In this document: positions 1-64,000 of the stretch, piece after piece | Numbering within the stretch: position 1 is the first letter of the stretch | Layout: each line of letters starts with the position of its first letter | Origin: a virus | Lineage: Duplodnaviria; Heunggongvirae; Uroviricota; Caudoviricetes | DNA: 64,000 bases | Virus record (IMG/VR): IMGVR_UViG_3300032053_000007 | Reading direction: 5' to 3' (one strand) | The notes under the pieces: model-generated | Database searches by the model: none | What the model saw: the letters and a program-made list of their open reading frames with translations, nothing else | What the model was told of the DNA's origin: nothing | Translations under genes and position numbers: made by a program

Positions 1-43
1 CAAGAATAAGAACTACCTTCACTCTCCCTCTTTTTCCGCAAGA

Positions 44-51
44 TTTAAATA
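44..51 (+). promoter_or_regulatory. TATA box (promoter without GAGCATGG box)
   Basis: TTTAAATA about 37 nt before ATG 88. Confidence 0.35.
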
Positions 52-87
52 CTTCCTTTACTCTATGTTATCCCTTAGTGAGAAAAT

Positions 88-408
88 ATGCCTAACCCGA
101 AAATTCATGAAGATATTGATTGGAAAATTTTTGGAGAATCTTATCCCGAAGTTCATAAGTGGATAGATGGAACATATAATGGAACTAACGGACGTACTCA
201 TTGGATAGATACACACTATACAATTGCAATTTATGATAAATACAACCCAGAGGATTACCCAGATATAAAACAACGTGAAAGATTTATTGAAGTAGCAAAG
301 ATGCACGTTATGTTCGATTGGGCACTCTATTATAAGAGAATACTTCTACCAATTTCTCGTGACGATGTAATTAGAGAATTAAGGTCCGAGGGTATATTGA
401 TTGAGTGA
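88..408 (+). CDS. hypothetical protein
   Basis: track ORF; TATA upstream; no recognisable domain. Confidence 0.6.
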   Translation: MPNPKIHEDIDWKIFGESYPEVHKWIDGTYNGTNGRTHWIDTHYTIAIYDKYNPEDYPDIKQRERFIEVAKMHVMFDWALYYKRILLPISRDDVIRELRSEGILIE

Positions 409-802
409 ACGAAAGGTATATACAAAGCATGACCTATTAGGTTTCAAATTTACATGTGTTCATGAATGTAGTGAATGGAAACATGATATATGTAAACATT
501 GTCGTTCTCGACATTTATGCAATGACCATGTTCGCCCAGTTTATCTTTCCGAAACTGGGGTTTGTTTTGCAACAGAAACAGTAGAAATTGCTCCCAGATA
601 TTCTCAGGATTTAGGAACATATATTCATGAATTCACAGAAGTTGAGATTATCAAAATCCTAATAAAGTATCGCAAAGATTGGAATGCAGACTTTAACATT
701 AAAGGATATAGAGGAACTTTCATAGCTCACTTCATTTCTTTGTATGGAGTAAATGGCACTTGCCTAGAACCTGTAACAAAGAGAAATAGACCAAGATGGT
801 AA
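401..802 (+). CDS. hypothetical Cys/His-rich protein (paralog of 52399..52782)
   Basis: TTG start overlapping previous stop; YIHEFTEVEI resembles FVHEFNEVAI of 52399 gene. Confidence 0.55.
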   Translation: MSERKVYTKHDLLGFKFTCVHECSEWKHDICKHCRSRHLCNDHVRPVYLSETGVCFATETVEIAPRYSQDLGTYIHEFTEVEIIKILIKYRKDWNADFNIKGYRGTFIAHFISLYGVNGTCLEPVTKRNRPRW

Positions 803-803
803 T

Positions 804-962
804 ATGAGTTTCGAATATGATGGACTTTGGATTCATGCAACCGATAGATATAGTATAGAATGGAAAATGAAGGGCGAAAATCTTATTCCACCAGTTGAGG
901 GATTTCATCATCAATTTATTATTCTGAGACATCTTGGAAAAGAACAGAGACTCGAAAGTTGA
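804..962 (+). CDS. hypothetical small protein (52 aa)
   Basis: ATG 2 nt after previous stop; its TGA is the first 3 nt of the promoter cassette at 960; below track cutoff. Confidence 0.45.
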   Translation: MSFEYDGLWIHATDRYSIEWKMKGENLIPPVEGFHHQFIILRHLGKEQRLES

Positions 963-992
963 GCATGGTCTTTCTAGGGCAAGGTTTATATA
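960..992 (+). promoter_or_regulatory. GAGCATGG-box/TATA promoter cassette
   Basis: tGAGCATGGtctTTCT..TTTATATA; box-to-TATA offset 24; drives 1029 gene. Confidence 0.65.
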
Positions 993-1028
993 GGACGAAT
1001 GCGTGTATATATTCAAGGTAAGAAAAAA

Positions 1029-1298
1029 ATGATAAAACAAATCCGAAGTTGTATGCGGATTCCTTTAGAAAACATAAGCGAAGACGAGAAACGAAAAATC
1101 AAGGAAATGGATGGGCGAATCGTTGTAGTTAATGTTGAAGAACCGTGTCTTACTTGTGGACGACATAAACGTATGAAGTACACACAACATATTGACGGAA
1201 AGCTATTCGTTATTGAGGAATGTCTCTACTGCACAATCAACAACGGGAATGGCAAATTACATGGGATTCTCACATACGCCAATAGACAAACGAAGTAG
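1029..1298 (+). CDS. zinc-ribbon protein
   Basis: track ORF 999..1298 trimmed: ATG 999 lies 7 nt after the TATA box; ATG 1029 fits TSS; CLTC..CLYC. Confidence 0.55.
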   Translation: MIKQIRSCMRIPLENISEDEKRKIKEMDGRIVVVNVEEPCLTCGRHKRMKYTQHIDGKLFVIEECLYCTINNGNGKLHGILTYANRQTK

Positions 1299-1306
1299 AT
1301 GGTTTT

Positions 1307-1537
1307 ATGCCAGATTATATGTCAATGGTTTACATCGGAGAAAAAACTTATCTTGTTGACCGAGAAGCATACTATTTGCTTTGTAAGTTACAAGAGAAGA
1401 AGATGCCGAGAACCCCATATGAGACTATCTATCTAAAAGTTCTTAGCTGGCTAGTGGATAATAAAAAAGCCATTGAATTATCGCAGAAACCAATACAATT
1501 GGTAATACCGCATTTCAATCAATGGAGCGAAGAATAA
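1307..1537 (+). CDS. hypothetical protein
   Basis: track ORF. Confidence 0.55.
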   Translation: MPDYMSMVYIGEKTYLVDREAYYLLCKLQEKKMPRTPYETIYLKVLSWLVDNKKAIELSQKPIQLVIPHFNQWSEE

Positions 1538-1546
1538 AGGTGGTGA

Positions 1547-1933
1547 ATGAGTTTGAACCCTAGATGTCCAGAACCAAAATGTATTAGATTACTGCGAACC
1601 AGAAAACTCATAACTAACTTGGGATTATCCGAATGCCCTAACTGTAAAAGAAGTCAATCTAAGCCATTCATCTTGACCGAGAAAAAGAAAGGTATGCGTA
1701 AATGCTTGAAATGCCGCAAAGATTTCATGCCTAAATGCCGAGAAGGACTCACCAAATATTTCATATGCCAAGACCATCCGTGGCAGAAATTCAAAGTTGG
1801 TGCAGAAGTCATCTCATACAAGACTAAACCAAAGACGGCAGAAGAATTAGTTAGAGATGCTGGCGCAAAGAAACCATTCCAAGCGAAGAAGAAACAGAGG
1901 CAATCTAATGTCCAAATGCGACCACGAGCATAA
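1547..1933 (+). CDS. basic zinc-ribbon protein
   Basis: CPEPKC..CPNC, CLKC; K/R-rich. Confidence 0.6.
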   Translation: MSLNPRCPEPKCIRLLRTRKLITNLGLSECPNCKRSQSKPFILTEKKKGMRKCLKCRKDFMPKCREGLTKYFICQDHPWQKFKVGAEVISYKTKPKTAEELVRDAGAKKPFQAKKKQRQSNVQMRPRA

Positions 1934-2165
1934 GGTCTGCGAAAGTCGTTTGCGTACAGTCCTTAAAGGTGTAACCGCAAAGATGTTGGAAGTAGTATTT
2001 GACTTCATAGTTCTCGACCTTATCTTCCAACGTCCAGCGGAATCTTTAGGCGTAGCAATTGGGATAGAAGGACTTTGTTATGCTATTACCTATTTCAATG
2101 AACGTGGATGGAATAGAATACAATGGGGAAGAAAAATAATCAATGTTGCCACTAATAGAAATTGA
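1908..2165 (+). CDS. hypothetical protein, possibly membrane
   Basis: track ORF 1857..2165 trimmed to ATG 1908; hydrophobic stretches. Confidence 0.35.
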   Translation: MSKCDHEHKVCESRLRTVLKGVTAKMLEVVFDFIVLDLIFQRPAESLGVAIGIEGLCYAITYFNERGWNRIQWGRKIINVATNRN

Positions 2166-3078
2166 GGGCTTCAAAGTTTCTTTCACTCTTCTTTGGGTTA
2201 GAGATGATACCCCATTTTTAGGGAAAGTAGCTAAAGATGTAGTTCTTCTTGTGCCTATTTACAATACTACAAGACGTTGCTGGAAAGTTTTCGAACGAGC
2301 ACTTTATCGCTTAGACCCACAGCCTGAAAAAGTCATCTTCTGCGAAAACAATAGCGTAGATAATACTCTTGAACTGATTGAAAAGTTTCAGTTGCCACAC
2401 GAAGTTATTCGTATTTGGTTCAAAGAAGATGCCGCTAAGGGACAACCTTATGAGCCAATAGCTAATGTTCGTCAACTGCTTTTAACACGGGCAAGAACAT
2501 TTGGTGCAAACATAGCGATATTTCTCGATGATGACTGTATCCCACAGGATAAAGATTTTATTCAAAGGTTTTTGGATAATATTTATTACGACAATAATCT
2601 CGATATTTGTGGCGGGTCATATACTAGGGATTTTCCACAAGAAACTATGGTAGCAACCGTATGGTCTATTGATGCTCCTATTAAGGACATGCCGAAAGGG
2701 ACTGTTCCGATTATAAAACGAGGAATTGCAAAAGAGATAAGAAAAGCCAGACAACTTAATCTTAATGTTCTCGGCTTTAAATATCAAGATTATGACGAGG
2801 GAAAGATATACAAAGCGACTTGCACAAGTGCTGGTGCTTTGGCGTTAAGCAGAAAAATTCTTAATGATAAAAGATTGAATTTTGTTCCTATACGCCATGA
2901 TTTGGCTAAACAAGAAGAGGGGGCAAGCGAAGACTTTGGATTTTGTCTTTTAGCTGGTAGTTTGGGATATTCAGTTCATCTTGATTTCAGAATAAAGTTC
3001 GCTCATTTGGGTGCTATGTCTAATGAAACGGCAAAAAACCGTCCGTGGGCTACCTATGTGAAAGATTTCAAATATTGA
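2143..3078 (+). CDS. glycosyltransferase family 2-like
   Basis: VLLVPIYNT N-terminus, FLDDDC DxD motif; stop TGA inside cassette 3076. Confidence 0.65.
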   Translation: MLPLIEIEGFKVSFTLLWVRDDTPFLGKVAKDVVLLVPIYNTTRRCWKVFERALYRLDPQPEKVIFCENNSVDNTLELIEKFQLPHEVIRIWFKEDAAKGQPYEPIANVRQLLLTRARTFGANIAIFLDDDCIPQDKDFIQRFLDNIYYDNNLDICGGSYTRDFPQETMVATVWSIDAPIKDMPKGTVPIIKRGIAKEIRKARQLNLNVLGFKYQDYDEGKIYKATCTSAGALALSRKILNDKRLNFVPIRHDLAKQEEGASEDFGFCLLAGSLGYSVHLDFRIKFAHLGAMSNETAKNRPWATYVKDFKY

Positions 3079-3108
3079 GCATGGTGTTTTTTACGCAAGA
3101 TTTATATA
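3076..3108 (+). promoter_or_regulatory. GAGCATGG-box/TATA promoter cassette
   Basis: tGAGCATGGtgtTTTT..TTTATATA; offset 24. Confidence 0.65.
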
Positions 3109-3141
3109 GGACGACTGATATAATAGGATAGTGACCTAAAA

Positions 3142-3309
3142 ATGGGTAAAATAACTATAAGGGATTACGAGAGCTTGAGAAGATGGGCACAAAGAAAAAT
3201 AGGCGAATCCTATAATCTTTGGATAATGGAACAAGCTCTTAGGGAAATAAATGAAGCATTCAAAGCCTATATCGTTATGGGAGCCAAATCAGTAGAGGTT
3301 AATGAATAA
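3142..3309 (+). CDS. hypothetical small protein (55 aa)
   Basis: first ATG after cassette; TAATG overlap with next gene. Confidence 0.45.
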   Translation: MGKITIRDYESLRRWAQRKIGESYNLWIMEQALREINEAFKAYIVMGAKSVEVNE

Positions 3310-3698
3310 TGCCAGAAATACCGAAAGTACCAACAATCAAGCCAGTTCTTCCTATCAATCAAGAGAAATGTCCGAAGTGCGGCTCAATAGAAGTCAAACT
3401 TACATATGTTTCAGAAACTTATACAAAGATGGAATGTCGTAAATGTGGTTATCGGGTTGGTGACGATTGGAGACAACCAGCACCACTTAAGGAAGGATGG
3501 GTTTGGTTTCTTAATAGCAAAAAGGCACATTATGTCAAGGAACATCGTGCGCTTTGCGGACGTTGGCTATATCTAGGAAACACTTATGAGTTAGGAAATG
3601 ACGACAGCGTAGATAATTGTGCGGAATGCAAACGAAAATTGCTCAAAACGAATTGGAGAGAAGCAAAGAAATTAGCAAAGGAAGGATTGATACAATAA
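3309..3698 (+). CDS. zinc-ribbon protein
   Basis: CPKCGS..CRKCGY and CAEC. Confidence 0.6.
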   Translation: MPEIPKVPTIKPVLPINQEKCPKCGSIEVKLTYVSETYTKMECRKCGYRVGDDWRQPAPLKEGWVWFLNSKKAHYVKEHRALCGRWLYLGNTYELGNDDSVDNCAECKRKLLKTNWREAKKLAKEGLIQ

Positions 3699-4012
3699 TG
3701 CCAGTAACCATTCATTGTCCACATTGTAACGCAGAACTTCAACTCAAAGAAGAGAATAAAGGTCCAGAAGGTTTACTTGAATGTCCTAAATGTAAATGCA
3801 CATTCAGAGTTTGCTTGGCTACTTTTAATAGAGAATGTTTTGCTAAAATTTATCCAAAAACTGAGTGGAAAGCAGACAAAGACATTCAGATGGAAATTGG
3901 GGAAACTCTTGAGAAACGAAAGCGTGGGCGACCAAAGAAGGATAAAGTAGAATGGCAAGGTGGTCCTATGCAAGAAGTACCAAAAGAGAAGGAAGAAAAA
4001 AATGCCTCTTGA
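3698..4012 (+). CDS. zinc-ribbon protein
   Basis: track ORF 3617.. trimmed to ATG 3698 (TAATG overlap); CPHC..CPKCKC. Confidence 0.55.
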   Translation: MPVTIHCPHCNAELQLKEENKGPEGLLECPKCKCTFRVCLATFNRECFAKIYPKTEWKADKDIQMEIGETLEKRKRGRPKKDKVEWQGGPMQEVPKEKEEKNAS

Positions 4013-4358
4013 ATTGAATTTTCCTAATGCACCACAGATAAAGACAATACGAATAAAAGACAAGTATATATTCAAAGAACCTGATATAGATGAAGACCCC
4101 TATATTATCTGGGTCTGGAACAAAAGACTTCAATCTGGAAATACATTCTATGCAAAGCCTATTAACTTGGTGACGATGAATCTTTATATGGCTAAGAAGA
4201 TGCATGACTGTCCAGAGGATATGGTCGGAATAAGTCAATTCATGAGTGCTGTCTTGGTTGAGGAACTTTCTCATTGTGCAACTCGTTCAATGAAGAATCA
4301 TGAGAATTGGATTAGTTTCTTAGTCAAACTACAGGAGCAACTTCATTATGGCGTATAA
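4002..4358 (+). CDS. hypothetical protein
   Basis: track ORF 3960.. trimmed to ATG 4002. Confidence 0.5.
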   Translation: MPLELNFPNAPQIKTIRIKDKYIFKEPDIDEDPYIIWVWNKRLQSGNTFYAKPINLVTMNLYMAKKMHDCPEDMVGISQFMSAVLVEELSHCATRSMKNHENWISFLVKLQEQLHYGV

Positions 4359-4524
4359 GAGAAAAACTGTTGAAGAAATTCATATGATGATTGATTCTTT
4401 CAAGAAGTTGAGAGAAAAAGCTAAAGTTGACCACGAGTGGGCGATGTTCCATATTTTGAAAAGTTACATAGATTTGTTAGAATGGACTTTAGGAGAAAAA
4501 GAACTCAATGTGCCAAGTAAATGA
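4348..4524 (+). CDS. hypothetical small protein (58 aa)
   Basis: ATG overlapping the end of the previous gene; below cutoff. Confidence 0.4.
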   Translation: MAYKRKTVEEIHMMIDSFKKLREKAKVDHEWAMFHILKSYIDLLEWTLGEKELNVPSK

Positions 4525-4525
4525 A

Positions 4526-4786
4526 ATGAAACTTCACGTTCGGTGCAAGACTCTCGAAGACCCAGCCATTGTTTATATAACTTGGAAAAAGAAGGGTCAA
4601 ATAGGTGTATGTGCCAAATGCTGGGAGCGTATTGCAGATAAGGATTGGGAAACTGGTGATAGTCCCAAATCAACTATGGAAGAAATACTTTCCGATAAAG
4701 CTAGGTTCGGAGAAAATCCAGTAGAAACCGAATACAAACTTAGAGGTAAGAAACTTGAAGAGCAAAAAGACGAAGAAGATTTCTAA
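4526..4786 (+). CDS. hypothetical protein
   Basis: track ORF 4508.. trimmed to ATG 4526 just after previous stop; CAKCW. Confidence 0.5.
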   Translation: MKLHVRCKTLEDPAIVYITWKKKGQIGVCAKCWERIADKDWETGDSPKSTMEEILSDKARFGENPVETEYKLRGKKLEEQKDEEDF

Positions 4787-5030
4787 GTCCTATCGCACAT
4801 TTCTTTTTAAAGAACGCATGATAAACATAATTTCTATAATGCAAAGGTCTAATCCAACAATATGCTACTTTTGTGGTTTGCCTTTTGATGCATCCGATTT
4901 TCCGATTGATGGAAGGGACAAAGTTGATATTCACCATGTTTCTTATTCTCCTGAATATCTAGTATTGGCTCACACAAAATGTCACAAAAAGTTTCACGCC
5001 AAGCAGAAAAAAATCAGAACTAAAGTTTGA
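4755..5030 (+). CDS. HNH endonuclease-like protein
   Basis: CYFCG, DIHHVS, AHTKCHKKFH; start uncertain (alternative ATG 4818). Confidence 0.5.
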   Translation: MKSKKTKKISKSYRTFLFKERMINIISIMQRSNPTICYFCGLPFDASDFPIDGRDKVDIHHVSYSPEYLVLAHTKCHKKFHAKQKKIRTKV

Positions 5031-5096
5031 TAACTATATTATAAAGCATGTTGAAAGCATGGGAAAACGGCGGAGAAGGTTATCAAAACCAATATT

Positions 5097-5112
5097 TTAA
5101 TCAGTTGATTAA
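5097..5112. promoter_or_regulatory. TTAATCA-NN-TGATTAA palindrome (operator candidate)
   Basis: ttaatcagttgattaa, 22 nt upstream of box 5134. Confidence 0.55.
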
Positions 5113-5133
5113 CTGGCATCATAACCTTTAAAT

Positions 5134-5166
5134 TGAGCATGGTTATTCTAGCGTAAGGTTTATAAG
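5134..5166 (+). promoter_or_regulatory. GAGCATGG-box/TATA promoter cassette
   Basis: tGAGCATGGttaTTCT..TTTATAAG; offset 24. Confidence 0.65.
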
Positions 5167-5204
5167 GGACGGAGAGATTATAGTAGTTGGAGTATTGATG
5201 TATA

Positions 5205-5897
5205 ATGGCTCTTAATATAGATATGAGATTTTGGATTAACACGTTAATTTTCAATAATCTAGCTGAAATTTGTCCATTGCTAAGTCTTACTGGCGAAGAC
5301 CGAAAGGTTTATGAAATCTGCATTGAAGACTTTAAGAATTATACTGAATATCTTGACAGAAACCATATGAGTGTTGATAAACAAATATCTCAAGAGTTTC
5401 TACCTTCGCAACAAGTAATCATGGAAGAGATTATATCATTAATTGTAGAAAATTTTGGCGTAACCAAAAATTTGCAAGATATAAAAGACACAGAGGAATT
5501 TGTTCATTTTTGGGTTCAGTCGTGGTGGAAGAAATGGCAATATAGGACGAAAATTATTTTCAAAGACCAACCACATATGATTAATGTTAATTCACACTTT
5601 ACGGTGAATGATTTTACAGGAGAAGAACTTAACGAATTAACTCATGTCGTGACTGACAGACTTATACAATGTGGTGAGATATGCTGTGTCAACATTATGG
5701 CTGATGCCCTTATTAAGAAAGATATTCAAGCCGCTCAAAAATCAGAATGGACCGTTCAAGATAAACTTAATCTGATTCCAAGATTGCAAAGAGAAGTTAA
5801 GGAAATGAGTTATACCCACGGTCCACTCGTGTTCATTAAGGCAAACAAAAGTTACGGACTGAGGGAATGGCGGGATGGCTCAAACAAAATTATATAG
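5205..5897 (+). CDS. hypothetical protein
   Basis: track ORF, 230 aa, no recognisable domain. Confidence 0.6.
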   Translation: MALNIDMRFWINTLIFNNLAEICPLLSLTGEDRKVYEICIEDFKNYTEYLDRNHMSVDKQISQEFLPSQQVIMEEIISLIVENFGVTKNLQDIKDTEEFVHFWVQSWWKKWQYRTKIIFKDQPHMINVNSHFTVNDFTGEELNELTHVVTDRLIQCGEICCVNIMADALIKKDIQAAQKSEWTVQDKLNLIPRLQREVKEMSYTHGPLVFIKANKSYGLREWRDGSNKII

Positions 5898-6021
5898 GCA
5901 AATCCATAATCACAAATTTCGACTTGGAAATAACAAATGCAGAGCGGCTTTAGGATGGTACACTCGTTTTATTATGATGGCAATTAAATTTGTAGAAGAA
6001 GAAAAGGTTACGTTCACATGA
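5875..6021 (+). CDS. VxFT-tail mini-protein (48 aa)
   Basis: ends EEKVTFT, ovl ATGA; W-x-R..A..E motif shared with 6018 and 16732 ORFs. Confidence 0.4.
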   Translation: MAQTKLYRQIHNHKFRLGNNKCRAALGWYTRFIMMAIKFVEEEKVTFT

Positions 6022-6167
6022 AACCAAAAAATACATGGGGATGTATAATACCACCACCGACCACTCAATGTGGTAGTAATCATAGAGCATGTATGAGATG
6101 GTTTGTACGACTTGCTCACGAATATTACAACTATTTTCATAAAATAGAGAAGGTCCAATTCGATTGA
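6018..6167 (+). CDS. VxFT-tail mini-protein (49 aa)
   Basis: ends EKVQFD, ovl TTGA. Confidence 0.55.
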   Translation: MKPKNTWGCIIPPPTTQCGSNHRACMRWFVRLAHEYYNYFHKIEKVQFD

Positions 6168-6343
6168 AATGCCTTAATTGCGGTATCGAATTCGAATGTG
6201 ATGCCAAGTTTAAAGACTGTAGAACCAAAGAATGTTTCTGTAGAAAATGTTGGAAGAAAACTCGTTCGTATATTGAGAATCCCCATGCATTTGATGACTG
6301 TTATAAAGTTCGTGTAGAGTCTGAAAAGGTGAAGTTCGATTGA
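6164..6343 (+). CDS. ZR-F family zinc-ribbon mini-protein (59 aa)
   Basis: CLNCGIEFEC..CFCRKC; ends EKVKFD, ovl TTGA. Confidence 0.6.
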   Translation: MKCLNCGIEFECDAKFKDCRTKECFCRKCWKKTRSYIENPHAFDDCYKVRVESEKVKFD

Positions 6344-6519
6344 TAAAAGAACTTAGAATACGTCCTTCGATGGTTCAAAGAATTTATTGGACAGACCGAA
6401 AGCCTTACTTCTTTATCGAGTTGTTTCTATTTTTAGATATTCCAGAGTTTCCAAAATACCCAGATGACATTATGGTTCTCGTCAATGAATGGTTGACCCT
6501 CTCATTGATTAGAAGTTGA
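6340..6519 (+). CDS. hypothetical small protein (59 aa)
   Basis: TTG in junction; stop TGA opens cassette 6517. Confidence 0.5.
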   Translation: MIKELRIRPSMVQRIYWTDRKPYFFIELFLFLDIPEFPKYPDDIMVLVNEWLTLSLIRS

Positions 6520-6549
6520 GCATGGAGTTTCTGACGCAAAGTTTAAATA
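6517..6549 (+). promoter_or_regulatory. GAGCATGG-box/TATA promoter cassette
   Basis: tGAGCATGGagtTTCT..TTTAAATA; offset 24. Confidence 0.65.
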
Positions 6550-6584
6550 GGACGAGTGCGTAATACCTTTATAGTGATTGAAAT

Positions 6585-7298
6585 ATGAAACAAAAACAGA
6601 AATGTTCATCATGTGGACAAGATTATTTCGTAACAATGTTGAAGGTTTACGTCTTCAAGAAACATACTTGCCCTGACGACAAAACAGAATTGGCGAAGTC
6701 TATTGATGGGAATATTTTTGGTTGCCCTAAATGTAAGAAGGTATTTCGTAAAACTGTTCCAACCGAATGGAATAGTATGGGCACAAAAATTGAGGGTTCA
6801 ACTCGAAGTCTCGAAGAAAAAGGAAAAAGACTAATAAAGGAACCGAACACAGAGGTTGACAATGTTATGATTCCAGAGAAATCAATGTGCCAGAAATGTC
6901 GTAATTGGCAAATTAGAAGCGAACAAGCTACCAAGAATCGTGAACGAAAAATTGCAATGGGTGTGCCTGATGACATAAAGGTGGTTCCAGATTCGATAAG
7001 TAACGCTGATATTTACAAATATGAAATTTTCAGAAAAACCCAGACAGACTATCAGGAAACTAGAAAAGCGGAAGCATATGAACTACAGAAGAAAGAACGT
7101 GCCGCAATGGAAGCTGAACGCCAAGCAAAACTAGCCGAACAATTTAAGAAACCAGAAACTATGATACCCACAAAAGAAGAAATGATACCATTGATTGACC
7201 CCGAAACTGCAAAAATCATAGAAGAAGTAAAGAAGAAAGACGCTCACATAGCCGAACTGAAAAAGAAACTTGAGAAAGCACAAAAGGCTGAGAAGTAA
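6585..7298 (+). CDS. zinc-ribbon / coiled-coil protein
   Basis: CSSC, CPKC, CQKC; K/E-rich helical C-terminus; SD GTGATTGAA. Confidence 0.6.
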   Translation: MKQKQKCSSCGQDYFVTMLKVYVFKKHTCPDDKTELAKSIDGNIFGCPKCKKVFRKTVPTEWNSMGTKIEGSTRSLEEKGKRLIKEPNTEVDNVMIPEKSMCQKCRNWQIRSEQATKNRERKIAMGVPDDIKVVPDSISNADIYKYEIFRKTQTDYQETRKAEAYELQKKERAAMEAERQAKLAEQFKKPETMIPTKEEMIPLIDPETAKIIEEVKKKDAHIAELKKKLEKAQKAEK

Positions 7299-8416
7299 TG
7301 ACAGGCGCAGATAATCCAGACGAAATCTGGAAACCTTCCAAAGTATTCAAAAGGTTGGAGAAATTAGGAAAGAAGATGAGAAAACCACGAAAGATTCCAG
7401 AAGGATTCGAATGGGACCCTAAAGCTAAAGAATTGATTGATACTAGATGTAATAATGCAAAACTGAGAAAGTTGGTTAAGGAATCTGTTAAGGTTGATTT
7501 CGATAAACCAGCCATATGTATATCTCCATTCTTTACTGGAACAAAGAAACGCCAAAAAGAACTTCCGTGGGAACACTACCCTCATATTCCTATTTTGACA
7601 ACTAATGCCAGACTTAGAAGGTCATTGCTCGGACTTAGACTTCAATGGACAATAAAAGAAGATGGTGAAAATGTTACCATATGGAAGAGAAAGAAACCAC
7701 ATACGCGGAAACAGTTCGAGTTTGTCATATCAAGTCATAATCAAGAGATAGCCGCTAAGGATATTCAAGCCAGAGTAAGAAAAGATTGTGTAGAGGATTA
7801 TGAGAAAATCGTAGCACTAATCGAAGCTAATCCAACATTCAGAGTAATTGTAGAAGAATGTGCCAAAGGTGCAAGCGTCACAGGGATAAGAAGGTATGAA
7901 AAGCCTATCCTGTTCGTTGTTGACATCTACGATACCGCACTCAAGAATTTCCTTCCTTATACACAGGTATATCAATATTGTTATCACTCTAAAATTCCAG
8001 TTGTCCAGCTTTACGCATCAACAAGACACAGAACAATAAAGGATTTGATAAAGTTTTCTAATCACGTTCTGGAATACTGTAACACCGAAAAGGATTACGG
8101 CAAAGATGAAGGTATGGTACTGAAAACATTCGATAAAGAAGGAGAGTATATTCAAGCAAAAGTGAAACTAGATATTCCAAAGCCAATAGTCGAACGGATA
8201 CGAGAGGGACCGCCAAAGTTACCACAAATTCCAGAGAGCGAAATCATGGGTGCAATAAGCCATGTCGAAGCGGACTTTGGATTAGATGGTACACCAAAAC
8301 ATGATATGCCACTTATTGCTAAAGCCGTTTCAGAAGAATGCCGAAAACATCTCTACTCAAGTCGTGGAAACTTGTTCACATTCTATGAAGATTACATGGA
8401 GCGAAGAAAGAAATGA
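7298..8416 (+). CDS. ATP-dependent RNA/DNA ligase-like nucleotidyltransferase
   Basis: motif I KEDG (K120), motif IV EGMVLK, motif V AKVK. Confidence 0.6.
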   Translation: MTGADNPDEIWKPSKVFKRLEKLGKKMRKPRKIPEGFEWDPKAKELIDTRCNNAKLRKLVKESVKVDFDKPAICISPFFTGTKKRQKELPWEHYPHIPILTTNARLRRSLLGLRLQWTIKEDGENVTIWKRKKPHTRKQFEFVISSHNQEIAAKDIQARVRKDCVEDYEKIVALIEANPTFRVIVEECAKGASVTGIRRYEKPILFVVDIYDTALKNFLPYTQVYQYCYHSKIPVVQLYASTRHRTIKDLIKFSNHVLEYCNTEKDYGKDEGMVLKTFDKEGEYIQAKVKLDIPKPIVERIREGPPKLPQIPESEIMGAISHVEADFGLDGTPKHDMPLIAKAVSEECRKHLYSSRGNLFTFYEDYMERRKK

Positions 8417-8529
8417 GAAGGTATCCCGTTAACTTTAGACCGTATAATTGTTGTGCAACCTGTGGAAATGAAGAATGCACCCATAGATGGTGGGGAAGTT
8501 GCAGAGAATGGACGGAGAAGAAAAAATGA
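8413..8529 (+). CDS. Cys-rich mini-protein (38 aa)
   Basis: ATGA overlap at both ends; CCATCG..C..C. Confidence 0.45.
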   Translation: MRRYPVNFRPYNCCATCGNEECTHRWWGSCREWTEKKK

Positions 8530-8810
8530 AAGCTACATTTGAAGGAATATTAAATCTTTCTAATGAGGAATGGGAACAGAAAAAGAAAGAGATAGAATCC
8601 TTTCGAAATTGTACTATTTGTAATGCACGGCTTGTTATGAATCTTTGTCATCTTTACGAAGACAAATACTATTGTGAAGAACATTGCCCAGAACATAAAT
8701 GGCAAAGTGATTATGATTGGGTTACAGAATGTGCCAAATGTGGATTACATTACGAACATTATCTCCAAAAACTTCTCGAAGATAATAAAATTTCTTATTT
8801 AAAAAGATGA
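8526..8810 (+). CDS. Cys/His-rich protein
   Basis: track ORF 8487.. trimmed to ATG 8526 (ovl). Confidence 0.55.
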   Translation: MKATFEGILNLSNEEWEQKKKEIESFRNCTICNARLVMNLCHLYEDKYYCEEHCPEHKWQSDYDWVTECAKCGLHYEHYLQKLLEDNKISYLKR

Positions 8811-8839
8811 TGATAGTGATATATGGAGAGTAGAAAGAA

Positions 8840-8956
8840 ATGACCGATGAAGAATTACGAATAATTTCAGAAAGTCTTAAAGAATATTTGGAAGCAAGGC
8901 GAGAATATAACAGAGTCTATAGGTATCTTAAAGTTGTAAAGGTAATGAGAAAATGA
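8840..8956 (+). CDS. hypothetical mini-protein (38 aa)
   Basis: ATGA overlap with 8953 gene. Confidence 0.4.
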   Translation: MTDEELRIISESLKEYLEARREYNRVYRYLKVVKVMRK

Positions 8957-9174
8957 TATGTCCACATTGCAGAAAAGGAGAATTAGTAAATCCCAGACAT
9001 AACGTTCAACTAGATGCCGACCTTTATACTTGTAATGTTTGTCATCGTGGTTGGCATCAGGATAAAAAGAAGAGATGGCACAGTCACTTTGCGGCAGACG
9101 TTGAAGTATATAGTGAAAATGGGCATACTCTAATAGACTGTTCAACTTGGCACATAAATGAGGGAAGAAAATGA
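8953..9174 (+). CDS. zinc-ribbon protein
   Basis: CPHC..CNVC. Confidence 0.6.
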   Translation: MICPHCRKGELVNPRHNVQLDADLYTCNVCHRGWHQDKKKRWHSHFAADVEVYSENGHTLIDCSTWHINEGRK

Positions 9175-9596
9175 ACTGGCTTAAAAAAGCTAAAAAGAGT
9201 CTTAAAGAAAAATATAACCCCGATACACAGATAGATAAATGTGAATTGTGCGTATGTTGCTTCAAGAAATATAGAGAAGAATATGCCGTGGATTTTAACG
9301 ATGTATTTTTGAGGGCTTCTAATCTCGATAGTCGTATTAGTGGGGAATATTCACCTTATTACAACCTTATTAGGTTGAACAAAATGTATTTGAAACGTTT
9401 GTTCCAATTGAAAACCGTTGATGATGTAATTAGCCACGAGTTGGAACATGCATTAATTTATCGAATAATGCGGCGATTTGGTTTTTCAGAAGAAGTAAGC
9501 GATATTGGTTCTCTCTGTGTTTCCAAACCGTCACAATTTGATTTAAAAGATTTACGAGAGAAACTACATAAAAGGAAGCCAAAAAAATATGCCTGA
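9171..9596 (+). CDS. small HExxH metallopeptidase-like protein
   Basis: VISHELEHALIY. Confidence 0.55.
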   Translation: MNWLKKAKKSLKEKYNPDTQIDKCELCVCCFKKYREEYAVDFNDVFLRASNLDSRISGEYSPYYNLIRLNKMYLKRLFQLKTVDDVISHELEHALIYRIMRRFGFSEEVSDIGSLCVSKPSQFDLKDLREKLHKRKPKKYA

Positions 9597-10266
9597 TGAA
9601 GAGAAAAGAAAAGAAATAAGACACCCAAGTTTTGGTGTAATAAATATCTCTAGGGGCGTTTGCTCAGAGAAAATGAATTTGTTTGGAAGCAGTATCCAGC
9701 AGAGAACATTCATCAGAGTAGATATTAGCAAAGCTATTCTTATGAGGGACCTTTACAAAGATTGGATTATGTCGGACCACGGCGTACCGATAGTATCCGT
9801 TTATCTTTCGCCGTCACAGTTTGCAGATGCTATAACATCTTTGAATCAGGGTGAAGGAACCCCATGCACAATACGTTACATGGATGGACATGAAGTAAAA
9901 GAGGCACAATTTGAAAGTAAACGTGTGCAGTTCGATACCGAATTCGAAGATAAGATGAAGGAAGTCGCATCGACTACTAACCAATTTTACACCAAGATTG
10001 CTGGGATACTAGCGAAGCCGAGCATAGGAAAACATGATAGGGAAGAAATTCAAAAGCAACTCGACCAGTTAAAGATGCAGATAGAAAATAATGTTCCTTT
10101 TATAAAAAGACAATTCTCAGAACAGATGGATGAAACTGTAGTCGAAGCAAAGAATGAAGTTACCGCATTCATAGAAGACAAAATAAAGAAGTTGGGCTTA
10201 GAGGGATACAAAAAGGAACTACAGAAATCTTTAGAATTCAAGGAAGAAAAGAAGGAAGAACCATGA
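9589..10266 (+). CDS. hypothetical protein
   Basis: track ORF 225 aa; helical K/E-rich C-terminal half. Confidence 0.6.
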   Translation: MPDEEKRKEIRHPSFGVINISRGVCSEKMNLFGSSIQQRTFIRVDISKAILMRDLYKDWIMSDHGVPIVSVYLSPSQFADAITSLNQGEGTPCTIRYMDGHEVKEAQFESKRVQFDTEFEDKMKEVASTTNQFYTKIAGILAKPSIGKHDREEIQKQLDQLKMQIENNVPFIKRQFSEQMDETVVEAKNEVTAFIEDKIKKLGLEGYKKELQKSLEFKEEKKEEP

Positions 10267-10430
10267 ACTTTAACGAAGCCAGATGGAAAATTCAAGTGGA
10301 CATAATGTTTTTCCTAGATAGAAAAAATATTCCAATGGCTCTTGAAATTAGTCTATGGCTTACAACCCCGATAACTCTTTGGTACTGGATTATAGGAACA
10401 TTCGTCAAATTGGGGATTCTCGATTTATGA
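10263..10430 (+). CDS. small membrane protein (55 aa)
   Basis: ATGA overlap at both ends; W-rich TM segment. Confidence 0.4.
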   Translation: MNFNEARWKIQVDIMFFLDRKNIPMALEISLWLTTPITLWYWIIGTFVKLGILDL

Positions 10431-10615
10431 CCGAGGAAGTTAAACTTCTTAAATGCCCCAAATGTGGTGAATTGCTTATTCGGGTTAATGAAGAGAAGGA
10501 ACGTCAGCGTGTCGATTGCAAATGGATGTGTATTAACCAAGATTGTAGAAAAGGTTTAGAGTTTCCTGTCTATTATGGTTATACACAAAAAGATATTGAC
10601 AATCAGGTGAAATAA
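10427..10615 (+). CDS. zinc-ribbon protein
   Basis: track ORF 10355.. trimmed to ATG 10427; CPKCG..C..C. Confidence 0.5.
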   Translation: MTEEVKLLKCPKCGELLIRVNEEKERQRVDCKWMCINQDCRKGLEFPVYYGYTQKDIDNQVK

Positions 10616-10746
10616 TGGTTGCTATTAAATCTTGTGACCATTGTGGAAACGATGTTCTCGTTCAAGAAGTTCATCTTTACTGGAACGGCACTTCAATGTC
10701 ATGGATATGTGAAGTGTGTTGGAATAAATGTGGTAGTAAAAATTGA
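10615..10746 (+). CDS. zinc-ribbon mini-protein (43 aa)
   Basis: TAATG overlap; CDHCG..CEVCWNKC. Confidence 0.5.
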   Translation: MVAIKSCDHCGNDVLVQEVHLYWNGTSMSWICEVCWNKCGSKN

Positions 10747-10754
10747 ATGAAACA

Positions 10755-10922
10755 ATGAAACAATGGGTTAAGTCGTCTGGTAAAAAATGTAAAAGTTGTA
10801 AAAGAGAATTAACAGAAATCGAAGCGGCATATTGTGAGAATTTGCATACCTGTGCATACTATTGTATTAACTGTCTTTCAAAGAAGTATTATCTAATGCC
10901 AAAATTGCATGAGGACGATTGA
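10755..10922 (+). CDS. Cys-rich mini-protein (55 aa)
   Basis: CKSC..C..C..CINC. Confidence 0.45.
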   Translation: MKQWVKSSGKKCKSCKRELTEIEAAYCENLHTCAYYCINCLSKKYYLMPKLHEDD

Positions 10923-10936
10923 TATGTTCGAAATTT

Positions 10937-10969
10937 TGAGCATGGGCGTTCTACCACAAAGTTTATAAG
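10937..10969 (+). promoter_or_regulatory. GAGCATGG-box/TATA promoter cassette
   Basis: tGAGCATGGgcgTTCT..TTTATAAG; offset 24. Confidence 0.65.
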
Positions 10970-11008
10970 GAATGAATGCGTATTAGTGTGTAGATAGGTG
11001 AAACAGTA

Positions 11009-11404
11009 ATGTTTGAAATCTGGAAAGACCATTTGGCAACTTGTAACATCTTAGAATCTATGACTCCCGAAGGATGGATAATCGTAGATGTTAGAGATAT
11101 AAAGGATGGAACTGGCAACGATATTGAAGCTATAAAAACCAAAATACAAATCATAGCTAACCTTCTTTCTGTCGGGCAAAAAGTTGTAGTTAGATGTTGC
11201 GGCGGAATATCTCGGTCAAATACTATCGCATGTGCCGTAATGGTATTTATGCTTAATATTGACGGCAGAGATTTCGCTTATCATTGGGCAAAAGTTCGAA
11301 AAGCATGTCCACGGGCACTTATAAATATGGGATTCTTTGATGAAGTAAAGAAAGCCTTAGAAGAATTAGGCGTTGAAGAGAAACGGTTATTCTATGATAC
11401 CTAA
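11009..11404 (+). CDS. Cys-based (dual-specificity-type) protein phosphatase
   Basis: C-X5-R signature VVVRCCGGISRSNT. Confidence 0.7.
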   Translation: MFEIWKDHLATCNILESMTPEGWIIVDVRDIKDGTGNDIEAIKTKIQIIANLLSVGQKVVVRCCGGISRSNTIACAVMVFMLNIDGRDFAYHWAKVRKACPRALINMGFFDEVKKALEELGVEEKRLFYDT

Positions 11405-11651
11405 AAAGAAAGTATGGTTAGTCTGGGAATTTCAAATAGTAACTATAGAAACTGCTAAAGTTCAGTTACAGAGTCTTAGAGTTATCGCTGATACGGAAGA
11501 GAAAGGCGTTATCTATAAAGCCATATTTGAAAGAGAGAAACAATGGAAGTTTACTAAAGATGAATTATGGTTTGAACTTGAGGAAAGAGAGGTTAATCAT
11601 ATGTTCGGAATAGAAGACTTGAACAGATATGTGAGTAGAAATAGAATATGA
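11394..11651 (+). CDS. hypothetical protein
   Basis: track ORF 11373.. trimmed to ATG 11394. Confidence 0.5.
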   Translation: MIPKKKVWLVWEFQIVTIETAKVQLQSLRVIADTEEKGVIYKAIFEREKQWKFTKDELWFELEEREVNHMFGIEDLNRYVSRNRI

Positions 11652-12304
11652 ACAAACTTATTTGCTTAATGCCAGTTTACAACTCGGCTGATGTAGTTCT
11701 AGAAGCCTTAAAATCTATAGACGGCAAAGTTGATGAGATATTTTGTCTTGACGGGCGATGGATTGGTACGAGTGGTTTAGACCATTCAACTGATGAAACA
11801 CAGGAAATAATTTTGAATTTTTCTGAACATTCAAAATCTCGTGTTTGTTACACAAGATTACGACCTATGCATCAATGGGAAGCTAGGACAGAATCATTAA
11901 AATTTTGTGGTGATGGAGATTGGGCAATTTTTCTCGACTCAGATGAGATAATAATCATGTGGGGCGATAATGTTCGTAAAACGCTTGAAATATCAAATGA
12001 GAAAGTATATCGTATTTATTGGAAATTTTATAAACCTCATACGGCACTTCTAAGATATGGACTTGTTAAAAAGACAGAAACAATACATTGGTCAACAGAC
12101 CATAGGAGAATATTTGATAAAGATGGTGAATTAGATATAGTACATGCTCCAATAATCAATATTGTATTTGACCATCAAAAAATAGCCGACATAAAGAAGA
12201 TGCGTAAACGAGAGGAAGAATACAAACATTGGCTTCACGAATATGAAACTACACATTGGAATTTAGAAGATGGTCCAGACCCCAATCAAATTGATTTGGG
12301 ATAA
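11648..12304 (+). CDS. glycosyltransferase family 2-like
   Basis: LMPVYNSADVV N-terminus; FLDSDE DxD motif. Confidence 0.6.
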   Translation: MNKLICLMPVYNSADVVLEALKSIDGKVDEIFCLDGRWIGTSGLDHSTDETQEIILNFSEHSKSRVCYTRLRPMHQWEARTESLKFCGDGDWAIFLDSDEIIIMWGDNVRKTLEISNEKVYRIYWKFYKPHTALLRYGLVKKTETIHWSTDHRRIFDKDGELDIVHAPIINIVFDHQKIADIKKMRKREEEYKHWLHEYETTHWNLEDGPDPNQIDLG

Positions 12305-12555
12305 TCAAGATAGGAATTAGGTGGGTAATAAATTTTCCCATCAAAACATGGTATTTCTTTATAGTTCAATTCTTTACAACAAAAGTACCGATGATGACCA
12401 TTCAGAATTATGGCTTTTCCATCTTCACGAAACATTACTCGCAAAGGCTCTTTTAATCCATTAACTCGAATATCTTCAAGTAATACCTTCTCAACTTTGG
12501 GATTTCCTCTTGGAATTATTTTGTCTATGGGAACCATAATTATAGGGATTTTCAA
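12286..12555 (-). CDS. ParB/sulfiredoxin-like N-terminal domain protein (nuclease-type)
   Basis: PLRV..ILNGHHRYFCC..IPC; TTG start in junction. Confidence 0.65.
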   Translation of the reverse strand: MKIPIIMVPIDKIIPRGNPKVEKVLLEDIRVNGLKEPLRVMFREDGKAIILNGHHRYFCCKELNYKEIPCFDGKIYYPPNSYLDYPKSI

Positions 12556-12671
12556 GTGAACTGCACCTTAGTTTTTTCTTTTATATGTTTACAATTCTCA
12601 CAGAGCCATCGTGTCGTCTTTGGCTTCTTGTATAATACTTGAACATCTTTGCCACACCCATCGCAAATCAA
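12552..12671 (-). CDS. zinc-ribbon VxFT-tail mini-protein (39 aa)
   Basis: CDGCGK..CENC; ends TKVQFT; ovl at both ends. Confidence 0.55.
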   Translation of the reverse strand: MICDGCGKDVQVLYKKPKTTRWLCENCKHIKEKTKVQFT

Positions 12672-12850
12672 GTGAACTCGACCTTCTCTCCAAGTTCTCT
12701 ATAACCACATTCTTTAATTTGACCTTTACTTTTACAAGTGCATTTTTTACAAAGACAAACAGAAAGTCCTTTTGACACACTTTCCTCACACACTATATCA
12801 CCTTTACAGAAAAATTCTTTTCCACAATCAACACATTTCATTTTTATCAA
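12668..12850 (-). CDS. ZR-F family zinc-ribbon mini-protein
   Basis: CVDCGKEFFCKGDIVC..CLCKKC; ends EKVEFT. Confidence 0.65.
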   Translation of the reverse strand: MIKMKCVDCGKEFFCKGDIVCEESVSKGLSVCLCKKCTCKSKGQIKECGYRELGEKVEFT

Positions 12851-12960
12851 TCGAACTGCACCTTTACCCTCTCATCTTCTTTTTTCGGAAATTTAGGTTT
12901 CATTTTGTCGGCTGGAAGTAGAACAATGTTGTAATAGTCATCCCAACGATAGTTGCACAT
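12847..12960 (-). CDS. VxFT-tail mini-protein (37 aa)
   Basis: track ORF ..13089 trimmed to ATG 12960, 30 nt from TATA; ends VKVQFD. Confidence 0.45.
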   Translation of the reverse strand: MCNYRWDDYYNIVLLPADKMKPKFPKKEDERVKVQFD

Positions 12961-12985
12961 GGTAATCAATAGAACAATAACCATA

Positions 12986-13016
12986 AGACTTATATATACC
13001 TTTCTCCTTCTATATA
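12986..13016. promoter_or_regulatory. divergent promoter region (TATA boxes for minus operon and 13037 gene)
   Basis: cttatatatac plus ctatatac between divergent starts 12960(-) and 13037(+). Confidence 0.45.
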
Positions 13017-13036
13017 CAGATTGTGTAGTGATAAGC

Positions 13037-13201
13037 ATGGCAAAGCCATTTATTCCTTTGACAAAAGAGGAACAACAGGCTAGAGCCACTAGGATAGCAC
13101 AACGGGTTTGTACTTCATGCCGTTACGACTACGAAACTGGATGCAAAAAATGTATCTGGTATTTCATAATGAATGGAATGATAGGAGAGGAAGAATTTTG
13201 A
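13037..13201 (+). CDS. Cys-rich small protein
   Basis: track ORF 12953.. trimmed to ATG 13037 after SD GTGATAAGC; CTSC..CKKC. Confidence 0.5.
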   Translation: MAKPFIPLTKEEQQARATRIAQRVCTSCRYDYETGCKKCIWYFIMNGMIGEEEF

Positions 13202-13274
13202 GCGAGGAAGAATTAGAAGACGGTTCATTATTCTGGCAAGCATATCTTACTGACAATTGGGTGTTTAATCCTTC

Positions 13275-13481
13275 ATGAATCCCCTCAAGAAACTCTGGAA
13301 TCTTTTCATTACTCTACAGCTTTCTCTAATGTGGTGGCTTCTAACGGCTGTGATTCTTTTCAATTACTTTGGGTTTCTGGGATTGGTATGGGCGTTTTTT
13401 ATCATGTATTATGCCCGATACGCTAAACGAGAAGACCTCAAAAAGATGAGAGAAACCGCAAGGTTTATTAGTGACCGATAG
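13275..13481 (+). CDS. small membrane protein (2 TM)
   Basis: two hydrophobic helices. Confidence 0.55.
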   Translation: MNPLKKLWNLFITLQLSLMWWLLTAVILFNYFGFLGLVWAFFIMYYARYAKREDLKKMRETARFISDR

Positions 13482-13494
13482 ATACATTCTATAG

Positions 13495-14250
13495 ATGACT
13501 AATATGGCAAAATATATGATATGTATTTGCGGTTGGGTAAGTGAAGAATATCCAGATAATTGGATGCCTATAGGTTTAGGCGGAGTATTGGACTGTCCAA
13601 TATGTCATGCTCAACAACGAAATGCTACACTTGAAATGTGTTACGGTCACGTTTCTGTAGTTACCTTAAAGGAACTCAAAATGATTAGAGAATTTGAAGC
13701 AAGAGATATTCCGTGGGAAAAAGCAATATCGTTGTATCATGAAATAAAAATATGGGAAGGAGCTAGTGTGGAAAACTTGGCTAAAACTTATGAAAAACTT
13801 GAAACCAAATCTATTCATTGTCATCTTGCGTGGTTTGGTAGCGAGTTGGTTTGCAAAGAATGTAACCCAGTTTGCTATAAGAATCACCAGATGGGCAACC
13901 CAAATCATCTCAAATGGTGTGGCGAAGAGAAGTGTCCGATAAATCCCGAAAGATTCAAGAAACCAACATTTCCAGTAACATATAACCAAGAATTAGCTGA
14001 CTATCTAAGTTCTCCGCGAGAAGGTGTTTCTCCTAGAGAAAAAAAGGAAATAAAAAAGGGATTAGACGCATTAAAGACAGAAGAGGCTAAACCATTTGTT
14101 CCTGTAATACGTTCTCGAAGTGATGAATGCTGGGAAGAAGAGGAAGAACTGGAAGCAAAAGAGGATGCTATTCGAATGTCAAAGCGCAAGTCAATTCGCA
14201 AGGGTGGAAAATATAAAGAGCGAGGCAAGGAAAAACGGCGTGAACCATGA
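13495..14250 (+). CDS. Cys-rich protein with K/E-rich tail
   Basis: track ORF; several CxxC/CxxH pairs. Confidence 0.6.
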   Translation: MTNMAKYMICICGWVSEEYPDNWMPIGLGGVLDCPICHAQQRNATLEMCYGHVSVVTLKELKMIREFEARDIPWEKAISLYHEIKIWEGASVENLAKTYEKLETKSIHCHLAWFGSELVCKECNPVCYKNHQMGNPNHLKWCGEEKCPINPERFKKPTFPVTYNQELADYLSSPREGVSPREKKEIKKGLDALKTEEAKPFVPVIRSRSDECWEEEEELEAKEDAIRMSKRKSIRKGGKYKERGKEKRREP

Positions 14251-14411
14251 GTGATTGTAATAGATGTCCATATTGTGGTTCTGTTCCTATTCATGACCCA
14301 ATAATGTGTATAAATAAGTGCCCCCATTGTGGACGAATATGGTCTGATATTTACGCTGAGAATTATCTTTCAGATTTTTGGAACCGACCAGTAAAGGTAC
14401 AATTCGACTAA
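14247..14411 (+). CDS. zinc-ribbon VxFT-tail mini-protein (54 aa)
   Basis: CNRCPYCG..CPHCG; ends VKVQFD; stop TAA. Confidence 0.55.
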   Translation: MSDCNRCPYCGSVPIHDPIMCINKCPHCGRIWSDIYAENYLSDFWNRPVKVQFD

Positions 14412-14449
14412 CCGTAAAGTTTATATACTTCTTTTAATACAGTATCTCT

Positions 14450-14735
14450 TAGACACGGGTAATTGTTCACAACTTACATAGATGGACATGCCCCATGTTA
14501 GGACCTTTCGGGTACACGATTGGCGACAACATGATTGGTCGGACAACGAACAAGACCTATAGGAGTTGGGTGAACCCGCCAGCAATGCATTGGGGGTGGC
14601 GAAACCCTGACAAAACCGTGTCATGACCGAAGACCCACGGTGGGAGCGAAACGTACACTATGATATACGGATTGGCAGAACGGCTCGCCGTGATAGCTAT
14701 GGGGTCGGGTGTACTTTACCCGTCCCCACATTCTA
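14450..14735 (+). ncRNA. candidate structured ncRNA, class unknown
   Basis: own TATA (14420-14427); GC-richer than flanks; no + ORF; ends pair (acgggtaa 14455 / ttacccgt 14718); internal hairpins and GATTGG..ACAAC repeats. Confidence 0.45.
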
Positions 14736-14785
14736 TTTCCATAACCTTTAAATACCCGTTTTTCTTCTCATTCTAATGGATAGCA

Positions 14786-15229
14786 ATGGCTAGAATAAAG
14801 AAAAACATCAAAGGTATTCCGTTATTTTTATACGACTTTTTACAAATTTCCTTGTCAGCCTTCAAAGATTATTATCTAAAATTGAAGGTTTCTATAACAG
14901 GAGAAAATTATATTGGTCGTTATGTGGGAATCATTAGTTCATCTGAAAGACGACTTAGTTTTGAGAAATGCATAGCTGGTGGCTATACGGGGTATGTTCA
15001 GATAAAACTTTTCTCAAATCCAGATTGTGATGATTATGAAGAATGTGCAGAAGAAATTCTCAATCATGAAATACTTCATCAAGTGCTTGACAAAGTTGTG
15101 GGGCATGAAGCCAAAATGGGATTAGATAATATTCACAAGTCTTTCTATGTTCTCGATTGCAATGATAATAAGTGGCGGTTTGTGATAAAATTCATTAGCA
15201 AGAAAAAAGGGAATGTAGCCATTATCTGA
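14786..15229 (+). CDS. small HExxH metallopeptidase-like protein
   Basis: ILNHEILHQV; TATA TTTAAATA at 14747. Confidence 0.55.
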   Translation: MARIKKNIKGIPLFLYDFLQISLSAFKDYYLKLKVSITGENYIGRYVGIISSSERRLSFEKCIAGGYTGYVQIKLFSNPDCDDYEECAEEILNHEILHQVLDKVVGHEAKMGLDNIHKSFYVLDCNDNKWRFVIKFISKKKGNVAII

Positions 15230-15301
15230 GGTAAACAAAAACCTATAAGATGAACCGAAAGATTTATATATTAGTTAGAAGTATATAAGTTTGTGATTTC
15301 A

Positions 15302-15679
15302 ATGTCATTAAAAGATAGAAAACAAAAAAGACAATATATGAAAGATTATTGGATAACTCATCCAGAGAAATATGCGGACCAAAAGAAATCCATGACAAAA
15401 TTTCATAGAAAACAAAGACAATCGTTGAGAGTTGAGATTATTCAACTGCTCGGTAGCAAGTGTTCTAATACAGATTGTCCTATTCCACCTGAAAAGATGG
15501 ATATTAGATGTTTGCAAATAGACCATATAAATGGAAACGGAAATAAAGAACGAAGTCAATTTAGCAATTATAACCAATGGTTGAAATTTATCTTACCAAA
15601 AATACAAGTTGGTTCTAAAGATTATCAACTTCTTTGTGCATATTGTAATTGGATAAAACGTTATACTGAAAAATCCTAG
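15302..15679 (+). CDS. HNH endonuclease
   Basis: CLQIDHINGNGN..LLCAYCNWIK; trimmed to ATG 15302; TATA 15263. Confidence 0.65.
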   Translation: MSLKDRKQKRQYMKDYWITHPEKYADQKKSMTKFHRKQRQSLRVEIIQLLGSKCSNTDCPIPPEKMDIRCLQIDHINGNGNKERSQFSNYNQWLKFILPKIQVGSKDYQLLCAYCNWIKRYTEKS

Positions 15680-15727
15680 TATAAAAACCTATCGCAAGAT
15701 GTAAATAGGCGTTATACGTGAATTCTT

Positions 15728-15743
15728 TTAATCATATGATTAA
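15728..15743. promoter_or_regulatory. TTAATCA-NN-TGATTAA palindrome
   Basis: ttaatcatatgattaa. Confidence 0.5.
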
Positions 15744-15845
15744 ACTTTCAAAATGTGCGATTGGGCAAAAAGCGATTTCAAATCTTAACACCGTGGCTCT
15801 GCTCCGCACCATATGTTCAAACCGACTTATAAATGTTGCGGAAAT

Positions 15846-15878
15846 TGAGTATGGAGTTTCTAGCGCAAGGTTTATAAG
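15846..15878 (+). promoter_or_regulatory. GAGCATGG-box/TATA promoter cassette
   Basis: tGAGTATGGagtTTCT..TTTATAAG; offset 24; heads array 1. Confidence 0.65.
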
Positions 15879-15910
15879 GGACGAAAGACATTATTATTCC
15901 CAGATGGAAA

Positions 15911-16153
15911 ATGAGCGACAATCGTAAAACCCCATTCGGAAAACTCAACAGACGAGCAGAGCAAATTGCTGGTGATATTGATACAAAGAAGTTGGAAGAC
16001 GAGATTGGTGAGGCATTAGCAGATGCATGGCAAGCTGGCTATGACGAAGGATGCGGTACAGCACATGATGAGGGTTATCAGGAAGGAAAGGCAGAGGGCA
16101 TAAGGGAAGCCGAAGAGAAGTTTAAAGCCAAAGAGAAAGTGACGTTCACATGA
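15911..16153 (+). CDS. acidic VxFT-tail mini-protein
   Basis: ends EKVTFT, ovl ATGA. Confidence 0.6.
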   Translation: MSDNRKTPFGKLNRRAEQIAGDIDTKKLEDEIGEALADAWQAGYDEGCGTAHDEGYQEGKAEGIREAEEKFKAKEKVTFT

Positions 16154-16287
16154 TGAAGCCACCGAAAGAATGTTTTGTTTGTAGAGGAATTGGTTACGTG
16201 ATAGAAAGAAATCCAGACCCAAAAGGAGATAGATGGATTAGAGTTATGTGTAGAAGATGTAAAGGAGCGGGGTTTCTGAGAGAATGA
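16150..16287 (+). CDS. DnaJ-type CxxCxGxG zinc-finger mini-protein (45 aa)
   Basis: CFVCRGIG and CRRCKGAG; ATGA overlap at both ends. Confidence 0.55.
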   Translation: MMKPPKECFVCRGIGYVIERNPDPKGDRWIRVMCRRCKGAGFLRE

Positions 16288-16502
16288 TTCATTGTGAATG
16301 GAGAGGGTGTTCTAAGAAATCGGAATATGTTATCAATTGGAAAAACGAGCCTAGACCAATAATCATTGAACCTTTTGCGGACCATAACTTTCTTTGTGGA
16401 ACACACTTCAAAAAATTACAGCATGATTTTCCTGAGACAAAACAGAAACCTATAGAAATCTATGAACTTACAGACCCAGTTATAAAGGTGACATTTACTT
16501 GA
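16284..16502 (+). CDS. VxFT-tail mini-protein
   Basis: ends IKVTFT, ovl TTGA. Confidence 0.6.
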   Translation: MIHCEWRGCSKKSEYVINWKNEPRPIIIEPFADHNFLCGTHFKKLQHDFPETKQKPIEIYELTDPVIKVTFT

Positions 16503-16735
16503 ACTTTGACAAAATAAGGGCTGGCGACATTGTAATGTTCGAGCGAGAAGGAAAAATGCTTCATGGCAGAGTGTCAGCTAAAGGTTATCGTTATGTTGTT
16601 AGACCATTTGTGAATACTGATGAGCCAATTCTTTTCATTAGAGTGATTGAACATCCAGAATGGAAGGAAATAACTTTGTCTAGTAAAGAAGTAAAAAATA
16701 TTATCACAATAGGAGAAGTAGTGCATTTCACATGA
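16499..16735 (+). CDS. VxFT-tail mini-protein
   Basis: TTG start; ends EVVHFT. Confidence 0.6.
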   Translation: MNFDKIRAGDIVMFEREGKMLHGRVSAKGYRYVVRPFVNTDEPILFIRVIEHPEWKEITLSSKEVKNIITIGEVVHFT

Positions 16736-16833
16736 ACAGAAAAGATATAGACTATCCTCTCATCTTTAGACGACTTCGCTGGTTTAAACGACTTGCTAAA
16801 GAATATCAGAAAGAAAAGGTGCAGTTCACATGA
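16732..16833 (+). CDS. VxFT-tail mini-protein (33 aa)
   Basis: ends EKVQFT; ovl at both ends. Confidence 0.5.
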   Translation: MNRKDIDYPLIFRRLRWFKRLAKEYQKEKVQFT

Positions 16834-17102
16834 CAATCATACTTAAAAAGAACTTCAAGAAATGTCCTATGTGCGGCTCACGAAATTTAGCCCCTCATCT
16901 TCATAGCCAACATACTGAAAAGGAAGTACCGTGGGTTCGTTGCGAAGATTGTACGGCAATGTTTGTTAGAAGTTGTTCAAGTAATTCCCCAACAGAATCT
17001 ATTGTTATTTGGAATCGTAGAGGAAATGGCACTAAAATTGAGCCTGAAAGCACTAGCGTCTTTGTAACGCCAGAAGACCCAGAGGTTGTGCATTTTACAT
17101 GA
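16830..17102 (+). CDS. Lar-like (restriction-alleviation family) zinc-ribbon protein
   Basis: KCPMCGS..VRCEDC..IVIWNRR pattern; ends EVVHFT. Confidence 0.5.
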   Translation: MTIILKKNFKKCPMCGSRNLAPHLHSQHTEKEVPWVRCEDCTAMFVRSCSSNSPTESIVIWNRRGNGTKIEPESTSVFVTPEDPEVVHFT

Positions 17103-17347
17103 TTGGGTCAACTATTGCTAATATAAGAAAAGACGGACACACTAGATGTGTAGCAATGCATGGTCGGAGTGACCAATGCCCAAAAGAGGCAGAATTCTTA
17201 CTTTACTATAAAATACAAGGAAGAGTTAATGTTGAACCGTTTTGCGAAGATGACGCATATGAATTCTCAATGTATTTCTCGAATTATCTAGGGCTAAAAG
17301 TAATAATCGAAGAGATGAGACTTAAAGAGAGGGTACAATTTACATGA
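17099..17347 (+). CDS. Cys-rich VxFT-tail protein (paralog of 18682)
   Basis: AYEFSMYFSNYLGLKV shared; ends ERVQFT. Confidence 0.6.
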   Translation: MIGSTIANIRKDGHTRCVAMHGRSDQCPKEAEFLLYYKIQGRVNVEPFCEDDAYEFSMYFSNYLGLKVIIEEMRLKERVQFT

Positions 17348-17595
17348 TGAAGAGACCATGTGACAAGTGCAATAATATGTCTGATGCGTTAGTAAGAGTA
17401 CATCCAATTGATAAAAATGGACAAAATTTGGAAACTGTTTATCTTTGCCCAAATTGTCGTGCGGCGTGGGGAAAAGTTTATGATAAGGAAGTAAAGAATG
17501 TTGATTCTATTAAATTCCAAAGTGCGTGGACTAATTCTTGGGAAAACTTTATGAGTGGGAAATATGAAGAACGAGAAGTGGTGCAGTTTACATGA
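17344..17595 (+). CDS. ZR-W family zinc-ribbon mini-protein
   Basis: CDKC..CPNCRAAW; ends EVVQFT. Confidence 0.65.
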   Translation: MMKRPCDKCNNMSDALVRVHPIDKNGQNLETVYLCPNCRAAWGKVYDKEVKNVDSIKFQSAWTNSWENFMSGKYEEREVVQFT

Positions 17596-17774
17596 GTGCT
17601 GAACCAGTTCTTTTAACGCATCCTTCTAAACTGAACGTTAAATGGAGTATTTCGGGATGCACAGTACATAATTCGCTTAACAAAGAATATTGCATAAAAT
17701 CTTGCAGAATAAGAGAACATTGTACGGTTTATGTGTCAATTATGAATGAACGGGAGAAGGTTCAATTCACATGA
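17592..17774 (+). CDS. VxFT-tail mini-protein
   Basis: ends EKVQFT. Confidence 0.55.
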   Translation: MSAEPVLLTHPSKLNVKWSISGCTVHNSLNKEYCIKSCRIREHCTVYVSIMNEREKVQFT

Positions 17775-17998
17775 AACAACTCAAAGTTTTGCATTATGAT
17801 AAAGATTGTGGTTTGGTTCGTTTGACTACGCGAGAACATAGGTCTATACATTCTAATATTTGTTTCGGTTGTGGATATAATGGAGCAATAAAATGGAATT
17901 CTTATAACAAAGTTGTTCAATGTCACAATTGCGGACAGATAATAGCTAAACCAGAAAGTCATCCAGAATTAGAACGAGAGGTAGTGCAATTTACATGA
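17771..17998 (+). CDS. zinc-ribbon VxFT-tail mini-protein
   Basis: CFGCG..CHNCG; ends EVVQFT. Confidence 0.6.
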   Translation: MKQLKVLHYDKDCGLVRLTTREHRSIHSNICFGCGYNGAIKWNSYNKVVQCHNCGQIIAKPESHPELEREVVQFT

Positions 17999-18210
17999 CT
18001 GAACTACTAATTATTGGAATGATAAGTACAATTTGTGGTCTAATTATTGCAATGGTATTAGAGGCAAAAAGACAAAAACGCAAAATGATAAAAAGAGTAA
18101 GAATATATATCAAAGACCGTAATAAAACTTTACGTCTTTCAAAATGGAAAAGAATTGCTACTGAATGGAGAGAAGAATTAAAGAGACCTGTAAAGGTGAA
18201 GTTTACATGA
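17995..18210 (+). CDS. N-terminal-TM VxFT-tail mini-protein
   Basis: hydrophobic N-terminus; ends VKVKFT. Confidence 0.6.
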   Translation: MTELLIIGMISTICGLIIAMVLEAKRQKRKMIKRVRIYIKDRNKTLRLSKWKRIATEWREELKRPVKVKFT

Positions 18211-18560
18211 GCAAATTTTTACGGGCATATCTAGTTCAGGGTAACAAGAAATATGAGGGGATTTCATCAGTCGATATGACAGTAAAAGTGAATGGTGGCG
18301 ACATTTGGGAAATCGAACTTAAAATAGATAACGCACAGAAATTATGTAAAGATTGTGATAATAACAAAATGTTCAGGCTTCATATAGAAAGTACATCAAT
18401 GAAGGATTCAAAACCAATGATTGAAACTACTACAGGGGAAATACTAATAACTGAGATTGAATTTTTATCACAAACTCAATGTCGTGTAAATGGAATCGCA
18501 TCTAATATACGTTGGGCTTCCAGAGAAGGAATCACTAGAGAAAAGGTGCAATTTACGTGA
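18207..18560 (+). CDS. VxFT-tail protein
   Basis: track ORF 18165.. trimmed to junction ATG 18207; ends EKVQFT. Confidence 0.55.
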   Translation: MSKFLRAYLVQGNKKYEGISSVDMTVKVNGGDIWEIELKIDNAQKLCKDCDNNKMFRLHIESTSMKDSKPMIETTTGEILITEIEFLSQTQCRVNGIASNIRWASREGITREKVQFT

Positions 18561-18685
18561 AGTCAAAGTTATTTGATAATTGGGATACAGAAATTCAATA
18601 CAAAGCTAGAGTAATAGATTGGATGCTTGTTGTTGCAATTTGGAGACAGAACAAACACAGAAGGGAAAAGGTGCAGTTTACTTGA
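18557..18685 (+). CDS. VxFT-tail mini-protein (42 aa)
   Basis: GTG in junction ACGTGA; ends EKVQFT. Confidence 0.45.
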   Translation: MKSKLFDNWDTEIQYKARVIDWMLVVAIWRQNKHRREKVQFT

Positions 18686-18930
18686 ATGGTCGTGTTTTAA
18701 CCTGTTGTCTCGCGGTTGATTGTAGAAAAGAATCAGAGATTATTTTGTCATACAAAATGGTGCGAAGCGAAGGGAGCACTCGTGAATTTGCTACAAAAAT
18801 AACACATATATGCCACGATGAATTTTGTGAAGAACATGCTTATGAGTTCGGTATGTATTTTTCAAATTACTTAGGACTAAAAGTAAGAACAAAGAGAATA
18901 AATAGACCAGTAAAGGTGCAGTTTACATGA
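18682..18930 (+). CDS. Cys-rich VxFT-tail protein (paralog of 17099)
   Basis: track ORF 18619.. trimmed to junction TTG; ends VKVQFT. Confidence 0.6.
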   Translation: MNGRVLTCCLAVDCRKESEIILSYKMVRSEGSTREFATKITHICHDEFCEEHAYEFGMYFSNYLGLKVRTKRINRPVKVQFT

Positions 18931-19157
18931 AACGATGGTATCATAAAAAGTGTTGTTATTGCCATTGCAGTTTTATGTGTCACGGAGAATGTGGAATAGA
19001 ACTTAAAGCTAAACAAGAAACTGCTTGCTATTGTGGGGCTTGCATTCAAGAATTTGAGAGAGAGAAGGGTGGCAGAGAAATTGTCTCTGGAAAAGAGCGT
19101 TGTAGAAGTAGAATGGATTTTGGAATTGATGCAAAGGAGAAGGTGGAATTCACATAG
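18927..19157 (+). CDS. Cys-rich VxFT-tail mini-protein
   Basis: ends EKVEFT but stop is TAG (ACATAG), junction start lost. Confidence 0.6.
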   Translation: MKRWYHKKCCYCHCSFMCHGECGIELKAKQETACYCGACIQEFEREKGGREIVSGKERCRSRMDFGIDAKEKVEFT

Positions 19158-19201
19158 CTCTCAATACTTTTGGTTTAAAATTCAACTTCACTAAATGCCC
19201 T

Positions 19202-19405
19202 ATGTGCCATTCACGAAATATAGAAAAGAAAGAAGTATGTATGGAATGTAAAGATTGTCATGCTCAGTTTGTTCGAAGAGTACATCTTTTCGACAAAGAA
19301 TCATTGACGTGTATTTGGAATAGAAAAACAGATGGGACATATTTTGAGCATAGCAACAAAGTTTTTATAGTACCAGAGGACCCAGAGGTAGTGCAGTTCA
19401 CATGA
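19202..19405 (+). CDS. Lar-like zinc-ribbon protein, N-terminally compromised paralog of 16830
   Basis: homology continues upstream (FNFTKCPMC) to ATA 19154; first ATG removes first Cys; ends EVVQFT. Confidence 0.45.
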   Translation: MCHSRNIEKKEVCMECKDCHAQFVRRVHLFDKESLTCIWNRKTDGTYFEHSNKVFIVPEDPEVVQFT

Positions 19406-19692
19406 CTGTTTGGATTTGTCCGTTCTGTAAAAGTGAACTGATATTTACTGGAAAACGAAATGGCATAGGTTGGTTTGGAGATTTAGGCGCGAGTTTCTAT
19501 GCTTGTGAGTGCGGGCACAATATTATTAGCGAGGCATTCAAAAATGAAGATGGGACTCCAAAGATTTTCTATGATAATAAATGGGAACATCTTCTTAATG
19601 ACAAATGGAGATTTTATGATGAAAGGGATATGTGGGGAACGCCTAAAGATGTGCCGAAAGAATTAAAGAGAATAAAGGTGCAGTTTACTTGA
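19402..19692 (+). CDS. zinc-ribbon VxFT-tail protein
   Basis: CPFC..CECG; ends IKVQFT. Confidence 0.6.
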   Translation: MTVWICPFCKSELIFTGKRNGIGWFGDLGASFYACECGHNIISEAFKNEDGTPKIFYDNKWEHLLNDKWRFYDERDMWGTPKDVPKELKRIKVQFT

Positions 19693-19868
19693 CTGAATAT
19701 AAATGTACTTGTTGCACACTTACCAAAGGATGCATATTACGGACTAACAAACATGGAGAAATTTTTTGCACTCATGGTGGTAAAAGTATCAAAATTCCAA
19801 TTGAAAGGGAAATAAAACGTGGGGATTTAAAAGTGATAATACCGAGAGAGGTAGTGCAATTCACATGA
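19689..19868 (+). CDS. Cys-rich VxFT-tail mini-protein (59 aa)
   Basis: TTG junction start; ends EVVQFT. Confidence 0.5.
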   Translation: MTEYKCTCCTLTKGCILRTNKHGEIFCTHGGKSIKIPIEREIKRGDLKVIIPREVVQFT

Positions 19869-20104
19869 GAGCTAATTGGCTTAAAGGTAGAAAATGTGAC
19901 CGTTGTGGAAAAGAATCTGAATTGGTTTTAGGCAAATTTGAACATTTTCTTTGCAGAGAATGTAGTACAGAATGGGGTAATTTTATACAACCATTTCTTT
20001 CCAAACTTCATGATGTAGCGAGAACTCCTAAATGGTCTGAATTATGGGAAAAAATTTACGCCAAGTTTTTGGCTGAATGGATAGAGAAGGTACAATTCAC
20101 TTGA
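19865..20104 (+). CDS. ZR-W family zinc-ribbon mini-protein
   Basis: CDRCGK..CRECSTEW; ends EKVQFT. Confidence 0.65.
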   Translation: MRANWLKGRKCDRCGKESELVLGKFEHFLCRECSTEWGNFIQPFLSKLHDVARTPKWSELWEKIYAKFLAEWIEKVQFT

Positions 20105-20385
20105 CCGAAGAAATAAATCTTGAAAACCTCATTATTAAGGTGCGAAAAAGTACGCCTAAAAATCATAGACGAGCAAAAATTTGGGTTAAAAAAGGTTCGG
20201 CTAAAGTGGAGATTACTGACCAAGAAAAGTGGCTTAATGTAGAAGATATGTGTTGCGTTCTTAATCACGAGTTTCTTCATTGGATAATTACAAATATGAC
20301 AAAAACAAGACCTAAACAATATGACAAATACTTAGAGAGTCTTGGATTGTACTACCACGAAATATTAAGGGAAATATGGCAATAA
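20101..20385 (+). CDS. small HExxH metallopeptidase-like protein
   Basis: track ORF 20077.. trimmed to junction TTG; VLNHEFLHWI. Confidence 0.55.
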   Translation: MTEEINLENLIIKVRKSTPKNHRRAKIWVKKGSAKVEITDQEKWLNVEDMCCVLNHEFLHWIITNMTKTRPKQYDKYLESLGLYYHEILREIWQ

Positions 20386-20564
20386 GGGTAGTGAATAAGA
20401 TACCATTTGAAGAGATAAAGGAACGTGCAAAATGTAAGGAATGTTTAAGGGAAGAATACTGCAAGCGTATTCCAGTAAACGACCTTATCGTTCAGGCAAT
20501 AAAGGAGAATGGCAAGTGCCCAGACTTTATTACAACAGCTTCCCCGCCACCCGCTTCCTTCTGA
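20376..20564 (+). CDS. Cys-rich small protein
   Basis: CKEC..C..C; last gene of array 1. Confidence 0.5.
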   Translation: MAIRVVNKIPFEEIKERAKCKECLREEYCKRIPVNDLIVQAIKENGKCPDFITTASPPPASF

Positions 20565-20978
20565 GCATATACCAACTTTCTCTGGGATAGTCCCCTACCC
20601 CTAGCTCCCCTAGACGTTCAAAACTCCCTGAAAAAAAGACGTTTTCAGTTATTTTCTTTTCTCGAATCCTTAGTAAATCTAAATCGAAATGCTCAGGAAA
20701 TAGGAAATAAAAATAATACCAAAATAACAATCATAACAGAAATCACAAAGTTCGCCGACCAAAATCAAATTTTCGCCTGCGCGCCGCCTATGTGTGGGTA
20801 TGTGGTTTCAAAAAGTGTGACCGATGGTTTTTTCCTAAAGGTTTTTCTGCGTTACCCTTTTCCGTGTTTCCGTCTGGGTCACTTTCGAGGTTACGGTTAG
20901 TGTAACTTTCTGTGTCATTGAAAGTTCAACTCTTCCTTATATAATACGAGTTGCACCATATAAACCTTTCGGTAGTTA

Positions 20979-20994
20979 TTAATCAACTGATTAA
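20979..20994. promoter_or_regulatory. TTAATCA-NN-TGATTAA palindrome
   Basis: ttaatcaactgattaa. Confidence 0.55.
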
Positions 20995-21042
20995 AAGTTT
21001 GGGGCATGGAGCCGAGGGGGTGGAAAAAAGCCATCTGACCCC

Positions 21043-21174
21043 CGAACTGAATCGAACTCGGCAATACGAGCAAATTTCGGGGCGATTTGGCTCCCGCCCT
21101 TTCCCACCGAGAAAATTTCCCATAGGGTGAGTTTCGAACTGAGTCGAATTTCCGAAAACGAGCAAATTTCGAGG
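21043..21174 (+). repeat. two 40-nt imperfect direct repeats (period 92)
   Basis: cgaactgaRtcgaa..acgagcaaatttcgRgg at 21043-21082 and 21135-21174. Confidence 0.6.
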
Positions 21175-21311
21175 CAGATAATTTTTACAGGTCTCGCAAA
21201 TGACCATCACTTTTTTGCTGGTTGGGGATGTTTGTATGGAGAGAATGGCTTTCGAAATTTTTCGAAGTGCCAAAAAAGCTCCCAACCCTGCTGGTCATGG
21301 AAACCGAATGT

Positions 21312-21327
21312 TTAATCAACTGATTAA
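21312..21327. promoter_or_regulatory. TTAATCA-NN-TGATTAA palindrome
   Basis: ttaatcaactgattaa. Confidence 0.55.
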
Positions 21328-21392
21328 AATAGTTCCTTTTATGACCTTCGGCATGGAGAAGTCCATGCAAACCAGCGATACTCATAGGGTTT

Positions 21393-21425
21393 TGAGCATG
21401 GGAGTTCTTACTAAACCTTTATATA
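21393..21425 (+). promoter_or_regulatory. GAGCATGG-box/TATA promoter cassette
   Basis: tGAGCATGGgagTTCT..TTTATATA; offset 24. Confidence 0.65.
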
Positions 21426-21459
21426 GGGGAAAGCTATATCTCTAGGTAGTGACCGATTA

Positions 21460-21681
21460 ATGGGAAAAGTTAGAGATACAATGAAGCAGATAGGAATCAG
21501 GAACAGACCGAAAACCAATCTCGATAATGCTCAATGTCTCATTCAATGGGTTGCAAAGAAACACCCAAAAGTCTTAACTGAATATCTTGACTCCGAATTT
21601 TTCAAGATTCTAACGAGAACAAACCAATACGTTAGCGTCATGGAAGCAATGCACTTTCTTGATACAGGGAAGGATGAATAA
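21460..21681 (+). CDS. hypothetical protein
   Basis: track ORF. Confidence 0.55.
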   Translation: MGKVRDTMKQIGIRNRPKTNLDNAQCLIQWVAKKHPKVLTEYLDSEFFKILTRTNQYVSVMEAMHFLDTGKDE

Positions 21682-22337
21682 TGATTGAGGAAAAGAGAAA
21701 GAAAATTATAGTTACAATGGAACGGTTGCAAGACCTTCACCATTTAGCTATTCGACACCCGTTTCGTGTGAGTAGAAAAGGTACAACAGATGAATATTAT
21801 GACGTTCTTGATGAACTCGGTGAAGTTTTTCTAGCGTTAGTAAAGAAGTCTTTCGAGAACTCGGACATACCTTATCCGTGGTATCCGACAGGTAGATGGA
21901 TTTGGTCACACCAATATTGGTCATGCCTTCTTTCTCTCAGAGGGGAGATTGACGCTCAAACACCCGAATACATGGAAACTGTCGAACATTACCTAAATAC
22001 AATTCATCAATTCATGGAAAGAGAAAAACTCGAATCTTTCTATATGCACTCTGGTTATTCAACTTATGACAAGAAACAGCATGAAGAAAATCCCATGCGA
22101 AGTATGTTGTATGTCTATTATCCGAAAAGTAAAAGATGGGATTTGACAAAGTTCTGGGCTGAACGGGAATTGGAATATTGGAAGAAAGAACTAGCCGATG
22201 ATTTGGAACAAGTCAGGAAAGCAAAAAAAGATAAGGGACAATTCGTAAAAGTAAACGTCAACTATTATGAACGAAACACATATTACGATAGAAGAAGAAT
22301 AAAGGAATTGAAGGAGATAATAAATGGTGAAGCATAG
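21681..22337 (+). CDS. hypothetical protein
   Basis: track ORF 218 aa; TAATG overlap with previous. Confidence 0.6.
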   Translation: MIEEKRKKIIVTMERLQDLHHLAIRHPFRVSRKGTTDEYYDVLDELGEVFLALVKKSFENSDIPYPWYPTGRWIWSHQYWSCLLSLRGEIDAQTPEYMETVEHYLNTIHQFMEREKLESFYMHSGYSTYDKKQHEENPMRSMLYVYYPKSKRWDLTKFWAERELEYWKKELADDLEQVRKAKKDKGQFVKVNVNYYERNTYYDRRRIKELKEIINGEA

Positions 22338-22428
22338 ATTCATTCCGCGTCCTTTCATTGAGGACGATGAACGCCCGACTAGACCGATGCCTCACGGGAA
22401 TCCATTCGACTTAGGAGAACTTGATTAA
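22324..22428 (+). CDS. hypothetical mini-protein (34 aa)
   Basis: TAATG overlap with 22428 gene. Confidence 0.35.
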   Translation: MVKHRFIPRPFIEDDERPTRPMPHGNPFDLGELD

Positions 22429-22661
22429 TGCCTAAGAAATTCTACGCGCGTTGTGGTTTGTGCAAGAAAAACTTTGCAACAAAGAGAGGCGTTGATACTC
22501 ATTTTAAAAGTGAAGAACATCTCAGACGACTTGCAAGATGGTATGAACTTTGTACGGAAGGTAAAGAAAAAGGATTCACTTATATTTTAGGAAACATGGA
22601 AGGAAGTGCAAAGGAAGTTCTTGCAGAAGAGGAACGTCCAGAAGTTGTTAGCTTTGACTAA
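22428..22661 (+). CDS. C2H2 zinc-finger protein with VxFD tail
   Basis: C-x2-C-x12-H-x5-H (CGLCKKNF..HFKSEEH); ends EVVSFD. Confidence 0.55.
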   Translation: MPKKFYARCGLCKKNFATKRGVDTHFKSEEHLRRLARWYELCTEGKEKGFTYILGNMEGSAKEVLAEEERPEVVSFD

Positions 22662-22893
22662 AAGAAACTGTGAGAAATGTGGACGAGTTTTCACGGTGAC
22701 AGAAGATAAACTAAAATATCCTCATTCTATAGACGCTATTCTTTGTGGTTCTTGTCTAAGAAAATGGCTAGAGTTTTTTGCTGACCATAATACATTTTTT
22801 GTTGCTAAATATCCTAAGAAAATAAACCCAACTTGGGAAGTATTTAAGGGGAAAATTGCAGACTATACTAGAGAGAAGGTTGTGTTCACTTGA
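22654..22893 (+). CDS. ZR-W family zinc-ribbon mini-protein
   Basis: track ORF 22606.. trimmed to TTG 22654; CEKCG..CGSCLRKW; ends EKVVFT. Confidence 0.6.
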   Translation: MTKRNCEKCGRVFTVTEDKLKYPHSIDAILCGSCLRKWLEFFADHNTFFVAKYPKKINPTWEVFKGKIADYTREKVVFT

Positions 22894-23078
22894 CGACTTG
22901 GCAAATTGTTAAGTGTGACGTTTGCGGACGGTCTTATGAACAATACGGGGACGCTCACGATATTGGTGAACAAAACTTCTGCTGTGAACATTGCCTCTGG
23001 ACAGCAGTTAGTAATAGTGGAGAACCACAACCTAGACATACTTGCATAGAGGTAAAGGAAAAGGTGAACTTTACTTGA
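22890..23078 (+). CDS. zinc-ribbon VxFT-tail mini-protein
   Basis: CDVCG..CCEHC; ends EKVNFT. Confidence 0.6.
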   Translation: MTTWQIVKCDVCGRSYEQYGDAHDIGEQNFCCEHCLWTAVSNSGEPQPRHTCIEVKEKVNFT

Positions 23079-23263
23079 GTGGTTTATCAATTAATCGTGG
23101 TTGCTTCAACTGTAAGAAATACAAAAATTGTCGTGGTTCCATAGATAGTGAAAAAGGAATAGACCCAAAAGAAATTCAGAAAGGTAGAAATAATATACCT
23201 TATCGTGCTGGCTGTTGTTGCCAAAATTACGAGTTTGTCAAAGAAAAGGTGCTGTTCACATGA
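23075..23263 (+). CDS. GCFNC family mini-protein
   Basis: trimmed to junction TTG; RGCFNCKKYKNC..YRAGCCC; ends EKVLFT. Confidence 0.6.
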   Translation: MSGLSINRGCFNCKKYKNCRGSIDSEKGIDPKEIQKGRNNIPYRAGCCCQNYEFVKEKVLFT

Positions 23264-23535
23264 TTTGTGCTAAATGCGGAAAGGAAAACGGAAAAGCCAC
23301 GATGTTTAGGGAAACGGGGACAACCAACATTCTTAAACTAAATCCTGTATTTTATATTGGTGCTGATTGTGGTTGTTTTTGGAAGTGGTTGAAATTTCTT
23401 AAAGAGAAAGACCCAAATATCAAAATTGAAAAGAAAAGATGGGGCGCGTCTATAATATTTTCAAAGGGAATAGGTGAAGCAAACGAATTAGCCAAAGAGT
23501 TCGCGGACGATTTTGTGAAGGTGCAATTCACTTGA
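23260..23535 (+). CDS. zinc-ribbon VxFT-tail protein
   Basis: trimmed to junction ATG; ICAKCGK..CGCFWKW; ends VKVQFT. Confidence 0.6.
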   Translation: MICAKCGKENGKATMFRETGTTNILKLNPVFYIGADCGCFWKWLKFLKEKDPNIKIEKKRWGASIIFSKGIGEANELAKEFADDFVKVQFT

Positions 23536-23735
23536 AATGCCAAATTCCGATGTGCAATAAAGAAGCTGTAAAAGAAGTTCACGTTTACAAAAAGGTGAAC
23601 AGAGTAGAAATAATTTTTCTTTGTGAAGAACATTTTAAACAAGAAAATAAATGGCTCAGATATAAGAATATACAGCGAGAGATTTTCGACTTGAAACCTA
23701 AAGTGGATGATAGAATAAGGGTGCAATTTACTTGA
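23532..23735 (+). CDS. VxFT-tail mini-protein
   Basis: CQIPMC..CEEH; ends IRVQFT. Confidence 0.6.
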   Translation: MKCQIPMCNKEAVKEVHVYKKVNRVEIIFLCEEHFKQENKWLRYKNIQREIFDLKPKVDDRIRVQFT

Positions 23736-23968
23736 AACCGAAAAATAGACAAAACGTAAAATGTCCTAAATGTGGAAACGGATGGAATGAATGGGGATTT
23801 GCTTTTGAGCAAAAAGACATAAAATGGGTTCCGAACGGACATAAATTCTTAATGGGATATAAAGTTGTTGAAGGACACGACCCTTATCCTCTTAAAGTAA
23901 CTTGCAAGAAATGTGGTAAAGTTTTCAGAATAGAGTATGTTGATAAGGAAAAGGTCGAGTTCACTTGA
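23732..23968 (+). CDS. zinc-ribbon VxFT-tail mini-protein
   Basis: CPKCG..CKKCG; ends EKVEFT. Confidence 0.6.
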   Translation: MKPKNRQNVKCPKCGNGWNEWGFAFEQKDIKWVPNGHKFLMGYKVVEGHDPYPLKVTCKKCGKVFRIEYVDKEKVEFT

Positions 23969-24288
23969 CTTACTATTGTCCCTTCTGCAAACAAAAAATG
24001 TTTCATCAACCGAACAACCAAAGCGTAACTCAAGACGAAAAACTGAAAGCCAAAGTTGGAGACACTTTCAAATGTAGTTGCAGTATTTTTCAAGAAGATT
24101 CAGACGGGCAAGTTTACCAACTAAATTCGTGGAAACTTGAAAATGATGGATGGTATCATTTCGGCTCAACAAACGGCAAACCAATTAGAGAACATTTTCA
24201 CATGCACAACGAAAATGAGTGGGTAAAAATTTGTGGCAGAACTAGCGAACCATTTGATACACTTCCAGAGGTTGTGAGTTTTACTTGA
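23965..24288 (+). CDS. zinc-ribbon VxFT-tail protein
   Basis: CPFC..CSC; ends EVVSFT. Confidence 0.6.
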   Translation: MTYYCPFCKQKMFHQPNNQSVTQDEKLKAKVGDTFKCSCSIFQEDSDGQVYQLNSWKLENDGWYHFGSTNGKPIREHFHMHNENEWVKICGRTSEPFDTLPEVVSFT

Positions 24289-24443
24289 GCAAAAGAATCA
24301 CTATGAGTATAGACTACGCTGACATTCAGAAAGCCATAGAAATAATGGAGAAAGACGGGTTCTTGGTTGCTATTAGAGGAGATAAAATGATTGTCATGGG
24401 AAAACCAATAAAGGATACAAAGGAGAAGGTACAGTTTACATGA
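24285..24443 (+). CDS. VxFT-tail mini-protein (52 aa)
   Basis: junction TTG; ends EKVQFT. Confidence 0.5.
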   Translation: MSKRITMSIDYADIQKAIEIMEKDGFLVAIRGDKMIVMGKPIKDTKEKVQFT

Positions 24444-24580
24444 CCGAACTTCCAGAACATAAGTGCAAAGGTTGTCAAATGGATTGTTGGGGCAAAGAAT
24501 GGGACGATGAGAAGAAACAATATTTCTGTATAGCTGACGGATTTTATATTCAACAGAAAGAAAGAGTTGAGTTTACTTGA
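24440..24580 (+). CDS. Cys-rich VxFT-tail mini-protein (46 aa)
   Basis: CKGCQMDC; ends ERVEFT. Confidence 0.5.
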   Translation: MTELPEHKCKGCQMDCWGKEWDDEKKQYFCIADGFYIQQKERVEFT

Positions 24581-24870
24581 CAGACCTGAAAATTTGTTCT
24601 GTTTGTAATGAGGAAAAGACATGCCATTCTATTGCCCCATATACTATATGTAAAGATTGTTTTTCAAAATGGACACACTTTCTTGACAAAGGAAGTAGAA
24701 TACAAAGATTAAATGATGCTCGTAAAAATTATAACAATAGTGCAAAATTTGGAAATGATAACGATGAGGGTGAAAAAGCGTGGAAAGAATTCAGCGAAAT
24801 TTGGAACAAATATTTTGAAGAGTTTTTGAAAAACATAGAAACCAGAAAAGAGAAGGTTGCATTTACATGA
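24577..24870 (+). CDS. ZR-W family zinc-ribbon mini-protein
   Basis: CSVC..CKDCFSKW; ends EKVAFT. Confidence 0.65.
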   Translation: MTDLKICSVCNEEKTCHSIAPYTICKDCFSKWTHFLDKGSRIQRLNDARKNYNNSAKFGNDNDEGEKAWKEFSEIWNKYFEEFLKNIETRKEKVAFT

Positions 24871-25013
24871 ATGCCAAAATCACTATGGCTTATACAGGAT
24901 TAACGTGTGACGGATGCGGAAGAAAACAGATTGTGGTAGTTCTTAAAGGAAGAAAGTGGCTTTGTTATGACTGTATGCACAAAATGGACGTGGAGAAAGT
25001 AACCTTTACTTGA
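24867..25013 (+). CDS. zinc-ribbon VxFT-tail mini-protein (48 aa)
   Basis: CDGCG..CYDC; ends EKVTFT; TGA opens cassette 25011. Confidence 0.55.
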   Translation: MNAKITMAYTGLTCDGCGRKQIVVVLKGRKWLCYDCMHKMDVEKVTFT

Positions 25014-25043
25014 GCATGGTTCTTCTACCACAACCTTTATATA
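25011..25043 (+). promoter_or_regulatory. GAGCATGG-box/TATA promoter cassette
   Basis: offset 24; downstream only a 31-aa ORF (25071..25166) or noncoding RNA. Confidence 0.55.
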
Positions 25044-25369
25044 GTAGTTTGCACATACTACTTCTCAGCTATGGGTGATAGCATGGAAAACTACACCACA
25101 ACGAATCGTCTGAATGCTAGAATAGGACTTGAAACAACGATTACTGTTTCCATTATATATATTTAATGAATTGGTATATAGAATTAAAATGCGTGTAGAA
25201 AGAAACACGTACTTCTAGCCTAATCGTGCCCGTCCCGTTCAAGTGGACGAAGCGAAACCCCCTAACGGCTGTTCCGTTTTGGATGTTTCATTTTCAATTT
25301 TTCTACGTTAGTTTTTTTTCGAATGCTCAAAATTTTGCGCGAGCGCGACTCACCCGATTTTTCGAATTT

Positions 25370-25385
25370 TTAATCAGTTGATTAA
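25370..25385. promoter_or_regulatory. TTAATCA-NN-TGATTAA palindrome
   Basis: ttaatcagttgattaa. Confidence 0.55.
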
Positions 25386-25420
25386 TTATCCTATATTGTC
25401 CATGCAATATACGACCACGG

Positions 25421-25436
25421 TTAATCACCTGATTAA
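25421..25436. promoter_or_regulatory. TTAATCA-NN-TGATTAA palindrome
   Basis: ttaatcacctgattaa. Confidence 0.55.
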
Positions 25437-25439
25437 AAT

Positions 25440-25762
25440 TCTAAAATATAATTTTAATATTTTTTATATCTATGTCCTTTTGTCAAACGGGGCATTCTTA
25501 TGGCTTCTCTGGGCAATCGGATAGTTATTTTAATCCATAAAATCCTAAATAATTATATTTTCTTTTCGAAAATTGTTCGAATAGTCTATGGTAAAAGTAT
25601 GGACTTTTTGATGTTTCGAACTAACTCCGAAATCTATCAAGGATTATATTTAGGATTTATGGAATAGTTTATAACCTATGGGAAAAGACCATGAAAAATT
25701 ATATAACAGTCCCATTAAATCTTAAATTTAATTCATATACTTTTTCGAACTAACTTCGAAAC
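25440..25762. other. AT-rich noncoding block with inverted and direct repeats (origin-like)
   Basis: IR arms 25534-25558 / 25643-25663; tttcgaactaacYYcgaaa at 25614 and 25743. Confidence 0.35.
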
Positions 25763-25795
25763 TGAGCATGGCAATTCTTAGGGAAAGTTTATAAG
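25763..25795 (+). promoter_or_regulatory. GAGCATGG-box/TATA promoter cassette
   Basis: tGAGCATGGcaaTTCT..TTTATAAG; offset 24. Confidence 0.65.
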
Positions 25796-25827
25796 GGACA
25801 TTGCTATCTTAGTGTGTAGTGATTGAA

Positions 25828-26235
25828 ATGAACGACAAGAAATCAACTCAAGTCGTAGTAAAAACCTATGGAACTTCGTGGATAACTTCGCTGATTATCG
25901 CACTCATAGTCGGTGCTGTCGGCTTTCTAATTACGTCAAGCATACAAGGATTCATAGTCGGCTTCGTTATGGTTTTCCTGACTGAACTCATAATGCTGGC
26001 TTCGCTTATTCCCTACGTTGGCATATATCTCTATTGGGTCTGGGCGATACAACTAAATCAATTACTGATTAGTCTGGGAAACTTTACAACTGCACAAACA
26101 GCAACCTTCACAAACTTGCTAATCTATGCCCCATTGATTTACTGCCTGATTATCGGAATAATTCTTTTTGCCGTTTCAACACTCGTAGTCACGGTGTTCA
26201 TAGGAGCTTTGATAGGAGCATTGCTATCTCGATGA
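25828..26235 (+). CDS. polytopic membrane protein
   Basis: ATG after SD GTGATTGAA; about 4 TM helices. Confidence 0.6.
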   Translation: MNDKKSTQVVVKTYGTSWITSLIIALIVGAVGFLITSSIQGFIVGFVMVFLTELIMLASLIPYVGIYLYWVWAIQLNQLLISLGNFTTAQTATFTNLLIYAPLIYCLIIGIILFAVSTLVVTVFIGALIGALLSR

Positions 26236-26429
26236 ACACGATAAAAACCAAAAAACTTCACCTTTTTTTAGAAGGAAAGAAAATAAAACAAACGTCCGAA
26301 GAAAAAGAATGGGAAGCACATGAAGCTGGATTTTCAGAGGGTTATGACGCTGGCGCGGACGATTTTGAAGAGGTTGCAAGACGTAAAGCAAAACTTAGAG
26401 CAAAAGGAATCCCCGTGATGCACGATTAA
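26232..26429 (+). CDS. hypothetical acidic small protein
   Basis: track ORF; ATGA overlap. Confidence 0.5.
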   Translation: MNTIKTKKLHLFLEGKKIKQTSEEKEWEAHEAGFSEGYDAGADDFEEVARRKAKLRAKGIPVMHD

Positions 26430-26430
26430 T

Positions 26431-26463
26431 CGAGCATGGACGTTCTAACGCAAAGTTTATAAG
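26431..26463 (+). promoter_or_regulatory. GAGCATGG-box/TATA promoter cassette
   Basis: cGAGCATGGacgTTCT..TTTATAAG; offset 24. Confidence 0.65.
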
Positions 26464-26498
26464 TCACATTGAGATAGTATAGAAGTAAAGTGATTGAA

Positions 26499-26657
26499 AT
26501 GGTTGACAGAGATACGAAAAAGATAGATACCAAGTCCGAGAAGATTTGGATAACACAAATTCAACAAAGACATGGCTACGATACGTTAGTCACGATGCTT
26601 GTTCCAAACCCGAATTTGGGTGGAAAAAAGAACAAACGAAAACGTAGAGAAGATTAG
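26499..26657 (+). CDS. hypothetical small protein (52 aa), basic C-terminus
   Basis: ATG after SD GTGATTGAA. Confidence 0.45.
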   Translation: MVDRDTKKIDTKSEKIWITQIQQRHGYDTLVTMLVPNPNLGGKKNKRKRRED

Positions 26658-26658
26658 A

Positions 26659-26928
26659 ATGCAAGTAGAAAAACACGACAAATGGAATGCAAAAATAGGT
26701 TTCATAGTTCCAGAAGAGAAGCAACGGGGAGCAGAGTATCATTATACTGCTTATGCAGAAGGGAAAACTCCTAAAGAGTTGCGAAAAGCGATACGCGAGA
26801 AGATAAAATATCTTGAAAACAACGGAAGAGTAGTGAAAACGATTGAATTAGTTCACGATGTTAGTTTGGCTCTTATTTTTTCAAAAGAAGAATATCTAAG
26901 CGGAAAGGCAAAGGGGAAAAGAGAATGA
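26659..26928 (+). CDS. hypothetical protein
   Basis: track ORF 26599.. trimmed to ATG 26659. Confidence 0.5.
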   Translation: MQVEKHDKWNAKIGFIVPEEKQRGAEYHYTAYAEGKTPKELRKAIREKIKYLENNGRVVKTIELVHDVSLALIFSKEEYLSGKAKGKRE

Positions 26929-27242
26929 TAGACCCCTCAATGCTTTTCAACATTTCTAACATTCTCTTTCTGCTTGGCACATCTGCGCTGATTAGGGCAG
27001 TATTGAAGAACCGAAACATCTTGAAAGGCTACGATTGGCTAGGGGCATTGCTAACTTTGTCGGCGATGGCTTGCGTTCAGGGAGCGTATATTGTCTTTAT
27101 CGGACAGGGTTTGGGAAATTATTGGGTTTCATTTTTCTTCGCTCTTCCAACAGTTGCATATTGGGTTCTAGTCACAGTTTACTCGGTAAAGAACAAAATA
27201 CAAAAAGGCAAAATCGAAATCAAAGAAATAGAGGACGATTGA
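26925..27242 (+). CDS. small 3-TM membrane protein
   Basis: three hydrophobic helices; ATGA overlap. Confidence 0.55.
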   Translation: MIDPSMLFNISNILFLLGTSALIRAVLKNRNILKGYDWLGALLTLSAMACVQGAYIVFIGQGLGNYWVSFFFALPTVAYWVLVTVYSVKNKIQKGKIEIKEIEDD

Positions 27243-27243
27243 A

Positions 27244-27477
27244 ATGTTCGGATGGGGAAAGAAAGATAAATGCGATAGTTGTCCAACAGCGAAAATTTTA
27301 GAGGACGCAATGAGATTAGAGAGCGAAACGATTCGTACTTACCGCGACAGAATGGAAACACTTACGAATTATCTTCACCATTTCGAATTACGATACTTAG
27401 ACTTGAAAGAGGAAAACGAAGGTTTAAGAAAAGAGTTAAAGAAGTTGACGGGAAAAGAAAAGGTTCAATTCACTTGA
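27244..27477 (+). CDS. coiled-coil VxFT-tail protein
   Basis: heptad-like LKEENEGLRKELKKL; ends EKVQFT. Confidence 0.6.
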   Translation: MFGWGKKDKCDSCPTAKILEDAMRLESETIRTYRDRMETLTNYLHHFELRYLDLKEENEGLRKELKKLTGKEKVQFT

Positions 27478-27487
27478 GTTGATTGAA

Positions 27488-27679
27488 ATGTCCGAAATAA
27501 AATTCGTAGGTACTTTCCATTTAGGCGAAAGATTCTACGCGATGCTTTCTAATCTAGCTTTCTATTTCCAGATAGGCATAGTTCCAAACCCAAAGATAGA
27601 ACATTTTATCTATTTGCAGATAGACTTTGAGGACAAGAAGATTCATTGGAGATTCTTTAAATTCACTAATTTAAGGTGA
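27488..27679 (+). CDS. hypothetical protein
   Basis: ATG after GTTGATTGAA. Confidence 0.5.
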   Translation: MSEIKFVGTFHLGERFYAMLSNLAFYFQIGIVPNPKIEHFIYLQIDFEDKKIHWRFFKFTNLR

Positions 27680-27684
27680 TTGAA

Positions 27685-27894
27685 ATGTCTGAAAAACAAA
27701 AAGCACAAGCACAGGGAATACTAGACGCGCTGAAAGAATTAGGTTACTTGTCGATTGAATATGATTGTGGACATAGAGTAACCGTTTCTATAAGTGCTGG
27801 CGATGCACAGCGTTCAAGACCGAAAGCAACTGCGCTGGCTGTTGTAAAACTTCGAGAAATTATCCTTCAAGCGATAGTAAAGACAGAGGAATAA
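27685..27894 (+). CDS. hypothetical protein
   Basis: ATG after GGTGATTGAA. Confidence 0.5.
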   Translation: MSEKQKAQAQGILDALKELGYLSIEYDCGHRVTVSISAGDAQRSRPKATALAVVKLREIILQAIVKTEE

Positions 27895-27896
27895 AA

Positions 27897-28841
27897 ATGA
27901 GCGAAGAACAAAGTAAAAAAGAACTAGAGGAAAGAGCTAAATCTGTAATGGAGAGAATGGAAGAGATAATCGCTAAGGCTCAGAATGATGGAACGCTAGA
28001 GAGTTTTAACAAACCAATTCAACTTACTAAAGACTTTCTGACCACTAGACCGAACGATGCAAAGATAAAGACACAAATAGCATTATTCAAAAGCAGAACC
28101 TTCCTAGACAATTTCTTCTTAGACAAAGACGATAAACCTATGGGGGGCATTCCGAAAGTTGCACAGATAGGTGTGGTCGGAAACCCAGATGTCGGCAAGT
28201 CTTTAATCGCTCAGGAAGTTGCGCTCAGATTAGCTAGTGACGGAAACAAAGTTATTTTCACAACTAGCGAAGATATTTTCCAAGCTGACAACGACAGATT
28301 TGATTTGCAGAGTCGAATGAAACAGATGGCAACTTTTCTGGGACTGAGTTGGGAAAACATAAAGCAGAATCTTTTTGTGCTGGACGTTATTGCACACGGC
28401 GAACTTAGAGAATGGAATACACTTGTTTCAACTTATCGCGTACTCGTAGAACAGGAAAAGGCTGAGTTTCTAATTGTCGATTCGTTAACTCTCCTAGATG
28501 ATTATCGTGCTGGACTGAAATTCCACTTAGGCGAATTTGTCCGCTATAATCAGAAGAAAGGCGTGACAGGAATCTTTATCTCACAGAAAGCAAATGAGGA
28601 ATCAGTTGACCAACACGGACTTGCAGGGGGCATTGCATTAAGCCATTTGCTAGACGTGGAGTTTGAAATCAACTTTAAGAAACTCTCAAGTTGGGACGCT
28701 CAAATGAAAATCGACACCGAAGCAAAACAAGGCGAACTTCTACACTTCATACGGGTTCTCAAGTGTCGGCTAGGCAAGGCTGATATGCGATACCACAAAC
28801 TCCAAATAAGTAAAGATGGGATACTTCAATTAATCAAGTGA
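27897..28841 (+). CDS. KaiC/RadA-like RecA-superfamily ATPase
   Basis: Walker A GNPDVGKS, Walker B FLIVDSLT. Confidence 0.7.
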   Translation: MSEEQSKKELEERAKSVMERMEEIIAKAQNDGTLESFNKPIQLTKDFLTTRPNDAKIKTQIALFKSRTFLDNFFLDKDDKPMGGIPKVAQIGVVGNPDVGKSLIAQEVALRLASDGNKVIFTTSEDIFQADNDRFDLQSRMKQMATFLGLSWENIKQNLFVLDVIAHGELREWNTLVSTYRVLVEQEKAEFLIVDSLTLLDDYRAGLKFHLGEFVRYNQKKGVTGIFISQKANEESVDQHGLAGGIALSHLLDVEFEINFKKLSSWDAQMKIDTEAKQGELLHFIRVLKCRLGKADMRYHKLQISKDGILQLIK

Positions 28842-28846
28842 TTAAT

Positions 28847-28963
28847 ATGTTGACCGAACTTCAATTCTACGGCTTGATGGCTCTCTACTTTCTCGGTGTG
28901 GTTATATTCGCTCACTTGAAGTATGAGAAGCACAAACCCCCAGAACCGTTCAAACGTGATTGA
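28847..28963 (+). CDS. small TM protein (38 aa)
   Basis: hydrophobic core; TGA opens cassette 28961. Confidence 0.45.
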   Translation: MLTELQFYGLMALYFLGVVIFAHLKYEKHKPPEPFKRD

Positions 28964-28993
28964 GTATGGTCTTTCTAGGGAAACCTTTATTAG
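28961..28993 (+). promoter_or_regulatory. GAGCATGG-box/TATA promoter cassette
   Basis: tGAGTATGGtctTTCT..TTTATTAG; offset 24. Confidence 0.6.
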
Positions 28994-29028
28994 TTACGCT
29001 GTTATAACATAAGTATAAAGTGGTTGAA

Positions 29029-29136
29029 ATGACAAAGAAGATATTGGGCTACACAACTCAATTCGGAAAAGTTTGCGAAATCGTTGAGAAGGATAAAGAA
29101 ATAGTTGTCGAAGAAACAAACATAGATAGTGACTGA
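29029..29136 (+). CDS. hypothetical mini-protein (35 aa)
   Basis: ATG after GTGGTTGAA. Confidence 0.4.
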   Translation: MTKKILGYTTQFGKVCEIVEKDKEIVVEETNIDSD

Positions 29137-29138
29137 AG

Positions 29139-29408
29139 ATGGAAACAAGAAAACGAAAACTCGAAAGCGAATTGACGAAGATTGCAGAGATGGAAAAAGA
29201 ATCAAAACAACTCAGAACTTTTGAATCTTTTACAGACAAAGAAAAGATAGAATATTTCCGTAAAGTTTACGCATTCGCCAAAAAAATCATGGACGAAAAA
29301 CTCGGCGAAGATTGGTGTGAAGATAACGATAATGACCACTATGCTTTCGAGTTAGTTATGGAAATCTTCGGCAAAGACATTTGGAAACTCTACAATGGAA
29401 GCGATTAA
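29139..29408 (+). CDS. hypothetical protein
   Basis: track ORF. Confidence 0.55.
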   Translation: METRKRKLESELTKIAEMEKESKQLRTFESFTDKEKIEYFRKVYAFAKKIMDEKLGEDWCEDNDNDHYAFELVMEIFGKDIWKLYNGSD

Positions 29409-29409
29409 A

Positions 29410-29586
29410 ATGAAGTGTCCTAATTGCGGAAGTTCAAAAATCGCATACGATGTGAATCGTTCAAAGTTATCGAAGAAAGCAAAGGCAGAAGCGTACAGGC
29501 ATATTGAGGGAATAGTAAAGTCAGAGGGTCGGACAGATTTTCACGCAACATGTAAAAAGTGTGGCTATAAAGGAGAAATAAGATAA
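29410..29586 (+). CDS. zinc-ribbon protein
   Basis: CPNCGS..CKKCGY; alternative start 29395. Confidence 0.55.
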   Translation: MKCPNCGSSKIAYDVNRSKLSKKAKAEAYRHIEGIVKSEGRTDFHATCKKCGYKGEIR

Positions 29587-29843
29587 TGGCACACGTTAGA
29601 CTTAGAAATCGGGAAACTCCAAAGAGTGAAATAGAATGTCAAATAGGGGAAACGGTTAACCCAAAAAAGGTTTGTCCGAAATGTGCTTATGCAACGGGAT
29701 GCTCTGATTATGAGAATTATCTAAGCGAAAGGCATAGACGACATCAGGTATTAACAAAAATCAAACTAGAATTACAATATCGGTATTGGCAACTTAGAGT
29801 TTGGCTTGACAACTACAAACTGAGGTATTGGAACTATGAATAG
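29586..29843 (+). CDS. hypothetical protein
   Basis: track ORF; CPKC. Confidence 0.5.
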   Translation: MAHVRLRNRETPKSEIECQIGETVNPKKVCPKCAYATGCSDYENYLSERHRRHQVLTKIKLELQYRYWQLRVWLDNYKLRYWNYE

Positions 29844-30057
29844 CGGTTGTAACTGTCACGAGTGCAACGGTTGTCGTGAAGTTCCCCGTAAAATGCTCAA
29901 AGAAAGACTGAAAATAATTCGAACACAAGATAAACGAATCGAAAGGGATTTAGAAAAAATGATTGCTCAAGAAACCATTCGAATACTGATAATGAATATA
30001 GGTGAACTAATAGAATATTCAGACCTATACCTAGAAAGCAAAGGTGTTTTCAGATGA
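29836..30057 (+). CDS. hypothetical protein
   Basis: track ORF. Confidence 0.5.
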   Translation: MNSGCNCHECNGCREVPRKMLKERLKIIRTQDKRIERDLEKMIAQETIRILIMNIGELIEYSDLYLESKGVFR

Positions 30058-30317
30058 GCGAATGTCGAGAACATCATTGGGGTTCTAACGGGCGATGCTC
30101 AGTTTGCAGTATGCAAGCTAGATATTACGGTGAAGGTATGGGAAATTTGAGGGCTTGGTCGAAAAGAGAAATTGTTGGCGATAAGGCTCATTATGAAAGT
30201 TGTCTTGAATCTATGAAGTGTCATCCTCACGTTCATTGGTTACACACATCTCACATAATGTTGCCAACTGAGAAATCTCCACTAGCACAACTTTACAATA
30301 TGGAAGGGAACCAATAA
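30054..30317 (+). CDS. hypothetical Cys/His-rich protein
   Basis: track ORF; ATGA overlap. Confidence 0.5.
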   Translation: MSECREHHWGSNGRCSVCSMQARYYGEGMGNLRAWSKREIVGDKAHYESCLESMKCHPHVHWLHTSHIMLPTEKSPLAQLYNMEGNQ

Positions 30318-30469
30318 TGAACAAAATAAATTGGAAGAAAGAAATCCGAGATTGGCGAAATTGGGTGTGGATTGGTATGTCTAGCTTTGGAACTTGGATA
30401 TGGTTTCTTAGTTGGGTTACTTCACCACAGGGACAGCAATTCATTCAACATCTGGGGCGTTTAGCATGA
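30317..30469 (+). CDS. Trp-rich small membrane protein (50 aa)
   Basis: TAATG and ATGA overlaps. Confidence 0.4.
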   Translation: MNKINWKKEIRDWRNWVWIGMSSFGTWIWFLSWVTSPQGQQFIQHLGRLA

Positions 30470-30678
30470 ACGTAAGATGTATGAATAGGGGACAATTACG
30501 AAAACATCTTGCCATTTGGGATTATCTGGGAATATCCGAAGAGGAATTTCGAAAACGTGCGCTATATGGGTCGTGTGTCAAATGCGGTCAAACAGCAAGA
30601 GTACCAGATTCTTGTTTGTGTTTAGCGCACACGAGAGGATACCACAAATGGAGAAACACTAGAGAGCGAAAACTATGA
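30466..30678 (+). CDS. hypothetical protein
   Basis: track ORF 30412.. trimmed to ATG 30466; CVKCG. Confidence 0.5.
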   Translation: MNVRCMNRGQLRKHLAIWDYLGISEEEFRKRALYGSCVKCGQTARVPDSCLCLAHTRGYHKWRNTRERKL

Positions 30679-30839
30679 ATCAAGACGAACGCCGAGCATT
30701 GAAACTTCTTCGTGAACGATGCTTCTTAGTTGACGAAATGGAATTTAGAAAGTGGTGCGATAGCAGAGTAAAAGGCGAACGTGAAGGGCAATTACAAATA
30801 TCAGAACTTTGGTTAGCAAGGAATAGGTTGAATCAATGA
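30675..30839 (+). CDS. hypothetical small protein (54 aa)
   Basis: ATGA overlap at both ends. Confidence 0.45.
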   Translation: MNQDERRALKLLRERCFLVDEMEFRKWCDSRVKGEREGQLQISELWLARNRLNQ

Positions 30840-31060
30840 CTAAAGAAAGACATTGTATTCGATGCGGACGGAGAATCTTTAATCCTTCGGACACTTGTTT
30901 TGAATGCAATAAAGAATGGCAGACGTATATGAAAACTCATCCTTTGAAAACTAACATAGATTATTCCAGAGATAACGTAGAACAAAAACTTAGAGAAATG
31001 AGAGAGGAATCAAACAAACGCTGGAAAGGCTTTATTAGCGAAAAGGTGATGTTCACTTGA
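30836..31060 (+). CDS. ZR-W family zinc-ribbon mini-protein
   Basis: CIRCG..CFECNKEW; ends EKVMFT. Confidence 0.6.
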   Translation: MTKERHCIRCGRRIFNPSDTCFECNKEWQTYMKTHPLKTNIDYSRDNVEQKLREMREESNKRWKGFISEKVMFT

Positions 31061-31197
31061 AGTGGACAGTTGTAACTAGCAAACGTAAATTTGAAGTTAA
31101 GGCTAAAAGAAAAGCAGACGCGGAGCGAGAGGCGTGGAAACTAGCCGAGAAAGGCGAAGAAATTCTTTTTGTCGTTCCTAAATTTCCCTCTGACTAA
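31057..31197 (+). CDS. hypothetical mini-protein (46 aa), paralog of 37318
   Basis: VTSKR..EILF shared with 37318..37482. Confidence 0.45.
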   Translation: MKWTVVTSKRKFEVKAKRKADAEREAWKLAEKGEEILFVVPKFPSD

Positions 31198-31213
31198 TTA
31201 ATCAGGTGTTTAA
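31198..31213. promoter_or_regulatory. degenerate TTAATCA-NN-TGATTAA palindrome
   Basis: ttaatcaggtgtttaa. Confidence 0.4.
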
Positions 31214-31215
31214 CC

Positions 31216-31485
31216 GTGAGTGAAAAAGTAAAACAATATCTGCAATGTGGATGCAAAACAAAATTTATTCTTCTTGCTAGAGAGGAACACGAGAAACTTC
31301 ACAGAGATGCGTTTATACATTCTCTTGCACTATATAATGGTGCGATTGTTCACAACAACGTGGCACTACTTCATAGCGGAGAATCTTATTATCCTTCTAT
31401 TTCACTTAATTTAGGGGTTCGCCGTTTAGCTTGGCAAAGACGAGTTGAAATCTGGAACGAACCCGAACGTGTTCAATTTACTTGA
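31216..31485 (+). CDS. VxFT-tail protein
   Basis: GTG start; ends ERVQFT; TGA opens cassette 31483. Confidence 0.55.
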   Translation: MSEKVKQYLQCGCKTKFILLAREEHEKLHRDAFIHSLALYNGAIVHNNVALLHSGESYYPSISLNLGVRRLAWQRRVEIWNEPERVQFT

Positions 31486-31515
31486 ACATGGACTTTCTTA
31501 GCGAAGGTTTATAAG
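31483..31515 (+). promoter_or_regulatory. GAGCATGG-box/TATA promoter cassette
   Basis: tGAACATGGactTTCT..TTTATAAG; offset 24. Confidence 0.6.
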
Positions 31516-31553
31516 TGACGCTGATAACTTACTTTCAGTAAGGTCGAGAATAA

Positions 31554-32450
31554 ATGAGAAATATACTAAAGAATAAAAACGGCGAATGGAGCATTATTCG
31601 AATTGCTATTGTTGTCATCATTTCCGCATTTCTAGTGTTGACAGGCGTTCTAGGAATCAGGACTGTTCCAAGCGGTTACATAGGCGTTTCTACTCAATTC
31701 GGGCAAATTACAGGCACAACGGGTGAAGGCATTCATTGGGTCAACATTTGGTTTGGACAAGACATAGTGAACATTGACTTGCAGATTCATAAAGCAGAAC
31801 TAGCAAACATGTCTTGTGGAACTAACGACATGCAAGAAGTCACAACCACAGTTGCAATAAACTATCGAATTGAGTCTGGATTTGCAGAGGATATTTACAG
31901 AACACTCCGCACAGATTGGGAATCACGGGTTATAATCAACAACATGCAAGAAAGTCTAAAAGGTTCAATCTCTACTTTCAAAGCAGAAGAACTTCTCCAA
32001 AAACGAGATGCAGTAAAAGTTCTCTTTTTAGACACACTTCGCTCACGAATAAAGGATTATCACATAACAGTCGTTGACGTTCAGCTAGAGAACTTCGCAT
32101 TCTCAACAAAGTTCAACGAAGCCATTGAGAACAAAGTAACAGCCGAACAGCAAGCAATCACAGAAAAGAACAACTTAGAAATAGTTCGCTATCAACAGGA
32201 ACAGGAAATTCTCAAGCAACAAGCACAAGCAAACATGACAAGAATTGAAGCAGACGCATACGCATACGCAACTTTGGCAAAAGCCAATGCAGACGCGGAA
32301 GCATTGCAATTAATCGCACAGAAACTAAATGTTAGCCCAGAATATCTTCAATATCTCTATCTGCAACAATGGGACGGCAAACTGCCGACCTATTACGGAA
32401 GCGGTATAATTCCGTTCTTCCAACTGCCAACCAATTCGACAACTCCATAA
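31554..32450 (+). CDS. SPFH/band-7 (prohibitin-like) membrane protein
   Basis: N-terminal TM, RTVPSGYIGVSTQFGQ SPFH core, A/Q/E-rich coiled C-terminus. Confidence 0.75.
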   Translation: MRNILKNKNGEWSIIRIAIVVIISAFLVLTGVLGIRTVPSGYIGVSTQFGQITGTTGEGIHWVNIWFGQDIVNIDLQIHKAELANMSCGTNDMQEVTTTVAINYRIESGFAEDIYRTLRTDWESRVIINNMQESLKGSISTFKAEELLQKRDAVKVLFLDTLRSRIKDYHITVVDVQLENFAFSTKFNEAIENKVTAEQQAITEKNNLEIVRYQQEQEILKQQAQANMTRIEADAYAYATLAKANADAEALQLIAQKLNVSPEYLQYLYLQQWDGKLPTYYGSGIIPFFQLPTNSTTP

Positions 32451-32451
32451 A

Positions 32452-32470
32452 ATCTTCCTTTCTTTTTTTG
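32452..32470 (+). terminator. oligo-T terminator
   Basis: cttcctttctttttttg directly after stop. Confidence 0.5.
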
Positions 32471-32501
32471 TATATGGGTTTTCTTAGTAAACATTTATAT
32501 A
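32470..32501 (+). promoter_or_regulatory. degenerate box/TATA promoter cassette
   Basis: gtatATGGgttTTCT..TTTATATA; offset 24. Confidence 0.5.
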
Positions 32502-32537
32502 GAGGATTGTTATAGTATTCTAGTAAGGTCGAGAAAA

Positions 32538-33218
32538 ATGAAAAAAAGAAATTTGATAATAATCGCGCTTTTGATTGCGTTAGTGATACCAATAGTGATA
32601 GTTCCAGCATTTGCTTCTGACGACAATGATAAGCCAAATTGCAATGACGGTGACGATGGCAACTCTTGTAACAACAAGACCAAAATAATCTACGTGGACA
32701 GAATTGTTTACGTCAACCAAACGGTTGAAGTTCCTGTTTACGTGGACAGAATAGTGTACGTTGACAGAGTTGTTGAGAAAATCGTTTACAAAGACAGAAT
32801 AGTGGAAAAGACTGTTTACATTGACAGAATAGTTGAAAAGATTGTCTATGTTGACAAAGTTGTTGAAACAGTCGTTTACGTTGAAGTGCCAATAGAGGTC
32901 ATCAAAGAAGTCATTAAGGAAGTGCCTGTCGAAGTCATCAAGGAAGTCGAAATAATCAAATACTGCAACAACACGGTCTATATCGAAGTGCCAAAAGAAG
33001 TCATCAAGTACATCGAGAAAGTCCTTTACGTGAACAGAGTTGTTTACGTTGACAAGCCATTCTACGTCTATATCACCGACAACAAGAAAGACTGTAACCC
33101 ATGTTGGCTCTTGATAATCATACTGACTTTCATACTAGGACTGATAATTGGGGCATTGCTCAACAATCGAAAGTGTGTTTGCGTCAAAGAAACCAAAAAC
33201 AAAAATACCAAACAATAG
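32538..33218 (+). CDS. secreted/anchored repeat protein (x-V-Y-x-D-R-I-V-E-K decapeptide repeats)
   Basis: N-terminal signal/TM, Cys/Asp/Asn-rich stretch, about 10 repeats, then (E)VIKEV repeats, C-terminal TM. Confidence 0.65.
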   Translation: MKKRNLIIIALLIALVIPIVIVPAFASDDNDKPNCNDGDDGNSCNNKTKIIYVDRIVYVNQTVEVPVYVDRIVYVDRVVEKIVYKDRIVEKTVYIDRIVEKIVYVDKVVETVVYVEVPIEVIKEVIKEVPVEVIKEVEIIKYCNNTVYIEVPKEVIKYIEKVLYVNRVVYVDKPFYVYITDNKKDCNPCWLLIIILTFILGLIIGALLNNRKCVCVKETKNKNTKQ

Positions 33219-33256
33219 AGCATTTTTTTAATTGCTCTCTATATTTCTCTTTTTTA
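33217..33256 (+). terminator. hairpin plus T-run terminator
   Basis: agagca-tttttttaat-tgctct then tttctctttttt. Confidence 0.55.
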
Positions 33257-33388
33257 ATCTAGTTATCCATTTTAGGGCATACTGCTTTAATTTTCTGTAA
33301 CTTTAAAACATAACAAACTCTTCTGGTTTTATATATGAACCCTTCTTAAACACTACTACTGTGGGCGGAACGGCAAATTTGAGAAATT

Positions 33389-33404
33389 TTAATCAGTTGA
33401 TTAA
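33389..33404. promoter_or_regulatory. TTAATCA-NN-TGATTAA palindrome
   Basis: ttaatcagttgattaa. Confidence 0.55.
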
Positions 33405-33446
33405 TTAATTTATTGGAAAGACCGTGGAATTTTTTCCAAAGTCGAG

Positions 33447-33462
33447 TTAATCAACTGTTTAA
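33447..33462. promoter_or_regulatory. degenerate palindrome
   Basis: ttaatcaactgtttaa. Confidence 0.45.
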
Positions 33463-33506
33463 AAAAGTGGCTTTTGATGGCACAAGGGCTTGGACAGACG
33501 GTTATA

Positions 33507-33539
33507 TTGGCATGGATGTTCTAGGCAAAAGTTTATAAG
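33507..33539 (+). promoter_or_regulatory. GAGCATGG-box/TATA promoter cassette
   Basis: ttGGCATGGatgTTCT..TTTATAAG; offset 24; leaderless ATG 33563. Confidence 0.6.
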
Positions 33540-33562
33540 GGACGCTGATAATATATCCTAAT

Positions 33563-33853
33563 ATGACAACAAGAGAAGATGCAATAAAGCACATTCAGAA
33601 TTATAACAAGCCAAACGAACATATCTGTCTAATAATTTGGAATGTTGAGGACGTTCTGGGACGGGCAAAAGACAGGGGTATGAAAATTACCAAAAATGAA
33701 GCAGAGGAAATTATTGACATAATGGAACATAGACATGACGCAACAATAGGTGTAACTTGGGATACTATTGACTGTTATCTAGGAGATTTAGATGACAAAC
33801 GCCAAGAAGAGGAAAAGGCAAAGAATGGGGCAGAAAAGGTGTCCTTCACTTGA
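33563..33853 (+). CDS. VxFT-tail protein
   Basis: ends EKVSFT; TGA opens cassette 33851. Confidence 0.6.
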   Translation: MTTREDAIKHIQNYNKPNEHICLIIWNVEDVLGRAKDRGMKITKNEAEEIIDIMEHRHDATIGVTWDTIDCYLGDLDDKRQEEEKAKNGAEKVSFT

Positions 33854-33883
33854 GTATGGGGTTTTAGGGCAAAGGTTTATAAG
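33851..33883 (+). promoter_or_regulatory. GAGCATGG-box/TATA promoter cassette
   Basis: tGAGTATGGggtTTTA..TTTATAAG; offset 24. Confidence 0.6.
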
Positions 33884-33916
33884 GGTCGATGCTATTAATA
33901 ATTCAGGGTAGATTAG

Positions 33917-34174
33917 ATGACAAAGAAAAAAGAAACATTAATGCGTGATTTGAGTGTTAATCCAGAAAACGAAATGGATATTGAAACGGCAGTTCAAAAG
34001 CTAAAAGAAAGACAACGTAGAGCAATGCTTGTTCGAGATAAACGTATGGAAGAGTTTTCAATGTTCCGTTCGAAGAAACTTGCGTGTTTTTGGATTTTCG
34101 GGGGTTTGTTGTTAGCTTTGGCATTCATAGAGTTTATGAATGTACTATTAAGCAGTATGGCAACACCACTTTAG
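33917..34174 (+). CDS. C-terminal-TM small protein
   Basis: track ORF; hydrophobic C-terminus. Confidence 0.55.
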   Translation: MTKKKETLMRDLSVNPENEMDIETAVQKLKERQRRAMLVRDKRMEEFSMFRSKKLACFWIFGGLLLALAFIEFMNVLLSSMATPL

Positions 34175-34183
34175 GTGAATGGA

Positions 34184-35041
34184 ATGACCGAAACAGAAAA
34201 TAAAATCGCGGTTGAAATATCTGAACCCGATAAGGTTCAAGAAATGAGCGATGCAATACTTGAAATGATAGTGAAGAACCTAGTCGATAACGGAAGATTG
34301 CTTGTTATTGGGCTAGGGGGAACGGGCAAGACAAACGCCGTGAAGCACATAGTAAGATACATTCGAAACTCACAAAGATATAAAGAGGGAAAAATAGTAA
34401 TTCGAATAGGCGATAGTGCTAATACATGGAAACTCACATTTGATGAAATACCCTACGTTGACATAACAAAGAAACCGAGCATTCCAGAGGACGAGAAAAC
34501 AGTTTTGCTTGATTTGGGATTCTTATCAACTGCAAAAAATGTTAGCCTAGTCGAAAACTTAGTCGGACAAGACTATTACATTCAGAGAGAATCAATGAAC
34601 AAGAACAACGGGACGGCAGAAATCCAGAGAATCTACGTTCTGGAAGAGATTCAGAACTTGTTTGGTTCTTACAAGAAATCTGACTTCTGGTTGAAGATTT
34701 GGAGCGAATCAAGAAATTATAGTCAATTCTTCATAGGAATAGGTCAACGTCTGAGTGACATTTCTACTCAGATAGTTGAGCGCACAAAATATCTACTGAT
34801 AGGTTCTCTCGCTGGCGATAACGACATCTCGAAATTGAAAAGGGCATTTGGTTCAGAGAAGGGACAGAGAATAGCAAATGTAGTTATGAGTTTGCGAAAA
34901 GGCGAATTTCTCTGGGTTGACAGAGAGGGCGAAAACTCTATGAAAATTTCGTTTCCAAAGTTCGAACAGAACGGTAAACCTTATGAATTTAACGACAAAA
35001 CCATTAACACAAGGATTCATGCCGAGAGAGTTTTCCTATGA
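34184..35041 (+). CDS. P-loop NTPase (FtsK/HerA/A32-type candidate)
   Basis: Walker A GLGGTGKT, Walker B-like RIYVLEE; ATG 34184 after SD AGGTGA (track used GTG 34175). Confidence 0.6.
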   Translation: MTETENKIAVEISEPDKVQEMSDAILEMIVKNLVDNGRLLVIGLGGTGKTNAVKHIVRYIRNSQRYKEGKIVIRIGDSANTWKLTFDEIPYVDITKKPSIPEDEKTVLLDLGFLSTAKNVSLVENLVGQDYYIQRESMNKNNGTAEIQRIYVLEEIQNLFGSYKKSDFWLKIWSESRNYSQFFIGIGQRLSDISTQIVERTKYLLIGSLAGDNDISKLKRAFGSEKGQRIANVVMSLRKGEFLWVDREGENSMKISFPKFEQNGKPYEFNDKTINTRIHAERVFL

Positions 35042-35187
35042 ATTTCTGGAAAGTTTATCAGAAATGGGTTTTGGTTACGGGCAATATTATTGCCTATTAC
35101 ACCCATTCTGAATTTCTTCTTTTCCTTTTTTTCCTTCTCAATGACCCATTAATAGTTTTAGCATTGAAAGGGAGAACAACAGAATGA
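35038..35187 (+). CDS. small hydrophobic protein (49 aa)
   Basis: ATGA overlap at both ends. Confidence 0.4.
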   Translation: MNFWKVYQKWVLVTGNIIAYYTHSEFLLFLFFLLNDPLIVLALKGRTTE

Positions 35188-35405
35188 TTAAGGTCAGATG
35201 TGCGAATTGCAAAAAAGAATTTTACTGTAATGGTAATGATATGTGTTCTGTCGGCATTCGAGTTTCACAATTTCACAAAAAGATACATGAATGTTATTGT
35301 GAAGAATGTACGAGAAAACAACGCTTAGATACCGCGAAAGGAATTAAAAAATGCGGTTACAGAAAAGTTGAGGACGTAGAACCAGAAATGGTGAAATTCA
35401 CATGA
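35184..35405 (+). CDS. ZR-F family zinc-ribbon mini-protein
   Basis: CANCKKEFYCNGNDMC..CYCEEC; ends EMVKFT. Confidence 0.65.
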   Translation: MIKVRCANCKKEFYCNGNDMCSVGIRVSQFHKKIHECYCEECTRKQRLDTAKGIKKCGYRKVEDVEPEMVKFT

Positions 35406-35725
35406 TTGTCGGATTAAAAATCTTAGATGATTTTCAAGTTGGGGACGCGGAAGAGTTAGTCGAACAACTGAGAAAACGCGGTTTGCTAGATTTGACTCTT
35501 GAACAAGTGAAAGAGAAAGTTAAGAAAGAATATAATGGCACAGATTTTGAGGACGTAGTTTGTAACGATGATTGTATAGACTATATTCTCAAAGATTTAG
35601 CTGACGGTTGTTTTTATTGGGAATACCACAATAGTTCAGAACAATTTACGATAAACATAATTGACCCTAATAAACCATTCACTAAAGACGGTAAAGAACC
35701 AAAGGTTAAGGTGCAATTCAGTTGA
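35402..35725 (+). CDS. acidic VxFS-tail protein
   Basis: ends VKVQFS (AGTTGA junction). Confidence 0.6.
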   Translation: MIVGLKILDDFQVGDAEELVEQLRKRGLLDLTLEQVKEKVKKEYNGTDFEDVVCNDDCIDYILKDLADGCFYWEYHNSSEQFTINIIDPNKPFTKDGKEPKVKVQFS

Positions 35726-35949
35726 GTTTACCAACACAGGGCTGTTTCAACTGTTTGTTTAACAACCGAAAAAAAGGATATTGTGATACGAAAGGAGAAC
35801 AATATGGAACGAGATATGAGAATATAGGAAAACACAGCGAAAAATCCATTAAGACGACAGGAAGCAGTTGTATAACTTGGAAACAAGGAATAGACCTTTT
35901 CGCAAAATGGGATAAAGAGAAAGTAAAGGAAAGGGTGAAGTTTACTTGA
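35722..35949 (+). CDS. GCFNC family mini-protein
   Basis: QGCFNC..GSSC; ends ERVKFT. Confidence 0.6.
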   Translation: MSLPTQGCFNCLFNNRKKGYCDTKGEQYGTRYENIGKHSEKSIKTTGSSCITWKQGIDLFAKWDKEKVKERVKFT

Positions 35950-36119
35950 AGTGTAAAAATTGTAAAAAAGAGTTTAATTGCAAGCAATCATGTGATGCGA
36001 AAAATAGAAAGATGAACCAATGTTTATGTCCTGATTGTTGGGTGAAAAAGAAAGAAAGACTTGTAGAATGTCTTAAAGTCAAGCAACCAAATGAAAGGGA
36101 AATAGTGATGTTCACTTGA
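35946..36119 (+). CDS. ZR-F family zinc-ribbon mini-protein (57 aa)
   Basis: CKNCKKEFNCKQSC..CLCPDC; ends EIVMFT. Confidence 0.6.
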   Translation: MKCKNCKKEFNCKQSCDAKNRKMNQCLCPDCWVKKKERLVECLKVKQPNEREIVMFT

Positions 36120-36265
36120 ACAAAATAATACCCAGAGGACAAGCCAACAGAGAAGAGTTGAAAGTTGGAGATGTCTTTCACAAAAACGGTTATCGTTATC
36201 TGGTTCAAAAAATAGTTCATGGGATTCCATATTTAGAAGAACAAGAGGAAGTGCAATTCACTTGA
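36116..36265 (+). CDS. VxFT-tail mini-protein (49 aa)
   Basis: ends EEVQFT. Confidence 0.5.
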   Translation: MNKIIPRGQANREELKVGDVFHKNGYRYLVQKIVHGIPYLEEQEEVQFT

Positions 36266-36390
36266 ATCGAGAACAGATAATCAAAAATCTAAAATCTGTT
36301 CCAACAGGAAATGTCCAACAGAATCAGCAAATAATTGCTCAGGCATTAATTTACATCTTGGAGAATAAAGAAAAGGTGTCCTTCACTTGA
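36262..36390 (+). CDS. VxFT-tail mini-protein (42 aa)
   Basis: ends EKVSFT. Confidence 0.5.
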   Translation: MNREQIIKNLKSVPTGNVQQNQQIIAQALIYILENKEKVSFT

Positions 36391-36551
36391 GAAGAATGCA
36401 ACTGCAAGCTAACATAAAAACGGGCGTAACTACTCTGAAAGTTTTGATATGCACAAACTATTTACAAGACAGATGCCAAAAGTGTGACATGTATTCTGTG
36501 TGCGATGTTAGTGGCAAAAAGCCTAAAAAGGAAGTTGTGTGTTTCACTTGA
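36387..36551 (+). CDS. Cys-rich VxFT-tail mini-protein (54 aa)
   Basis: CQKCDMYSVC; ends EVVCFT. Confidence 0.5.
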   Translation: MRRMQLQANIKTGVTTLKVLICTNYLQDRCQKCDMYSVCDVSGKKPKKEVVCFT

Positions 36552-36763
36552 CCGAAAAAATTCCGCTAGAAGAAGATTATGACCCCCCAGATTATAGAGA
36601 GAAACTTACTTGTTATAATTGTGAGAAGTTCGCAAGTAGTATTAGAGAAATAGGCAATGGGGGAAGAGTAAAATTTGCTCACAAGTTTTGGTGGCTTTGT
36701 CCCGAATGTTTCAAAAAGCTAATTTTGAAAGAAAAAAGAAAAGAGAGGGTTGAGTTCACATGA
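36548..36763 (+). CDS. zinc-ribbon VxFT-tail mini-protein
   Basis: trimmed to junction TTG; CYNC..CPEC; ends ERVEFT. Confidence 0.6.
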   Translation: MTEKIPLEEDYDPPDYREKLTCYNCEKFASSIREIGNGGRVKFAHKFWWLCPECFKKLILKEKRKERVEFT

Positions 36764-37047
36764 CACGTAAAGTTAGTTTAAGATGGCTTGCGTATTCTAA
36801 TGACCCTCTTGCAGTAAAATTTAGAGGGGGTATAAGTGGGGGTTCAGAGGAATGTGCTCTTTGCTCTATGTTTTTTGAAGATGACTACGATGACGGAGAA
36901 CATATATCTAAATGTTCATTTGAAGAGATACACGAAAGCGAGATAGAACACTTTCAACAGATGGCAGATGAGATGATTTTGGATATTAAAATTACTTCAC
37001 TAGGCGATATAAGGAACGCTATAAAAGAAGTAGTTCAGTTCACTTGA
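36760..37047 (+). CDS. VxFT-tail protein
   Basis: ends EVVQFT; TGA opens cassette 37045. Confidence 0.6.
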   Translation: MTRKVSLRWLAYSNDPLAVKFRGGISGGSEECALCSMFFEDDYDDGEHISKCSFEEIHESEIEHFQQMADEMILDIKITSLGDIRNAIKEVVQFT

Positions 37048-37077
37048 GTATGGTAGTTCTGGGCTAAGGTTTATATA
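37045..37077 (+). promoter_or_regulatory. GAGCATGG-box/TATA promoter cassette
   Basis: tGAGTATGGtagTTCT..TTTATATA; offset 24. Confidence 0.6.
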
Positions 37078-37108
37078 GGACGATGCTAATATACTCTTGT
37101 TGATAAAA

Positions 37109-37318
37109 ATGGACTCCGAAGTTGATTTGATTATCGCCTACGAATCAGGCGAACTAGACGAACAGAAAACTCTGGAACTTTTCTCGATGCTAGTGAAAAA
37201 CGGACACGCTTGGAGTTTACAGGGAACCTACGGACGCATGGCTCACCAATTAATCGAAGCTGGCTACCTAGATAAACAGGGAAATATAACTCGAACATTC
37301 GAAGAGGACGAAGGTTAA
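37109..37318 (+). CDS. hypothetical protein
   Basis: trimmed to ATG 37109. Confidence 0.5.
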   Translation: MDSEVDLIIAYESGELDEQKTLELFSMLVKNGHAWSLQGTYGRMAHQLIEAGYLDKQGNITRTFEEDEG

Positions 37319-37482
37319 TGCCTGAACCGAAATTCAAAATAGTTACGAGTAAACGCAATTGGGTTGAGAAAGCGAAGGACAAGCAAACAGCCTACATACA
37401 GGCAGAGAAAAAGTTGGACAGGGACGAAAAGATTCTCTTCAACTTAGCATGGAATCAGGAAGCAAAACTTAGCGGTGAATGA
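37318..37482 (+). CDS. hypothetical small protein (54 aa), paralog of 31057
   Basis: TAATG overlap. Confidence 0.45.
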   Translation: MPEPKFKIVTSKRNWVEKAKDKQTAYIQAEKKLDRDEKILFNLAWNQEAKLSGE

Positions 37483-37483
37483 A

Positions 37484-37618
37484 ATGCCAAAAACCCTTTA
37501 TGATGTTGTCTTAAAGGAATTGGACAAACAATTGAAATACTACGGAGAAGATGTCGATTCAGAAATAGTTGCTTCGGAGATTGTAAAAAAAGTTGAGAAG
37601 TTTCTAGGAGAAAAGTAA
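37484..37618 (+). CDS. hypothetical mini-protein (44 aa)
   Basis: ATG 1 nt after previous stop. Confidence 0.4.
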   Translation: MPKTLYDVVLKELDKQLKYYGEDVDSEIVASEIVKKVEKFLGEK

Positions 37619-37619
37619 A

Positions 37620-37790
37620 ATGCCAAAACAAGCAACAGATGAACAAGTAAAAGACCTAGTTCGAAAGATAGACTTTCGGTCAAGAGTTTACGAAAGACTC
37701 AGAGTTCTAGGCTATTCAAAAGAAGATGCAACAGAAATAGTTATCGAATTAAGAAAAGCAATGGAGAAAATAGACGATGCCAACGCTTGA
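37620..37790 (+). CDS. hypothetical small helical protein (56 aa)
   Basis: ATG 1 nt after previous stop. Confidence 0.4.
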   Translation: MPKQATDEQVKDLVRKIDFRSRVYERLRVLGYSKEDATEIVIELRKAMEKIDDANA

Positions 37791-38013
37791 ATCTTCGATT
37801 TACATTGAAGCCCAAAAGAAAAAGAAAGACCCGAATGCAGAACTTAGACGAATGAAGGGAACGGCGATTCTTTTCATCTGCGATAATCCGACCCCGATAT
37901 TCACACGACAATTTAATGCGGAGAAACAAGCCGTTTCCGAGTTGGCGTTTTCGGAAGAAATGGTTGAGAACCCCGAAAAAAGGAAGGAAAGACTTAGAGG
38001 TTACGTTTGCTGA
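37777..38013 (+). CDS. hypothetical protein
   Basis: track ORF; TGA opens cassette 38011. Confidence 0.5.
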   Translation: MPTLESSIYIEAQKKKKDPNAELRRMKGTAILFICDNPTPIFTRQFNAEKQAVSELAFSEEMVENPEKRKERLRGYVC

Positions 38014-38043
38014 GTACGTTCGTTCTAGGCATACATTTATATA
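38011..38043 (+). promoter_or_regulatory. GAGCATGG-box/TATA promoter cassette (variant box)
   Basis: tGAGTACGTtcgTTCT..TTTATATA; offset 24; heads 17-gene array. Confidence 0.6.
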
Positions 38044-38076
38044 GGACGAACACATAGACATAACTGAGTGTCTGCA

Positions 38077-38343
38077 ATGGAAGGAAGTAAAGCGTTTCGC
38101 GCTCAGATAGACAAACTTGTTAAGCAACGAACAAAACTTAAACTAGACGATGACGTAAAAATATTGAGGGGGGAAAACAAAGGCAAGATAGGGTTCATTG
38201 ACAAAATAGGCTCTATAACAGACATTAAAGACGTAAATTCTACACACGTTCAATATCTTGTTCGTGTTGGCAAAGACCTTCTTGCATACGATGATTTTGA
38301 ATTACAGGTAACAATGAAACCTGAGAAAGTGGACTTCACATGA
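38077..38343 (+). CDS. VxFT-tail protein
   Basis: trimmed to ATG 38077; ends EKVDFT. Confidence 0.6.
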   Translation: MEGSKAFRAQIDKLVKQRTKLKLDDDVKILRGENKGKIGFIDKIGSITDIKDVNSTHVQYLVRVGKDLLAYDDFELQVTMKPEKVDFT

Positions 38344-38606
38344 TGTTGAAAACGGATTGTCTAAAATGTGGTGCATGGGTTCCTGAATATAATCGGGACG
38401 ATGATATGATAGACGTTTCTTTGTGCAAAGATTGTCTTGCGATGTGGCACAAATTTCATCACAAATATGGAAGGGATATTGAAAGAAAATATACTCAGGG
38501 CATAAATGGACATCACGCAAGTTGGGCTGTTTTTCTAGGCGAACTTCCTAACTTCTGGGATAAGAGTATAGACAAACCTAAAAAAGAACGAGTGCAATTT
38601 ACATGA
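38340..38606 (+). CDS. ZR-W family zinc-ribbon mini-protein
   Basis: CLKCG..CKDCLAMW; ends ERVQFT. Confidence 0.65.
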   Translation: MMLKTDCLKCGAWVPEYNRDDDMIDVSLCKDCLAMWHKFHHKYGRDIERKYTQGINGHHASWAVFLGELPNFWDKSIDKPKKERVQFT

Positions 38607-38761
38607 ATAACCCCGATTGTGAAAAGTGTCATTGCAACGGTTGTGCTAACTTCTGCTATAAAACTTGTAAAAGTCATTCATGTGGTGCTGACAGAGAAAA
38701 TTATCCTTACAAAATTTTGTGCAGAGAAATCAAAATCAGAGAGAAGGTATTGTTCACTTGA
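38603..38761 (+). CDS. Cys-rich VxFT-tail mini-protein (52 aa)
   Basis: 9 Cys; ends EKVLFT. Confidence 0.5.
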   Translation: MNNPDCEKCHCNGCANFCYKTCKSHSCGADRENYPYKILCREIKIREKVLFT

Positions 38762-38985
38762 AGTGCGCTAAATGTCACAAAGAAATTCAGGGACGAGAAG
38801 TTAAGATAGGAGAATCTAAAGAAACTATGAGAATTATTTGTATGGGGTGCAGAACAGTTTGGATAAAAATTTATGAGAAAAAGATTCAGATATTAGAAGG
38901 TTTCCAACTTCAAAATAAAGTTTGGAAAGAAGAGTATCACAAGTTCATAGGAATTATAGACAAAGAACAGGTAGAATTTACATGA
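38758..38985 (+). CDS. ZR-W family zinc-ribbon mini-protein
   Basis: trimmed to junction TTG; CAKC..CMGCRTVW; ends EQVEFT. Confidence 0.6.
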   Translation: MKCAKCHKEIQGREVKIGESKETMRIICMGCRTVWIKIYEKKIQILEGFQLQNKVWKEEYHKFIGIIDKEQVEFT

Positions 38986-39128
38986 ATCGAAACGAACAAC
39001 CTGATTATTGCAAAAAGTGTGAGTTGGATTGTGAGGGAAGAGTATGGGATTCAAAAAGAGGATTGTGGTATTGCACAAGTTGGACTTGCTTTATTCCAGA
39101 TAACAGAGAGCGAGTTGAGTTTACTTGA
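38982..39128 (+). CDS. Cys-rich VxFT-tail mini-protein (48 aa)
   Basis: trimmed to junction ATG; CKKCELDC; ends ERVEFT. Confidence 0.55.
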   Translation: MNRNEQPDYCKKCELDCEGRVWDSKRGLWYCTSWTCFIPDNRERVEFT

Positions 39129-39505
39129 GTGGCACTTTTTCGAATTGGACTTTACGCAAAGAACCTGAGTTTGAAACCGAACTAACAGATATTATGGAAG
39201 AATATTCAGATGACACGATAGAGAAAAATATCCTTATCATTTTGAAACGGGAGAAATTATGGGATAAGGGGTTTGAACTGATTTTTCCTATTGGAGCTTT
39301 CAAAGAGATAGATAAAGAAAATGATAGCTACCAATTTGACTATGAGATTTGGAAGGGCGATAAGGTAATTGCTAGTGGAACTTGTTACGGGACTGTCACA
39401 ACCGACTTGGCATATTCAGAAATTTTAGATATGACACTAGAAATAAATGAGGGATATAGCGAACTTGTACGTTTACATTCAAAAGAAAAGGTTGAGTTTA
39501 CATGA
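39125..39505 (+). CDS. acidic VxFT-tail protein
   Basis: ends EKVEFT. Confidence 0.6.
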   Translation: MSGTFSNWTLRKEPEFETELTDIMEEYSDDTIEKNILIILKREKLWDKGFELIFPIGAFKEIDKENDSYQFDYEIWKGDKVIASGTCYGTVTTDLAYSEILDMTLEINEGYSELVRLHSKEKVEFT

Positions 39506-39717
39506 TAGTCCCCGAACTTTTCAAAAGAACTTGTAGAACGTGTGGACGAATTTTTTACTGTGATAATGATTGTGGAAAACTTGAAAAGAGCAAACATAGT
39601 AATGGTTGTGAATGTGGATTATGCCACGCAAAAACAGTAAGGGAAAATGGTCGTTCTTGCGAAGAACGAATGGAGCGAAACAAATATCGTTATCAAGAGG
39701 TTGTACAATTTACATGA
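39502..39717 (+). CDS. ZR-F family zinc-ribbon mini-protein
   Basis: CRTCGRIFYCDNDC..CECGLC; ends EVVQFT. Confidence 0.65.
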   Translation: MIVPELFKRTCRTCGRIFYCDNDCGKLEKSKHSNGCECGLCHAKTVRENGRSCEERMERNKYRYQEVVQFT

Positions 39718-39815
39718 ACCATCTACAACATATTTTTACAAAATATAGAAGTCTCAAAAAATGGTATGACCGTTTTGAAATTGAGAAAGAACCCGTGAGA
39801 GTGCAATTCACATGA
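39714..39815 (+). CDS. VxFT-tail mini-protein (33 aa)
   Basis: trimmed to junction ATG; ends VRVQFT. Confidence 0.5.
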   Translation: MNHLQHIFTKYRSLKKWYDRFEIEKEPVRVQFT

Positions 39816-40027
39816 CACAAAAATCCTATAATCGTATTTGTGAAAAATGCGGTGAATCTTTTCAAACGAATAACGATATTCTTTGTCAAAAATGCAGAGA
39901 AAAATGGTATAATTTTTACGAACTTCACAAAAACGATGCCGACATTCCAGAATCCGAAGCAAAAGCAACCTTTCTCTGGGACAAGTTTATTAAAAGGGTA
40001 GATAAAGAGGTAGTGCAATTTACATGA
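39812..40027 (+). CDS. ZR-W family zinc-ribbon mini-protein
   Basis: CEKCG..CQKCREKW; ends EVVQFT. Confidence 0.65.
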   Translation: MTQKSYNRICEKCGESFQTNNDILCQKCREKWYNFYELHKNDADIPESEAKATFLWDKFIKRVDKEVVQFT

Positions 40028-40233
40028 AGAAATATCCATTAGCTCTAACAAAGAAGTGCGGTAATTGTGGTAGAACTTTCACTTGTAAAGGGAGAGGATG
40101 GACTAAATCTTCAATAACGGGAAAATGTCCTCACGAATATAGCGTTTGTTGGTGTGAAAAATGCAATCATGGGTCGGGTCGTCCAGAAGGTTGCGAAGAG
40201 GTTGACTTAAAAGAAGTGGTGCAATTCACATGA
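40024..40233 (+). CDS. ZR-F family zinc-ribbon mini-protein
   Basis: CGNCGRTFTCKG..CWCEKC; ends EVVQFT. Confidence 0.65.
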   Translation: MKKYPLALTKKCGNCGRTFTCKGRGWTKSSITGKCPHEYSVCWCEKCNHGSGRPEGCEEVDLKEVVQFT

Positions 40234-40373
40234 CGGAAATATACTGCGCTGGAAAAATAATTTACTGCGATGTCGGGGAGATAAATCATTATGACGATTT
40301 TTGTCAAAAGAGTTGCAGACAACGTTCGATTTGTGAAGTGAGAAAACAAAAAGAAGAGGTTCAATTCACTTGA
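40230..40373 (+). CDS. Cys-rich VxFT-tail mini-protein (47 aa)
   Basis: ends EEVQFT. Confidence 0.5.
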   Translation: MTEIYCAGKIIYCDVGEINHYDDFCQKSCRQRSICEVRKQKEEVQFT

Positions 40374-40567
40374 AAGAAATGACGTGCCAAGTTTGCGGAA
40401 AAAAGTTCTTCTGTAATTGTGACGAAGAATGTTCCCCAGACGCTACATTATGCTATTGTAAAGAATGTTCAATCAAAAAATGGGGAACAAAATTTACTGA
40501 AGATATAGGGTCACTTGAATTGTGCTATGGGGGAATACCCGAAAAAGAGAAGGTGTTATTCACTTGA
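40370..40567 (+). CDS. ZR-F family zinc-ribbon mini-protein
   Basis: CQVCGKKFFCNC..CYCKEC; ends EKVLFT. Confidence 0.65.
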   Translation: MKEMTCQVCGKKFFCNCDEECSPDATLCYCKECSIKKWGTKFTEDIGSLELCYGGIPEKEKVLFT

Positions 40568-40773
40568 CAAACAAACTCGTTGATAAAGAAGAACTTCCAG
40601 ATTTTTGTCCCGTGTGCGGAGAAAAGAATAACGGAAAATGGGCGTTTCTTTGTATAAAATGTTGGATGGTTTTTGTCAAGTGGAGTCATGAAAAATATCC
40701 GAATGACATAATAATTTCAGACCATATTCCAGAATATTTAGCCAAACTCAAAGAGAAGGTAGAGTTCACTTGA
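40564..40773 (+). CDS. ZR-W family zinc-ribbon mini-protein
   Basis: trimmed to junction TTG; CPVCG..CIKCWMVF; ends EKVEFT. Confidence 0.6.
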   Translation: MTNKLVDKEELPDFCPVCGEKNNGKWAFLCIKCWMVFVKWSHEKYPNDIIISDHIPEYLAKLKEKVEFT

Positions 40774-41048
40774 AATGTTCGAAATGTGGAAAACCAATAA
40801 CTGTAACTCTTCCAAAAAAGAAATGGTTCCACGTAAGCAATTCTAATAATTTTGAACATAAAGACGAAGATACCAAAACGATAGATGCGGTTTTAATCTT
40901 TTTAGTAAATAGCGGATTTAAACATAACATCTGGATTTGTAGAGGATGTTATGACGAATGGGGCATCTTTCATGGGAAACATTTTGGAAGATGGGAATAT
41001 TGCTGGAATCTCTGGTTTAATATGAGAGAGGTTGTTCGATTCACATGA
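40770..41048 (+). CDS. ZR-W family zinc-ribbon mini-protein
   Basis: CSKCGK..CRGCYDEW; ends EVVRFT. Confidence 0.65.
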   Translation: MKCSKCGKPITVTLPKKKWFHVSNSNNFEHKDEDTKTIDAVLIFLVNSGFKHNIWICRGCYDEWGIFHGKHFGRWEYCWNLWFNMREVVRFT

Positions 41049-41260
41049 ACAAAATTTGTGGAAAATGCGGAAAACATTTCGTGTGCAATAATGGGTGCGC
41101 TAGATTAGGTCTTAGTCATGGCAAAGTGCAATACGGGGGTTGTTATTGCTCCGATTGTGCGCGAAAGTTTGAGAAATCCGAAGTTGGGGAATACCCAAAA
41201 GATTTGAAAGAAGTTTGTTCACGATTCTGTAAAGCTAAAGAAACGGTGTCATTCACATGA
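41045..41260 (+). CDS. ZR-F family zinc-ribbon mini-protein
   Basis: CGKCGKHFVCNNGC..CYCSDC; ends ETVSFT. Confidence 0.65.
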   Translation: MNKICGKCGKHFVCNNGCARLGLSHGKVQYGGCYCSDCARKFEKSEVGEYPKDLKEVCSRFCKAKETVSFT

Positions 41261-41487
41261 CCCATAAATCTCCGCTTGCACAATGGAAAAAGAAACCACT
41301 TGTCGAATTGAAAAGTGAAATTCATACTTTACAAGCATTGAGCAACCGATTAACTAGGTCTGCGGAACTACATAAAAAAGAGAGAAATTTTCCAATGCAA
41401 ATGGTTTGTCTGATAAAGAAGAGAAAAGTCGATATTAGAATTTCTGAACTTATGTTTCGGATTCCAGAAAAGGTGAGTTTCGATTGA
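41257..41487 (+). CDS. VxFD-tail protein
   Basis: ends EKVSFD. Confidence 0.6.
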   Translation: MTHKSPLAQWKKKPLVELKSEIHTLQALSNRLTRSAELHKKERNFPMQMVCLIKKRKVDIRISELMFRIPEKVSFD

Positions 41488-41624
41488 CAGAAGAGAAAAT
41501 GATAGAATGTTTTAGATGTGGAAAACTTTGGTTCTGCAAACCCTTCGCTGGAAGTCGTGCACTTTTTTGTCCCGAATGTCTAAAACTATTGTATAAACAA
41601 AAAGAGAAAGTTCGGTTCGATTAG
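41484..41624 (+). CDS. zinc-ribbon VxFD-tail mini-protein (46 aa)
   Basis: CFRCGKLWFC..CPEC; ends EKVRFD; stop TAG, last gene of array. Confidence 0.55.
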   Translation: MTEEKMIECFRCGKLWFCKPFAGSRALFCPECLKLLYKQKEKVRFD

Positions 41625-41729
41625 TCCCCTACCCCTAGCTACATTTGACAGGTAAATAGACTAGGGAAAAAGACGTTCTGGATGCTAGGGCGAAGCCAAT
41701 GGGAACTGAAGCCTGAAGTCGGTGCTTTT

Positions 41730-41745
41730 TTAATCAGTTGATTAA
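41730..41745. promoter_or_regulatory. TTAATCA-NN-TGATTAA palindrome
   Basis: ttaatcagttgattaa. Confidence 0.55.
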
Positions 41746-41899
41746 AAGTCTGGGGAATACGTTGGGGGCTGGCAGAGGGCTTCACCATAAACCGAAATCT
41801 AATTGGGAAGAAAAAACGCCTATGTGCGTTATGTGACACTCAGGATTCTACTAAAAATTTAATTTTCGAGGGGACGGAAAGTTACACCGAAAGTGTGAC

Positions 41900-42031
41900 C
41901 TAGCCTTCGTCCTCTAGTGCTTCCTCAAGTTCTGACGGGTCGGGACAACCAACGGGTCGCCTGAAAGTTTTAACTACTTTTGCAAGAACAATTAAACCTA
42001 TTATGAAACCCAGAGTATCAAACGGAAACAT
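41900..42031 (-). CDS. small membrane protein (43 aa)
   Basis: MFPFDTLGFIIGLIVLAKVV..; ATG about 12 nt after TSS predicted from minus-strand cassette 42067-42099. Confidence 0.4.
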   Translation of the reverse strand: MFPFDTLGFIIGLIVLAKVVKTFRRPVGCPDPSELEEALEDEG

Positions 42032-42066
42032 ATTTGTGCCTCTTTGTGAATACTACAACACGGTAG

Positions 42067-42099
42067 CTTATAAATCTTTCCCTAAAAACGCCATGCTCA
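42067..42099 (-). promoter_or_regulatory. GAGCATGG-box/TATA promoter cassette (minus strand)
   Basis: reverse complement reads tGAGCATGGcgtTTTT..TTTATAAG; offset 24. Confidence 0.55.
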
Positions 42100-42164
42100 A
42101 TTTCCAGCACAGCTTTCACAATGGTCGCTTTTGCCAAACGGGACGCGGTGCGAGGCGCATTTAA

Positions 42165-42180
42165 TTAATCAGGTGATTAA
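42165..42180. promoter_or_regulatory. TTAATCA-NN-TGATTAA palindrome
   Basis: ttaatcaggtgattaa. Confidence 0.55.
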
Positions 42181-42230
42181 CTGCTTCACGCCCCTTCACG
42201 CCGAGGCACGATGCGAACTGTTGAGCTTAT

Positions 42231-42246
42231 TTAATCAAATGATTAA
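42231..42246. promoter_or_regulatory. TTAATCA-NN-TGATTAA palindrome
   Basis: ttaatcaaatgattaa. Confidence 0.5.
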
Positions 42247-42340
42247 TTTCAAAACTCGAAGCCTTTACATTCGAAGTCTGCGCGTTGCCGTTTTCCAAGA
42301 CTGATTTTCCAAAACGAACCCGAACGAAACCCAGATTCCA

Positions 42341-42520
42341 TAGGACTGATGGTCTTTTTAACATCGTTTCCATTGGTCGAAAAGCATTATTTGAGCCTCT
42401 TCGAACAAAAGAAGGACACTCGTTCAATATCGTTTATATATGTTCGAAATTATTGAACGATTTGCCCCGAAGAGAACGCTCAGGGGATGAAATTGAGAGT
42501 CGGGCATTATCCACAGTCCT
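42341..42520 (+). repeat. conserved 180-nt noncoding element, copy 1 (candidate structured RNA)
   Basis: collinear with 56347-56526: taggactgatg .. hairpin cgttcaat/attgaacg .. cgggcattatccacagtcct. Confidence 0.5.
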
Positions 42521-42629
42521 TTGGGGGACACTACTTCGGGGCACAGTTAAACTCTAGGTGTAATAAAAGTTTCGACCATGCCTTTGACCATCAACATTTA
42601 AGTCACTCAGAGTGCAACCTTTCACTTTT

Positions 42630-42645
42630 TTAAACAGTTGATTAA
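42630..42645. promoter_or_regulatory. palindrome (one mismatch)
   Basis: ttaaacagttgattaa, 7 nt upstream of box. Confidence 0.5.
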
Positions 42646-42651
42646 CTAAAA

Positions 42652-42684
42652 CGAGCATGGTCGTTCTGGGGAAACCTTTATAAG
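42652..42684 (+). promoter_or_regulatory. GAGCATGG-box/TATA promoter cassette
   Basis: cGAGCATGGtcgTTCT..TTTATAAG; offset 24; leader cgctggcatctata shared with 44919 cassette. Confidence 0.65.
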
Positions 42685-42714
42685 CTACGCTGGCATCTAT
42701 AAAGGTGTGGAAAA

Positions 42715-44442
42715 ATGACAAAGCAGAAACAAGCAAAGACGAACAACTTCTCTAAGATACTTGACGAGATGAGGAATCTTGCCATAGCAATTACGAAGGA
42801 CAAACGGATTCGTATCAAGTATATTCCAGAACAACCAACTTCTGCTTTCAATATGGAAAACTTTGAGATTTCTTTGAGTTTACAGAGTTATCCCGATTTC
42901 GTGAAAACATCGCCCCGTCTATTCCGAAAAATCCTAGACGGTGACATGGTTCACGAGTGCGGTCATCTGATTCTAACAAAACCGAATTGGGAATTTTTCA
43001 ACAATTGGACAACAAAAATCAAACGACAGAGAGGATTTTACAAGCTGGCTCACGAAGTTTGCAACATAGTTGAAGATAAGCGCGTGAATCATTTCATAAT
43101 TCTCAGATACAGGTTTGATGTCGGCAAGAGGCTACTTTTGGCGAATTTGATACTAAAAGACATGATAGACAACACAATTGAAAAGCCACAAATAGCCATG
43201 TCAACCATCTTACCGAAGGGCGAAAACTTAGGCGAAAACGAAATTCCAAACATGACAATTCAAGCTGGACAACAAGACGGGGTTTACATGGTTGCAATTT
43301 TGTGCAATGAAGGTCTATATGAGGCTAAATGCACAGAGTTATGGAACAAACTAAGCCCAGATGCTAGAAAGGACTGTGAAACAGCCCTTAAAGTGCTAGA
43401 GGGGACGAAATATCAACGTGTCAAACTCGACATAATAAGGTCTTGCCAAACGATTTATGAATTGGTAGCTAAACACTTGAACGCTGACTATACGACAAAG
43501 GAATATGTCGTTTCTAGAAGAGGGGGCAACGTAAAGGGCAAAATATCGGACAGACTTAGGCAATTACTAGAAAAAGAGGAAGAGCAAGAAAAGGCAGAAG
43601 AGGACAAGAAGAAACACCTAGAAGATTTGCAGAAAGGTTCGGGTGCTGGCGAAGGCACAGGCGAAGAGATTCCAGCCCCAGACCCAGATTTTGAGGCGTA
43701 TTCGAAACTTCTGGACGAATGCAAGCCTGAAATTTCCGAGCTATTGAATCAACTAAAGAAGAAAATGAAACCGAGAGTTCAACGGGACATTTTCCAGAAA
43801 CGCGGAAAAATGATGAGTCCAATTGTTCCACGCATCTACACAAACAGCTTTAGGGGAACCGTTCGCAATGTGTATCTGCGTACAACAACAAAATTTGAGA
43901 AGGAACAAGTCGCAATTCAATTTTGGTTCGATTTCTCAGGGTCAGTTAGTCGAATAGAGGCTGAAAAGATAACCACTATACTGAATGAGGTCTTTGGACA
44001 TTACGTTGACGATTACGGGTTCAGTATTGGGTGCTTTGGGGCAGATACCCAGAAAGTAAAGACTTTCTTTGAAACCTTCGAAAACACACGGGCAAGAATT
44101 GGAGCTATTTCGGTGAATGCTGGCGGTACTGAGGTTTCCGTTGGATTAGAGGCAAGCCTGAGAATGTTCAATACGATTAAAGGCGAACGCCGAAAGATTC
44201 TGGTCATTGCGTCCGATTTCTGCTTCTGTGGTGATGAAGAAACGAAAGCAGAGGAATTAATCGACCAATATGCGAAAGCTGGAATTGAATGTATCTTCAT
44301 AGGTTTCTGTGACTGTGAGAATGTAGAAACCTTCGCAAGCAAAGTGAAAAACTTGAAGTGCTCACGAACACGGATAAACCAAATATCCGAATTACCTCAG
44401 AGATTCCTAAACGTGTATCTAAACGTAGAAACCCAGAAGTGA
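42715..44442 (+). CDS. vWA-domain protein with N-terminal HExxH putative metallopeptidase domain
   Basis: MVHECGHLI; MIDAS-like FDFSGSVS; E/K-rich linker; architecture as in metallopeptidase-plus-VWA proteins partnered with MoxR ATPases. Confidence 0.65.
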   Translation: MTKQKQAKTNNFSKILDEMRNLAIAITKDKRIRIKYIPEQPTSAFNMENFEISLSLQSYPDFVKTSPRLFRKILDGDMVHECGHLILTKPNWEFFNNWTTKIKRQRGFYKLAHEVCNIVEDKRVNHFIILRYRFDVGKRLLLANLILKDMIDNTIEKPQIAMSTILPKGENLGENEIPNMTIQAGQQDGVYMVAILCNEGLYEAKCTELWNKLSPDARKDCETALKVLEGTKYQRVKLDIIRSCQTIYELVAKHLNADYTTKEYVVSRRGGNVKGKISDRLRQLLEKEEEQEKAEEDKKKHLEDLQKGSGAGEGTGEEIPAPDPDFEAYSKLLDECKPEISELLNQLKKKMKPRVQRDIFQKRGKMMSPIVPRIYTNSFRGTVRNVYLRTTTKFEKEQVAIQFWFDFSGSVSRIEAEKITTILNEVFGHYVDDYGFSIGCFGADTQKVKTFFETFENTRARIGAISVNAGGTEVSVGLEASLRMFNTIKGERRKILVIASDFCFCGDEETKAEELIDQYAKAGIECIFIGFCDCENVETFASKVKNLKCSRTRINQISELPQRFLNVYLNVETQK

Positions 44443-44448
44443 GTAAAA

Positions 44449-44613
44449 ATGGTTTGCATAATTGACGATAAAGAATGTAGAAAATTGGCAGACGAAATTT
44501 CTAAAGACCTCTTCGAATACAATAAACACAAGATAAAGCTAACCAAAAAATTCTTGTGGACTATGCTTTATTGCGAATTGAAACGAAGTAAACTTAACAA
44601 AACTCGAATGTGA
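44449..44613 (+). CDS. hypothetical small protein (54 aa)
   Basis: ATG 6 nt after vWA stop. Confidence 0.4.
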   Translation: MVCIIDDKECRKLADEISKDLFEYNKHKIKLTKKFLWTMLYCELKRSKLNKTRM

Positions 44614-44619
44614 TAACTT

Positions 44620-44847
44620 GTGAAATATAAAAGACATTGCACACATTGTAAGAACAATTTTTTCTGCAACGGAAAATGCAAAAGTGATAGACTTAAAAAT
44701 CCGAATGACTGTTATTGTCTTGAGTGTGTAAAAAAAGTTTCGGAAGAGTTTTCAAAGTTGTCTGGGGCAGACTCTACTTATGAATCTTTTAACGTTGTTC
44801 AATTTCATTGCCAAGAATCGGGCAGAGAAGAAGTGCAATTTACTTAA
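44620..44847 (+). CDS. ZR-F family zinc-ribbon mini-protein
   Basis: CTHCKNNFFCNGKC..CYCLEC; ends EEVQFT with TAA and no downstream gene. Confidence 0.65.
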   Translation: MKYKRHCTHCKNNFFCNGKCKSDRLKNPNDCYCLECVKKVSEEFSKLSGADSTYESFNVVQFHCQESGREEVQFT

Positions 44848-44896
44848 ACTTTTGGTGCAACCTTTGGTTCGGGCGGGAGAGGGGTTTTGAGAAATT

Positions 44897-44912
44897 TTAA
44901 TCAGTTGATTAA
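44897..44912. promoter_or_regulatory. TTAATCA-NN-TGATTAA palindrome
   Basis: ttaatcagttgattaa, 7 nt upstream of box. Confidence 0.55.
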
Positions 44913-44918
44913 CTAAAA

Positions 44919-44951
44919 TGAACATGGTCTTTCTAAGCAAACATTTAAATA
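44919..44951 (+). promoter_or_regulatory. GAGCATGG-box/TATA promoter cassette
   Basis: tGAACATGGtctTTCT..TTTAAATA; offset 24. Confidence 0.65.
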
Positions 44952-44985
44952 GGACGCTGGCATCTATACTCGTAAGGTAATAAAG

Positions 44986-45873
44986 ATGAACTCAGAATTT
45001 GAAAAGATTCATGCAAAGGTCGAATCAGCACTTGAAGGTGCTGGCATCTACGTCAAAGGCATCGAGTTCGTGGACGAACATGGCTACATTGAAAAGTCAA
45101 GAGCGATTCTTGAAATTGTCGGCAACCTTAGATTAGTCGGCGAAACGGGGACGGGCAAAACAACTCTTGTTCACAAGTTGGCTGAATTGTTAGAGGTTCC
45201 GCTTTTTGAAATTGTCTTAACACGGGACGTGACAAAGTGGGATTTGCTGGCATGTGATACTCTGAAAGCTGGAAGCACAGAAACAAGAGATGGAATCATA
45301 ATTCAATGGTTGAACAGCGAGAAAGGTCTGCTTTACATAGACGGGTTCAACTATGCAGAACCATCGATAATTTCACTTCTGGAATCATTGGCAGACTTTA
45401 GGGGAAACGTGTATATTCCAGAATACAAGAAGCAATTCACACGGACAGCACAGCACTATCTCGTTATCAGCTATAACCCCTCAGAAAAATCGGGTTACTC
45501 TGGGACATTCATCGAGAACATTGCAACCATTAGACGATTTGAAGGTCTGATAATCGAATACCTTAGCCCCCAGAAAGAACGCGAATTGGTAAAGAAGTTC
45601 TCTGGAAACTATGACTTTTCTGCGAAGTTCGTAGAAATTGCCAAAAAGACGCGAACCGAATACGAGAACGGAAAACTTAGAACGCCCCTCACGACAGGCA
45701 ACCTAATAAACTACGGCAAACTCTACAAAGCGAAGATGTCCGAAGAGGACATAATCGATATAGCAAGTTCGCTTTACACCGCAAGAGAAGAGCGCAATTT
45801 ATTTAGGTCGTTCTTCGAAGATAGCTCTGAGATAGACGTAGAAAAGTTGAAAAAGAAAGAAGAGGATACCTAA
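44986..45873 (+). CDS. AAA+ ATPase, MoxR/CbbQ/CobS-like (AAA_5 type)
   Basis: Walker A GETGTGKTT; LLYIDGFNYA Walker B region (Gly where Glu is expected); IRRFEG like the MoxR DRF motif. Confidence 0.7.
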   Translation: MNSEFEKIHAKVESALEGAGIYVKGIEFVDEHGYIEKSRAILEIVGNLRLVGETGTGKTTLVHKLAELLEVPLFEIVLTRDVTKWDLLACDTLKAGSTETRDGIIIQWLNSEKGLLYIDGFNYAEPSIISLLESLADFRGNVYIPEYKKQFTRTAQHYLVISYNPSEKSGYSGTFIENIATIRRFEGLIIEYLSPQKERELVKKFSGNYDFSAKFVEIAKKTRTEYENGKLRTPLTTGNLINYGKLYKAKMSEEDIIDIASSLYTAREERNLFRSFFEDSSEIDVEKLKKKEEDT

Positions 45874-46200
45874 ATGAATAGATTCTTTTGCAATAGAAAA
45901 ATTATAGTAGCGAACCCTGCTGGCGAAGAACCCCCAACACCACAACCGACACGAAAAACTTTGCAGAAACCGTTTGACCCCAAAAACCCCCCGAAAGGTA
46001 TCTGTGAAATTTGCCTAGACCCGAAACACAAAACTGCACATTGCGAAGCACACGGACGGATTCACTATATTCACAAAAAATGCCACAAAATTGCAGATGG
46101 AAAACTTCTCGAATTCATACGTCATTTCTACTGTAAAGAATTCGAAGAGTTACCAATTGAACAACGTGCAATTTGGCTATGGCTACACGATAAATGGTAA
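45874..46200 (+). CDS. Cys/His-rich (zinc-binding?) protein
   Basis: CEIC..HC..H..C..H; starts right after AAA+ stop. Confidence 0.5.
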   Translation: MNRFFCNRKIIVANPAGEEPPTPQPTRKTLQKPFDPKNPPKGICEICLDPKHKTAHCEAHGRIHYIHKKCHKIADGKLLEFIRHFYCKEFEELPIEQRAIWLWLHDKW

Positions 46201-46233
46201 ACCCAAAATTCCACTTTTTTGAGGAAAACCAAA

Positions 46234-46386
46234 ATGACTGATTATATTGAAGAGGCGTTAGCGCGAAGAGAAATGCAAGAATTTCTAATCGAGAGAAGAA
46301 AAGACTATCAGAAAAAATACGCTCAAACTCACAAACGAAAATCGAAACCGAAAAAGAAAGTTGAACGGGAAATTTTCCATTGGTGA
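46234..46386 (+). CDS. basic small protein (50 aa)
   Basis: below cutoff; K/R-rich. Confidence 0.4.
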   Translation: MTDYIEEALARREMQEFLIERRKDYQKKYAQTHKRKSKPKKKVEREIFHW

Positions 46387-46390
46387 AAAA

Positions 46391-46606
46391 ATGACATATA
46401 TCGGGCAAGACGAAGAATTAACGATAGAGCGTGGTTGTTTTAATTGCGCTCGATTCAAAAAATGTCATCTTATTGAGGGACAAAGAAGAAATGGAATTAA
46501 TTTTATGGAGATTTTGAAGGACGGTGCGGAAGATTATCGTTATGGTTGTTGTTGCACAACTTATCTAGCAGAATCCGAAGCTAGAGAACAGGTGCAATTT
46601 ACTTGA
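46391..46606 (+). CDS. GCFNC family mini-protein
   Basis: trimmed to ATG 46391; RGCFNCARFKKC..YRYGCCC; ends EQVQFT. Confidence 0.6.
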   Translation: MTYIGQDEELTIERGCFNCARFKKCHLIEGQRRNGINFMEILKDGAEDYRYGCCCTTYLAESEAREQVQFT

Positions 46607-46890
46607 TTCAAAATTGTCCGTCTTGCGGTTCAATTCGCTTGACTCGAAAATGTCCGTCTTGTGGTTCTATTCTGGAAGAACAAAGTGGAACACTTTTTTT
46701 CACAGATAGTTTTTCACAACACGATAGACAAAAAATAAGGGAAACTCACTTTTTGCATTATTTTTGCGAAGTTTGTCGTAAAAATGATTTGCCTTTTGAC
46801 TTTTTATTTTTCAAAGGAAAACAATTCATTTATGATAAGGGCAGATGGAACCTCTTAGCTCCTGAGAGAGAATGTGTTCAATTCACCTAA
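46603..46890 (+). CDS. zinc-ribbon VxFT-tail protein
   Basis: CPSCGS..CPSCGS; ends ECVQFT encoded GAATGTGTTCAATTCACCTAA (no SD, TAA stop). Confidence 0.6.
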   Translation: MIQNCPSCGSIRLTRKCPSCGSILEEQSGTLFFTDSFSQHDRQKIRETHFLHYFCEVCRKNDLPFDFLFFKGKQFIYDKGRWNLLAPERECVQFT

Positions 46891-46946
46891 TTAATCAACC
46901 ATAAGACTTAAATACTTAATTAACCATCTATTAATTAGTGTTTCAA

Positions 46947-47300
46947 ATGAAATGTCAAGACTGTGAAAAAGAAACAAATACAAAATCTCAAAGATGTCCT
47001 GAATGCCAAAAGATATATCACCAAAAATGGCTAGAAGAATTAAAACTCTGGGCGATTCAAAAGTTAGGCGATAAGTGTTTTCATTGCGATAAACATTTTG
47101 ATTCTTGTGTTTATGATTTTCACCATGAAGGAAACGATACATGGCTTCGTTGCAATGAACAACAAAAAAATGCGAATCGAAGAGTAAAAGAATTGGTTCG
47201 TTGGAGAAGGGCAGAGAAAATTCCAGAGGACGTTCGATTAGTCTGCGCGAATTGTCACAGAATTATTAGTCATAAATCGTTTAATCACCTGATTAAGTAA
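46947..47300 (+). CDS. HNH endonuclease
   Basis: CFHCDK..DFHHEGN..LVCANCHRIISH; 3-prime end encodes palindrome 47281 (FNHLIK). Confidence 0.65.
   Translation: MKCQDCEKETNTKSQRCPECQKIYHQKWLEELKLWAIQKLGDKCFHCDKHFDSCVYDFHHEGNDTWLRCNEQQKNANRRVKELVRWRRAEKIPEDVRLVCANCHRIISHKSFNHLIK
47281..47296. promoter_or_regulatory. TTAATCA-NN-TGATTAA palindrome
   Basis: ttaatcacctgattaa inside end of HNH CDS, 7 nt upstream of box. Confidence 0.55.
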
Positions 47301-47302
47301 AA

Positions 47303-47335
47303 TGAGAATGGAGATTCCTAGCAAACGTTTATATA
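47303..47335 (+). promoter_or_regulatory. GAGCATGG-box/TATA promoter cassette
   Basis: tGAGAATGGagaTTCC..TTTATATA; offset 24. Confidence 0.6.
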
Positions 47336-47352
47336 GGACGCTGTATTTATAG

Positions 47353-47368
47353 TTAATCAAGTGATTAA
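47353..47368. promoter_or_regulatory. TTAATCA-NN-TGATTAA palindrome on predicted TSS
   Basis: ttaatcaagtgattaa centred about 27 nt after TATA centre. Confidence 0.55.
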
Positions 47369-47369
47369 A

Positions 47370-48059
47370 ATGGCTGACCAAAAAACGACAAACAAACTCA
47401 TCATAGACGAAAAGGCTCTTGAATCGTTAGGACTACACGGCGAAACGATTTATACAATAGAGTATGACCTTTACAGCGAGAAATATCTGACGGACGCGGA
47501 AAAGAAAAAGTTGACAAAAGAACAACGGGACGCAAACACGCGATTCAACAAACTTGCGCGAATTTTCAGAAACGCAATTGTGTTCGCTCTGAAATTCAAG
47601 CTGGACGCTGTGAAACATCTCGAAAGCAGTTGGCTTCTGGACGGCGATAAGCTGGACTTAGCTGTTGCAGAAATTGAAGAGATAAAGGCAAAGGCAAAGA
47701 GCAAAGGATTTGAGGACATCGACAGACGCATAAAAATCATTCCGATTTTCACGACCCCAGAAGGATTCGAAAACTACAAAGACAAGAAAGCAGAGTTCAT
47801 TCTTAACTTCATAATGGAACACGTCAAGATGGCAGAGGACGGGTTAAAAGACAAACGCATGGCTCAGAGCACACTTTGGAGATGTCGAAAAGCAGTTGAG
47901 ATTTGCAATTCACACATCGAAAGCATGAAGGGACACGAGCGATATAACGAAATGTTAGACACCGTGAATATGCTGGACGAATTGAACGGGCAATGCGAAA
48001 GTTTTCTCTGTGACCAAAAGGCAGAAAAGGCAAAGAAGAACAAGAAAGAAGAGGACTGA
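47370..48059 (+). CDS. hypothetical helical protein
   Basis: trimmed to ATG 47370; K/E-rich. Confidence 0.55.
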   Translation: MADQKTTNKLIIDEKALESLGLHGETIYTIEYDLYSEKYLTDAEKKKLTKEQRDANTRFNKLARIFRNAIVFALKFKLDAVKHLESSWLLDGDKLDLAVAEIEEIKAKAKSKGFEDIDRRIKIIPIFTTPEGFENYKDKKAEFILNFIMEHVKMAEDGLKDKRMAQSTLWRCRKAVEICNSHIESMKGHERYNEMLDTVNMLDELNGQCESFLCDQKAEKAKKNKKEED

Positions 48060-48091
48060 AAACTTAGACAAAAATTCGAGCGTGAAAGAAA

Positions 48092-48370
48092 ATGTTTCAA
48101 TTCAATATAATTTCAACCAAAGAAATAGAAGAGGACGCTAAACTGTTCTCAAACCTTAAAGTACCATGTTCTCTGTTGCTCATTAGAAAAGACGGTTTCG
48201 ACATAGAAGAACAGGAAGATATTGACCTTATATGCAACCTTCTTTCTCAATTTGAATATGAGGTTAGTACCGAGTCCACTTTTTATGTTTCGACAAAAGA
48301 CATAGGCAAAATTAAAGAAGTCTTAGTTGCCTACGGAATTGCATTAAATCCACACATTAAGGAAGATTAA
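48092..48370 (+). CDS. hypothetical acidic protein
   Basis: track ORF. Confidence 0.5.
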   Translation: MFQFNIISTKEIEEDAKLFSNLKVPCSLLLIRKDGFDIEEQEDIDLICNLLSQFEYEVSTESTFYVSTKDIGKIKEVLVAYGIALNPHIKED

Positions 48371-48373
48371 AAA

Positions 48374-48490
48374 ATGAGTAAAGAACTAACGGGCTACGAA
48401 ATATTTCGTAAAATCTTTAGTGAAACTGAGGGTGGCAAAAAGTTTTCAGAACACCCGTTAGCGAAAAAAATCTTTAAGGAACGGACGTGA
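48374..48490 (+). CDS. hypothetical mini-protein (38 aa)
   Basis: GTGA overlap with next. Confidence 0.35.
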   Translation: MSKELTGYEIFRKIFSETEGGKKFSEHPLAKKIFKERT

Positions 48491-48648
48491 AAACTTTGAC
48501 AAAACAACCTTCGTGGACGGATAACCGAATTTTGACACGCAACGAAGTTAGACGGGGATTAGTAGAAAATTGGCTGAACGGTTGTGAATTTTCCGAAGCG
48601 TTTCTTAATTCAGACCTTTACAAACTAGAGAACAAGAGCGTGAAATAA
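48487..48648 (+). CDS. hypothetical small protein (53 aa)
   Basis: GTG start; TAATG overlap with next. Confidence 0.4.
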   Translation: MKTLTKQPSWTDNRILTRNEVRRGLVENWLNGCEFSEAFLNSDLYKLENKSVK

Positions 48649-48803
48649 TGTCTAAAAAGAAATTCTTAGTTACATACGAAGGGGACGACCCCCCGACATT
48701 GCTCGACATGAAAGACTGTCTGTTATCAAACGGAATGGACGAAGGGGGCATTCTCACAGTCGTAGAGGTCAAACGGACGAAGGAAAAGGTTGCATTTACA
48801 TGA
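48648..48803 (+). CDS. VxFT-tail mini-protein (51 aa)
   Basis: ends EKVAFT. Confidence 0.5.
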   Translation: MSKKKFLVTYEGDDPPTLLDMKDCLLSNGMDEGGILTVVEVKRTKEKVAFT

Positions 48804-49021
48804 ATCAAATAATAAAAGCTGGCGATTTTGTACGGTTGCTTAAATCAAATAATCCTTACGTTCCCGTAGGCACGATACTAGAAGTTGAATCAATTACAAA
48901 AAAAACCCCACTTGTTTTTACCGTGTGTGTGGTAAAACGAAAATGGTCAAAGTATTTCGTTCACGGTGACATAATTCGAAAGGTGAAATTCATGGTTCCT
49001 GAGAGGGTTGAATTTACATGA
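48800..49021 (+). CDS. VxFT-tail mini-protein
   Basis: ends ERVEFT. Confidence 0.6.
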   Translation: MNQIIKAGDFVRLLKSNNPYVPVGTILEVESITKKTPLVFTVCVVKRKWSKYFVHGDIIRKVKFMVPERVEFT

Positions 49022-49266
49022 CTGATTTGAAGAACGTAGCTCGAAAACTTGGGCATATTGGATTTGGAGTTCGAATTGAGGGGGACAAACTAATCGTTTA
49101 TGAGGGATGGATGAAAGATTGTCTGCTCATTCTGGGCGTTAAATCCTATAAGGACGGGCTGGCGAAGAGGGCGAAGCAATTAGAGGCTGAATATGGGCTT
49201 AAACTCGAAAGTTGTAAGATACGGAACAGTATTTCGAGAATGGTCTTTCTGGAACAACCTTTATAA
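49018..49266 (+). CDS. hypothetical protein
   Basis: track ORF; reads through cassette 49235 and stops in its TATA (tttaTAAg). Confidence 0.5.
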   Translation: MTDLKNVARKLGHIGFGVRIEGDKLIVYEGWMKDCLLILGVKSYKDGLAKRAKQLEAEYGLKLESCKIRNSISRMVFLEQPL

Positions 49267-49267
49267 G
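49235..49267 (+). promoter_or_regulatory. GAGCATGG-box/TATA promoter cassette
   Basis: cGAGAATGGtctTTCT..TTTATAAG; offset 24. Confidence 0.6.
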
Positions 49268-49284
49268 TCACGGTGTTGTTCTAG

Positions 49285-49300
49285 TTAATCAGGTGATTAA
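49285..49300. promoter_or_regulatory. TTAATCA-NN-TGATTAA palindrome on predicted TSS
   Basis: ttaatcaggtgattaa. Confidence 0.55.
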
Positions 49301-49464
49301 TACGGGAAAACTTCATAGGATAAAGCGCAAACTCGCAAAACGCAAAGTCACGGGGGTCTGCCGTTGAACGTCCGAAAACTTAGACGTTTCTATTCAAGTC
49401 TGCCGACAGGCTCACATCACGGTCAACCGTTCGCACATGGCAAGTTTAGAGAGGGGTTGAAAGC

Positions 49465-49662
49465 GTGACGGATTTAAACTTAAAGGCTCTTCTGAAAAAT
49501 CACGATGTCCCTATTTGCATTGATGAGGCAGAATGTCCTCATAAGGTTCACAGAAAGAACCCCTATAAACCTCTATGCTTATTGCCTTTTCTTAACTATA
49601 AACATAAAGAATGCAAAGCGCAAAGATACCCAGACGCAAAGGAAAAGGTGAACTTTACATGA
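49465..49662 (+). CDS. VxFT-tail mini-protein
   Basis: GTG start; ends EKVNFT. Confidence 0.55.
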   Translation: MTDLNLKALLKNHDVPICIDEAECPHKVHRKNPYKPLCLLPFLNYKHKECKAQRYPDAKEKVNFT

Positions 49663-49952
49663 CGGGTAAATGGGTCTGGGATGGAACTAATTCGTGGAGA
49701 ATAGGAACCGAATTTCTTAGTTTAGACGTTTATGAAGATTGTGAAACTCATACTCCCAATGAATGTGAGTGCACAGAGATTTGGCTCAGAGATGATAAAA
49801 CAGGAAAATACGATACTGAGGGAATCTTTAACACTTATGAAGAGGCAAAAAGTCATGCTGAACAATTTATGAGAGAAAATCCGAATGGATGGCTTTTAAA
49901 GGACAGTTTAAAAACAGAATACGACAAAAGGGAAAAGGTGACGTTTACATGA
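49659..49952 (+). CDS. VxFT-tail protein
   Basis: trimmed to junction ATG; ends EKVTFT. Confidence 0.6.
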   Translation: MTGKWVWDGTNSWRIGTEFLSLDVYEDCETHTPNECECTEIWLRDDKTGKYDTEGIFNTYEEAKSHAEQFMRENPNGWLLKDSLKTEYDKREKVTFT

Positions 49953-50068
49953 CTGACTGTGCTATAATAGTGTTCGACAAAGATACAGGAAAACTTAGAT
50001 GTTTCATTCATACGGCAGAGTTTAATCGCTGGCTAGACAGAAGAAAAGAACGGGTGATTTTCTCGTGA
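49949..50068 (+). CDS. VxFS-tail mini-protein (39 aa)
   Basis: ends ERVIFS, GTGA junction. Confidence 0.45.
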   Translation: MTDCAIIVFDKDTGKLRCFIHTAEFNRWLDRRKERVIFS

Positions 50069-50259
50069 CGTTTCAAGTTGGCGATAAGGCAAAGCTAAAA
50101 TACGCTGGCTTTAGGCATTGCCCCAAAGGTTCATTTGTTAAAATTACAAGAATTATGTCAAACAGAACCATTGATATAAGATATAAAACCGAAAGGTATG
50201 TTGTATCTGATACAGATTTAATCGAATTACAACAAAAGGAGAAGGTATGTTTCACATGA
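50065..50259 (+). CDS. VxFT-tail mini-protein
   Basis: ends EKVCFT. Confidence 0.6.
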   Translation: MTFQVGDKAKLKYAGFRHCPKGSFVKITRIMSNRTIDIRYKTERYVVSDTDLIELQQKEKVCFT

Positions 50260-50462
50260 CAACAATAGACGATAACGGTTATATCGAGTACGATTATGAG
50301 GATTTGTGTACGGAATGCAAGATGCACGATAAATGTCACGAAAACAGTATTGATTATGATGAAATTGATAAATGTTGTCAAGAACTTAATTCTCAAATGA
50401 AAGCGCGAGGAACCAAACTATATAAAACCCCAGAGCCAAAAGAGAAGGTGTTATTCACATGA
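50256..50462 (+). CDS. acidic Cys-rich VxFT-tail mini-protein
   Basis: trimmed to junction ATG; CTECKMHDKC; ends EKVLFT. Confidence 0.6.
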   Translation: MTTIDDNGYIEYDYEDLCTECKMHDKCHENSIDYDEIDKCCQELNSQMKARGTKLYKTPEPKEKVLFT

Positions 50463-50605
50463 CGGGCGTTCTCGTTATACCGTGTTCAAAATGTGGCAGA
50501 CCTCTCAATATTCCCGTTAAAAACTATGCGGATGCAAAGAAGATAGGTTCAAGAATGTGTAAGCAATGCAACAACAAAGGAAGAGAAAAGGTCTGTTTCA
50601 CATGA
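50459..50605 (+). CDS. zinc-ribbon VxFT-tail mini-protein (48 aa)
   Basis: CSKCG..CKQC; ends EKVCFT. Confidence 0.55.
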   Translation: MTGVLVIPCSKCGRPLNIPVKNYADAKKIGSRMCKQCNNKGREKVCFT

Positions 50606-50820
50606 TTTGTTCTAAATGTGGAAACGAGTTCAAACAACGAATTAACGAGAAATTATGCTTTAATTGTATGATGTACGAGCTAGACAGGCTCAGAGAGCAA
50701 GGCGAACGCATAGACAAGTTACTTTCCGATAACCCAGAGATAATGGAACTCTTAGACAAAATGAAGGCGCGAGAGATTATTAACCGTCTAAAGGGACGGG
50801 AAACGGTGACGTTCACATGA
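50602..50820 (+). CDS. zinc-ribbon VxFT-tail mini-protein
   Basis: trimmed to junction ATG; CSKCG..CFNC; ends ETVTFT. Confidence 0.6.
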   Translation: MICSKCGNEFKQRINEKLCFNCMMYELDRLREQGERIDKLLSDNPEIMELLDKMKAREIINRLKGRETVTFT

Positions 50821-50996
50821 TTTGTAAAGTTTGTGGAAAGAGATTCACTTGCAATAATATATGTGATAGTTTGCATAAATTGAGCGCGAACGTGTGTTAT
50901 TGCAAACCATGTTCAATAGAAAGAGGATTCAAAGGCAATACCCTAAATGTTTGTTATAAAAAGGCTAACGAAAAAGAACAGGTCGAGTTCACATGA
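50817..50996 (+). CDS. ZR-F family zinc-ribbon mini-protein (59 aa)
   Basis: CKVCGKRFTCNNIC..CYCKPC; ends EQVEFT. Confidence 0.6.
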   Translation: MICKVCGKRFTCNNICDSLHKLSANVCYCKPCSIERGFKGNTLNVCYKKANEKEQVEFT

Positions 50997-51232
50997 TAAA
51001 TTCAAACCGTAAAAAGTGTTGTATTTGCGGTAAAAAAGGTTATGCAAATTATCACGATATACAGACTGAGGAAAAACTTTATCTTTGCGACTCACATGGT
51101 ATTTTGTGGGAAAAATCACAAGAACGACATGACTTCTTTCACGATAGAAGAGATAATACTTGGGAGTCTTTTTTCAAAAAGTGGCTATTAAAACGCAAAG
51201 TAACAACAAAAGAGAAGGTCAATTTCACTTGA
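50993..51232 (+). CDS. zinc-ribbon VxFT-tail mini-protein (ZR-W-like)
   Basis: CCICGK..CDSHGILW; ends EKVNFT. Confidence 0.6.
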   Translation: MINSNRKKCCICGKKGYANYHDIQTEEKLYLCDSHGILWEKSQERHDFFHDRRDNTWESFFKKWLLKRKVTTKEKVNFT

Positions 51233-51456
51233 AAGAGAAAGGTTGCTTTAACTGTTCGAACAAGAGGAATCTCGACAAGATTTATTATAAATGCACAGAG
51301 ATGCGCTCACAACCTAACTTAACTGAACCGAACGGGAAAGCTACAGGATTTTTAAGGGACGTGAAAACTCCGTTAGGTAGTCCTAGACATTCTTATCGTT
51401 TAGGTTGTTCATGTGAGTATTGGAAGAGTGAACGGGAAACGGTTGAATTTACATGA
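51229..51456 (+). CDS. GCFNC family mini-protein
   Basis: trimmed to junction TTG; KGCFNC..YRLGCSC; ends ETVEFT. Confidence 0.6.
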   Translation: MKEKGCFNCSNKRNLDKIYYKCTEMRSQPNLTEPNGKATGFLRDVKTPLGSPRHSYRLGCSCEYWKSERETVEFT

Positions 51457-51695
51457 CAAAATTTAAAGGACGTTGTAGAAAATGCAAAAGAATAGTTAGC
51501 GGTCAATTTCCAATTAAACTATTATTGGCTGTTCTCTGCGAAAGTTGTAACGAAGAATGGAAGAGATATTTTTCAAAAAGGTTTGACAAAGAACATGGGA
51601 CGCTTTTAGGTTTTCATACGCCCATTGAAGAATGGGAAAAGGAAAAGTGGTTTAAGGATTTTCTCAACAGCAAAGAGAAGGTAGAGTTTACATGA
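51453..51695 (+). CDS. ZR-W family zinc-ribbon mini-protein
   Basis: CRKCK..CESCNEEW; ends EKVEFT. Confidence 0.65.
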   Translation: MTKFKGRCRKCKRIVSGQFPIKLLLAVLCESCNEEWKRYFSKRFDKEHGTLLGFHTPIEEWEKEKWFKDFLNSKEKVEFT

Positions 51696-51907
51696 TTCAA
51701 CTAACAAAAACCGATTATAATATTTGTATTTCATCAATAAGCTATTATAGTTGCACTAATTGTTGGAAAAACAGCCTAAAAGTTTATCGTTTGAAAGGAA
51801 AAGTACAAGAAAGAGGAAAAATTGGCATAACTTTAACGTGGCTCTGCCCTGACTGTTTCGAAAAAATCATCAAAAAGAAAGACATAGAACAGGTTCAATT
51901 TACATAA
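51692..51907 (+). CDS. zinc-ribbon VxFT-tail mini-protein
   Basis: CTNC..CPDC; ends EQVQFT with ACATAA (no start formed). Confidence 0.6.
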   Translation: MIQLTKTDYNICISSISYYSCTNCWKNSLKVYRLKGKVQERGKIGITLTWLCPDCFEKIIKKKDIEQVQFT

Positions 51908-51948
51908 ACCATAACCTTTATAAGCAACTTCTACTATTTTATCTTTAG

Positions 51949-52275
51949 ATGATTCAGATGCGATTAAAGTCTATTGGAAATTTTGACGTTGAAATAAAAG
52001 AGAAAACTGAATCACAAAAAAAGAGACAACGAGAACAAATAAAAATGTGGGGAAAAAAACACCCAGAGCGAACTAAAATGAAGAATGCAAAACGGCGAGA
52101 ATTAGGGTTTGACCCTTTTAATGGGAGATTTATTGGCTCTGTTGCTCATCATATAGATTTTGAATGTGTTATCTATATTCCCAGAGAACTTCATATTTCT
52201 ATTCATCATTGCGTTTGGACAGGTCAGGGTATGGCAGAAATAAATGATAAAGTTTTCGAATGGCTTACCACATAA
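51949..52275 (+). CDS. HNH-like protein (weak)
   Basis: VAHHIDFE..LHISIHH; TATA 51917; alternative ATG 51958. Confidence 0.4.
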   Translation: MIQMRLKSIGNFDVEIKEKTESQKKRQREQIKMWGKKHPERTKMKNAKRRELGFDPFNGRFIGSVAHHIDFECVIYIPRELHISIHHCVWTGQGMAEINDKVFEWLTT

Positions 52276-52305
52276 ACGTGGCGACAAGTGGTTTTTAGCG
52301 AATTT

Positions 52306-52321
52306 TTAATCAGTTGATTAA
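52306..52321. promoter_or_regulatory. TTAATCA-NN-TGATTAA palindrome
   Basis: ttaatcagttgattaa, 3 nt upstream of box. Confidence 0.55.
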
Positions 52322-52323
52322 CT

Positions 52324-52356
52324 CGAACATGGACGTTCTAGGCGAAACTTTATATA
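52324..52356 (+). promoter_or_regulatory. GAGCATGG-box/TATA promoter cassette
   Basis: cGAACATGGacgTTCT..TTTATATA; offset 24. Confidence 0.6.
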
Positions 52357-52370
52357 GCGCGCTGTACTGA

Positions 52371-52386
52371 TTAATCAGTTGATTAA
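52371..52386. promoter_or_regulatory. TTAATCA-NN-TGATTAA palindrome on predicted TSS
   Basis: ttaatcagttgattaa. Confidence 0.55.
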
Positions 52387-52398
52387 TTGGTGAACGCG

Positions 52399-52782
52399 AT
52401 GAACACGGAGAAAATTTACTTCGATAACGCTGAACTCGATGGAACAGCTTTGGCTTCTGGGACTATTTCAAGATATGATACTAAAATTACCAAAGTTATC
52501 TATTCCATTGACGGTATAATCGCTGATGATATTGGTGCTGAGTTGTTCGTTCACGAATTCAATGAAGTTGCAATTTATGAAGTATTGAATCGAATTCTTC
52601 CATACGAAAGTTTATCAGCTATTTCTCACAACTTGAACGCTGAAAGCGATAACGAGTATGTAGAAGAGAGAAACCTTTTACATGGTTATGTAAAGAGCGA
52701 TAGACTTCCAGCTATTGACAAAGTTTTCACACAACAAGAAACAGACGAGTTTAGGGCAAGAGCAAACAAACCTAGACGATAA
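52399..52782 (+). CDS. hypothetical protein (paralog of 401..802)
   Basis: trimmed to ATG 52399 after SD TGGTGA; FVHEFNEVAIYEVL. Confidence 0.55.
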   Translation: MNTEKIYFDNAELDGTALASGTISRYDTKITKVIYSIDGIIADDIGAELFVHEFNEVAIYEVLNRILPYESLSAISHNLNAESDNEYVEERNLLHGYVKSDRLPAIDKVFTQQETDEFRARANKPRR

Positions 52783-52783
52783 A

Positions 52784-52816
52784 CGAGCATGGACTTTTTC
52801 CCGAAACATTTATATA
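52784..52816 (+). promoter_or_regulatory. GAGCATGG-box/TATA promoter cassette
   Basis: cGAGCATGGactTTTT..TTTATATA; offset 24. Confidence 0.6.
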
Positions 52817-52837
52817 CTTGATTGACATCTGTAATAA

Positions 52838-53090
52838 CATGACGCACTCGCGTCTAACTAAAGGGCGCGTAAGACCGAAGGACGCACAACGTCCAAAAAC
52901 TTACCGACCCTTCAAAGTCGCTAGGGTTACGTTCGAAATAAGCGACAAGAACGGAACCGCACAAGACCGAAGGTTTGTCTCGCGGTAAAACGGGGCATTC
53001 CACCAACTTGTGCTTCAACTGACAAAAAAACCACAAACCACGTCCGAAAACGGGGCATGGCACACTCTCCATGCCCCCTCTCTCCTTTTT
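52838..53090 (+). other. promoter-to-terminator unit: GC-rich RNA or leaderless 49-aa basic ORF (52838..52987)
   Basis: ATG at predicted TSS; atypically GC-rich; repeats aagaccgaagg x2 and aaacggggcat x2; ends in hairpin plus T5. Confidence 0.35.
53052..53090 (+). terminator. hairpin plus T-run terminator
   Basis: ggggcatgg-cacactct-ccatgcccc ..ccttttt. Confidence 0.55.
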
Positions 53091-53122
53091 AAGTATGGTC
53101 TTTCTATGACAAGGTTTATATA
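53091..53122 (+). promoter_or_regulatory. GAGCATGG-box/TATA promoter cassette (variant box)
   Basis: aAGTATGGtctTTCT..TTTATATA; offset 24. Confidence 0.55.
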
Positions 53123-53144
53123 GGACGCAGACATATTACTTTTG

Positions 53145-53262
53145 GGTTCGTGCGGAACACTCTCAGATAGTCGGCGAGTTAATGAGCCATGAAAAACCGC
53201 TAGGGTATGGGAGTTAGGCGTGGGTAATGGCACTCACGGTGTATCAGCCACACGAACTCACT
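53145..53262 (+). ncRNA. candidate small RNA (about 120 nt)
   Basis: cassette-driven; no ORF over 11 aa; terminal 10-bp stem gttcgtgcgg / ccacacgaac. Confidence 0.4.
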
Positions 53263-53265
53263 AAT

Positions 53266-53298
53266 TGAATATGGTCTTTCTTAGCGAAAGTTTATATA
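53266..53298 (+). promoter_or_regulatory. GAGCATGG-box/TATA promoter cassette (variant box)
   Basis: tGAATATGGtctTTCT..TTTATATA; offset 24. Confidence 0.55.
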
Positions 53299-53319
53299 GT
53301 TGGGTGTGTATTATACTCT

Positions 53320-53436
53320 TCCGCACGTTGAAAAATCCTTATGCGGTGCGATACGACATAGGGCAAATTTCAACCTCTACATTAAATAAAACTAGGGTCA
53401 CGGCGAAACGCACTAGCCAAGACCCCCCTAAAATTT
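53320..53436 (+). ncRNA. candidate small RNA (about 115 nt)
   Basis: cassette-driven; no ORF over 6 aa before next cassette. Confidence 0.4.
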
Positions 53437-53469
53437 TGAGCACGTTCTTTCTTAGCAAACCTTTATATA
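53437..53469 (+). promoter_or_regulatory. GAGCATGG-box/TATA promoter cassette (variant box)
   Basis: tGAGCACGTtctTTCT..TTTATATA; offset 24. Confidence 0.6.
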
Positions 53470-53503
53470 GGACGGCGAACACTACATCTCAAAGGTTGAA
53501 ACT

Positions 53504-53893
53504 ATGAAATTGCAAGAACTTAGGGAAAAGTTGACATCGAAGGACGTTAAACCCTCAGAGTCATGGCTAGAAAATCAATATCCAGCACAACCATCTGAAC
53601 GATACTCTAAGCTAACATATTTGAACCTAGCGAACATTGAGGACAATTTCGGCAAAGAGGCAAAAGAACAACTAGAAAAATATCTTCTAAAGAACCCAGA
53701 AAAACGTGTCGTTGTTCTCGCGGAACTCACAGAGAAGGGCAATGTCAAAAAGCGACCCAGAATCTTCGTAGATTCAGGTGTTGGTTATGACAACTTTGCG
53801 TCATACTACGGAATCTATGAGCTATTCGCGTGTTCCGTTCACATGCACGGATTCATTGAAGTTTTCCAGAATATCAAAGACGGACAACAATAG
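53504..53893 (+). CDS. hypothetical protein
   Basis: track ORF. Confidence 0.6.
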   Translation: MKLQELREKLTSKDVKPSESWLENQYPAQPSERYSKLTYLNLANIEDNFGKEAKEQLEKYLLKNPEKRVVVLAELTEKGNVKKRPRIFVDSGVGYDNFASYYGIYELFACSVHMHGFIEVFQNIKDGQQ

Positions 53894-53904
53894 GTGACTG
53901 AGCA

Positions 53905-54252
53905 ATGAAGAACTTCCTAACATCAAAAGACAAATTCCCACCCGTCCATTGCAATGTTTTCCAAGACTATGACAGATTAGACGCGCTGGCAAAGAAACGG
54001 GGCTACCACGCTATTGAACTAGGAAATGACGACAAAATTACGACCCGTTCAGGCACAGGGCTTCAAAATGAACACCTTCATTCTGGATGGATAACAACTA
54101 TGGGTGAATCTGGAACAGACCCGAAAGCAATGACCGAATTGCTGAAAGACAAGATAAAAGAGTGCGAAACGCGCGGAGAAACCGTTATTATTGGCTTCTG
54201 CCAAACGGGATGGTTCTCAGTCGGATATACGCTTTACTTGAAGGACGCTTAA
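53905..54252 (+). CDS. hypothetical protein
   Basis: track ORF. Confidence 0.6.
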   Translation: MKNFLTSKDKFPPVHCNVFQDYDRLDALAKKRGYHAIELGNDDKITTRSGTGLQNEHLHSGWITTMGESGTDPKAMTELLKDKIKECETRGETVIIGFCQTGWFSVGYTLYLKDA

Positions 54253-54255
54253 GCC

Positions 54256-54435
54256 ATGATGGACAAAGAGTTTAAGGTCAAAATAACCCCTAAACAAGCT
54301 CGATACGTCATAAAGCTCTTGAAAGATGCCGTAAAGACGAAAAGACGCAAAAAACAGCAAAACATCGACAGCATTGAAATACTCGTCACGGACATCGACA
54401 TTCAGGTATCAACCGAGAACACACGATTTCTCTAA
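54256..54435 (+). CDS. small basic protein (59 aa), possible DNA binder
   Basis: below cutoff; KVKITPKQARYVIKLLKD strand-helix pattern (weak). Confidence 0.4.
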   Translation: MMDKEFKVKITPKQARYVIKLLKDAVKTKRRKKQQNIDSIEILVTDIDIQVSTENTRFL

Positions 54436-54450
54436 CCTTCTCTTTTTTTG
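54436..54450 (+). terminator. oligo-T terminator
   Basis: ccttctctttttttg. Confidence 0.5.
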
Positions 54451-54481
54451 TGCATGGACGTTCTACCACAATCTTTATATA
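54449..54481 (+). promoter_or_regulatory. GAGCATGG-box/TATA promoter cassette (variant box)
   Basis: tGTGCATGGacgTTCT..TTTATATA; offset 24; about 105-nt leader. Confidence 0.55.
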
Positions 54482-54608
54482 GCTGTTTGATTATTGTATT
54501 ACTCGTATGAGCACGGGAACAAGGTTTCCAAACTACGTCCTTAGCTGACGAGTGATGGACGCTTATTGGAGAATCGTCCGTGTTCCGCGCTAATCTAAGT
54601 GGTCTAAA

Positions 54609-54746
54609 ATGATAACACTAAAAACCGTGATTAAGAAAGTAAAAGAGAACGCTGGCATAATCATGGCATTTGCCCCGATAGCCTTTTTCGTAGTTGTAAT
54701 AGCTCTAATACTTTCTGGAATACTCAAAGTTCACATTGAATTTTGA
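54609..54746 (+). CDS. small TM protein (45 aa)
   Basis: hydrophobic core; TGA opens cassette 54744. Confidence 0.45.
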   Translation: MITLKTVIKKVKENAGIIMAFAPIAFFVVVIALILSGILKVHIEF

Positions 54747-54776
54747 GCATGGACGTTCTTAGGAAACCTTTATATA
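54744..54776 (+). promoter_or_regulatory. GAGCATGG-box/TATA promoter cassette
   Basis: tGAGCATGGacgTTCT..TTTATATA; offset 24. Confidence 0.65.
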
Positions 54777-54809
54777 GCTCGGTGTTGTTGTTATTATCAA
54801 GTGAACAAG

Positions 54810-55028
54810 ATGGTCAAGCAAAAAATAGGATTCTTTAAGTGGCTCTACACAAGAACCATCGAAGTCATACGTGACCCTCTAACCCAAAGTATAGGGGCAA
54901 TTCTGGGTGGAATTTTCATTTTCGCTTTTTCTGCTACTTTTGGTGCGCTATTCTCGCCTCTTCTATTTTTGGGTGTCCCTGTTGGAATATTGGTACTACT
55001 CTACGGAGTCTATAAAGTCGAACACTAG
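54810..55028 (+). CDS. small 2-TM membrane protein
   Basis: trimmed to ATG 54810. Confidence 0.55.
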   Translation: MVKQKIGFFKWLYTRTIEVIRDPLTQSIGAILGGIFIFAFSATFGALFSPLLFLGVPVGILVLLYGVYKVEH

Positions 55029-55031
55029 ATT

Positions 55032-55064
55032 CGAGCATGGTCTTTCTACCACAACCTTTATATA
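55032..55064 (+). promoter_or_regulatory. GAGCATGG-box/TATA promoter cassette
   Basis: cGAGCATGGtctTTCT..TTTATATA; offset 24; no CDS downstream. Confidence 0.6.
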
Positions 55065-55089
55065 CCCGTTTGACATACTACTCTATCAA

Positions 55090-55147
55090 GGGCGAAGGGA
55101 TATTGTTCCATTTTTTCACCGTCCTTTCTCGCGCTTTCCCTTCGCCC
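55090..55147 (+). other. 11-bp perfect hairpin at 5-prime end of a noncoding transcript
   Basis: gggcgaaggga (55090) / tcccttcgccc (55137), followed by C/T-rich tract to about 55330. Confidence 0.4.
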
Positions 55148-55335
55148 GTTCTACTCATTCCTTCTAACCTCTCTAACCCTCTACAAACTTAGACGATTTC
55201 ACTAACACTTTTTGTTAAAGACCTCAGAACCCCCGACCCAGAGAGCCTTTACACTTTTTGATTTCACCACGTCAACCGAAACTGACCCAAGTTCTGCCCA
55301 AGCCGTCTTGAGCCTCTCTCACGAAACCCAGATTT

Positions 55336-55351
55336 TTAATCAACTGATTAA
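55336..55351. promoter_or_regulatory. TTAATCA-NN-TGATTAA palindrome
   Basis: ttaatcaactgattaa. Confidence 0.55.
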
Positions 55352-55672
55352 CGAATCGTAGCTCGTAACGAGGCTGTGCACCCTTTACCCCGACCTCTAA
55401 CCATATAACACAAATTGTTAAGCAAATTCCCGAACCCCAGAGAACCCACGTCCGACCCCTAACCCAGACCCTCTAACGACCTCTAATCACTAACCCCCCC
55501 AAGAGAGCCATATACCCCCAAAAGTGGAGTCCATGCTTAAAAGAAATGCTCGATAAAAGATACTGATGACCTTTACATACGTAAAGGAAAGGGTTGTCAT
55601 ACGTAAAGGGTCTATGGAGTGGAATGTTGGCATACGACAACGGCGTGATTGACATAGTGCTGTAGCTCTATT

Positions 55673-55688
55673 TTAAACAGGTGATTAA
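55673..55688. promoter_or_regulatory. palindrome (one mismatch)
   Basis: ttaaacaggtgattaa. Confidence 0.5.
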
Positions 55689-55813
55689 CGACCCCATTAT
55701 AAAGAAGTCCCCCCCCTCTAGCTCCCCTGAATGCCAAAACAAGCCTAGAAAAAAGACGTTTTGGCAAACGGTGACTTTATTATCCGAAAGGCTCGCGGAA
55801 CTGTGGAGAATTT

Positions 55814-55829
55814 TTAATCAGGTGATTAA
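55814..55829. promoter_or_regulatory. TTAATCA-NN-TGATTAA palindrome
   Basis: ttaatcaggtgattaa. Confidence 0.55.
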
Positions 55830-56192
55830 GCAGGGCGAACCGACAGGTAGAAGGGACGGCGTGAACTCTCTGACCAGAAAATAATTGGAACCAAAAAAAC
55901 GCCTATGTGCGCTTATGTGATATTCTCAGTTGCATTCTATGGACAATTTCCTGTTAACCGAGGCGTTACCCCAAAAGTTGCACTTTTTGTTACACTAGAA
56001 GTTGTGCTAGACCAAAACGTTTATATACCCCCTATTTAAGCGTATCGCCGATAGCCTTATATAGTAGCTATTTAAACCTATCGGTTGCTTATATATGTGC
56101 AAACTTAGCAAAATTCGAACCATAAAGTACAACTCTCTATTATCACGTCCTTCGAACCATATACCGCAACTCTTATATAGATGCCATACTTA

Positions 56193-56225
56193 CTTATAAA
56201 CGTTTGCCCAGAACGACCATGCTCG
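56193..56225 (-). promoter_or_regulatory. GAGCATGG-box/TATA promoter cassette (minus strand)
   Basis: reverse complement reads cGAGCATGGtcgTTCT..TTTATAAG; offset 24; no convincing CDS downstream. Confidence 0.5.
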
Positions 56226-56346
56226 ATTTAGAGGCTGATTCAGGGCGGAAACAACTAACGGAGCACACTTACAGATTCGAACTCGCGCCGATGACTAGCT
56301 CTGAGACTGATTAACTAAAACGAACGTCATCGAACGGTGAATTCAT

Positions 56347-56526
56347 TAGGACTGATGACAATTTTGACGTTCTAACATTACCCCGAACTCCACGATTTAG
56401 CCTTATTCGACTAAACGGGGCGTACTCGCTCAATATCGTTGAGCAAATATAAAGGGAATTGAGCGTATTGCTCCGAACGACCCGCTCACAGGTTGATTTT
56501 AGAAAACGGGCATTATCCACAGTCCT
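56347..56526 (+). repeat. conserved 180-nt noncoding element, copy 2
   Basis: same landmarks and spacing as 42341-42520; hairpin cgctcaat/attgagcg shows a compensatory T-A to C-G change. Confidence 0.5.
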
Positions 56527-56792
56527 ACCCGCCATTGCTGGCGCGAACGGGCTTCGAACTTGGTTGTACTTTGAGTTACATTGAATATACATCATGCGTT
56601 ACTATGTAATATACGCTTAACGCGAACAACTCCAACTCTCTCAAACATACGTTCTCAGCGCACTATATATACGTTTGCTTTTTCCTGTACGACACATCTA
56701 CAAGTCAATGGTCGAACTGTTGGTTTAAGCTACACTTTAATGGAAACGTTTATAAGAGAGGGTGCGAACGTTATTCTAAGGACGTGAAACAC

Positions 56793-57287
56793 TTGAACGA
56801 TAAGGACGAATTGACACGACTTGAAAACTTAGCGCAAAAACTAGGTTTTACCGTGATATATAATTTAACCCTTAGCTGGAATCATTCGAAGGTTTCCTTT
56901 TATCCATGTCGAAGAATCCTTATCGGAACTAAGAACTATTCACCAAATTCAAATATCGGTTATGGAACCATACCTGATAAGGTTAAAGCGTTAATTCTGA
57001 ATCACGAGCTAGGGCATATTGTCGTATATGAAACGCTTTACCCTAACATGGATTTAGCTGATTTTTGTCTCTCAAATGATTCAAAATTCTTGGTACAACA
57101 AGAGATGTACGCATGGAAAACCGCAATAAATGAATCGCTCGATGATAATTCTGACCCTCTAGTGTTGGAATTGATACAAGAATCGATAAACCAATACATT
57201 TATTGTGAGTATATCGGAACATGCACAATAGAATCTCAGCAAGAACTACAGCAAAAAATAATTACTAAGTTTACACGTACAAAATAG
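56793..57287 (+). CDS. small HExxH metallopeptidase-like protein
   Basis: LNHELGHIVVYE; TTG 56793 six nt after AAGGACGTG (track used GTG 56784). Confidence 0.55.
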   Translation: MNDKDELTRLENLAQKLGFTVIYNLTLSWNHSKVSFYPCRRILIGTKNYSPNSNIGYGTIPDKVKALILNHELGHIVVYETLYPNMDLADFCLSNDSKFLVQQEMYAWKTAINESLDDNSDPLVLELIQESINQYIYCEYIGTCTIESQQELQQKIITKFTRTK

Positions 57288-57340
57288 TACACAAAGGTTT
57301 ATTAAGGACGGTGCTATTATACTCTTAAGGACGTGGAAAG

Positions 57341-57634
57341 ATGGTCGAAATAAAAATCTATGTCGTAACAACGGAAAACCCAGATAAGACAAAACTAGAT
57401 TCTGTGAAAGTTCAACTATGCGGTGCATTCGGCGGTTTAACCGTCATTAATAACTGTGAGGGTCTATGGCTAGATAACGGAAAATTATACGCGGACAACG
57501 TACAGATTTGGCTCATAGAAAGTTCAACTGTGGTTTCTCCTGAACAAATAATGAAATATGGTGAAGACTTAAAGGCAATATGCAAACAAAAATCTCAAAT
57601 GATAAGCATAAACGGACACCCATATTTTGTTTGA
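57341..57634 (+). CDS. hypothetical protein
   Basis: own TATA, tatact initiator region, AAGGACGTG SD. Confidence 0.6.
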   Translation: MVEIKIYVVTTENPDKTKLDSVKVQLCGAFGGLTVINNCEGLWLDNGKLYADNVQIWLIESSTVVSPEQIMKYGEDLKAICKQKSQMISINGHPYFV

Positions 57635-57645
57635 AACAATTTCCC

Positions 57646-57655
57646 TCTTTTTTTG
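57646..57655 (+). terminator. oligo-T terminator
   Basis: ctctttttttg after stop 57634. Confidence 0.45.
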
Positions 57656-57708
57656 ATATAAACCTTTATATAGAACGCTGACATTATACTATTGAAGGAC
57701 GTGTGAAC

Positions 57709-58302
57709 GTGGAACACTTACAACTTAGCGCAATATGCGAACACTTAACACAACTAGAGGACACGGACGCGGAAGGACTCTTCGATTTAAGCCTAGAATC
57801 ACAAGTGCAGTTCTTAGAATTCTTTAAACACTATAAGGACTGTGAAAAAGGCAAGGCTAAAGGAAAGGGCTTTGGAAATTGCTGGAAATTGAATTCTAAG
57901 CGTAATCCTAACGTATTTACCCATTTAGAGGCACAATTTAAGAGATTAGTGGACGACTTTAACCTAGAGTTGAACCATGAGGTACGCATAAAAGTTAAGG
58001 ATAGGTGCAACCGCTGGCACATTTTCAAATTAGACTTCTTTGACCCTAAGACCCAAATTGACATAGAAATAAGCCCAAATTGGCACAAGAATTACCTTTT
58101 AGTCGTAAGACGTGACGCATTGCGTAGAAGGCTCTTAAAACGGGTCGGGATTCGAAGTCTAACGGTTCCTGTAGTATATAAGGGCAAACACGGACACATA
58201 GATTATATAAGAGCGAAACGAATAATAAAGATAATCAAAAGTGCAACCGTCAGCCCTAACTCACTAGACTACTATACAACTAATAAAGAGGTGAATGAAT
58301 AA
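57709..58302 (+). CDS. endonuclease-fold protein (DUF559/Vsr-like, weak)
   Basis: KLDFFDPKTQIDIEISPNWH resembles DF..(h)IE.DG..H core; GTG 57709 after AAGGACGTG. Confidence 0.4.
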   Translation: MEHLQLSAICEHLTQLEDTDAEGLFDLSLESQVQFLEFFKHYKDCEKGKAKGKGFGNCWKLNSKRNPNVFTHLEAQFKRLVDDFNLELNHEVRIKVKDRCNRWHIFKLDFFDPKTQIDIEISPNWHKNYLLVVRRDALRRRLLKRVGIRSLTVPVVYKGKHGHIDYIRAKRIIKIIKSATVSPNSLDYYTTNKEVNE

Positions 58303-58535
58303 TGGAATATTTCGGAAATTGTCCCAAATGCAGACACCACACGATAGTTAAATCCGTGAAGGCTATAAAAAGTGCAACTGCGAGACTACCACAGCGTACA
58401 AGCGAATGTATCAACTGCGGAACAACTGCAAGAATAACCATAATCGGCGAAATAGTTAAACTTGCAGGGATAACTAACGTGGTCAACCCAGAGTTTGCAA
58501 CGGTAAACAGACTTGTGGTGCGCCTGTGGAGTTAA
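58302..58535 (+). CDS. zinc-ribbon protein
   Basis: CPKCRHH..CINCGT; TAATG overlap. Confidence 0.55.
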   Translation: MEYFGNCPKCRHHTIVKSVKAIKSATARLPQRTSECINCGTTARITIIGEIVKLAGITNVVNPEFATVNRLVVRLWS

Positions 58536-58537
58536 AC

Positions 58538-58577
58538 CACCGTGACATGCACGGTGCAACTTTCCCTTCTTTTTTTA
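58538..58577 (+). terminator. hairpin plus T-run terminator
   Basis: caccgtg-acatg-cacggtg ..cttcttttttt. Confidence 0.55.
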
Positions 58578-58642
58578 GTACAACTTTCTATTAACTGAAA
58601 ACTTAGCGAATTTTTAATTTTCTTCCCTGTTCGAATATTGTC

Positions 58643-58762
58643 TTCGATTCACCACAATGACGTGCTATTGAACCATACTCTCCATTGTGATGAATTTGTG
58701 TCCCACTTCGAGGTATGGTCTTTTCCCATGCTTTTCTTCGAATGTTGACTTCGATTCATCAC
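58643..58762. repeat. TTCGATTCAYCAC iteron-like repeats with hairpin
   Basis: ttcgattcaccac 58643, gtgatgaat 58687 (inverted), ttcgattcatcac 58750; related set at 59592-59780. Confidence 0.5.
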
Positions 58763-58830
58763 GAATTTTGGAAACATTGTTGGCATGGATGGAACGGTAC
58801 GGCGGAGCCGTGCGGCGAACTTAGCATTTT

Positions 58831-58846
58831 TTAATCAACTGATTAA
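58831..58846. promoter_or_regulatory. TTAATCA-NN-TGATTAA palindrome
   Basis: ttaatcaactgattaa, 20 nt upstream of TATA 58867. Confidence 0.55.
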
Positions 58847-58909
58847 CTCAGGACTGAGTAGGAATGTTTATAAGACTCGATGCTATTATACTCTTAAGGA
58901 CGTGGAATA

Positions 58910-59170
58910 ATGGCAAGAATCTTTAAAGTGAATGAAACCACAGAAATACTCTGTGAATTTGTGAGCACAAGAAGCGGTTTTAGACATGATGCAAGGCTGT
59001 TCAAAAATGGCAATGAATACGAAAAGGCTAAAGTATGCTACGTAAACAGAACATGGGAGAAATTTGACTTCGAAACCGTCATACATAAACTGCTAGAAAA
59101 GACGGACGCTTTGACCGAAACAGAAAAAGAGCAATTCAGAACCGAATTAAACAACAAATACGGCTATTAA
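58910..59170 (+). CDS. hypothetical protein
   Basis: TATA 58867, AAGGACGTG SD. Confidence 0.6.
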   Translation: MARIFKVNETTEILCEFVSTRSGFRHDARLFKNGNEYEKAKVCYVNRTWEKFDFETVIHKLLEKTDALTETEKEQFRTELNNKYGY

Positions 59171-59206
59171 CCCCCCTACCCCCTTTTTGTTTTTTTGGTG
59201 ATAATC

Positions 59207-59308
59207 ATGGAACAAAAAAGACGAATTCGGACACAACCGAAATTAAAAGGAAATCTCGGCAAACTGTTTAATAAGCGATTTTTTGAACTGCTCGAACAGA
59301 ACCGATAA
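59207..59308 (+). CDS. basic mini-protein (33 aa)
   Basis: SD TGGTGATAATC-ATG; flanked by T-run terminators. Confidence 0.4.
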   Translation: MEQKRRIRTQPKLKGNLGKLFNKRFFELLEQNR

Positions 59309-59445
59309 AACTCCCTCTTTTTTTGACTTGCAAACTTAGCGGAAAAACAAATTTTAACTTAATATATACCTATGTGCGTTACACCCCAGACAGTTACCCC
59401 CAGAAGTTCAACTTTCGGTTGACCACAACCTTTATATAGGTCGCC

Positions 59446-59497
59446 ATACCGAAACGTTTATATACTACCCTATACCGAAACCCTTATATACTACCTA
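59446..59497 (+). repeat. two 26-bp tandem repeats each carrying a TATA box
   Basis: ataccgaaacSYttatatactaccYt x2. Confidence 0.55.
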
Positions 59498-59591
59498 TTT
59501 GACTTCATAGTTCCTGTTCTAACCATACAACACCGTCACTTATAAACCTTCCTATTTAACTGTTCAACAATAATACAGTTAGTACATTGTG

Positions 59592-59780
59592 TTCGATTCA
59601 TCACAACGATGAGAGCGAAAATTTCGTTCGAGAAAATATACATGAAAACACCATAGTACGAGTAACCACTTCGAAAACACACATATGGGGCAATAAAAAG
59701 ACCATTGTGGTGAATCGTAGCCAATTTCGAAGCATGGGAAAAGCATGGTAAATTCTCGAATCGTGACTTCGATTCACCAC
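59592..59780. repeat. TTCGATTCAYCAC iteron-like repeats (second set)
   Basis: 59592 (+), 59707 (inverted), 59768 (+); central ttcgaagcatgggaaaagcatgg resembles reverse complement of 58716-58752. Confidence 0.5.
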
Positions 59781-60024
59781 GCATAGGAACAAAAGTTCAC
59801 CGTGAGTTCAACTGTGGGTGACATTCAATTCAAGTGATGCGTGTCCATGTAATATACGCTTAACGCGAGGCTCTGGTTATGAACGTGGGCACGGGACTAT
59901 TTAAACGTTTGCTTTTAACTGTTTAACGTGACTACACATGACCATATAAACTGTATATTTGACCTACACTTTAAAGCCAACCTTTAAATACTACGTTCGA
60001 CACGTTACCTAATGGTGAACAAGG

Positions 60025-60498
60025 ATGCCAATAAAAACCGTGGAATTTGTCTTATATCTCTCGGACGTTGTAAACTTAGGCTTTTCAGAATTGACGATTC
60101 AAAAAATTAAGCAGAGATTGATAGACCACTTTTCATTTGGTACGAATTTACCAGAGAATTACGTTGTAATTTATCCTCATATTGTAGCGTTTGAGATGCA
60201 CAACGAGGATAAAATTGTTCGCAAATTTAACTATACAGTTCTGCATGAATTGATACACGGATTACTTGAAGAGAGTGAACTTAATACAGAAGAGATGTGC
60301 CACGCTTGGAGTATGATACTAACCGATGACCGTGAATCAAATGTAAGCGGTCAAGGACACCACTATTATCAAATGTTAAAAGGACGAACAGAAATCGTTG
60401 TAAACGAAGAACCCAAATTCGAGGCGGAAAAGCTAAACGCGGCGCGGAATTTGTCCAGAATGCGATTAGTGAAACACCATGAGCTAACAGGACTTTAA
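60025..60498 (+). CDS. small HExxH metallopeptidase-like protein
   Basis: VLHELIHGLLEE. Confidence 0.55.
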   Translation: MPIKTVEFVLYLSDVVNLGFSELTIQKIKQRLIDHFSFGTNLPENYVVIYPHIVAFEMHNEDKIVRKFNYTVLHELIHGLLEESELNTEEMCHAWSMILTDDRESNVSGQGHHYYQMLKGRTEIVVNEEPKFEAEKLNAARNLSRMRLVKHHELTGL

Positions 60499-60581
60499 AC
60501 CGCGAAGTATATAAACCTTCTGGTTTTACCCAAACCTTTATTAATGACCGTGCTATATTATATCTCAAGGATGTTGAAAAA

Positions 60582-60884
60582 ATGGCAAACGTATTTAGTG
60601 TTAAACACTACGTAAAAATTGCCGAGCTAATAGGCAAGGCAAAAGACTTAGACGAATTTTACAGATTTTTCGTAAAGTTCGCACAAGCCGAAAACCCAAA
60701 ATTCTCTATTGAGAAGTTCTATAAAGCGGTTCAGAAAAGCCACCAATTCGGCGGAATCGGGTGCGGTGCGCCCGAATTAGCCGAGAAACCCCAAAAAGAG
60801 TGGGAATTTCCTCAAGAGGCTATAGAATCGGACGGTCAACCTGACGAAGCCCAAGAATGGCACGATTTCGACCCTGACGCTTAA
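60582..60884 (+). CDS. hypothetical protein
   Basis: own TATA (tttattaa); track ORF. Confidence 0.6.
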   Translation: MANVFSVKHYVKIAELIGKAKDLDEFYRFFVKFAQAENPKFSIEKFYKAVQKSHQFGGIGCGAPELAEKPQKEWEFPQEAIESDGQPDEAQEWHDFDPDA

Positions 60885-60901
60885 AGCGTCCCTCTTTTTT
60901 T
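60876..60901 (+). terminator. hairpin plus T-run terminator
   Basis: gacgc-ttaaa-gcgtc cctcttttttt (overlaps stop). Confidence 0.55.
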
Positions 60902-60992
60902 ATCCATAACATGTAACATAACATGTTTTCCATGCTTTGACCATGCCTGACATGACATAAAGGTTTATATAAGTCGGTTGATATAGTAGTAC

Positions 60993-61166
60993 ATGGCGAG
61001 AAAAATGAACACACACAACAACACACAAGTAAAAACTCATGTCGGGACTTTTCAAGTGAAATACCACCGTGACGGCGGAAAAGTCGGCAGTACGAGCGTG
61101 ATTATCCGAAAGAAGCTCGTTTATGAACCCTATGACATTTTAGCCTATAAATTCGGAGCAAAATAA
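60993..61166 (+). CDS. hypothetical small protein (57 aa), leaderless
   Basis: ATG 22 nt after TATA 60964-60971. Confidence 0.45.
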   Translation: MARKMNTHNNTQVKTHVGTFQVKYHRDGGKVGSTSVIIRKKLVYEPYDILAYKFGAK

Positions 61167-61168
61167 AA

Positions 61169-61291
61169 ATGCCAAAAACTTGTTTAGGAAATTTGACTCG
61201 TGACTGTTCTGGGACATGTCCAGATTATCAGGAATGCCTTAAAAAATACATGGACATGGAAATAAGAACGTCAGAACATAACAGAGATTAA
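61169..61291 (+). CDS. Cys-rich mini-protein (40 aa)
   Basis: C..C..C..C; ATG 2 nt after previous stop. Confidence 0.4.
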   Translation: MPKTCLGNLTRDCSGTCPDYQECLKKYMDMEIRTSEHNRD

Positions 61292-61522
61292 TGCAACCGA
61301 GGCGGTTCACGGGAAGTTTAACTTTAAGTTGGTTTCTAATCATGGTATCCGTGTCCATGTAATATCCCGTTTTTTCTCGCGCTGAGGTTGTCGCCCTCAA
61401 TAGTAACGTGTGCATCGAGGTATATAAACGTTTGCTTTCAAGTGTAGAACAGGACTACAGTTTAGCTACACAACAACGTTTATAAGTCACGGTGATATAA
61501 TATAGTTAAGGACGTGTGTGAC

Positions 61523-62035
61523 ATGGACGCATTAAAAAAAGCTCTTGCGGTTAAGCGTAAAATGATTCACCCAGAACGACAAAATTTTTGTCTAAACAAA
61601 CTTAGTGAATTCTCGAAACGCTTAATATTAGGAATTCAAGACACACCTTATATTTTGCTTCCTGACCAAAAACAAACCTATTCTATCGATTTGAACCTTA
61701 AGCAATGCCGAAAAGCTAAACGGGACGGTTTACAGAACGTAATTCGTGCATCATGGTCAAATCTGCCTTTTAGAAATAAAAGCGAATTTGATATTATTTA
61801 TGCTGATAATTTCGGCGATAGAAAAGACATTAACGAAATAGCGCACGAAGTAAATCGACTGAAAACCAAAAAGCTCATCGTTTTAGGTGCGGCTAGAGCA
61901 TTCAGGAAGCCAGCGAAGCGTAAATGGAAATATCTGCTCAAAACGAGGTTCCCTAAGCTAAAGCTCCAAGAATTACGGAAGGACGGCGGTTATTGTTCCA
62001 CGGTGCAATGGACAGCAATACTGTATAAGCGTTGA
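61523..62035 (+). CDS. hypothetical protein
   Basis: trimmed to ATG 61523 after AAGGACGTG; NLPFRNKSEFDIIYAD only weakly methyltransferase-like. Confidence 0.55.
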   Translation: MDALKKALAVKRKMIHPERQNFCLNKLSEFSKRLILGIQDTPYILLPDQKQTYSIDLNLKQCRKAKRDGLQNVIRASWSNLPFRNKSEFDIIYADNFGDRKDINEIAHEVNRLKTKKLIVLGAARAFRKPAKRKWKYLLKTRFPKLKLQELRKDGGYCSTVQWTAILYKR

Positions 62036-62091
62036 ACACTTAAATAGGAACGTTTATATAGCTCGCCGCATACGTTACTATTGGTGAAAAA

Positions 62092-62223
62092 ATGACCAAC
62101 AACAAAAAGCCCAAAAAGTTGAGCACGGAAGACTTTAACGCGATATTTGACGCGATAAGGAACACGGAAAAACACCCAAAAATAAAATTCTCATGTCGAA
62201 CGTTCAGAGGAGTCAGGGACTAA
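62092..62223 (+). CDS. hypothetical mini-protein (43 aa)
   Basis: TATA 62053, SD TGGTGA, T-run after stop. Confidence 0.45.
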   Translation: MTNNKKPKKLSTEDFNAIFDAIRNTEKHPKIKFSCRTFRGVRD

Positions 62224-62310
62224 AACCCTTTTTCTTTTGTAGTTCTGTTGTACACTTGAATCGAAAGGTATATAAGGAACGGTGTACACATACTATTGAG
62301 GGAAAAACTC

Positions 62311-62538
62311 ATGGCAAGGACAATAAGGGTTAACGTGGTTGTGTGCTACAGAAATAGGCTTACAAGAATGTTTAAAAACGTTGAACTTGACATAACACAC
62401 ATAAACGAACTTAATAACCGTAACATGTCAAGAGCGTTCGAAGAACAATACCCTAAACTCGTGGCAAAAATCCCAACGTGGACGGACAACCGAGGGTTTA
62501 CTTTTAGGGCTAACTTCGAATGTGAACCGCTCTACTAA
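62311..62538 (+). CDS. hypothetical protein
   Basis: trimmed to ATG 62311; TATA 62266; T-run after stop. Confidence 0.55.
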   Translation: MARTIRVNVVVCYRNRLTRMFKNVELDITHINELNNRNMSRAFEEQYPKLVAKIPTWTDNRGFTFRANFECEPLY

Positions 62539-62758
62539 AACCCCAATTTTTTGTGTATTTCTGTTCTACAGTTAAAAGCGAAGGTTTAAATAGGTCGGCG
62601 ATATACTATATTTGTCGAGCGCGGGACTCGGCGGCGCGAGCTATCGGATATTACATGGGCACGGACGGCAAGAATCCACCGAAACGTTTATAAGCAACCG
62701 CCTCACCAGAACCTTTATAAGTCTCTGTGCTATACTATTCTATAAGGACTGTGAAAAC

Positions 62759-63052
62759 ATGATAGACATGAATAAGGTCAGTATGGCGTTAACTCTAACA
62801 AACGCGAAGTTAAACGCTCTCTCAACAGAAAAATACAACACACTAAAAGCCTCTGTTGACGTACCACTTGAACCGCTGGAAATAGTGAAATATCAGAATC
62901 TAAAAGCTATCGCCCAAATAGAACAGAAAATTTCACTCGAAGTTGCACTCTGGATATACACGGCAATTGAGCATTGGGCAAAAACGACACTAGGAGAAAA
63001 AATTCTGATAACTCAAATGATAGCTGGCTGGGCTGGGATTCTTCGCAAATAA
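62759..63052 (+). CDS. hypothetical protein
   Basis: track ORF 62612.. trimmed: its 5-prime part covers two TATA boxes and a GC-rich hairpin. Confidence 0.55.
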   Translation: MIDMNKVSMALTLTNAKLNALSTEKYNTLKASVDVPLEPLEIVKYQNLKAIAQIEQKISLEVALWIYTAIEHWAKTTLGEKILITQMIAGWAGILRK

Positions 63053-63141
63053 ACCCTTTCTTTTCTGTATTATTGTTCTACAGTCAAAAGCAAACGTTTA
63101 AATACCTCTCTGAACATATACTATTATTGGTGAAAAGCGCA

Positions 63142-63288
63142 ATGAGAAACCGAAAAAGAGAATTTAGTTATGAAGAGCAACCTAGACAAATAGCTCTAGC
63201 ATTTGAACGTGAGCTATTGATAATCTGCGCTCAAGTAGAACAAGCCGAAAAAATCGAAGCACAAAAAAGACGAGGTTATCAAGTATGA
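63142..63288 (+). CDS. hypothetical mini-protein (48 aa)
   Basis: track ORF 62974.. trimmed to ATG 63142 after TATA 63097 and SD TGGTGA. Confidence 0.45.
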   Translation: MRNRKREFSYEEQPRQIALAFERELLIICAQVEQAEKIEAQKRRGYQV

Positions 63289-63377
63289 GCGAATTACTAA
63301 TAGCTCTCTTAGGCATCTTTTCAGCGTGGTTTATCTCTGACCAACTGATACAGAACGTAGGCAAAAAGAAAAAGTAA
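63285..63377 (+). CDS. TM mini-protein (30 aa)
   Basis: ATGA overlap; LLIALLGIFSAWFI. Confidence 0.4.
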   Translation: MSELLIALLGIFSAWFISDQLIQNVGKKKK

Positions 63378-63393
63378 GAGGGCTTCAATACAG

Positions 63394-63412
63394 CACGGGC
63401 TAATTGCCCGTG
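63394..63412 (+). terminator. terminator-like hairpin
   Basis: cacgggc-taatt-gcccgtg. Confidence 0.4.
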
Positions 63413-63573
63413 TTCCTAGTGATTAGCCTCTAGGTAGAATATAGCTAACTGATGAACCTTATAGGCTATGGTTTATAGGGTCAAGGTTGTTGCACTACAC
63501 TTGCAAGCTAGAGGCTATCACACAATAATACTTTTAGTACAACTAATTAGTTACACTTTTAGTTATACCAAAT

Positions 63574-63751
63574 CCTTATATACTAGCCTGTTTCACTTGT
63601 GCACAACACTACTATATAAACCTTTCACAACCCTTATATACTAGAGCCTCACTCACGAGCACAGCACTACTATATAAGGCTTACGCAACCCTTATATACT
63701 ACACCCTACCCCCTACCCCTATTTAAACTTATCGCAACGCTTATATACTAG
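63574..63751. repeat. 58-bp tandem repeats carrying inverted pairs of TATA boxes
   Basis: ccttatatactag at 63574, 63632, 63690 (and 63739); ctactatataa at 63610, 63668. Confidence 0.6.
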
Positions 63752-64000
63752 ACCCGCCCCTCTACCCCCTTATAAAGCTATCGGACAATTCTCAGTTGCA
63801 CTTTCGGTTGCACCCACAAGAGCACTAACAATTATCACAAAAAGTACAACTTTCAGTTACATCAACAAGTCCCCCGCCAGTTCCACCCACAGGCGAATCA
63901 GAGGTAATATAGTCCCCCCCTAAACACAGGAATTCGATTTTGGTGGATGGGACTAAGCTGGGTAAATTGCCCTATGTTTCAACTGGGTCATGATGTTTCA

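What the first reader, a model, noticed from the sequence alone, without database searches (positions are those of the whole stretch)
58643..59780. Iteron-like TTCGATTCAYCAC repeats and long hairpins in two inverted blocks flanking gene 58910
The 13-mer occurs at 58643, 58750, 59592 and 59768. Its complement occurs at 58687 and 59707.

Some copies form extended hairpins, for example gattcaccacaatg (58646) with cattgtgatgaat (58683).

The centres of the two blocks appear related by reverse complementation: cttcgaggtatggtcttttcccatgc at 58716 and ttcgaagcatgggaaaagcatgg at 59726.

Two inverted repeat blocks bracketing about 1 kb (58910..59170 and 59207..59308) look like a small invertible or mobile segment, or like a replication or partition site.
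Basis: seen in the sequence. Interest (0 to 1): 0.55.

Follow-up and report, generated by a model that had tools for sequence, protein, structure and literature searches.

The report
Conserved repeat triplets in phage spacers
Two non-coding stretches of an uncultivated ~152-kb phage each carry three copies (forward, reverse, forward) of a ~40-base unit found nowhere else; they keep one orientation in every assembly examined and do not move, so they are most likely clustered recognition sites or hairpins, not an invertible or mobile segment.

Summary
The repeats are real and far beyond chance. Six copies of a 32-45-nt unit (invariant core ATTCAYCAC) lie in two non-coding blocks, A at 58620-58770 and B at 59578-59785. 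No other copy occurs in the 64-kb window, IMG/VR, INPHARED or Rfam.

The blocks are not mirror images. Both read forward, reverse, forward. The "inverted centres" are the 5' extension of the unit, carried by U3(+) in A and U5(-) in B. In each block the reverse/forward pair folds as a ~90-nt three-tier imperfect palindrome (z about -4).

Eleven related metagenome contigs all show the same orientation, and I found no recombinase nearby. The genes between the blocks are swappable cassettes. Block B is lineage-specific. Block A persists in relatives whose flanking genes are ~80% identical, and has a second allele in which all three units changed together while keeping the core.

Block A lies just downstream of a free-standing Vsr/EDxHD-like nuclease gene paired with a Zn-ribbon gene, at the edge of a recombination mosaic.

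Best reading (about 0.4): a cis-acting cluster of recognition sites, operator- or iteron-like. Rivals are plus-strand RNA hairpins, sites tied to the neighbouring nuclease, and recombination scars. The function is not demonstrated.

The parts
58620..58661 (+). Unit U1 (core TTCGATTCACCAC at 58643-58655)
   Evidence: the repeat finder D1. nhmmer E=2.6e-8. Identical in L004, L015 and L017; one change in L022.
58682..58720 (-). Unit U2, a degenerate reverse copy (core GTGATGAAT at 58687-58695)
   Evidence: nhmmer E=2.9e-5. Pairs with U1 over 13 bp with 1 mismatch, and with U3. Its core carries a GA>AC change in L004 and L015.
58718..58767 (+). Unit U3 with the long 5' extension TCTTTTCCCATGCTTTTC (core at 58750-58762)
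   Evidence: GTTGACTTCGATTCATCACG is invariant in all window-type (W-type) lineages.
58678..58772 (.). H_A, the ~95-nt three-tier imperfect palindrome formed by U2 and U3
   Evidence: DNA fold -13.8 kcal/mol, z=-4.4, 0 of 200 shuffles as good. The same architecture holds in L017, L022, L026 and L002 (z -2.4 to -6.0) and is weakened in L004 and L015. It has 4-6 G.U pairs on the + strand against 0-2 on the - strand in 5 of 7 lineages.
58628..58825 (.). Block A, the conserved non-coding module (U1, spacer, U2, U3 and 3' tail)
   Evidence: Core is 86-88% identical to L015, L017 and L022, whose flanking genes are 68-89% identical. A second allele (L2-type) occurs in L002-type genomes and in L026.
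58600..58618 (+). Left copy of the ~19-nt direct repeat AACTTAGCGAATTTTTAAT that flanks block A (right copy at 58818-58835)
   Evidence: Read from the sequence. The motif AAACTTAGCG is itself recurrent: 16 hits against 4.5 expected. Its meaning is uncertain.
58831..58846 (.). Palindrome TTAATCAACTGATTAA, the 3' border of block A and the start of the next promoter-like module
   Evidence: 24 copies in the window against 1.1 expected. Conserved in most relatives examined; altered or missing in L017 and L022.
58863..58909 (+). Promoter-like module (T box AATGTTTATAAG, TGCTATTAT, Shine-Dalgarno AAGGA) of the 86-aa gene
   Evidence: Member of a family of roughly 35-40 clear copies in the window.
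58910..59170 (+). 86-aa gene between the blocks. It is a cassette gene and is not coupled to the repeats.
   Evidence: Exact protein on 21 contigs. A conserved family that also occurs in tightly packed contexts without repeats. AlphaFold2 pLDDT 86, four strands plus two helices, only weak PUR/Whirly-like matches.
59207..59308 (+). 33-aa basic microgene MEQKRRIRTQPKLKGNLGKLFNKRFFELLEQNR, preceded by Shine-Dalgarno GGTGA
   Evidence: Conserved at 75-97% amino-acid identity in L004, L015 and L026, and not called in L001-L010.
59568..59610 (+). Unit U4 (core at 59592-59604). Its 5' part is degenerate.
   Evidence: nhmmer E=9.4e-7.
59701..59746 (-). Unit U5, a reverse copy with the long 5' extension (core complement at 59707-59719)
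   Evidence: I1, I8, I9. nhmmer E=2.8e-7. Similarity to U1 extends into the spacer.
59742..59785 (+). Unit U6 (core at 59768-59780)
   Evidence: nhmmer E=7.5e-8.
59698..59788 (.). H_B, the ~90-nt three-tier imperfect palindrome formed by U5 and U6
   Evidence: DNA fold -17.2 kcal/mol, z=-4.2, 0 of 200 shuffles as good.
57703..58302 (+). 199-aa Vsr/EDxHD-like nuclease gene, probably a free-standing homing endonuclease, upstream of block A
58302..58535 (+). 77-aa CxxC...CxxC Zn-ribbon gene whose start overlaps the nuclease stop codon
   Evidence: Follows the nuclease gene in the relatives down to 69% nuclease identity (L015, L017, L022, L025, L026); the protein after the L018 nuclease does not look related. 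Weak Ogr-like hit, E=0.026.
58538..58576 (+). Hairpin CACCGTG-ACATG-CACGGTG followed by a C-rich stretch and T-run. This terminator-like end of the nuclease/Zn-ribbon unit precedes block A.
   Evidence: Sequence. The loop differs and the stem is kept in L004 and L002.

Best explanation
Blocks A and B are fixed, cis-acting non-coding modules in the gene-cassette (hyperplastic) region of an uncultivated ~152-kb phage.

Each block is a triplet (forward, reverse, forward) of one ~32-45-nt unit. In this lineage the unit reads [TTTTCCCATGC] TTCGAAT-nTTGnC-TTCG-ATTCAYCAC [AATG]. The reverse/forward pair of each block forms a ~90-bp imperfect palindrome, and the third copy lies 40-110 bp upstream of it.

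Most likely the units are recognition sites for a sequence-specific nucleic-acid-binding factor, as in an operator or iteron cluster. A dimeric or multimeric factor would occupy the palindromic pair, and the upstream copy would act as an auxiliary site. The resulting complex would sit in the spacer between the terminator of the nuclease/Zn-ribbon gene pair and the next promoter module (palindrome, T box, -10).

Shown: the anatomy, the fixed orientation, the restriction to this locus, the conservation of the unit sequence, the concerted allelic change, and the independence of the two blocks.

Inferred: that a protein binds the units, which protein it is, and what the complex does (promoter control, nuclease recognition or replication).
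For: 1. All six copies keep a 9-13-nt core in both orientations and in both blocks, while the spacers of A and B are unrelated. So the unit is the conserved entity, not a larger fold.
2. U1 and U3 are nearly invariant across W-type lineages, whereas the DNA between U2 and U3 varies freely. Block A's core is 86-88% identical where the flanking genes are 68-89%.
3. A GA>AC double change in the U2 core (L004, L015) breaks pairing with both U1 and U3 yet is tolerated. Sequence matters more than pairing.
4. In the second allele (L002-type genomes, L026) the 5' two-thirds of all three units changed together: TCGAA became CAC(A/G) and CTTCG became yCAC(T/G). TTG and TTCAYCAC were kept. This is the pattern expected for sites that share one reader.
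5. More distant relatives carry a different repeat family (TTTTATGCCACGGGTGACTGA, both orientations) at the same place, as with lineage-specific iterons or operators.
6. The U1-U3 spacing is held at 106-108 bp despite indels between them.
7. Evidence for a structural RNA is weak: no Rfam hit, a positive (penalising) RNAalifold covariation term on both strands, and modest single-sequence z-scores.
Against: - No binding protein has been identified.
- The adjacent nuclease and Zn-ribbon proteins are 99-100% identical in genomes that carry different block-A alleles. They do not co-vary with the 5' part of the unit.
- L002-type genomes combine an L2-type block A with a W-type block B, which is awkward for a single reader of the whole unit.
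- The U1-U2 spacer (ACGTGCTATTGAACCAT) is also conserved, which a pure site-array model does not predict.
- The three-tier fold-back is maintained across alleles and shows a G.U bias to the + strand in block A, which favours an RNA reading.
- The region is a recombination mosaic, so some of the 'conservation' may reflect recent exchange and not constraint.
Confidence: 0.4

Rival explanations
1. Cis-acting RNA hairpins on + strand early transcripts. H_A and H_B would be long irregular stem-loops acting as processing or stability elements, like the RNase III sites between T7 early genes. Alternatively they could form an attenuator-like switch in which the upstream copy (U1 or U4) competes with U3 or U6 for pairing to the reverse copy.
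For: - The fold-backs are strong: z=-4.4 and -4.2 as DNA, and -5.3 down to -6.0 as RNA in the window and L026.
- The three-tier architecture is kept although the middle tier differs between alleles (TTCGAG:TTCGAA against CTTGTGAA:TTCACGAG).
- The apical loop changes completely in L026 while the stem is kept.
- H_A has 4-6 G.U pairs on the + strand against 0-2 on the - strand, and is 6-11 kcal/mol more stable on + in 5 of 7 lineages.
- All genes are on the + strand.
- Each block allows two mutually exclusive pairings.
Against: - The RNAalifold covariation term is positive on both strands.
- The 'compensatory' changes trace to a single W/L2 split and follow automatically from concerted change of inverted copies.
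- The GA>AC change in U2 breaks the basal stem in L004 and L015 (z -2.5 and -0.7).
- H_B shows no + strand G.U bias (1 against 3).
- U1:U2 is more stable on the - strand.
- The block follows a terminator-like hairpin and T-run and precedes a promoter, so transcription through it is unproven.
- No Rfam family matches.
Confidence: 0.25
2. Sites tied to the neighbouring free-standing EDxHD/Vsr-like nuclease. The palindromic units would be the recognition, cleavage or immunity region of the dimeric 199-aa nuclease, with or without its Zn-ribbon partner. The W and L2 alleles would then be cleavage-sensitive and cleavage-resistant variants that set the boundary of homing-driven exchange.
For: - I-Bth0305I is a homodimer with a pseudopalindromic target inside a ~60-bp footprint (PMC3239194).
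- The nuclease/Zn-ribbon segment is 99-100% identical in backgrounds that differ by 12-28% on both sides, and the right edge of that patch coincides with the left edge of block A.
- Nuclease genes are reported to mark boundaries of exchange between phages (PMC10055350).
- In four of the five relative groups the nuclease module is followed by a repeat-rich spacer.
Against: - The same nuclease allele sits next to both block-A alleles.
- Block B has no nuclease gene next to it.
- L015 has another gene inserted between the module and block A.
- Repeat-rich spacers are common throughout this part of the genome, so the adjacency may be incidental.
- Nuclease activity is not shown.
Confidence: 0.12
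3. Replication origin or partition site. The units would be iterons or centromere repeats bound by an initiator or centromere-binding protein, with two sets flanking a gene as in the P1 incC/incA arrangement.
For: - Direct and inverted repeats occur in two clusters with conserved ~107-bp spacing.
- Distant relatives have lineage-specific repeat families at the same locus.
- GC skew changes at about 52-54 kb.
- The adjacent palindrome TTAATCAACTGATTA fits the IHF consensus WATCAANNNNTTR (my reading of the sequence).
Against: - No Rep, helicase-loader, ParA/ParB or TubZ/TubR gene is nearby.
- The 86-aa gene between the blocks is a cassette found elsewhere without repeats.
- Block B is dispensable.
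- There is no DnaA-box cluster and no marked AT-rich unwinding stretch at the blocks.
- The skew change lies 5 kb away.
Confidence: 0.08
4. Functionless by-products of recombination. The blocks would be scars or palindromic duplications left by the promoter-module-mediated cassette shuffling that pervades this region, kept similar by gene conversion and recent exchange and not by selection.
For: - The region is a mosaic.
- The window differs from L003 by a 2.06-kb deletion between paralogous promoter and 5'-gene segments.
- Block B is present or absent among close relatives.
- Parts of block A resemble promoter-module pieces: GAGGTATGGTCTTTTC against the C element, and GACGTGCTATTGA against GGACGGTGCTATTAT.
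- Many other inverted module copies exist at 54-64 kb.
Against: - Conservation within block A is strongly uneven, with units invariant and spacers free.
- Block A is retained in every lineage with 76% or more nuclease identity.
- The two alleles keep the same architecture and core.
- The C-element profile does not detect the units (best E=1.5).
Confidence: 0.1
5. One reading: the two blocks are inverted repeats bounding an invertible or mobile ~1-kb segment.
For: U1 and U5 form a 40-nt, 75% complementary inverted pair 1043 nt apart. A ~19-nt direct repeat flanks block A.
Against: - The 11 contigs inspected all share one orientation.
- No recombinase or transposase was found.
- The blocks have the same polarity and occur independently.
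- The content between them varies from 1 to 4 genes through homologous deletion or insertion, not inversion.
- No copies occur elsewhere.
- Where block B is missing it is replaced by unrelated DNA, not by a clean empty site.
Confidence: 0.02
6. The units are the starts of tiny ORFs. Every good copy carries TTG or GTG followed by x-(S/T)-(I/L/F)-H-H.
For: TTG or GTG lies at a fixed position in U1, U3, U4, U5 and U6 and in the L2-type units. U1 and U4 differ by three third-position synonymous changes. TCG, ACG and ACT all encode Ser or Thr.
Against: - There is no Shine-Dalgarno sequence, although real genes here have AAGGA or GGTGA.
- By my hand count over the first 20 codons, variable sites are spread evenly over the three codon positions across lineages.
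- Frameshifts after about codon 20 occur in L017 and L022.
- There is an in-frame stop in U2 of L022.
- The ORF from U1 varies between 20 and 71 codons across lineages, and the ORF from U6 is only 7 codons.
- An alternative genetic code is not supported.
Confidence: 0.03

Closest known systems
Iteron or operator clusters that flank a gene (for example P1 incC/incA iterons around repA; arrays of direct and inverted heptads bound by omega of pSM19035). Cited from general knowledge.
   Same: - Several copies of one short unit in direct and inverted orientation.
- Two clusters about 1 kb apart.
- An invariant core with lineage-specific variants.
- Different repeat families at the same locus in distant relatives.
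   Different: - No initiator or centromere-binding gene was identified.
- The units are long (32-45 nt) and widely and unevenly spaced (about 40-110 nt between neighbouring copies; 107 and 176 nt between direct copies), not contiguous.
- The gene between the clusters is an unrelated, swappable cassette.
- One cluster is dispensable.
RNase III processing hairpins between phage T7 early genes. Cited from general knowledge.
   Same: A family of related, long, irregular stem-loops with internal loops in the intergenic spacers of an early, single-strand-transcribed gene region. Block A shows a G.U bias to the coding strand.
   Different: - There is no evidence of transcription or cleavage.
- Each hairpin is accompanied by a third, competing copy.
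- The arm sequences are more conserved than pairing alone would require.
- Covariation statistics are not supportive.
PeSL cassettes (promoter-early stem-loops) of T4-type phages (PMC2839356, PMC4122927)
   Same: Small repeated regulatory modules in hyperplastic regions rich in ORFan genes. Recombination between repeated promoter modules explains the 2.06-kb difference between the window and L003.
   Different: The TTCGATTCAYCAC units are not the phage's promoter modules. They lack the T box and -10, and the C-element profile does not detect them. They occur at one locus only, not genome-wide.
Free-standing homing endonuclease loci and their targets: EDxHD family I-Bth0305I (PMC3239194); nuclease genes at boundaries of exchange (PMC10055350)
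   Same: - A 99-100% identical nuclease patch in diverged backgrounds.
- A patch boundary at the edge of block A.
- Palindromic sites of the kind a homodimeric nuclease would read.
   Different: - The target of this nuclease is unknown.
- The same nuclease allele neighbours both block alleles.
- A target made of three dispersed units is not a described arrangement.
- The gene is not inside an intron or intein.
Invertible promoters, invertons and shufflons. Cited from general knowledge.
   Same: Inverted repeats bracket about 1 kb that contains a small gene.
   Different: The repeats are only 75% identical, no invertase was found, and a single orientation appears in all assemblies.

Membership tests
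Invertible DNA segment (inverton or shufflon) | Near-identical inverted repeats at both ends | tested here: not met
   The best bracketing pair, U1/U5, is 40 nt and 75% complementary. The blocks as wholes have the same polarity.
Invertible DNA segment (inverton or shufflon) | Both orientations present in populations | tested here: not met
   All 11 distinct contigs inspected, from independent metagenomes (21 contigs are on record), have the same orientation. Raw reads could not be examined.
Invertible DNA segment (inverton or shufflon) | Site-specific recombinase encoded nearby | tested here: not met
   Pfam and PHROGs gave no recombinase hit for the ORFs from 56784 to 63052 or for the cassette genes of the relatives.
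MITE or small non-autonomous mobile element | Multiple dispersed copies in the genome or in other genomes | tested here: not met
   There are no further units in the 64-kb window. IMG/VR gave 0 hits, JGI metagenomes gave only this phage, and GTDB gave one chance hit inside a gene. The other ~88 kb of the genome was not available.
MITE or small non-autonomous mobile element | Terminal inverted repeats, target-site duplication and clean empty sites | tested here: inconclusive
   A ~19-nt direct repeat flanks block A (58600-58618 and 58818-35), but it is part of a recurrent motif. No empty site for block A was seen. Where block B is absent it is replaced by 360 nt of unrelated DNA.
Iteron-type replication origin | Adjacent initiator (Rep) gene, AT-rich unwinding element and DnaA/IHF sites | tested here: not met
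   No Rep-like domain was found. DnaA boxes do not cluster at the blocks. GC content at 58-60 kb is unremarkable. An IHF-like palindrome is present, but it is a genome-wide motif.
Iteron-type replication origin | Three or more similar repeats with conserved phasing | tested here: inconclusive
   There are four direct and two inverted copies. The U1-U3 spacing is 106-108 bp in every lineage that carries block A. The U4-U6 spacing is 176 bp.
Partition centromere (parS, parC, tubC) | ParA/ParM/TubZ NTPase and a centromere-binding protein in the same operon | tested here: not met
   None within +/-5 kb.
Described structured RNA family (Rfam 15) | Match to a covariance model | tested here: not met
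   There are no hits at gathering score in the window. At E<=1 over 54-64 kb nothing falls in the blocks.
Structured RNA in general | Statistically supported covariation in the helices | tested here: inconclusive
   Seven sequences were available, representing about five lineages and one W/L2 split. The covariation term was +2.9 on the + strand and +0.9 on the - strand. 5-9 pairs show double changes, but others are broken.
PeSL-like promoter/terminator cassette | Contains a promoter consensus and a terminator stem-loop, and is dispersed through hyperplastic regions | tested here: not met
   The units lack the phage's T box and -10. The C-element HMM gave a best E of 1.5. The units occur at one locus only.
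CRISPR-like mini-array or solitary repeat units | Near-identical repeats of 28-37 nt at regular 60-75-nt spacing in one orientation | tested here: not met
   The copies are 72-81% identical, lie in mixed orientation, and have spacings of 107, 842 and 176 nt.
EDxHD/Vsr-like homing endonuclease (the neighbouring 199-aa gene only) | Vsr-like PD-(D/E)xK fold with conserved catalytic Glu/Asp/His/Asp | tested here: met
   [not shown]
EDxHD/Vsr-like homing endonuclease (the neighbouring 199-aa gene only) | Site-specific cleavage and biased inheritance (homing) | not testable with these tools
   The only indirect evidence is a 99-100% identical patch at 57776-58475 (97% at 58476-58575) inside flanks that are 71-92% identical.

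The most novel reading that the evidence does not exclude
Block A, with block B as a recent copy, may be the cognate DNA element of the adjacent free-standing Vsr/EDxHD-like nuclease and Zn-ribbon gene pair. It would be a three-unit palindromic recognition or immunity region whose two alleles (W and L2) decide which genomes are cut. That would fix the boundary of homing-driven gene-cassette exchange in this phage lineage. Such a target architecture has not been described for any homing endonuclease family.
Probability: 0.12. Interest if true: 0.65.

Novelty: new member of a known kind. Interest (0 to 1): 0.35.

Why it matters
If the units are recognition sites, they mark a regulatory or nuclease-recognition node. 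That node sits exactly where small ORFan gene cassettes are gained and lost in a large, uncultivated phage lineage with unusually long conserved spacers.

The two alleles show concerted change in all three units inside otherwise near-identical DNA.

As it stands, the finding is a well-documented conserved non-coding element of unknown function. It is useful for annotating this phage group but is not a surprise in kind.

Tried and rejected
- **Alternative genetic code** (TGA or TAG reassigned) to explain the low coding density. Removing any stop codon raises ORF coverage about equally on both strands. Rejected.
- **Micro-ORFs starting in each unit** (M-x-S/T-I-H-H). There is no Shine-Dalgarno sequence and no third-position excess (hand count), and frameshifts and a stop occur in relatives. 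Rejected.
- **tRNA-like or T-loop resemblance of TTCGAAT/TTCGATT.** ARAGORN and Rfam found nothing.
- **Coupling of the repeats to the 86-aa gene.** The family occurs in packed contexts without repeats, and its fold gives only weak PUR/Whirly-like matches (E>0.1). Not coupled.
- **TCGA (TaqI-type) site avoidance as the cause of the W-to-L2 change.** TCGA occurs at the expected frequency genome-wide. Rejected.
- **Units as diverged copies of the promoter C element.** The resemblance is visible by eye, but the HMM does not support it.
- **DnaA-box reading of TTCAYCACA.** It matches the consensus at 7 of 9 positions, and canonical boxes do not cluster at the blocks. Left as unsupported.
- **Searches that returned nothing.** INPHARED DNA; phage tblastn with the nuclease; IMG/VR by protein and by three DNA patterns.
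- **The single GTDB hit** (a Zixibacteria MAG from Lake Pavin sediment). It lies inside a 648-aa ORF with no other unit nearby. I expect about 0.07 chance hits for this pattern, so I treat it as chance and not as a host clue.
- **CRISPR mini-array, σ54-type enhancer architecture and integron attC readings.** Considered from the anatomy and dropped, because the spacing, orientation or consensus does not fit.
Full report
**1. What is there**

The 13-mer TTCGATTCAYCAC occurs exactly at 58643, 58750, 59592 and 59768, and as a complement with one mismatch at 59707. No other match with fewer than two mismatches exists in the 64-kb window.

The repeat finder reports four direct copies of 32 nt. When I aligned the six copies with flanks, the unit came out at about 45 nt: [TTTTCCCATGC] TTCGAAT nTTGnC TTCG ATTCAYCAC [AATG].

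A profile built from the six copies finds them with E = 3e-5 to 3e-8 and finds nothing else in the window. The local alignment score between the blocks is 39 forward and 48 reverse, against 16.7 +/- 2.2 (maximum 26) for shuffles.

Two details need correcting. The copy at 58687 (U2) is degenerate, matching 9 of 13 core bases. The two blocks are also not mirror images.

- Block A reads U1(+) 58620-58661, U2(-) 58682-58720, U3(+) 58718-58767.
- Block B reads U4(+) 59568-59610, U5(-) 59701-59746, U6(+) 59742-59785.

Both blocks therefore have the order + - +. The exact 14-nt reverse-complement match of the 'centres' (58720-58733 against 59730-59743) is the 5' extension of the unit. In block A that extension belongs to the forward copy U3, and in block B to the reverse copy U5.

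In each block the divergent pair (U2/U3 and U5/U6) folds as a ~90-nt three-tier imperfect palindrome. The z-scores are -4.4 and -4.2, and 0 of 200 shuffles fold as well.

**2. Context**

All ORFs of 100 aa or more that look real lie on the + strand. The window encodes an RNA ligase, a KaiC-like ATPase, an SPFH protein and a CobS-like AAA protein.

It has no DNA match in INPHARED and only about 25% protein identity to known phages. The same sequence lies on metagenome contigs of up to 151.8 kb that continue into dCMP deaminase and ribonucleotide reductase genes. I take this to be an uncultivated large phage.

The 54-64 kb part is gene-poor and full of repeated intergenic motifs. Two motif families are genome-wide:

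- The palindrome TTAATCAnnTGATTAA has 24 copies against 1.1 expected.
- A promoter-like module has several dozen copies: C element TTGAGCATGGnnnTTCTA, T box AAsGTTTATAwr, GGACGnTG, a -10-like TAtnaT, then a Shine-Dalgarno sequence.

Block A sits between two such features. Upstream is the terminator-like hairpin and T-run of the preceding gene pair (58538-58576). Downstream is the next palindrome and promoter module (58831-58909).

**3. Comparative evidence**

The exact 86-aa protein is on 21 contigs, of which ten were returned as loci. The pattern scan of JGI metagenomes added one further distinct contig. All have the same orientation.

The content between block A and the 86-aa gene varies. 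It is nothing in the window, a 100-aa gene in L004, and up to three or four genes in L003 and L007, including a 160-aa gene on the minus strand.

The window equals L003 minus 2.06 kb, with the endpoints in paralogous promoter and 5'-gene segments. This is PeSL-like modular shuffling (PMC2839356).

Block B is absent from L004 and L010. There, window positions 59584-59964 are replaced by about 360 nt of unrelated, non-repetitive DNA. Block B is also absent from L015, L017 and L026.

Block A is present in every relative whose neighbouring 199-aa protein is at least 76% identical (L015/16, L017, L022-24, L026). Its core is 86-88% identical where the flanking genes are 68-89% identical.

Conservation inside the block is very uneven. 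U1, U3 and the U1-U2 spacer are almost invariant, whereas the stretch between U2 and U3 varies.

**4. Two alleles**

L002-type genomes and L026 carry a second form of block A. In it, the 5' two-thirds of all three units changed together: TCGAA became CAC(A/G), and CTTCG became yCAC(T/G). TTG and TTCAYCAC are kept.

Complementarity between U1:U2 and U2:U3 is preserved (TCGAA:TTCGA becomes ACAC:GTGT). The fold-back persists, with z = -2.7 in L002 and -6.0 in L026.

L002 combines this allele with a window-type block B. More distant relatives (L025, L027) carry an unrelated repeat family, in both orientations, at the same locus.

**5. The neighbour**

I-Bth0305I is a homodimer with a pseudopalindromic target inside a ~60-bp footprint (PMC3239194).

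The nuclease gene overlaps the start of a 77-aa Zn-ribbon gene, which follows it in the relatives down to 69% nuclease identity.

Between the window and L002, the segment 57776-58475 is 99-100% identical and 58476-58575 is 97% identical. The left flank is 73-92% identical and block A is 71-72%. The locus is therefore a recombination mosaic, and the right edge of the identical patch coincides with the left edge of block A. This fits nuclease-marked exchange boundaries (PMC10055350).

**6. Weighing the mechanisms**

*Invertible or mobile segment.* This is rejected. The inverted pair is only 75% identical, I found no recombinase, one orientation appears everywhere, the blocks are independent of each other, and there are no copies elsewhere.

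*Micro-ORFs and recoding.* Both are rejected.

*Replication origin or partition site.* The defining companion genes are missing.

*RNA hairpin.* Points in favour:
- strong fold-backs;
- a preserved three-tier architecture;
- a free apical loop;
- a + strand G.U bias in H_A.

Points against:
- the covariation terms are positive;
- the basal stem is broken by GA>AC in L004 and L015;
- H_B shows no bias;
- the block lies between a terminator and a promoter;
- the arm sequences are more conserved than pairing would need.

*Recognition-site cluster.* The unit is conserved in both orientations and in both blocks while the spacers are unrelated. Loss of pairing is tolerated. All three copies changed together. 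Distant relatives have a different family at the same locus. Together these fit a cluster of recognition sites for a sequence-specific factor best. I put this at about 0.4.

Its main weakness is that no reader has been identified. In addition, the adjacent nuclease and Zn-ribbon proteins do not co-vary with the allele.

The link to the neighbouring nuclease is the most novel reading that remains open, at about 0.12.

**7. Verdict**

This is a real, conserved, locus-specific non-coding repeat module of unknown function in a novel phage lineage. It is a new member of the known kind 'clustered direct and inverted repeat cis elements in phage intergenic regions'. Interest is moderate (0.35).

Noticed in passing
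window, 24 sites, e.g. 5097, 20979, 25370, 42165, 44897, 47281, 52306, 55336, 58831: The perfect palindrome TTAATCAnnTGATTAA occurs 24 times against 1.1 expected. It is usually preceded by a T-run and lies 60-110 nt upstream of gene starts, just 5' of the promoter-like module. It looks like a genome-wide operator or activator site.
   Followed up: partly
window, several dozen sites, e.g. 981, 5155, 25032, 33528, 42673, 54470, 55053, 57661, 58863, 61475: There is a recurrent promoter-like module: C element TTGAGCATGGnnnTTCTA (roughly 28 copies, all before 56 kb), T box AAsGTTTATAwr, GGACGnTG, and TAtnaT 11-12 nt after the T box, followed by a Shine-Dalgarno sequence and ATG. The box-to-(-10) spacing recalls T4 middle promoters, and the T box also resembles an archaeal TATA box. 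The host domain is unresolved.
   Followed up: partly
[not shown]
   Followed up: partly
window 59207-59308: A 33-aa strongly basic microgene (MEQKRRIRTQPKLKG...), preceded by Shine-Dalgarno GGTGA, is not among the genes called in L001-L010. It is conserved at 75-97% amino-acid identity in L004, L015 and L026. Its N-terminus looks arginine-rich, like the RNA-binding motif of lambda N.
   Followed up: partly
window 58863-59058 against L003:3750-3945 and L003:5809-6004: The window lacks 2.06 kb that is present in L003, L007 and L009: an 85-aa paralogue of the 86-aa gene, a 160-aa gene on the minus strand and a 94-aa gene. The deletion endpoints lie in paralogous promoter and 5'-gene segments that are 77% identical.
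   Followed up: yes
window 58910-59170: The 86-aa protein belongs to a conserved family (30 clusters, invariant GF.H...NRTWE). Its confident model (pLDDT 86) has four strands and two helices. Only weak matches to PUR-alpha, Whirly and PC4-like single-strand-binding folds were found (E>0.1).
   Followed up: partly
L025:2827-3235; L027:3548-3989: Relatives with 64-69% identical nuclease carry a different repeat family, TTTTATGCCACGGGTGACTGA, at the equivalent locus. It has 3-4 copies in both orientations.
   Followed up: no
window 56552-56755, 59795-59990, 61305-61475: Three paralogous ~200-nt leader regions, each containing a ~40-nt inverted repeat built from T-box-like motifs, precede the 167-aa, 157-aa and 173-aa genes. 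The first two proteins carry HExxH motifs.
   Followed up: no
window about 52-54 kb: GC skew is positive (0.1-0.3) up to about 52 kb and near zero or negative afterwards, although gene orientation does not change. Two independent contigs (L002 and L005) start at about window position 52.3 kb.
   Followed up: no
window 59424-59502 and 63568-63767: There are tandem arrays of T-box-like motifs (CGAAACGTTTATATACTACC) at 26-nt spacing with no following gene start.
   Followed up: no
window 58599, 58817, 59332, 37465, 56825: The motif AAACTTAGCG is over-represented (16 hits with up to 1 mismatch, against 4.5 expected). It tends to lie between a gene-end T-run and the next TTTTTAAT. Two copies flank block A.
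   Followed up: no
L014:6836-6860: The only match to the 25-nt unit pattern in 596 Gb of GTDB genomes lies inside a 648-aa ORF of a Zixibacteria MAG from Lake Pavin sediment. I judged it a chance hit, since I expect about 0.07 such hits.
   Followed up: yes

What the first reader, a model, noticed from the sequence alone, without database searches (positions are those of the whole stretch)
63574..63751. Tandem 58-bp repeats, each carrying an inverted pair of consensus TATA boxes
CCTTATATACTAG recurs at 63574, 63632 and 63690, with a diverged copy at 63739. Its inverted partner CTACTATATAA(G) recurs at 63610 and 63668. The repeat period is 58 bp.

Similar TATA-box arrays occur at 59446-59497 (2 x 26 bp) and 56012-56210.

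No ORFs are associated with them. They sit next to C-rich ccctaccccct motifs and the gttgcactttcggttgcac dyad.

Candidate roles are TBP/TFB sinks, bidirectional promoters for tiny RNAs, or an origin or terminal-repeat structure. The window ends inside this region.
Basis: seen in the sequence. Interest (0 to 1): 0.6.

Follow-up and report, generated by a model that had tools for sequence, protein, structure and literature searches.

The report
Gene-less tandem promoter array, archaeal virus
A gene-free stretch of an uncultivated archaeal virus holds four tandem copies of a back-to-back pair of archaeal promoter cores, flanked by regularly spaced short repeats; related viruses keep the array but vary its copy number, so it is most likely a transcription control region, not a genome end or an assembly error.

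Summary
CCTTATATACTA occurs at 63574, 63632 and 63690 (period 58), and GCTTATATACTAG at 63739 (period 49). Each copy faces an inverted TATA partner.

The true repeat unit is a 32-bp back-to-back pair, TATATAAR-N12-CTTATATA. Spacers between units are 8-30 nt.

All eight elements score like this genome's own gene promoters for BRE plus TATA. The forward elements and their C-rich spacers match one of the genome's two promoter classes.

GTTRCAC direct repeats flank the array in a 12-bp register. They are not a dyad.

The source contig runs 73 kb past the window end, so this is not a terminus. The array appears in five independent assemblies, so it is not an artefact.

Relatives at 78-93% nucleotide identity keep it at the same place with two to six units. 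Smaller arrays at 56.0 and 59.4 kb have the same build.

There is no ORF, no recoding, no Rfam or tRNA hit, and no excess folding.

Best reading (about 0.5): stacked bidirectional promoter cores that load host TBP/TFB/RNA polymerase, gated by an unknown repeat-binding protein. An origin or a factor sink remain possible.

The closest published analogue is the promoter-bearing intergenic repeats of halovirus HF2.

The parts
63394..63412 (+). Hairpin CACGGGC-TAATT-GCCCGTG followed by TTCC. It is the probable terminator of the upstream small-gene operon and marks the left edge of the gene-free region.
   Evidence: Read. Relatives carry a different but equally paired hairpin here followed by TTTCC or TTTTCC (columns 1-45).
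63537..63568 (+). Upstream repeat cluster: GTTGTAC (on the - strand) at 63537, GTTACAC at 63550, GTTATAC at 63562. Spacing is 13 and 12 bp. The last heptamer ends 6 bp before the first TATA box. This is the only AT-rich piece (29-30% GC).
   Evidence: (period 12).
63565..63582 (+). P1: forward BRE+TATA core (ataccaaatc CTTATATA).
   Evidence: Matrix core score 12.3 bits; the median for gene promoters is 15.1.
63613..63630 (-). R1: reverse BRE+TATA core (ttgtgaaagg TTTATATA on the - strand).
   Evidence: Core score 13.3 bits.
63623..63640 (+). P2: forward core (tttcacaacc CTTATATA). With R1 it forms the first 32-bp back-to-back unit, with 12 bp between the two TATA boxes.
   Evidence: Core score 14.5 bits; unit structure.
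63641..63670 (.). Spacer 2. Its core GAGCCTCACTCACGAGCACAGCACTAC is identical in L001, L013, L014 and L015.
63671..63688 (-). R2: reverse core (ttgcgtaagc CTTATATA on the - strand).
   Evidence: Core score 15.4 bits.
63681..63698 (+). P3: forward core (ttacgcaacc CTTATATA). It matches the class B promoter type of this genome.
   Evidence: Core score 16.9 bits. Compare the gene promoters at 65675, 66075 and 66491.
63699..63719 (+). C-rich spacer 3 (CTACACCCTACCCCCTACCCC). It resembles the pyrimidine-rich stretch that follows the TATA box in class B gene promoters. The - strand carries G-runs.
63720..63737 (-). R3: reverse core (ttgcgataag TTTAAATA on the - strand). Its centre lies 29 bp from the centre of P3, so each element's predicted start site falls in the other's TATA box.
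   Evidence: Core score 11.7 bits; the geometry is inferred from coordinates.
63730..63747 (+). P4: forward core (tatcgcaacg CTTATATA).
   Evidence: Core score 16.6 bits.
63748..63768 (+). C-rich spacer 4 (CTAGACCCGCCCCTCTACCCC).
63769..63786 (-). R4: reverse core (gtccgatagc TTTATAAG on the - strand). The same 8 bp read forwards give a weak TATA match (3.1 bits).
   Evidence: Core score 12.4 bits.
63795..63886 (+). Downstream repeat block: GTTGCAC at 63795 and 63807, GTTGTAC (- strand) at 63844, GTTACAT at 63856, GTTCCAC at 63880. Spacings are 12, 37, 12 and 24 bp.
   Evidence: The same 12-bp register is seen in L015, L013 and L011, with nine copies in L011.
63887..64000 (+). Start of a conserved non-coding block (GTAATATAGTCCCCCCCTA, AATTCGATTTTGGTGGATGG, GTTTCAACTGG). 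It runs on to about window-equivalent 64200. Promoter-driven non-coding units follow, and the next gene starts at window-equivalent 64507.
59378..59502 (+). Module 2: four GTTNNNC-type repeats (59378-59424), then three forward class B cores at 59431, 59457 and 59483. The 26-bp period equals the usual distance from TATA box to start site.
   Evidence: Core scores 17.4, 20.1 and 18.1 bits. Conserved in L011, L013 and L014.
55965..56210 (.). Module 1: repeats at 55965-56008, then five forward and three reverse TATA cores, including two back-to-back units (TATTTAAG-N15-CTTATATA and TATTTAAA-N11-CTTATATA).
   Evidence: The array is larger (10-11 cores) in L011 and L014.

Best explanation
The array is a stack of archaeal core promoters (BRE plus TATA box). 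They are arranged as four tandem copies of a back-to-back pair.

It sits in a 1.1-kb gene-free control region of an uncultivated virus that uses archaeal-type promoters; the wider group appears to be tailed.

**Proposed mechanism**
- Host TBP and TFB dock on each box, and the adjacent BRE sets the direction.
- The forward boxes are of the genome's class B promoter type. They send RNA polymerase rightwards as nested non-coding transcripts, through the repeat block and the conserved non-coding block that opens the class B part of the genome.
- The reverse boxes send polymerase leftwards, antisense to the end of the upstream operon.
- The two initiation complexes that share a spacer overlap, so they compete for it.
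- The GTTRCAC repeats on both sides lie in a 12-bp register. They are the likely binding sites of a virus-encoded or host protein that switches the whole stack on or off.

**Shown**
- The sequence matches the genome's own promoters.
- The clustering exceeds chance.
- Position is conserved while copy number varies.
- There are no genes and no excess nucleic-acid structure.

**Inferred**
- Factor binding, actual transcription, its direction and its regulation.
For: 1. **Archaeal promoters throughout.** Nearly every + strand gene is preceded, 20-45 nt before its start codon, by AAAsS-TTTATAWA.
2. **Promoter-grade scores.** A matrix built from 60 ORF-linked promoters scores the eight array elements at 11.7-16.9 bits. 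The gene-promoter median is 15.1 and each element is in the top 0.06% of all positions. Eight such sites in 210 nt exceed every control.
3. **Two promoter classes.** Class A reads gcRAAgg-TTTATAWR-GGACGnTG. Class B reads aaCCRYAAss-YTTAWATA followed by pyrimidines. The forward array elements and their C-rich spacers match class B. Every promoter after 64.7 kb is class B.
4. **Fixed unit, free spacers.** The repeated unit TATATAAR-N12-CTTATATA keeps its spacing, while spacers range from 8 to 30 nt.
5. **Conservation.** The array is 97-99% identical in five independent assemblies. It is kept at the syntenic site in relatives at 78-93% nucleotide identity, with two to six units.
6. **Recurring module.** The same build (repeats, then a TATA array, then conserved non-coding DNA) recurs at 55.97 and 59.38 kb and is conserved there too.
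7. **Published precedent.** The intergenic repeats of halovirus HF2 carry promoters, some bidirectional. [quoted passage not shown]
8. **No competing reading of the DNA.** There is no ORF, no stop-codon recoding that opens one, no Rfam or tRNA hit, and no excess folding.
Against: - No transcription data exist.
- The 30 nt downstream of each array TATA box score like background (-8.2 to 0.0; gene-promoter median +4.6). The AT-rich promoter-proximal element seen at gene promoters is missing in units 1 and 2.
- Facing boxes 21-30 bp apart cannot both hold an initiation complex. In a relative one spacer is only 8 nt. Some elements may therefore bind factors without firing.
- No candidate repeat-binding protein was identified.
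- The rightward product shows no RNA structure and no clear terminator, so its purpose is unknown.
Confidence: 0.5

Rival explanations
1. Origin of replication or replication-control region. An initiator would bind the phased GTTRCAC repeats. The TATA boxes and the AT-rich piece at 63504-63600 would supply easily melted DNA or transcriptional activation of the origin.
For: - Direct repeats sit in a strict 12-bp register on both sides of the array, up to nine copies in L011.
- A 100-nt stretch of 29-30% GC lies at the left edge.
- The non-coding block is as conserved as the genes around it.
- Nucleotide-metabolism genes (dCMP deaminase, ribonucleotide reductase) lie 3.5-5 kb downstream.
- GTTTCAACTGG (reverse complement CCAGTTGAAAC) recurs three times just downstream and recalls ORB cores. 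This resemblance is from memory; one search gives only TTCCAGTGGAACT for Pyrococcus.
Against: - The module of repeats plus TATA array occurs three times within 8 kb.
- The heptamer lacks the TTCC...GAA core of ORB and mini-ORB boxes. The one GTTCCAC copy reads GTTGCAC or GTTACAC in relatives.
- The array itself is 41-50% GC, above the genome mean.
- No Orc1/Cdc6, MCM, Rep or primase was detected among the ORFs scanned in the 70 kb.
- Gene orientation does not switch at the site.
Confidence: 0.2
2. TBP/TFB sink. The boxes would bind host initiation factors without productive transcription. This would titrate them away from host promoters or buffer their supply between the two viral promoter classes.
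For: - The BRE/TATA cores are promoter-grade, but the downstream context is at background level.
- Facing boxes share spacers too short for two complexes.
- No gene or structured RNA lies behind them.
- Copy number, not exact sequence, is what varies.
Against: - The 70.5 kb examined already carries 94 cores of at least 10 bits, and this array adds 8. The extra titration is small.
- The BRE flanks are class-specific and the repeats are conserved, which a simple sponge does not need.
- Spacer 2 is identical across relatives.
Confidence: 0.1
3. Centromere-like partition site or packaging-recognition site. A protein filament would assemble on the phased repeats and on the inverted-repeat units, as at plasmid parC, sopC or tubC, or at phage cosB.
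For: - The architecture resembles plasmid R1 parC, with repeats on both sides of a promoter, and F sopC, with tandem about 43-bp units each holding an inverted repeat. Both comparisons are from my own knowledge.
- The repeats keep a 12-bp register.
- A gene with a ParB_N domain lies about 2 kb upstream of the window start.
Against: - No partition or terminase gene is adjacent.
- The module occurs three times.
- The inverted arms are exactly the genome's promoter consensus, which needs no extra explanation.
Confidence: 0.07
4. Neutral by-product. A promoter was amplified by replication slippage and the copies have no function of their own.
For: Tandem units with changing period (58 then 49) and variable copy number are typical of slippage.
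Against: - The array is kept at the same site in every relative examined, at an identity similar to neighbouring genes.
- BRE and TATA positions are invariant while the spacers vary.
- Three independent modules share the same build.
Confidence: 0.08

Closest known systems
Intergenic repeats of halovirus HF2 and other haloferacalesviruses (class I 58 bp, class II 29 bp; Russ, Pfeiffer and Dyall-Smith 2021, PMC8707807)
   Same: - Both are repeated intergenic elements in an archaeal virus (HF2 is tailed; a tailed morphology is only inferred for this virus's group).
- Both carry BRE/TATA promoters and are conserved in sequence and position among related viruses.
- Both fall into classes that suggest temporal control.
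- HF2 class II repeats have AT motifs separated by C residues and fire in both directions.
- HF2 also has promoters embedded in regularly spaced 12-bp direct repeats.
   Different: - HF2 repeats are dispersed single copies directly ahead of gene modules. Here three to six units stand head to tail with no gene behind them.
- There is no sequence similarity: neither near nor distant search of the phage collection gave a hit.
- Promoter activity was measured for HF2 and is only inferred here.
Tandem promoters ahead of one transcription unit (phage T7 early promoters A1-A3; multiple tandem promoters of the Halobacterium rRNA operon). Cited from my own knowledge.
   Same: Several strong host-type promoters are stacked within a few hundred bp and point the same way. 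Module 2 here (three forward boxes, 26-bp period) fits best.
   Different: - Those promoters drive known genes. Here the downstream DNA is non-coding.
- In the array of the finding, every forward box faces a reverse box.
Promoters flanked by phased repeats on plasmids (R1 parC with ParR; repeat-controlled rep promoters). Cited from my own knowledge.
   Same: Short direct repeats in a fixed register lie on both sides of core promoter elements, which suggests a wrapping protein that controls firing.
   Different: - Those are bacterial sigma-70 promoters with an adjacent gene for the binding protein. No such gene was identified here.
- The period here is 12 bp, and there are several promoters, not one.
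Archaeal oriC with ORB and mini-ORB clusters (Matsunaga et al. 2007, PMC1904270)
   Same: Clusters of short repeats lie in a conserved non-coding region next to easily melted DNA.
   Different: - The TTCC...GAA core is absent.
- The repeats here are direct, not inverted around an unwinding element.
- There is no orc1/cdc6 gene nearby.
- The module is present three times.
'Promoter islands' of E. coli (dense clusters of promoter-like sites with little productive transcription). Cited from my own knowledge.
   Same: An unusually high density of overlapping promoter-like sites on both strands, with no obvious product.
   Different: Those are bacterial, irregular and AT-rich, associated with horizontally acquired genes. 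Here the array is regular, tandem and conserved.

Membership tests
Archaeal BRE/TATA core promoter | An 8-bp TATA box matching the genome's own consensus, YTTAWAWA | tested here: met
   All eight elements match. CTTATATA or TTTATATA occurs in six of them.
Archaeal BRE/TATA core promoter | A BRE-like flank immediately upstream that sets the orientation | tested here: met
   The matrix over positions -10 to +8 gives 11.7-16.9 bits against a median of 15.1 for 60 gene promoters. The forward flanks cgCAACC equal those of the gene promoters at 65675 and 66491.
Archaeal BRE/TATA core promoter | A promoter-proximal and initiator context about 23-27 nt downstream, and a transcribed product | tested here: inconclusive
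   The downstream 30-nt score is at background level. In units 3 and 4 the predicted start site falls in the AT-rich opposite box. There is no ORF and no structured RNA.
Archaeal BRE/TATA core promoter | Measured transcription initiation or TBP/TFB binding | not testable with these tools
   This needs TSS-seq, ChIP or in vitro transcription.
HF2-type promoter-bearing intergenic repeats | A repeated intergenic element that contains promoter motifs and is conserved in position among related viruses | tested here: met
HF2-type promoter-bearing intergenic repeats | Dispersed single copies placed directly upstream of gene modules | tested here: not met
   The copies are tandem, and the next gene is about 730 nt beyond the last unit.
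HF2-type promoter-bearing intergenic repeats | Sequence relatedness to the HF2 alpha, beta and gamma motifs | tested here: not met
   The phage collection gave no match, near or distant. The motifs quoted are absent.
Archaeal replication origin (ORB type) | ORB or mini-ORB boxes with the TTCC...GAA core | tested here: not met
   The repeat is GTTRCAC. The core is quoted.
Archaeal replication origin (ORB type) | An AT-rich unwinding element flanked by inverted boxes | tested here: inconclusive
   A 29-30% GC stretch lies at 63504-63623, but the repeats are direct and the array is 41-50% GC.
Archaeal replication origin (ORB type) | An adjacent initiator gene (orc1/cdc6 or rep) | tested here: not met
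   None was found by Pfam among 60 ORFs scanned from the window and the 6.5 kb of source contig beyond it. The other 80 kb of the genome was not examined.
Genome terminus or terminal repeat | The sequence ends, or is repeated at the other end of the genome | tested here: not met
   The contig ena:ERZ27247916:k141_6238898 is 151,756 bp, the array lies at about 77.7 kb, and the sequence continues with + strand genes. Physical ends were not mapped.
CRISPR-like repeat-spacer array | Conserved repeats with spacers that differ between strains and have a regular length | tested here: not met
   Spacers are 8-30 nt. Spacer 2 is identical and the C-rich spacers nearly so across relatives. Spacers have no matches elsewhere.
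Assembly artefact | Present in only one assembly, or at a contig end | tested here: not met
   Five independent assemblies from ENA, JGI and Logan agree at 97-100%.

The most novel reading that the evidence does not exclude
The arrays are a dedicated nucleoprotein switch of a kind not yet described in archaeal viruses. They would be gene-less stacks of opposed BRE/TATA boxes that capture TBP/TFB or polymerase without making a useful RNA. A filament-forming protein on the 12-bp-phased GTTRCAC repeats would wrap or release them. The switch would redirect host initiation factors between the two viral promoter classes, or fire a transcription-activated origin.
Probability: 0.15. Interest if true: 0.75.

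Novelty: new variant of a known kind. Interest (0 to 1): 0.45.

Why it matters
Transcription control in archaeal viruses is poorly understood. These viruses rely wholly on host TBP, TFB and RNA polymerase.

This locus offers a compact and conserved test object:
- stacked, opposed core promoters with no gene behind them;
- two recognisable promoter classes in one genome;
- phased repeats that point to an unknown regulator.

It lies in a 14-kb stretch that appears to be roughly 40% gene-free by my estimate from the called genes. The stretch is full of promoter-driven non-coding units, including a covarying tRNA-like RNA. That is unusual for a virus.

If the arrays fire, they show how an archaeal virus boosts or times non-coding transcription. 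If they bind factors without firing, they would be a natural factor trap.

Either result can be tested directly with TSS-seq, ChIP or in vitro transcription.

Tried and rejected
- **Terminus or inverted terminal repeat:** rejected, because the contig continues.
- **Assembly artefact:** rejected.
- **Known phage or virus:** no DNA match in the phage collection or in viral contigs.
- **Metagenome scan with a conserved 20-mer:** returned only the already known relative plus two chance hits in bacterial 5'-nucleotidase genes.
- **Host identification through the viral ribonucleotide reductase:** the best matches are only 57% identical and are spread over DPANN, Bathyarchaeia, Methanobacteriota and bacteria, so they give no answer.
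- **tRNA or known RNA families:** none.
- **Hidden coding by stop-codon reassignment:** no long ORF opens. Small ORFs are not conserved.
- **Cruciform or structured RNA:** z-scores 0.01 and +0.94.
- **Structured RNA in the 300-nt element after modules 1 and 2:** weak, -10.6 kcal/mol with 2 covarying pairs.
- **CRISPR-like or antisense-guide reading of the spacers:** rejected.
- **ORB-type origin boxes:** the resemblance of CCAGTTGAAAC and GTTCCAC did not hold up. The Capaldi and Berger paper could not be read.
- **More distant homologues of a neighbouring 121-aa protein:** they lie in non-syntenic contexts without arrays, so they say nothing about deeper conservation.
- **Pfam scans of 60 ORFs:** no transcription factor, initiator or partition gene near the array.

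Full report
**What the window is**

The 64-kb window has about 37% G+C, with nearly all ORFs on the + strand.

Almost every gene is preceded, 20-45 nt before its start codon, by a purine-rich flank plus TTTATAWA. That is an archaeal BRE/TATA promoter.

Few proteins have recognisable domains. Those found are glycosyltransferases, an RNA ligase, a KaiC-like ATPase, an SPFH protein, a MoxR-type ATPase, a phosphatase and a SprT-like protein.

An exact-protein look-up places the window in an ENA contig of 151,756 bp.
- Locus L001 is identical to window 63301-64000 and extends the sequence 6.5 kb to the right.
- A glycan-synthesis block lies to the left. dCMP deaminase and ribonucleotide reductase lie to the right.
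- A distant relative carries an HK97-type capsid gene, so the group is probably tailed viruses.
- No host could be named.

**The observation**

The repeat is real, and the coordinates are right to within one base.
- There are four units. The period is 58 bp twice, then 49 bp.
- Each forward CTTATATAC faces a reverse TATA box 21-30 bp further on.
- The unit that keeps a fixed geometry is the 32-bp back-to-back pair TATATAAR-N12-CTTATATA, with centre sCTATCGcAACs.
- The segments between pairs vary from 8 to 30 nt in this genome and its relatives.
- 'gttgcactttcggttgcac' is a direct repeat, not a dyad.

**More than chance**

I built a matrix from 60 ORF-linked promoters of this genome.
- It gives the eight elements 11.7-16.9 bits, against a median of 15.1 for real promoters. 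Each is in the top 0.06% of positions.
- Eight such sites within 210 nt compare with at most 3 in composition shuffles and at most 6 in 5000 random placements.
- A loose regular expression is much less discriminating, with 2 of 300 shuffles reaching the same cluster size. The significance therefore rests on the BRE-plus-TATA match and on the exact 11-mer: 12 matches against 0.89 expected.

**Not a terminus, not an artefact**

The contig continues for about 73 kb, and + strand genes resume at window-equivalent 64507.

The array is 97-100% identical in five independent assemblies from three sources.

**Conservation**

Homologues of the neighbouring HExxH protein (50-79% identical) led to syntenic contigs L011 to L015. 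These are 78-93% identical to L001 at the DNA level.

All of them keep a TATA array at the same place, with different unit numbers:

| Locus | TATA-pattern hits in the array |
|---|---|
| L001 | 9 |
| L013 | 12 |
| L014 and L015 | 13 |
| L011 | 4, followed by nine GTTRCAC copies |

- The BRE and TATA positions are invariant.
- Spacer 2 is identical across L001, L013, L014 and L015.
- The C-rich spacers are similar but not identical.
- The block from the array to about 64.2 kb is as conserved as the coding DNA around it.

**Anatomy around the array**

1. A covarying terminator-like hairpin at 63394-63412 closes the upstream operon.
2. GTTRCAC heptamers flank the array on both sides. Their spacings are multiples of 12 bp (12, 24, 36, 48) in all four lineages.
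3. The same module (phased repeats, then a TATA array, then conserved non-coding DNA) recurs at 55965-56210 and 59378-59502.
   - In the second, three forward boxes stand 26 bp apart. That is the usual distance from a TATA box to the start site.
4. The genome has two promoter classes.
   - Class A: gcRAAgg-TTTATAWR-GGACGnTG.
   - Class B: aaCCRYAAss-YTTAWATA followed by a pyrimidine-rich stretch.
   - The forward array elements with their C-rich spacers are class B.
   - From 64.7 kb onward every promoter is class B.
5. The + strand of 63504-63944 is strongly G-poor. The array is 41-50% G+C, so it is not an AT-rich unwinding element.

**What it is not**

- No credible ORF, with or without stop-codon reassignment.
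- No tRNA or Rfam family.
- No folding beyond shuffles, either as DNA or as rightward RNA.
- No complementary targets for the spacers.
- No CRISPR-like behaviour.

**Mechanism**

The simplest account uses only what the sequence shows: these are docking sites for TBP and TFB.
- The BRE flanks orient the forward boxes to the right and the reverse boxes to the left.
- With TATA centres 29 bp apart (units 3 and 4) or 38 bp apart (units 1 and 2), the two initiation complexes that share a spacer overlap and must compete. This is inferred from coordinates.
- Rightward transcripts from successive units would be nested. They would read through the repeat block into the conserved non-coding block.
- Leftward transcripts would be antisense to the end of the upstream operon.
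- The phased repeats are the obvious place for a regulator, but none was identified.

I put this at about 0.5. The main weakness is that the context downstream of the boxes is unlike that of gene promoters, and there are no expression data.

**Rivals**

| Rival | Confidence | Main points |
|---|---|---|
| Origin of replication | 0.2 | For: phased repeats, an AT-rich edge, strong conservation. Against: three copies of the module, no ORB core, no initiator gene found, no change in gene orientation. |
| TBP/TFB sink | 0.1 | Fits the poor downstream context. But it adds only 8 cores to the 94 already present in 70.5 kb. |
| Partition or packaging site | 0.07 | Rests on architectural resemblance only. 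|
| Neutral slippage product | 0.08 | Contradicted by conservation of position and of the BRE/TATA positions. |

**Comparison with what is known**

The closest published case is halovirus HF2 (PMC8707807).
- Its 58-bp and 29-bp intergenic repeats were shown to be promoters, some active in both directions.
- They are conserved in place among related viruses.
- HF2 also has a bidirectional promoter region embedded in regularly spaced 12-bp repeats.

This locus works like that in outline. It differs in being tandem, gene-less and unrelated in sequence.

I rate it a new variant of a known kind, with moderate interest.

Noticed in passing
L001 14343-14466 (window-equivalent 64367-64490, just beyond the window end); also L011 9435-9557, L013 9970-10093, L015 7264-7387: A 124-nt tRNA-like RNA lies directly after a strong orphan promoter and just upstream of a 75-aa gene. 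It has an 8-bp acceptor-like stem, a T-arm-like hairpin with loop UCCGAAU and a long central arm. RNAalifold gives -49 kcal/mol with 4 compensatory pairs among only 4 sequences. ARAGORN and Rfam do not call it. It could be an intron-bearing or degenerate tRNA, an attP-like element as in HF2, or a structured 5' leader.
   Followed up: partly
window 52782-65720 (continuing into L001): An unusually gene-poor stretch for a virus, roughly 40% non-coding by my estimate from the called genes. It has many consensus promoters not followed by any ORF (for example 53115, 54474, 55057, 64207, 64335, 64730, 64878). This suggests a cluster of promoter-driven non-coding RNAs.
   Followed up: partly
window 56205-56560; homologous copies at L013 535-820, L014 5628-5915 and 9575-9850, L011 2216-2500 and 6014-6290: A conserved non-coding element of about 300 nt follows the TATA arrays of modules 1 and 2. 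In some strains it sits after module 2 instead of module 1. It has invariant islands rich in CGAAC (ATTCGAACT, CCGATGAC, TAGGACTGATG, CCGAACTCC, TTCGAC). Only weak consensus RNA structure was found.
   Followed up: partly
window 58629, 58736, 59578, 59754: Four copies of a 32-nt element. By eye, each looks like a short hairpin whose 4-5 bp stem covaries (TTGT/ACAA, TTGTG/CACAA, CGTG/CACG) around a conserved loop CTTCGATTCAC. It may be a small structured RNA motif or a protein-binding site.
   Followed up: no
window 52300, 52365, 55330, 55808, 58825: Five copies of the palindrome TTTTTAATCAGTTGATTAA (or TTAATCAACTGATTAA). They lie near gene ends or promoters and could be an operator or a terminator.
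   Followed up: no
window 52319, 53085, 53261, 53432, 54446, 54739, 55027: A conserved box GAGCATGGACGTTCT lies about 20 nt upstream of the BRE/TATA of seven promoters. It is a candidate upstream regulatory site for a subset of promoters.
   Followed up: no
window 56784-57287 and 60025-60498: Two distantly related paralogues (22% identity) with an HExxH metalloprotease-like motif. Each is preceded by the same long leader: a repeat pair, the box ATGTAATATACGCTTAACGCGA, and a divergent promoter pair. Homologues of this family (50-79% identical) were found on only a few metagenomic contigs.
   Followed up: partly
window 55380-55510 and 59172-59186: Long C-rich, G-poor tracts (ccctaacccagaccctctaacgacctctaatcactaaccccccc; CCCCCTACCCCCT) lie upstream of modules 1 and 2. 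They echo the C-rich spacers of the array. On the - strand they are G-runs with possible G-quadruplex potential.
   Followed up: no
whole window (promoters listed): The genome uses two distinct promoter classes. Class A reads gcRAAgg-TTTATAWR-GGACGnTG. Class B reads aaCCRYAAss-YTTAWATA followed by a pyrimidine-rich stretch. From 64.7 kb onward, class B is the only class. This suggests temporal classes read by different factors.
   Followed up: partly
L105 1-9922 (the 10 kb of the genome left of the window): The virus carries a glycan-biosynthesis block (SDR, hexapeptide transferase, glycosyltransferases, asparagine synthase-like, UDP-GlcNAc 2-epimerase, UDP-glucose dehydrogenase), plus a gene with a ParB_N domain and a trypsin-like protease.
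   Followed up: no
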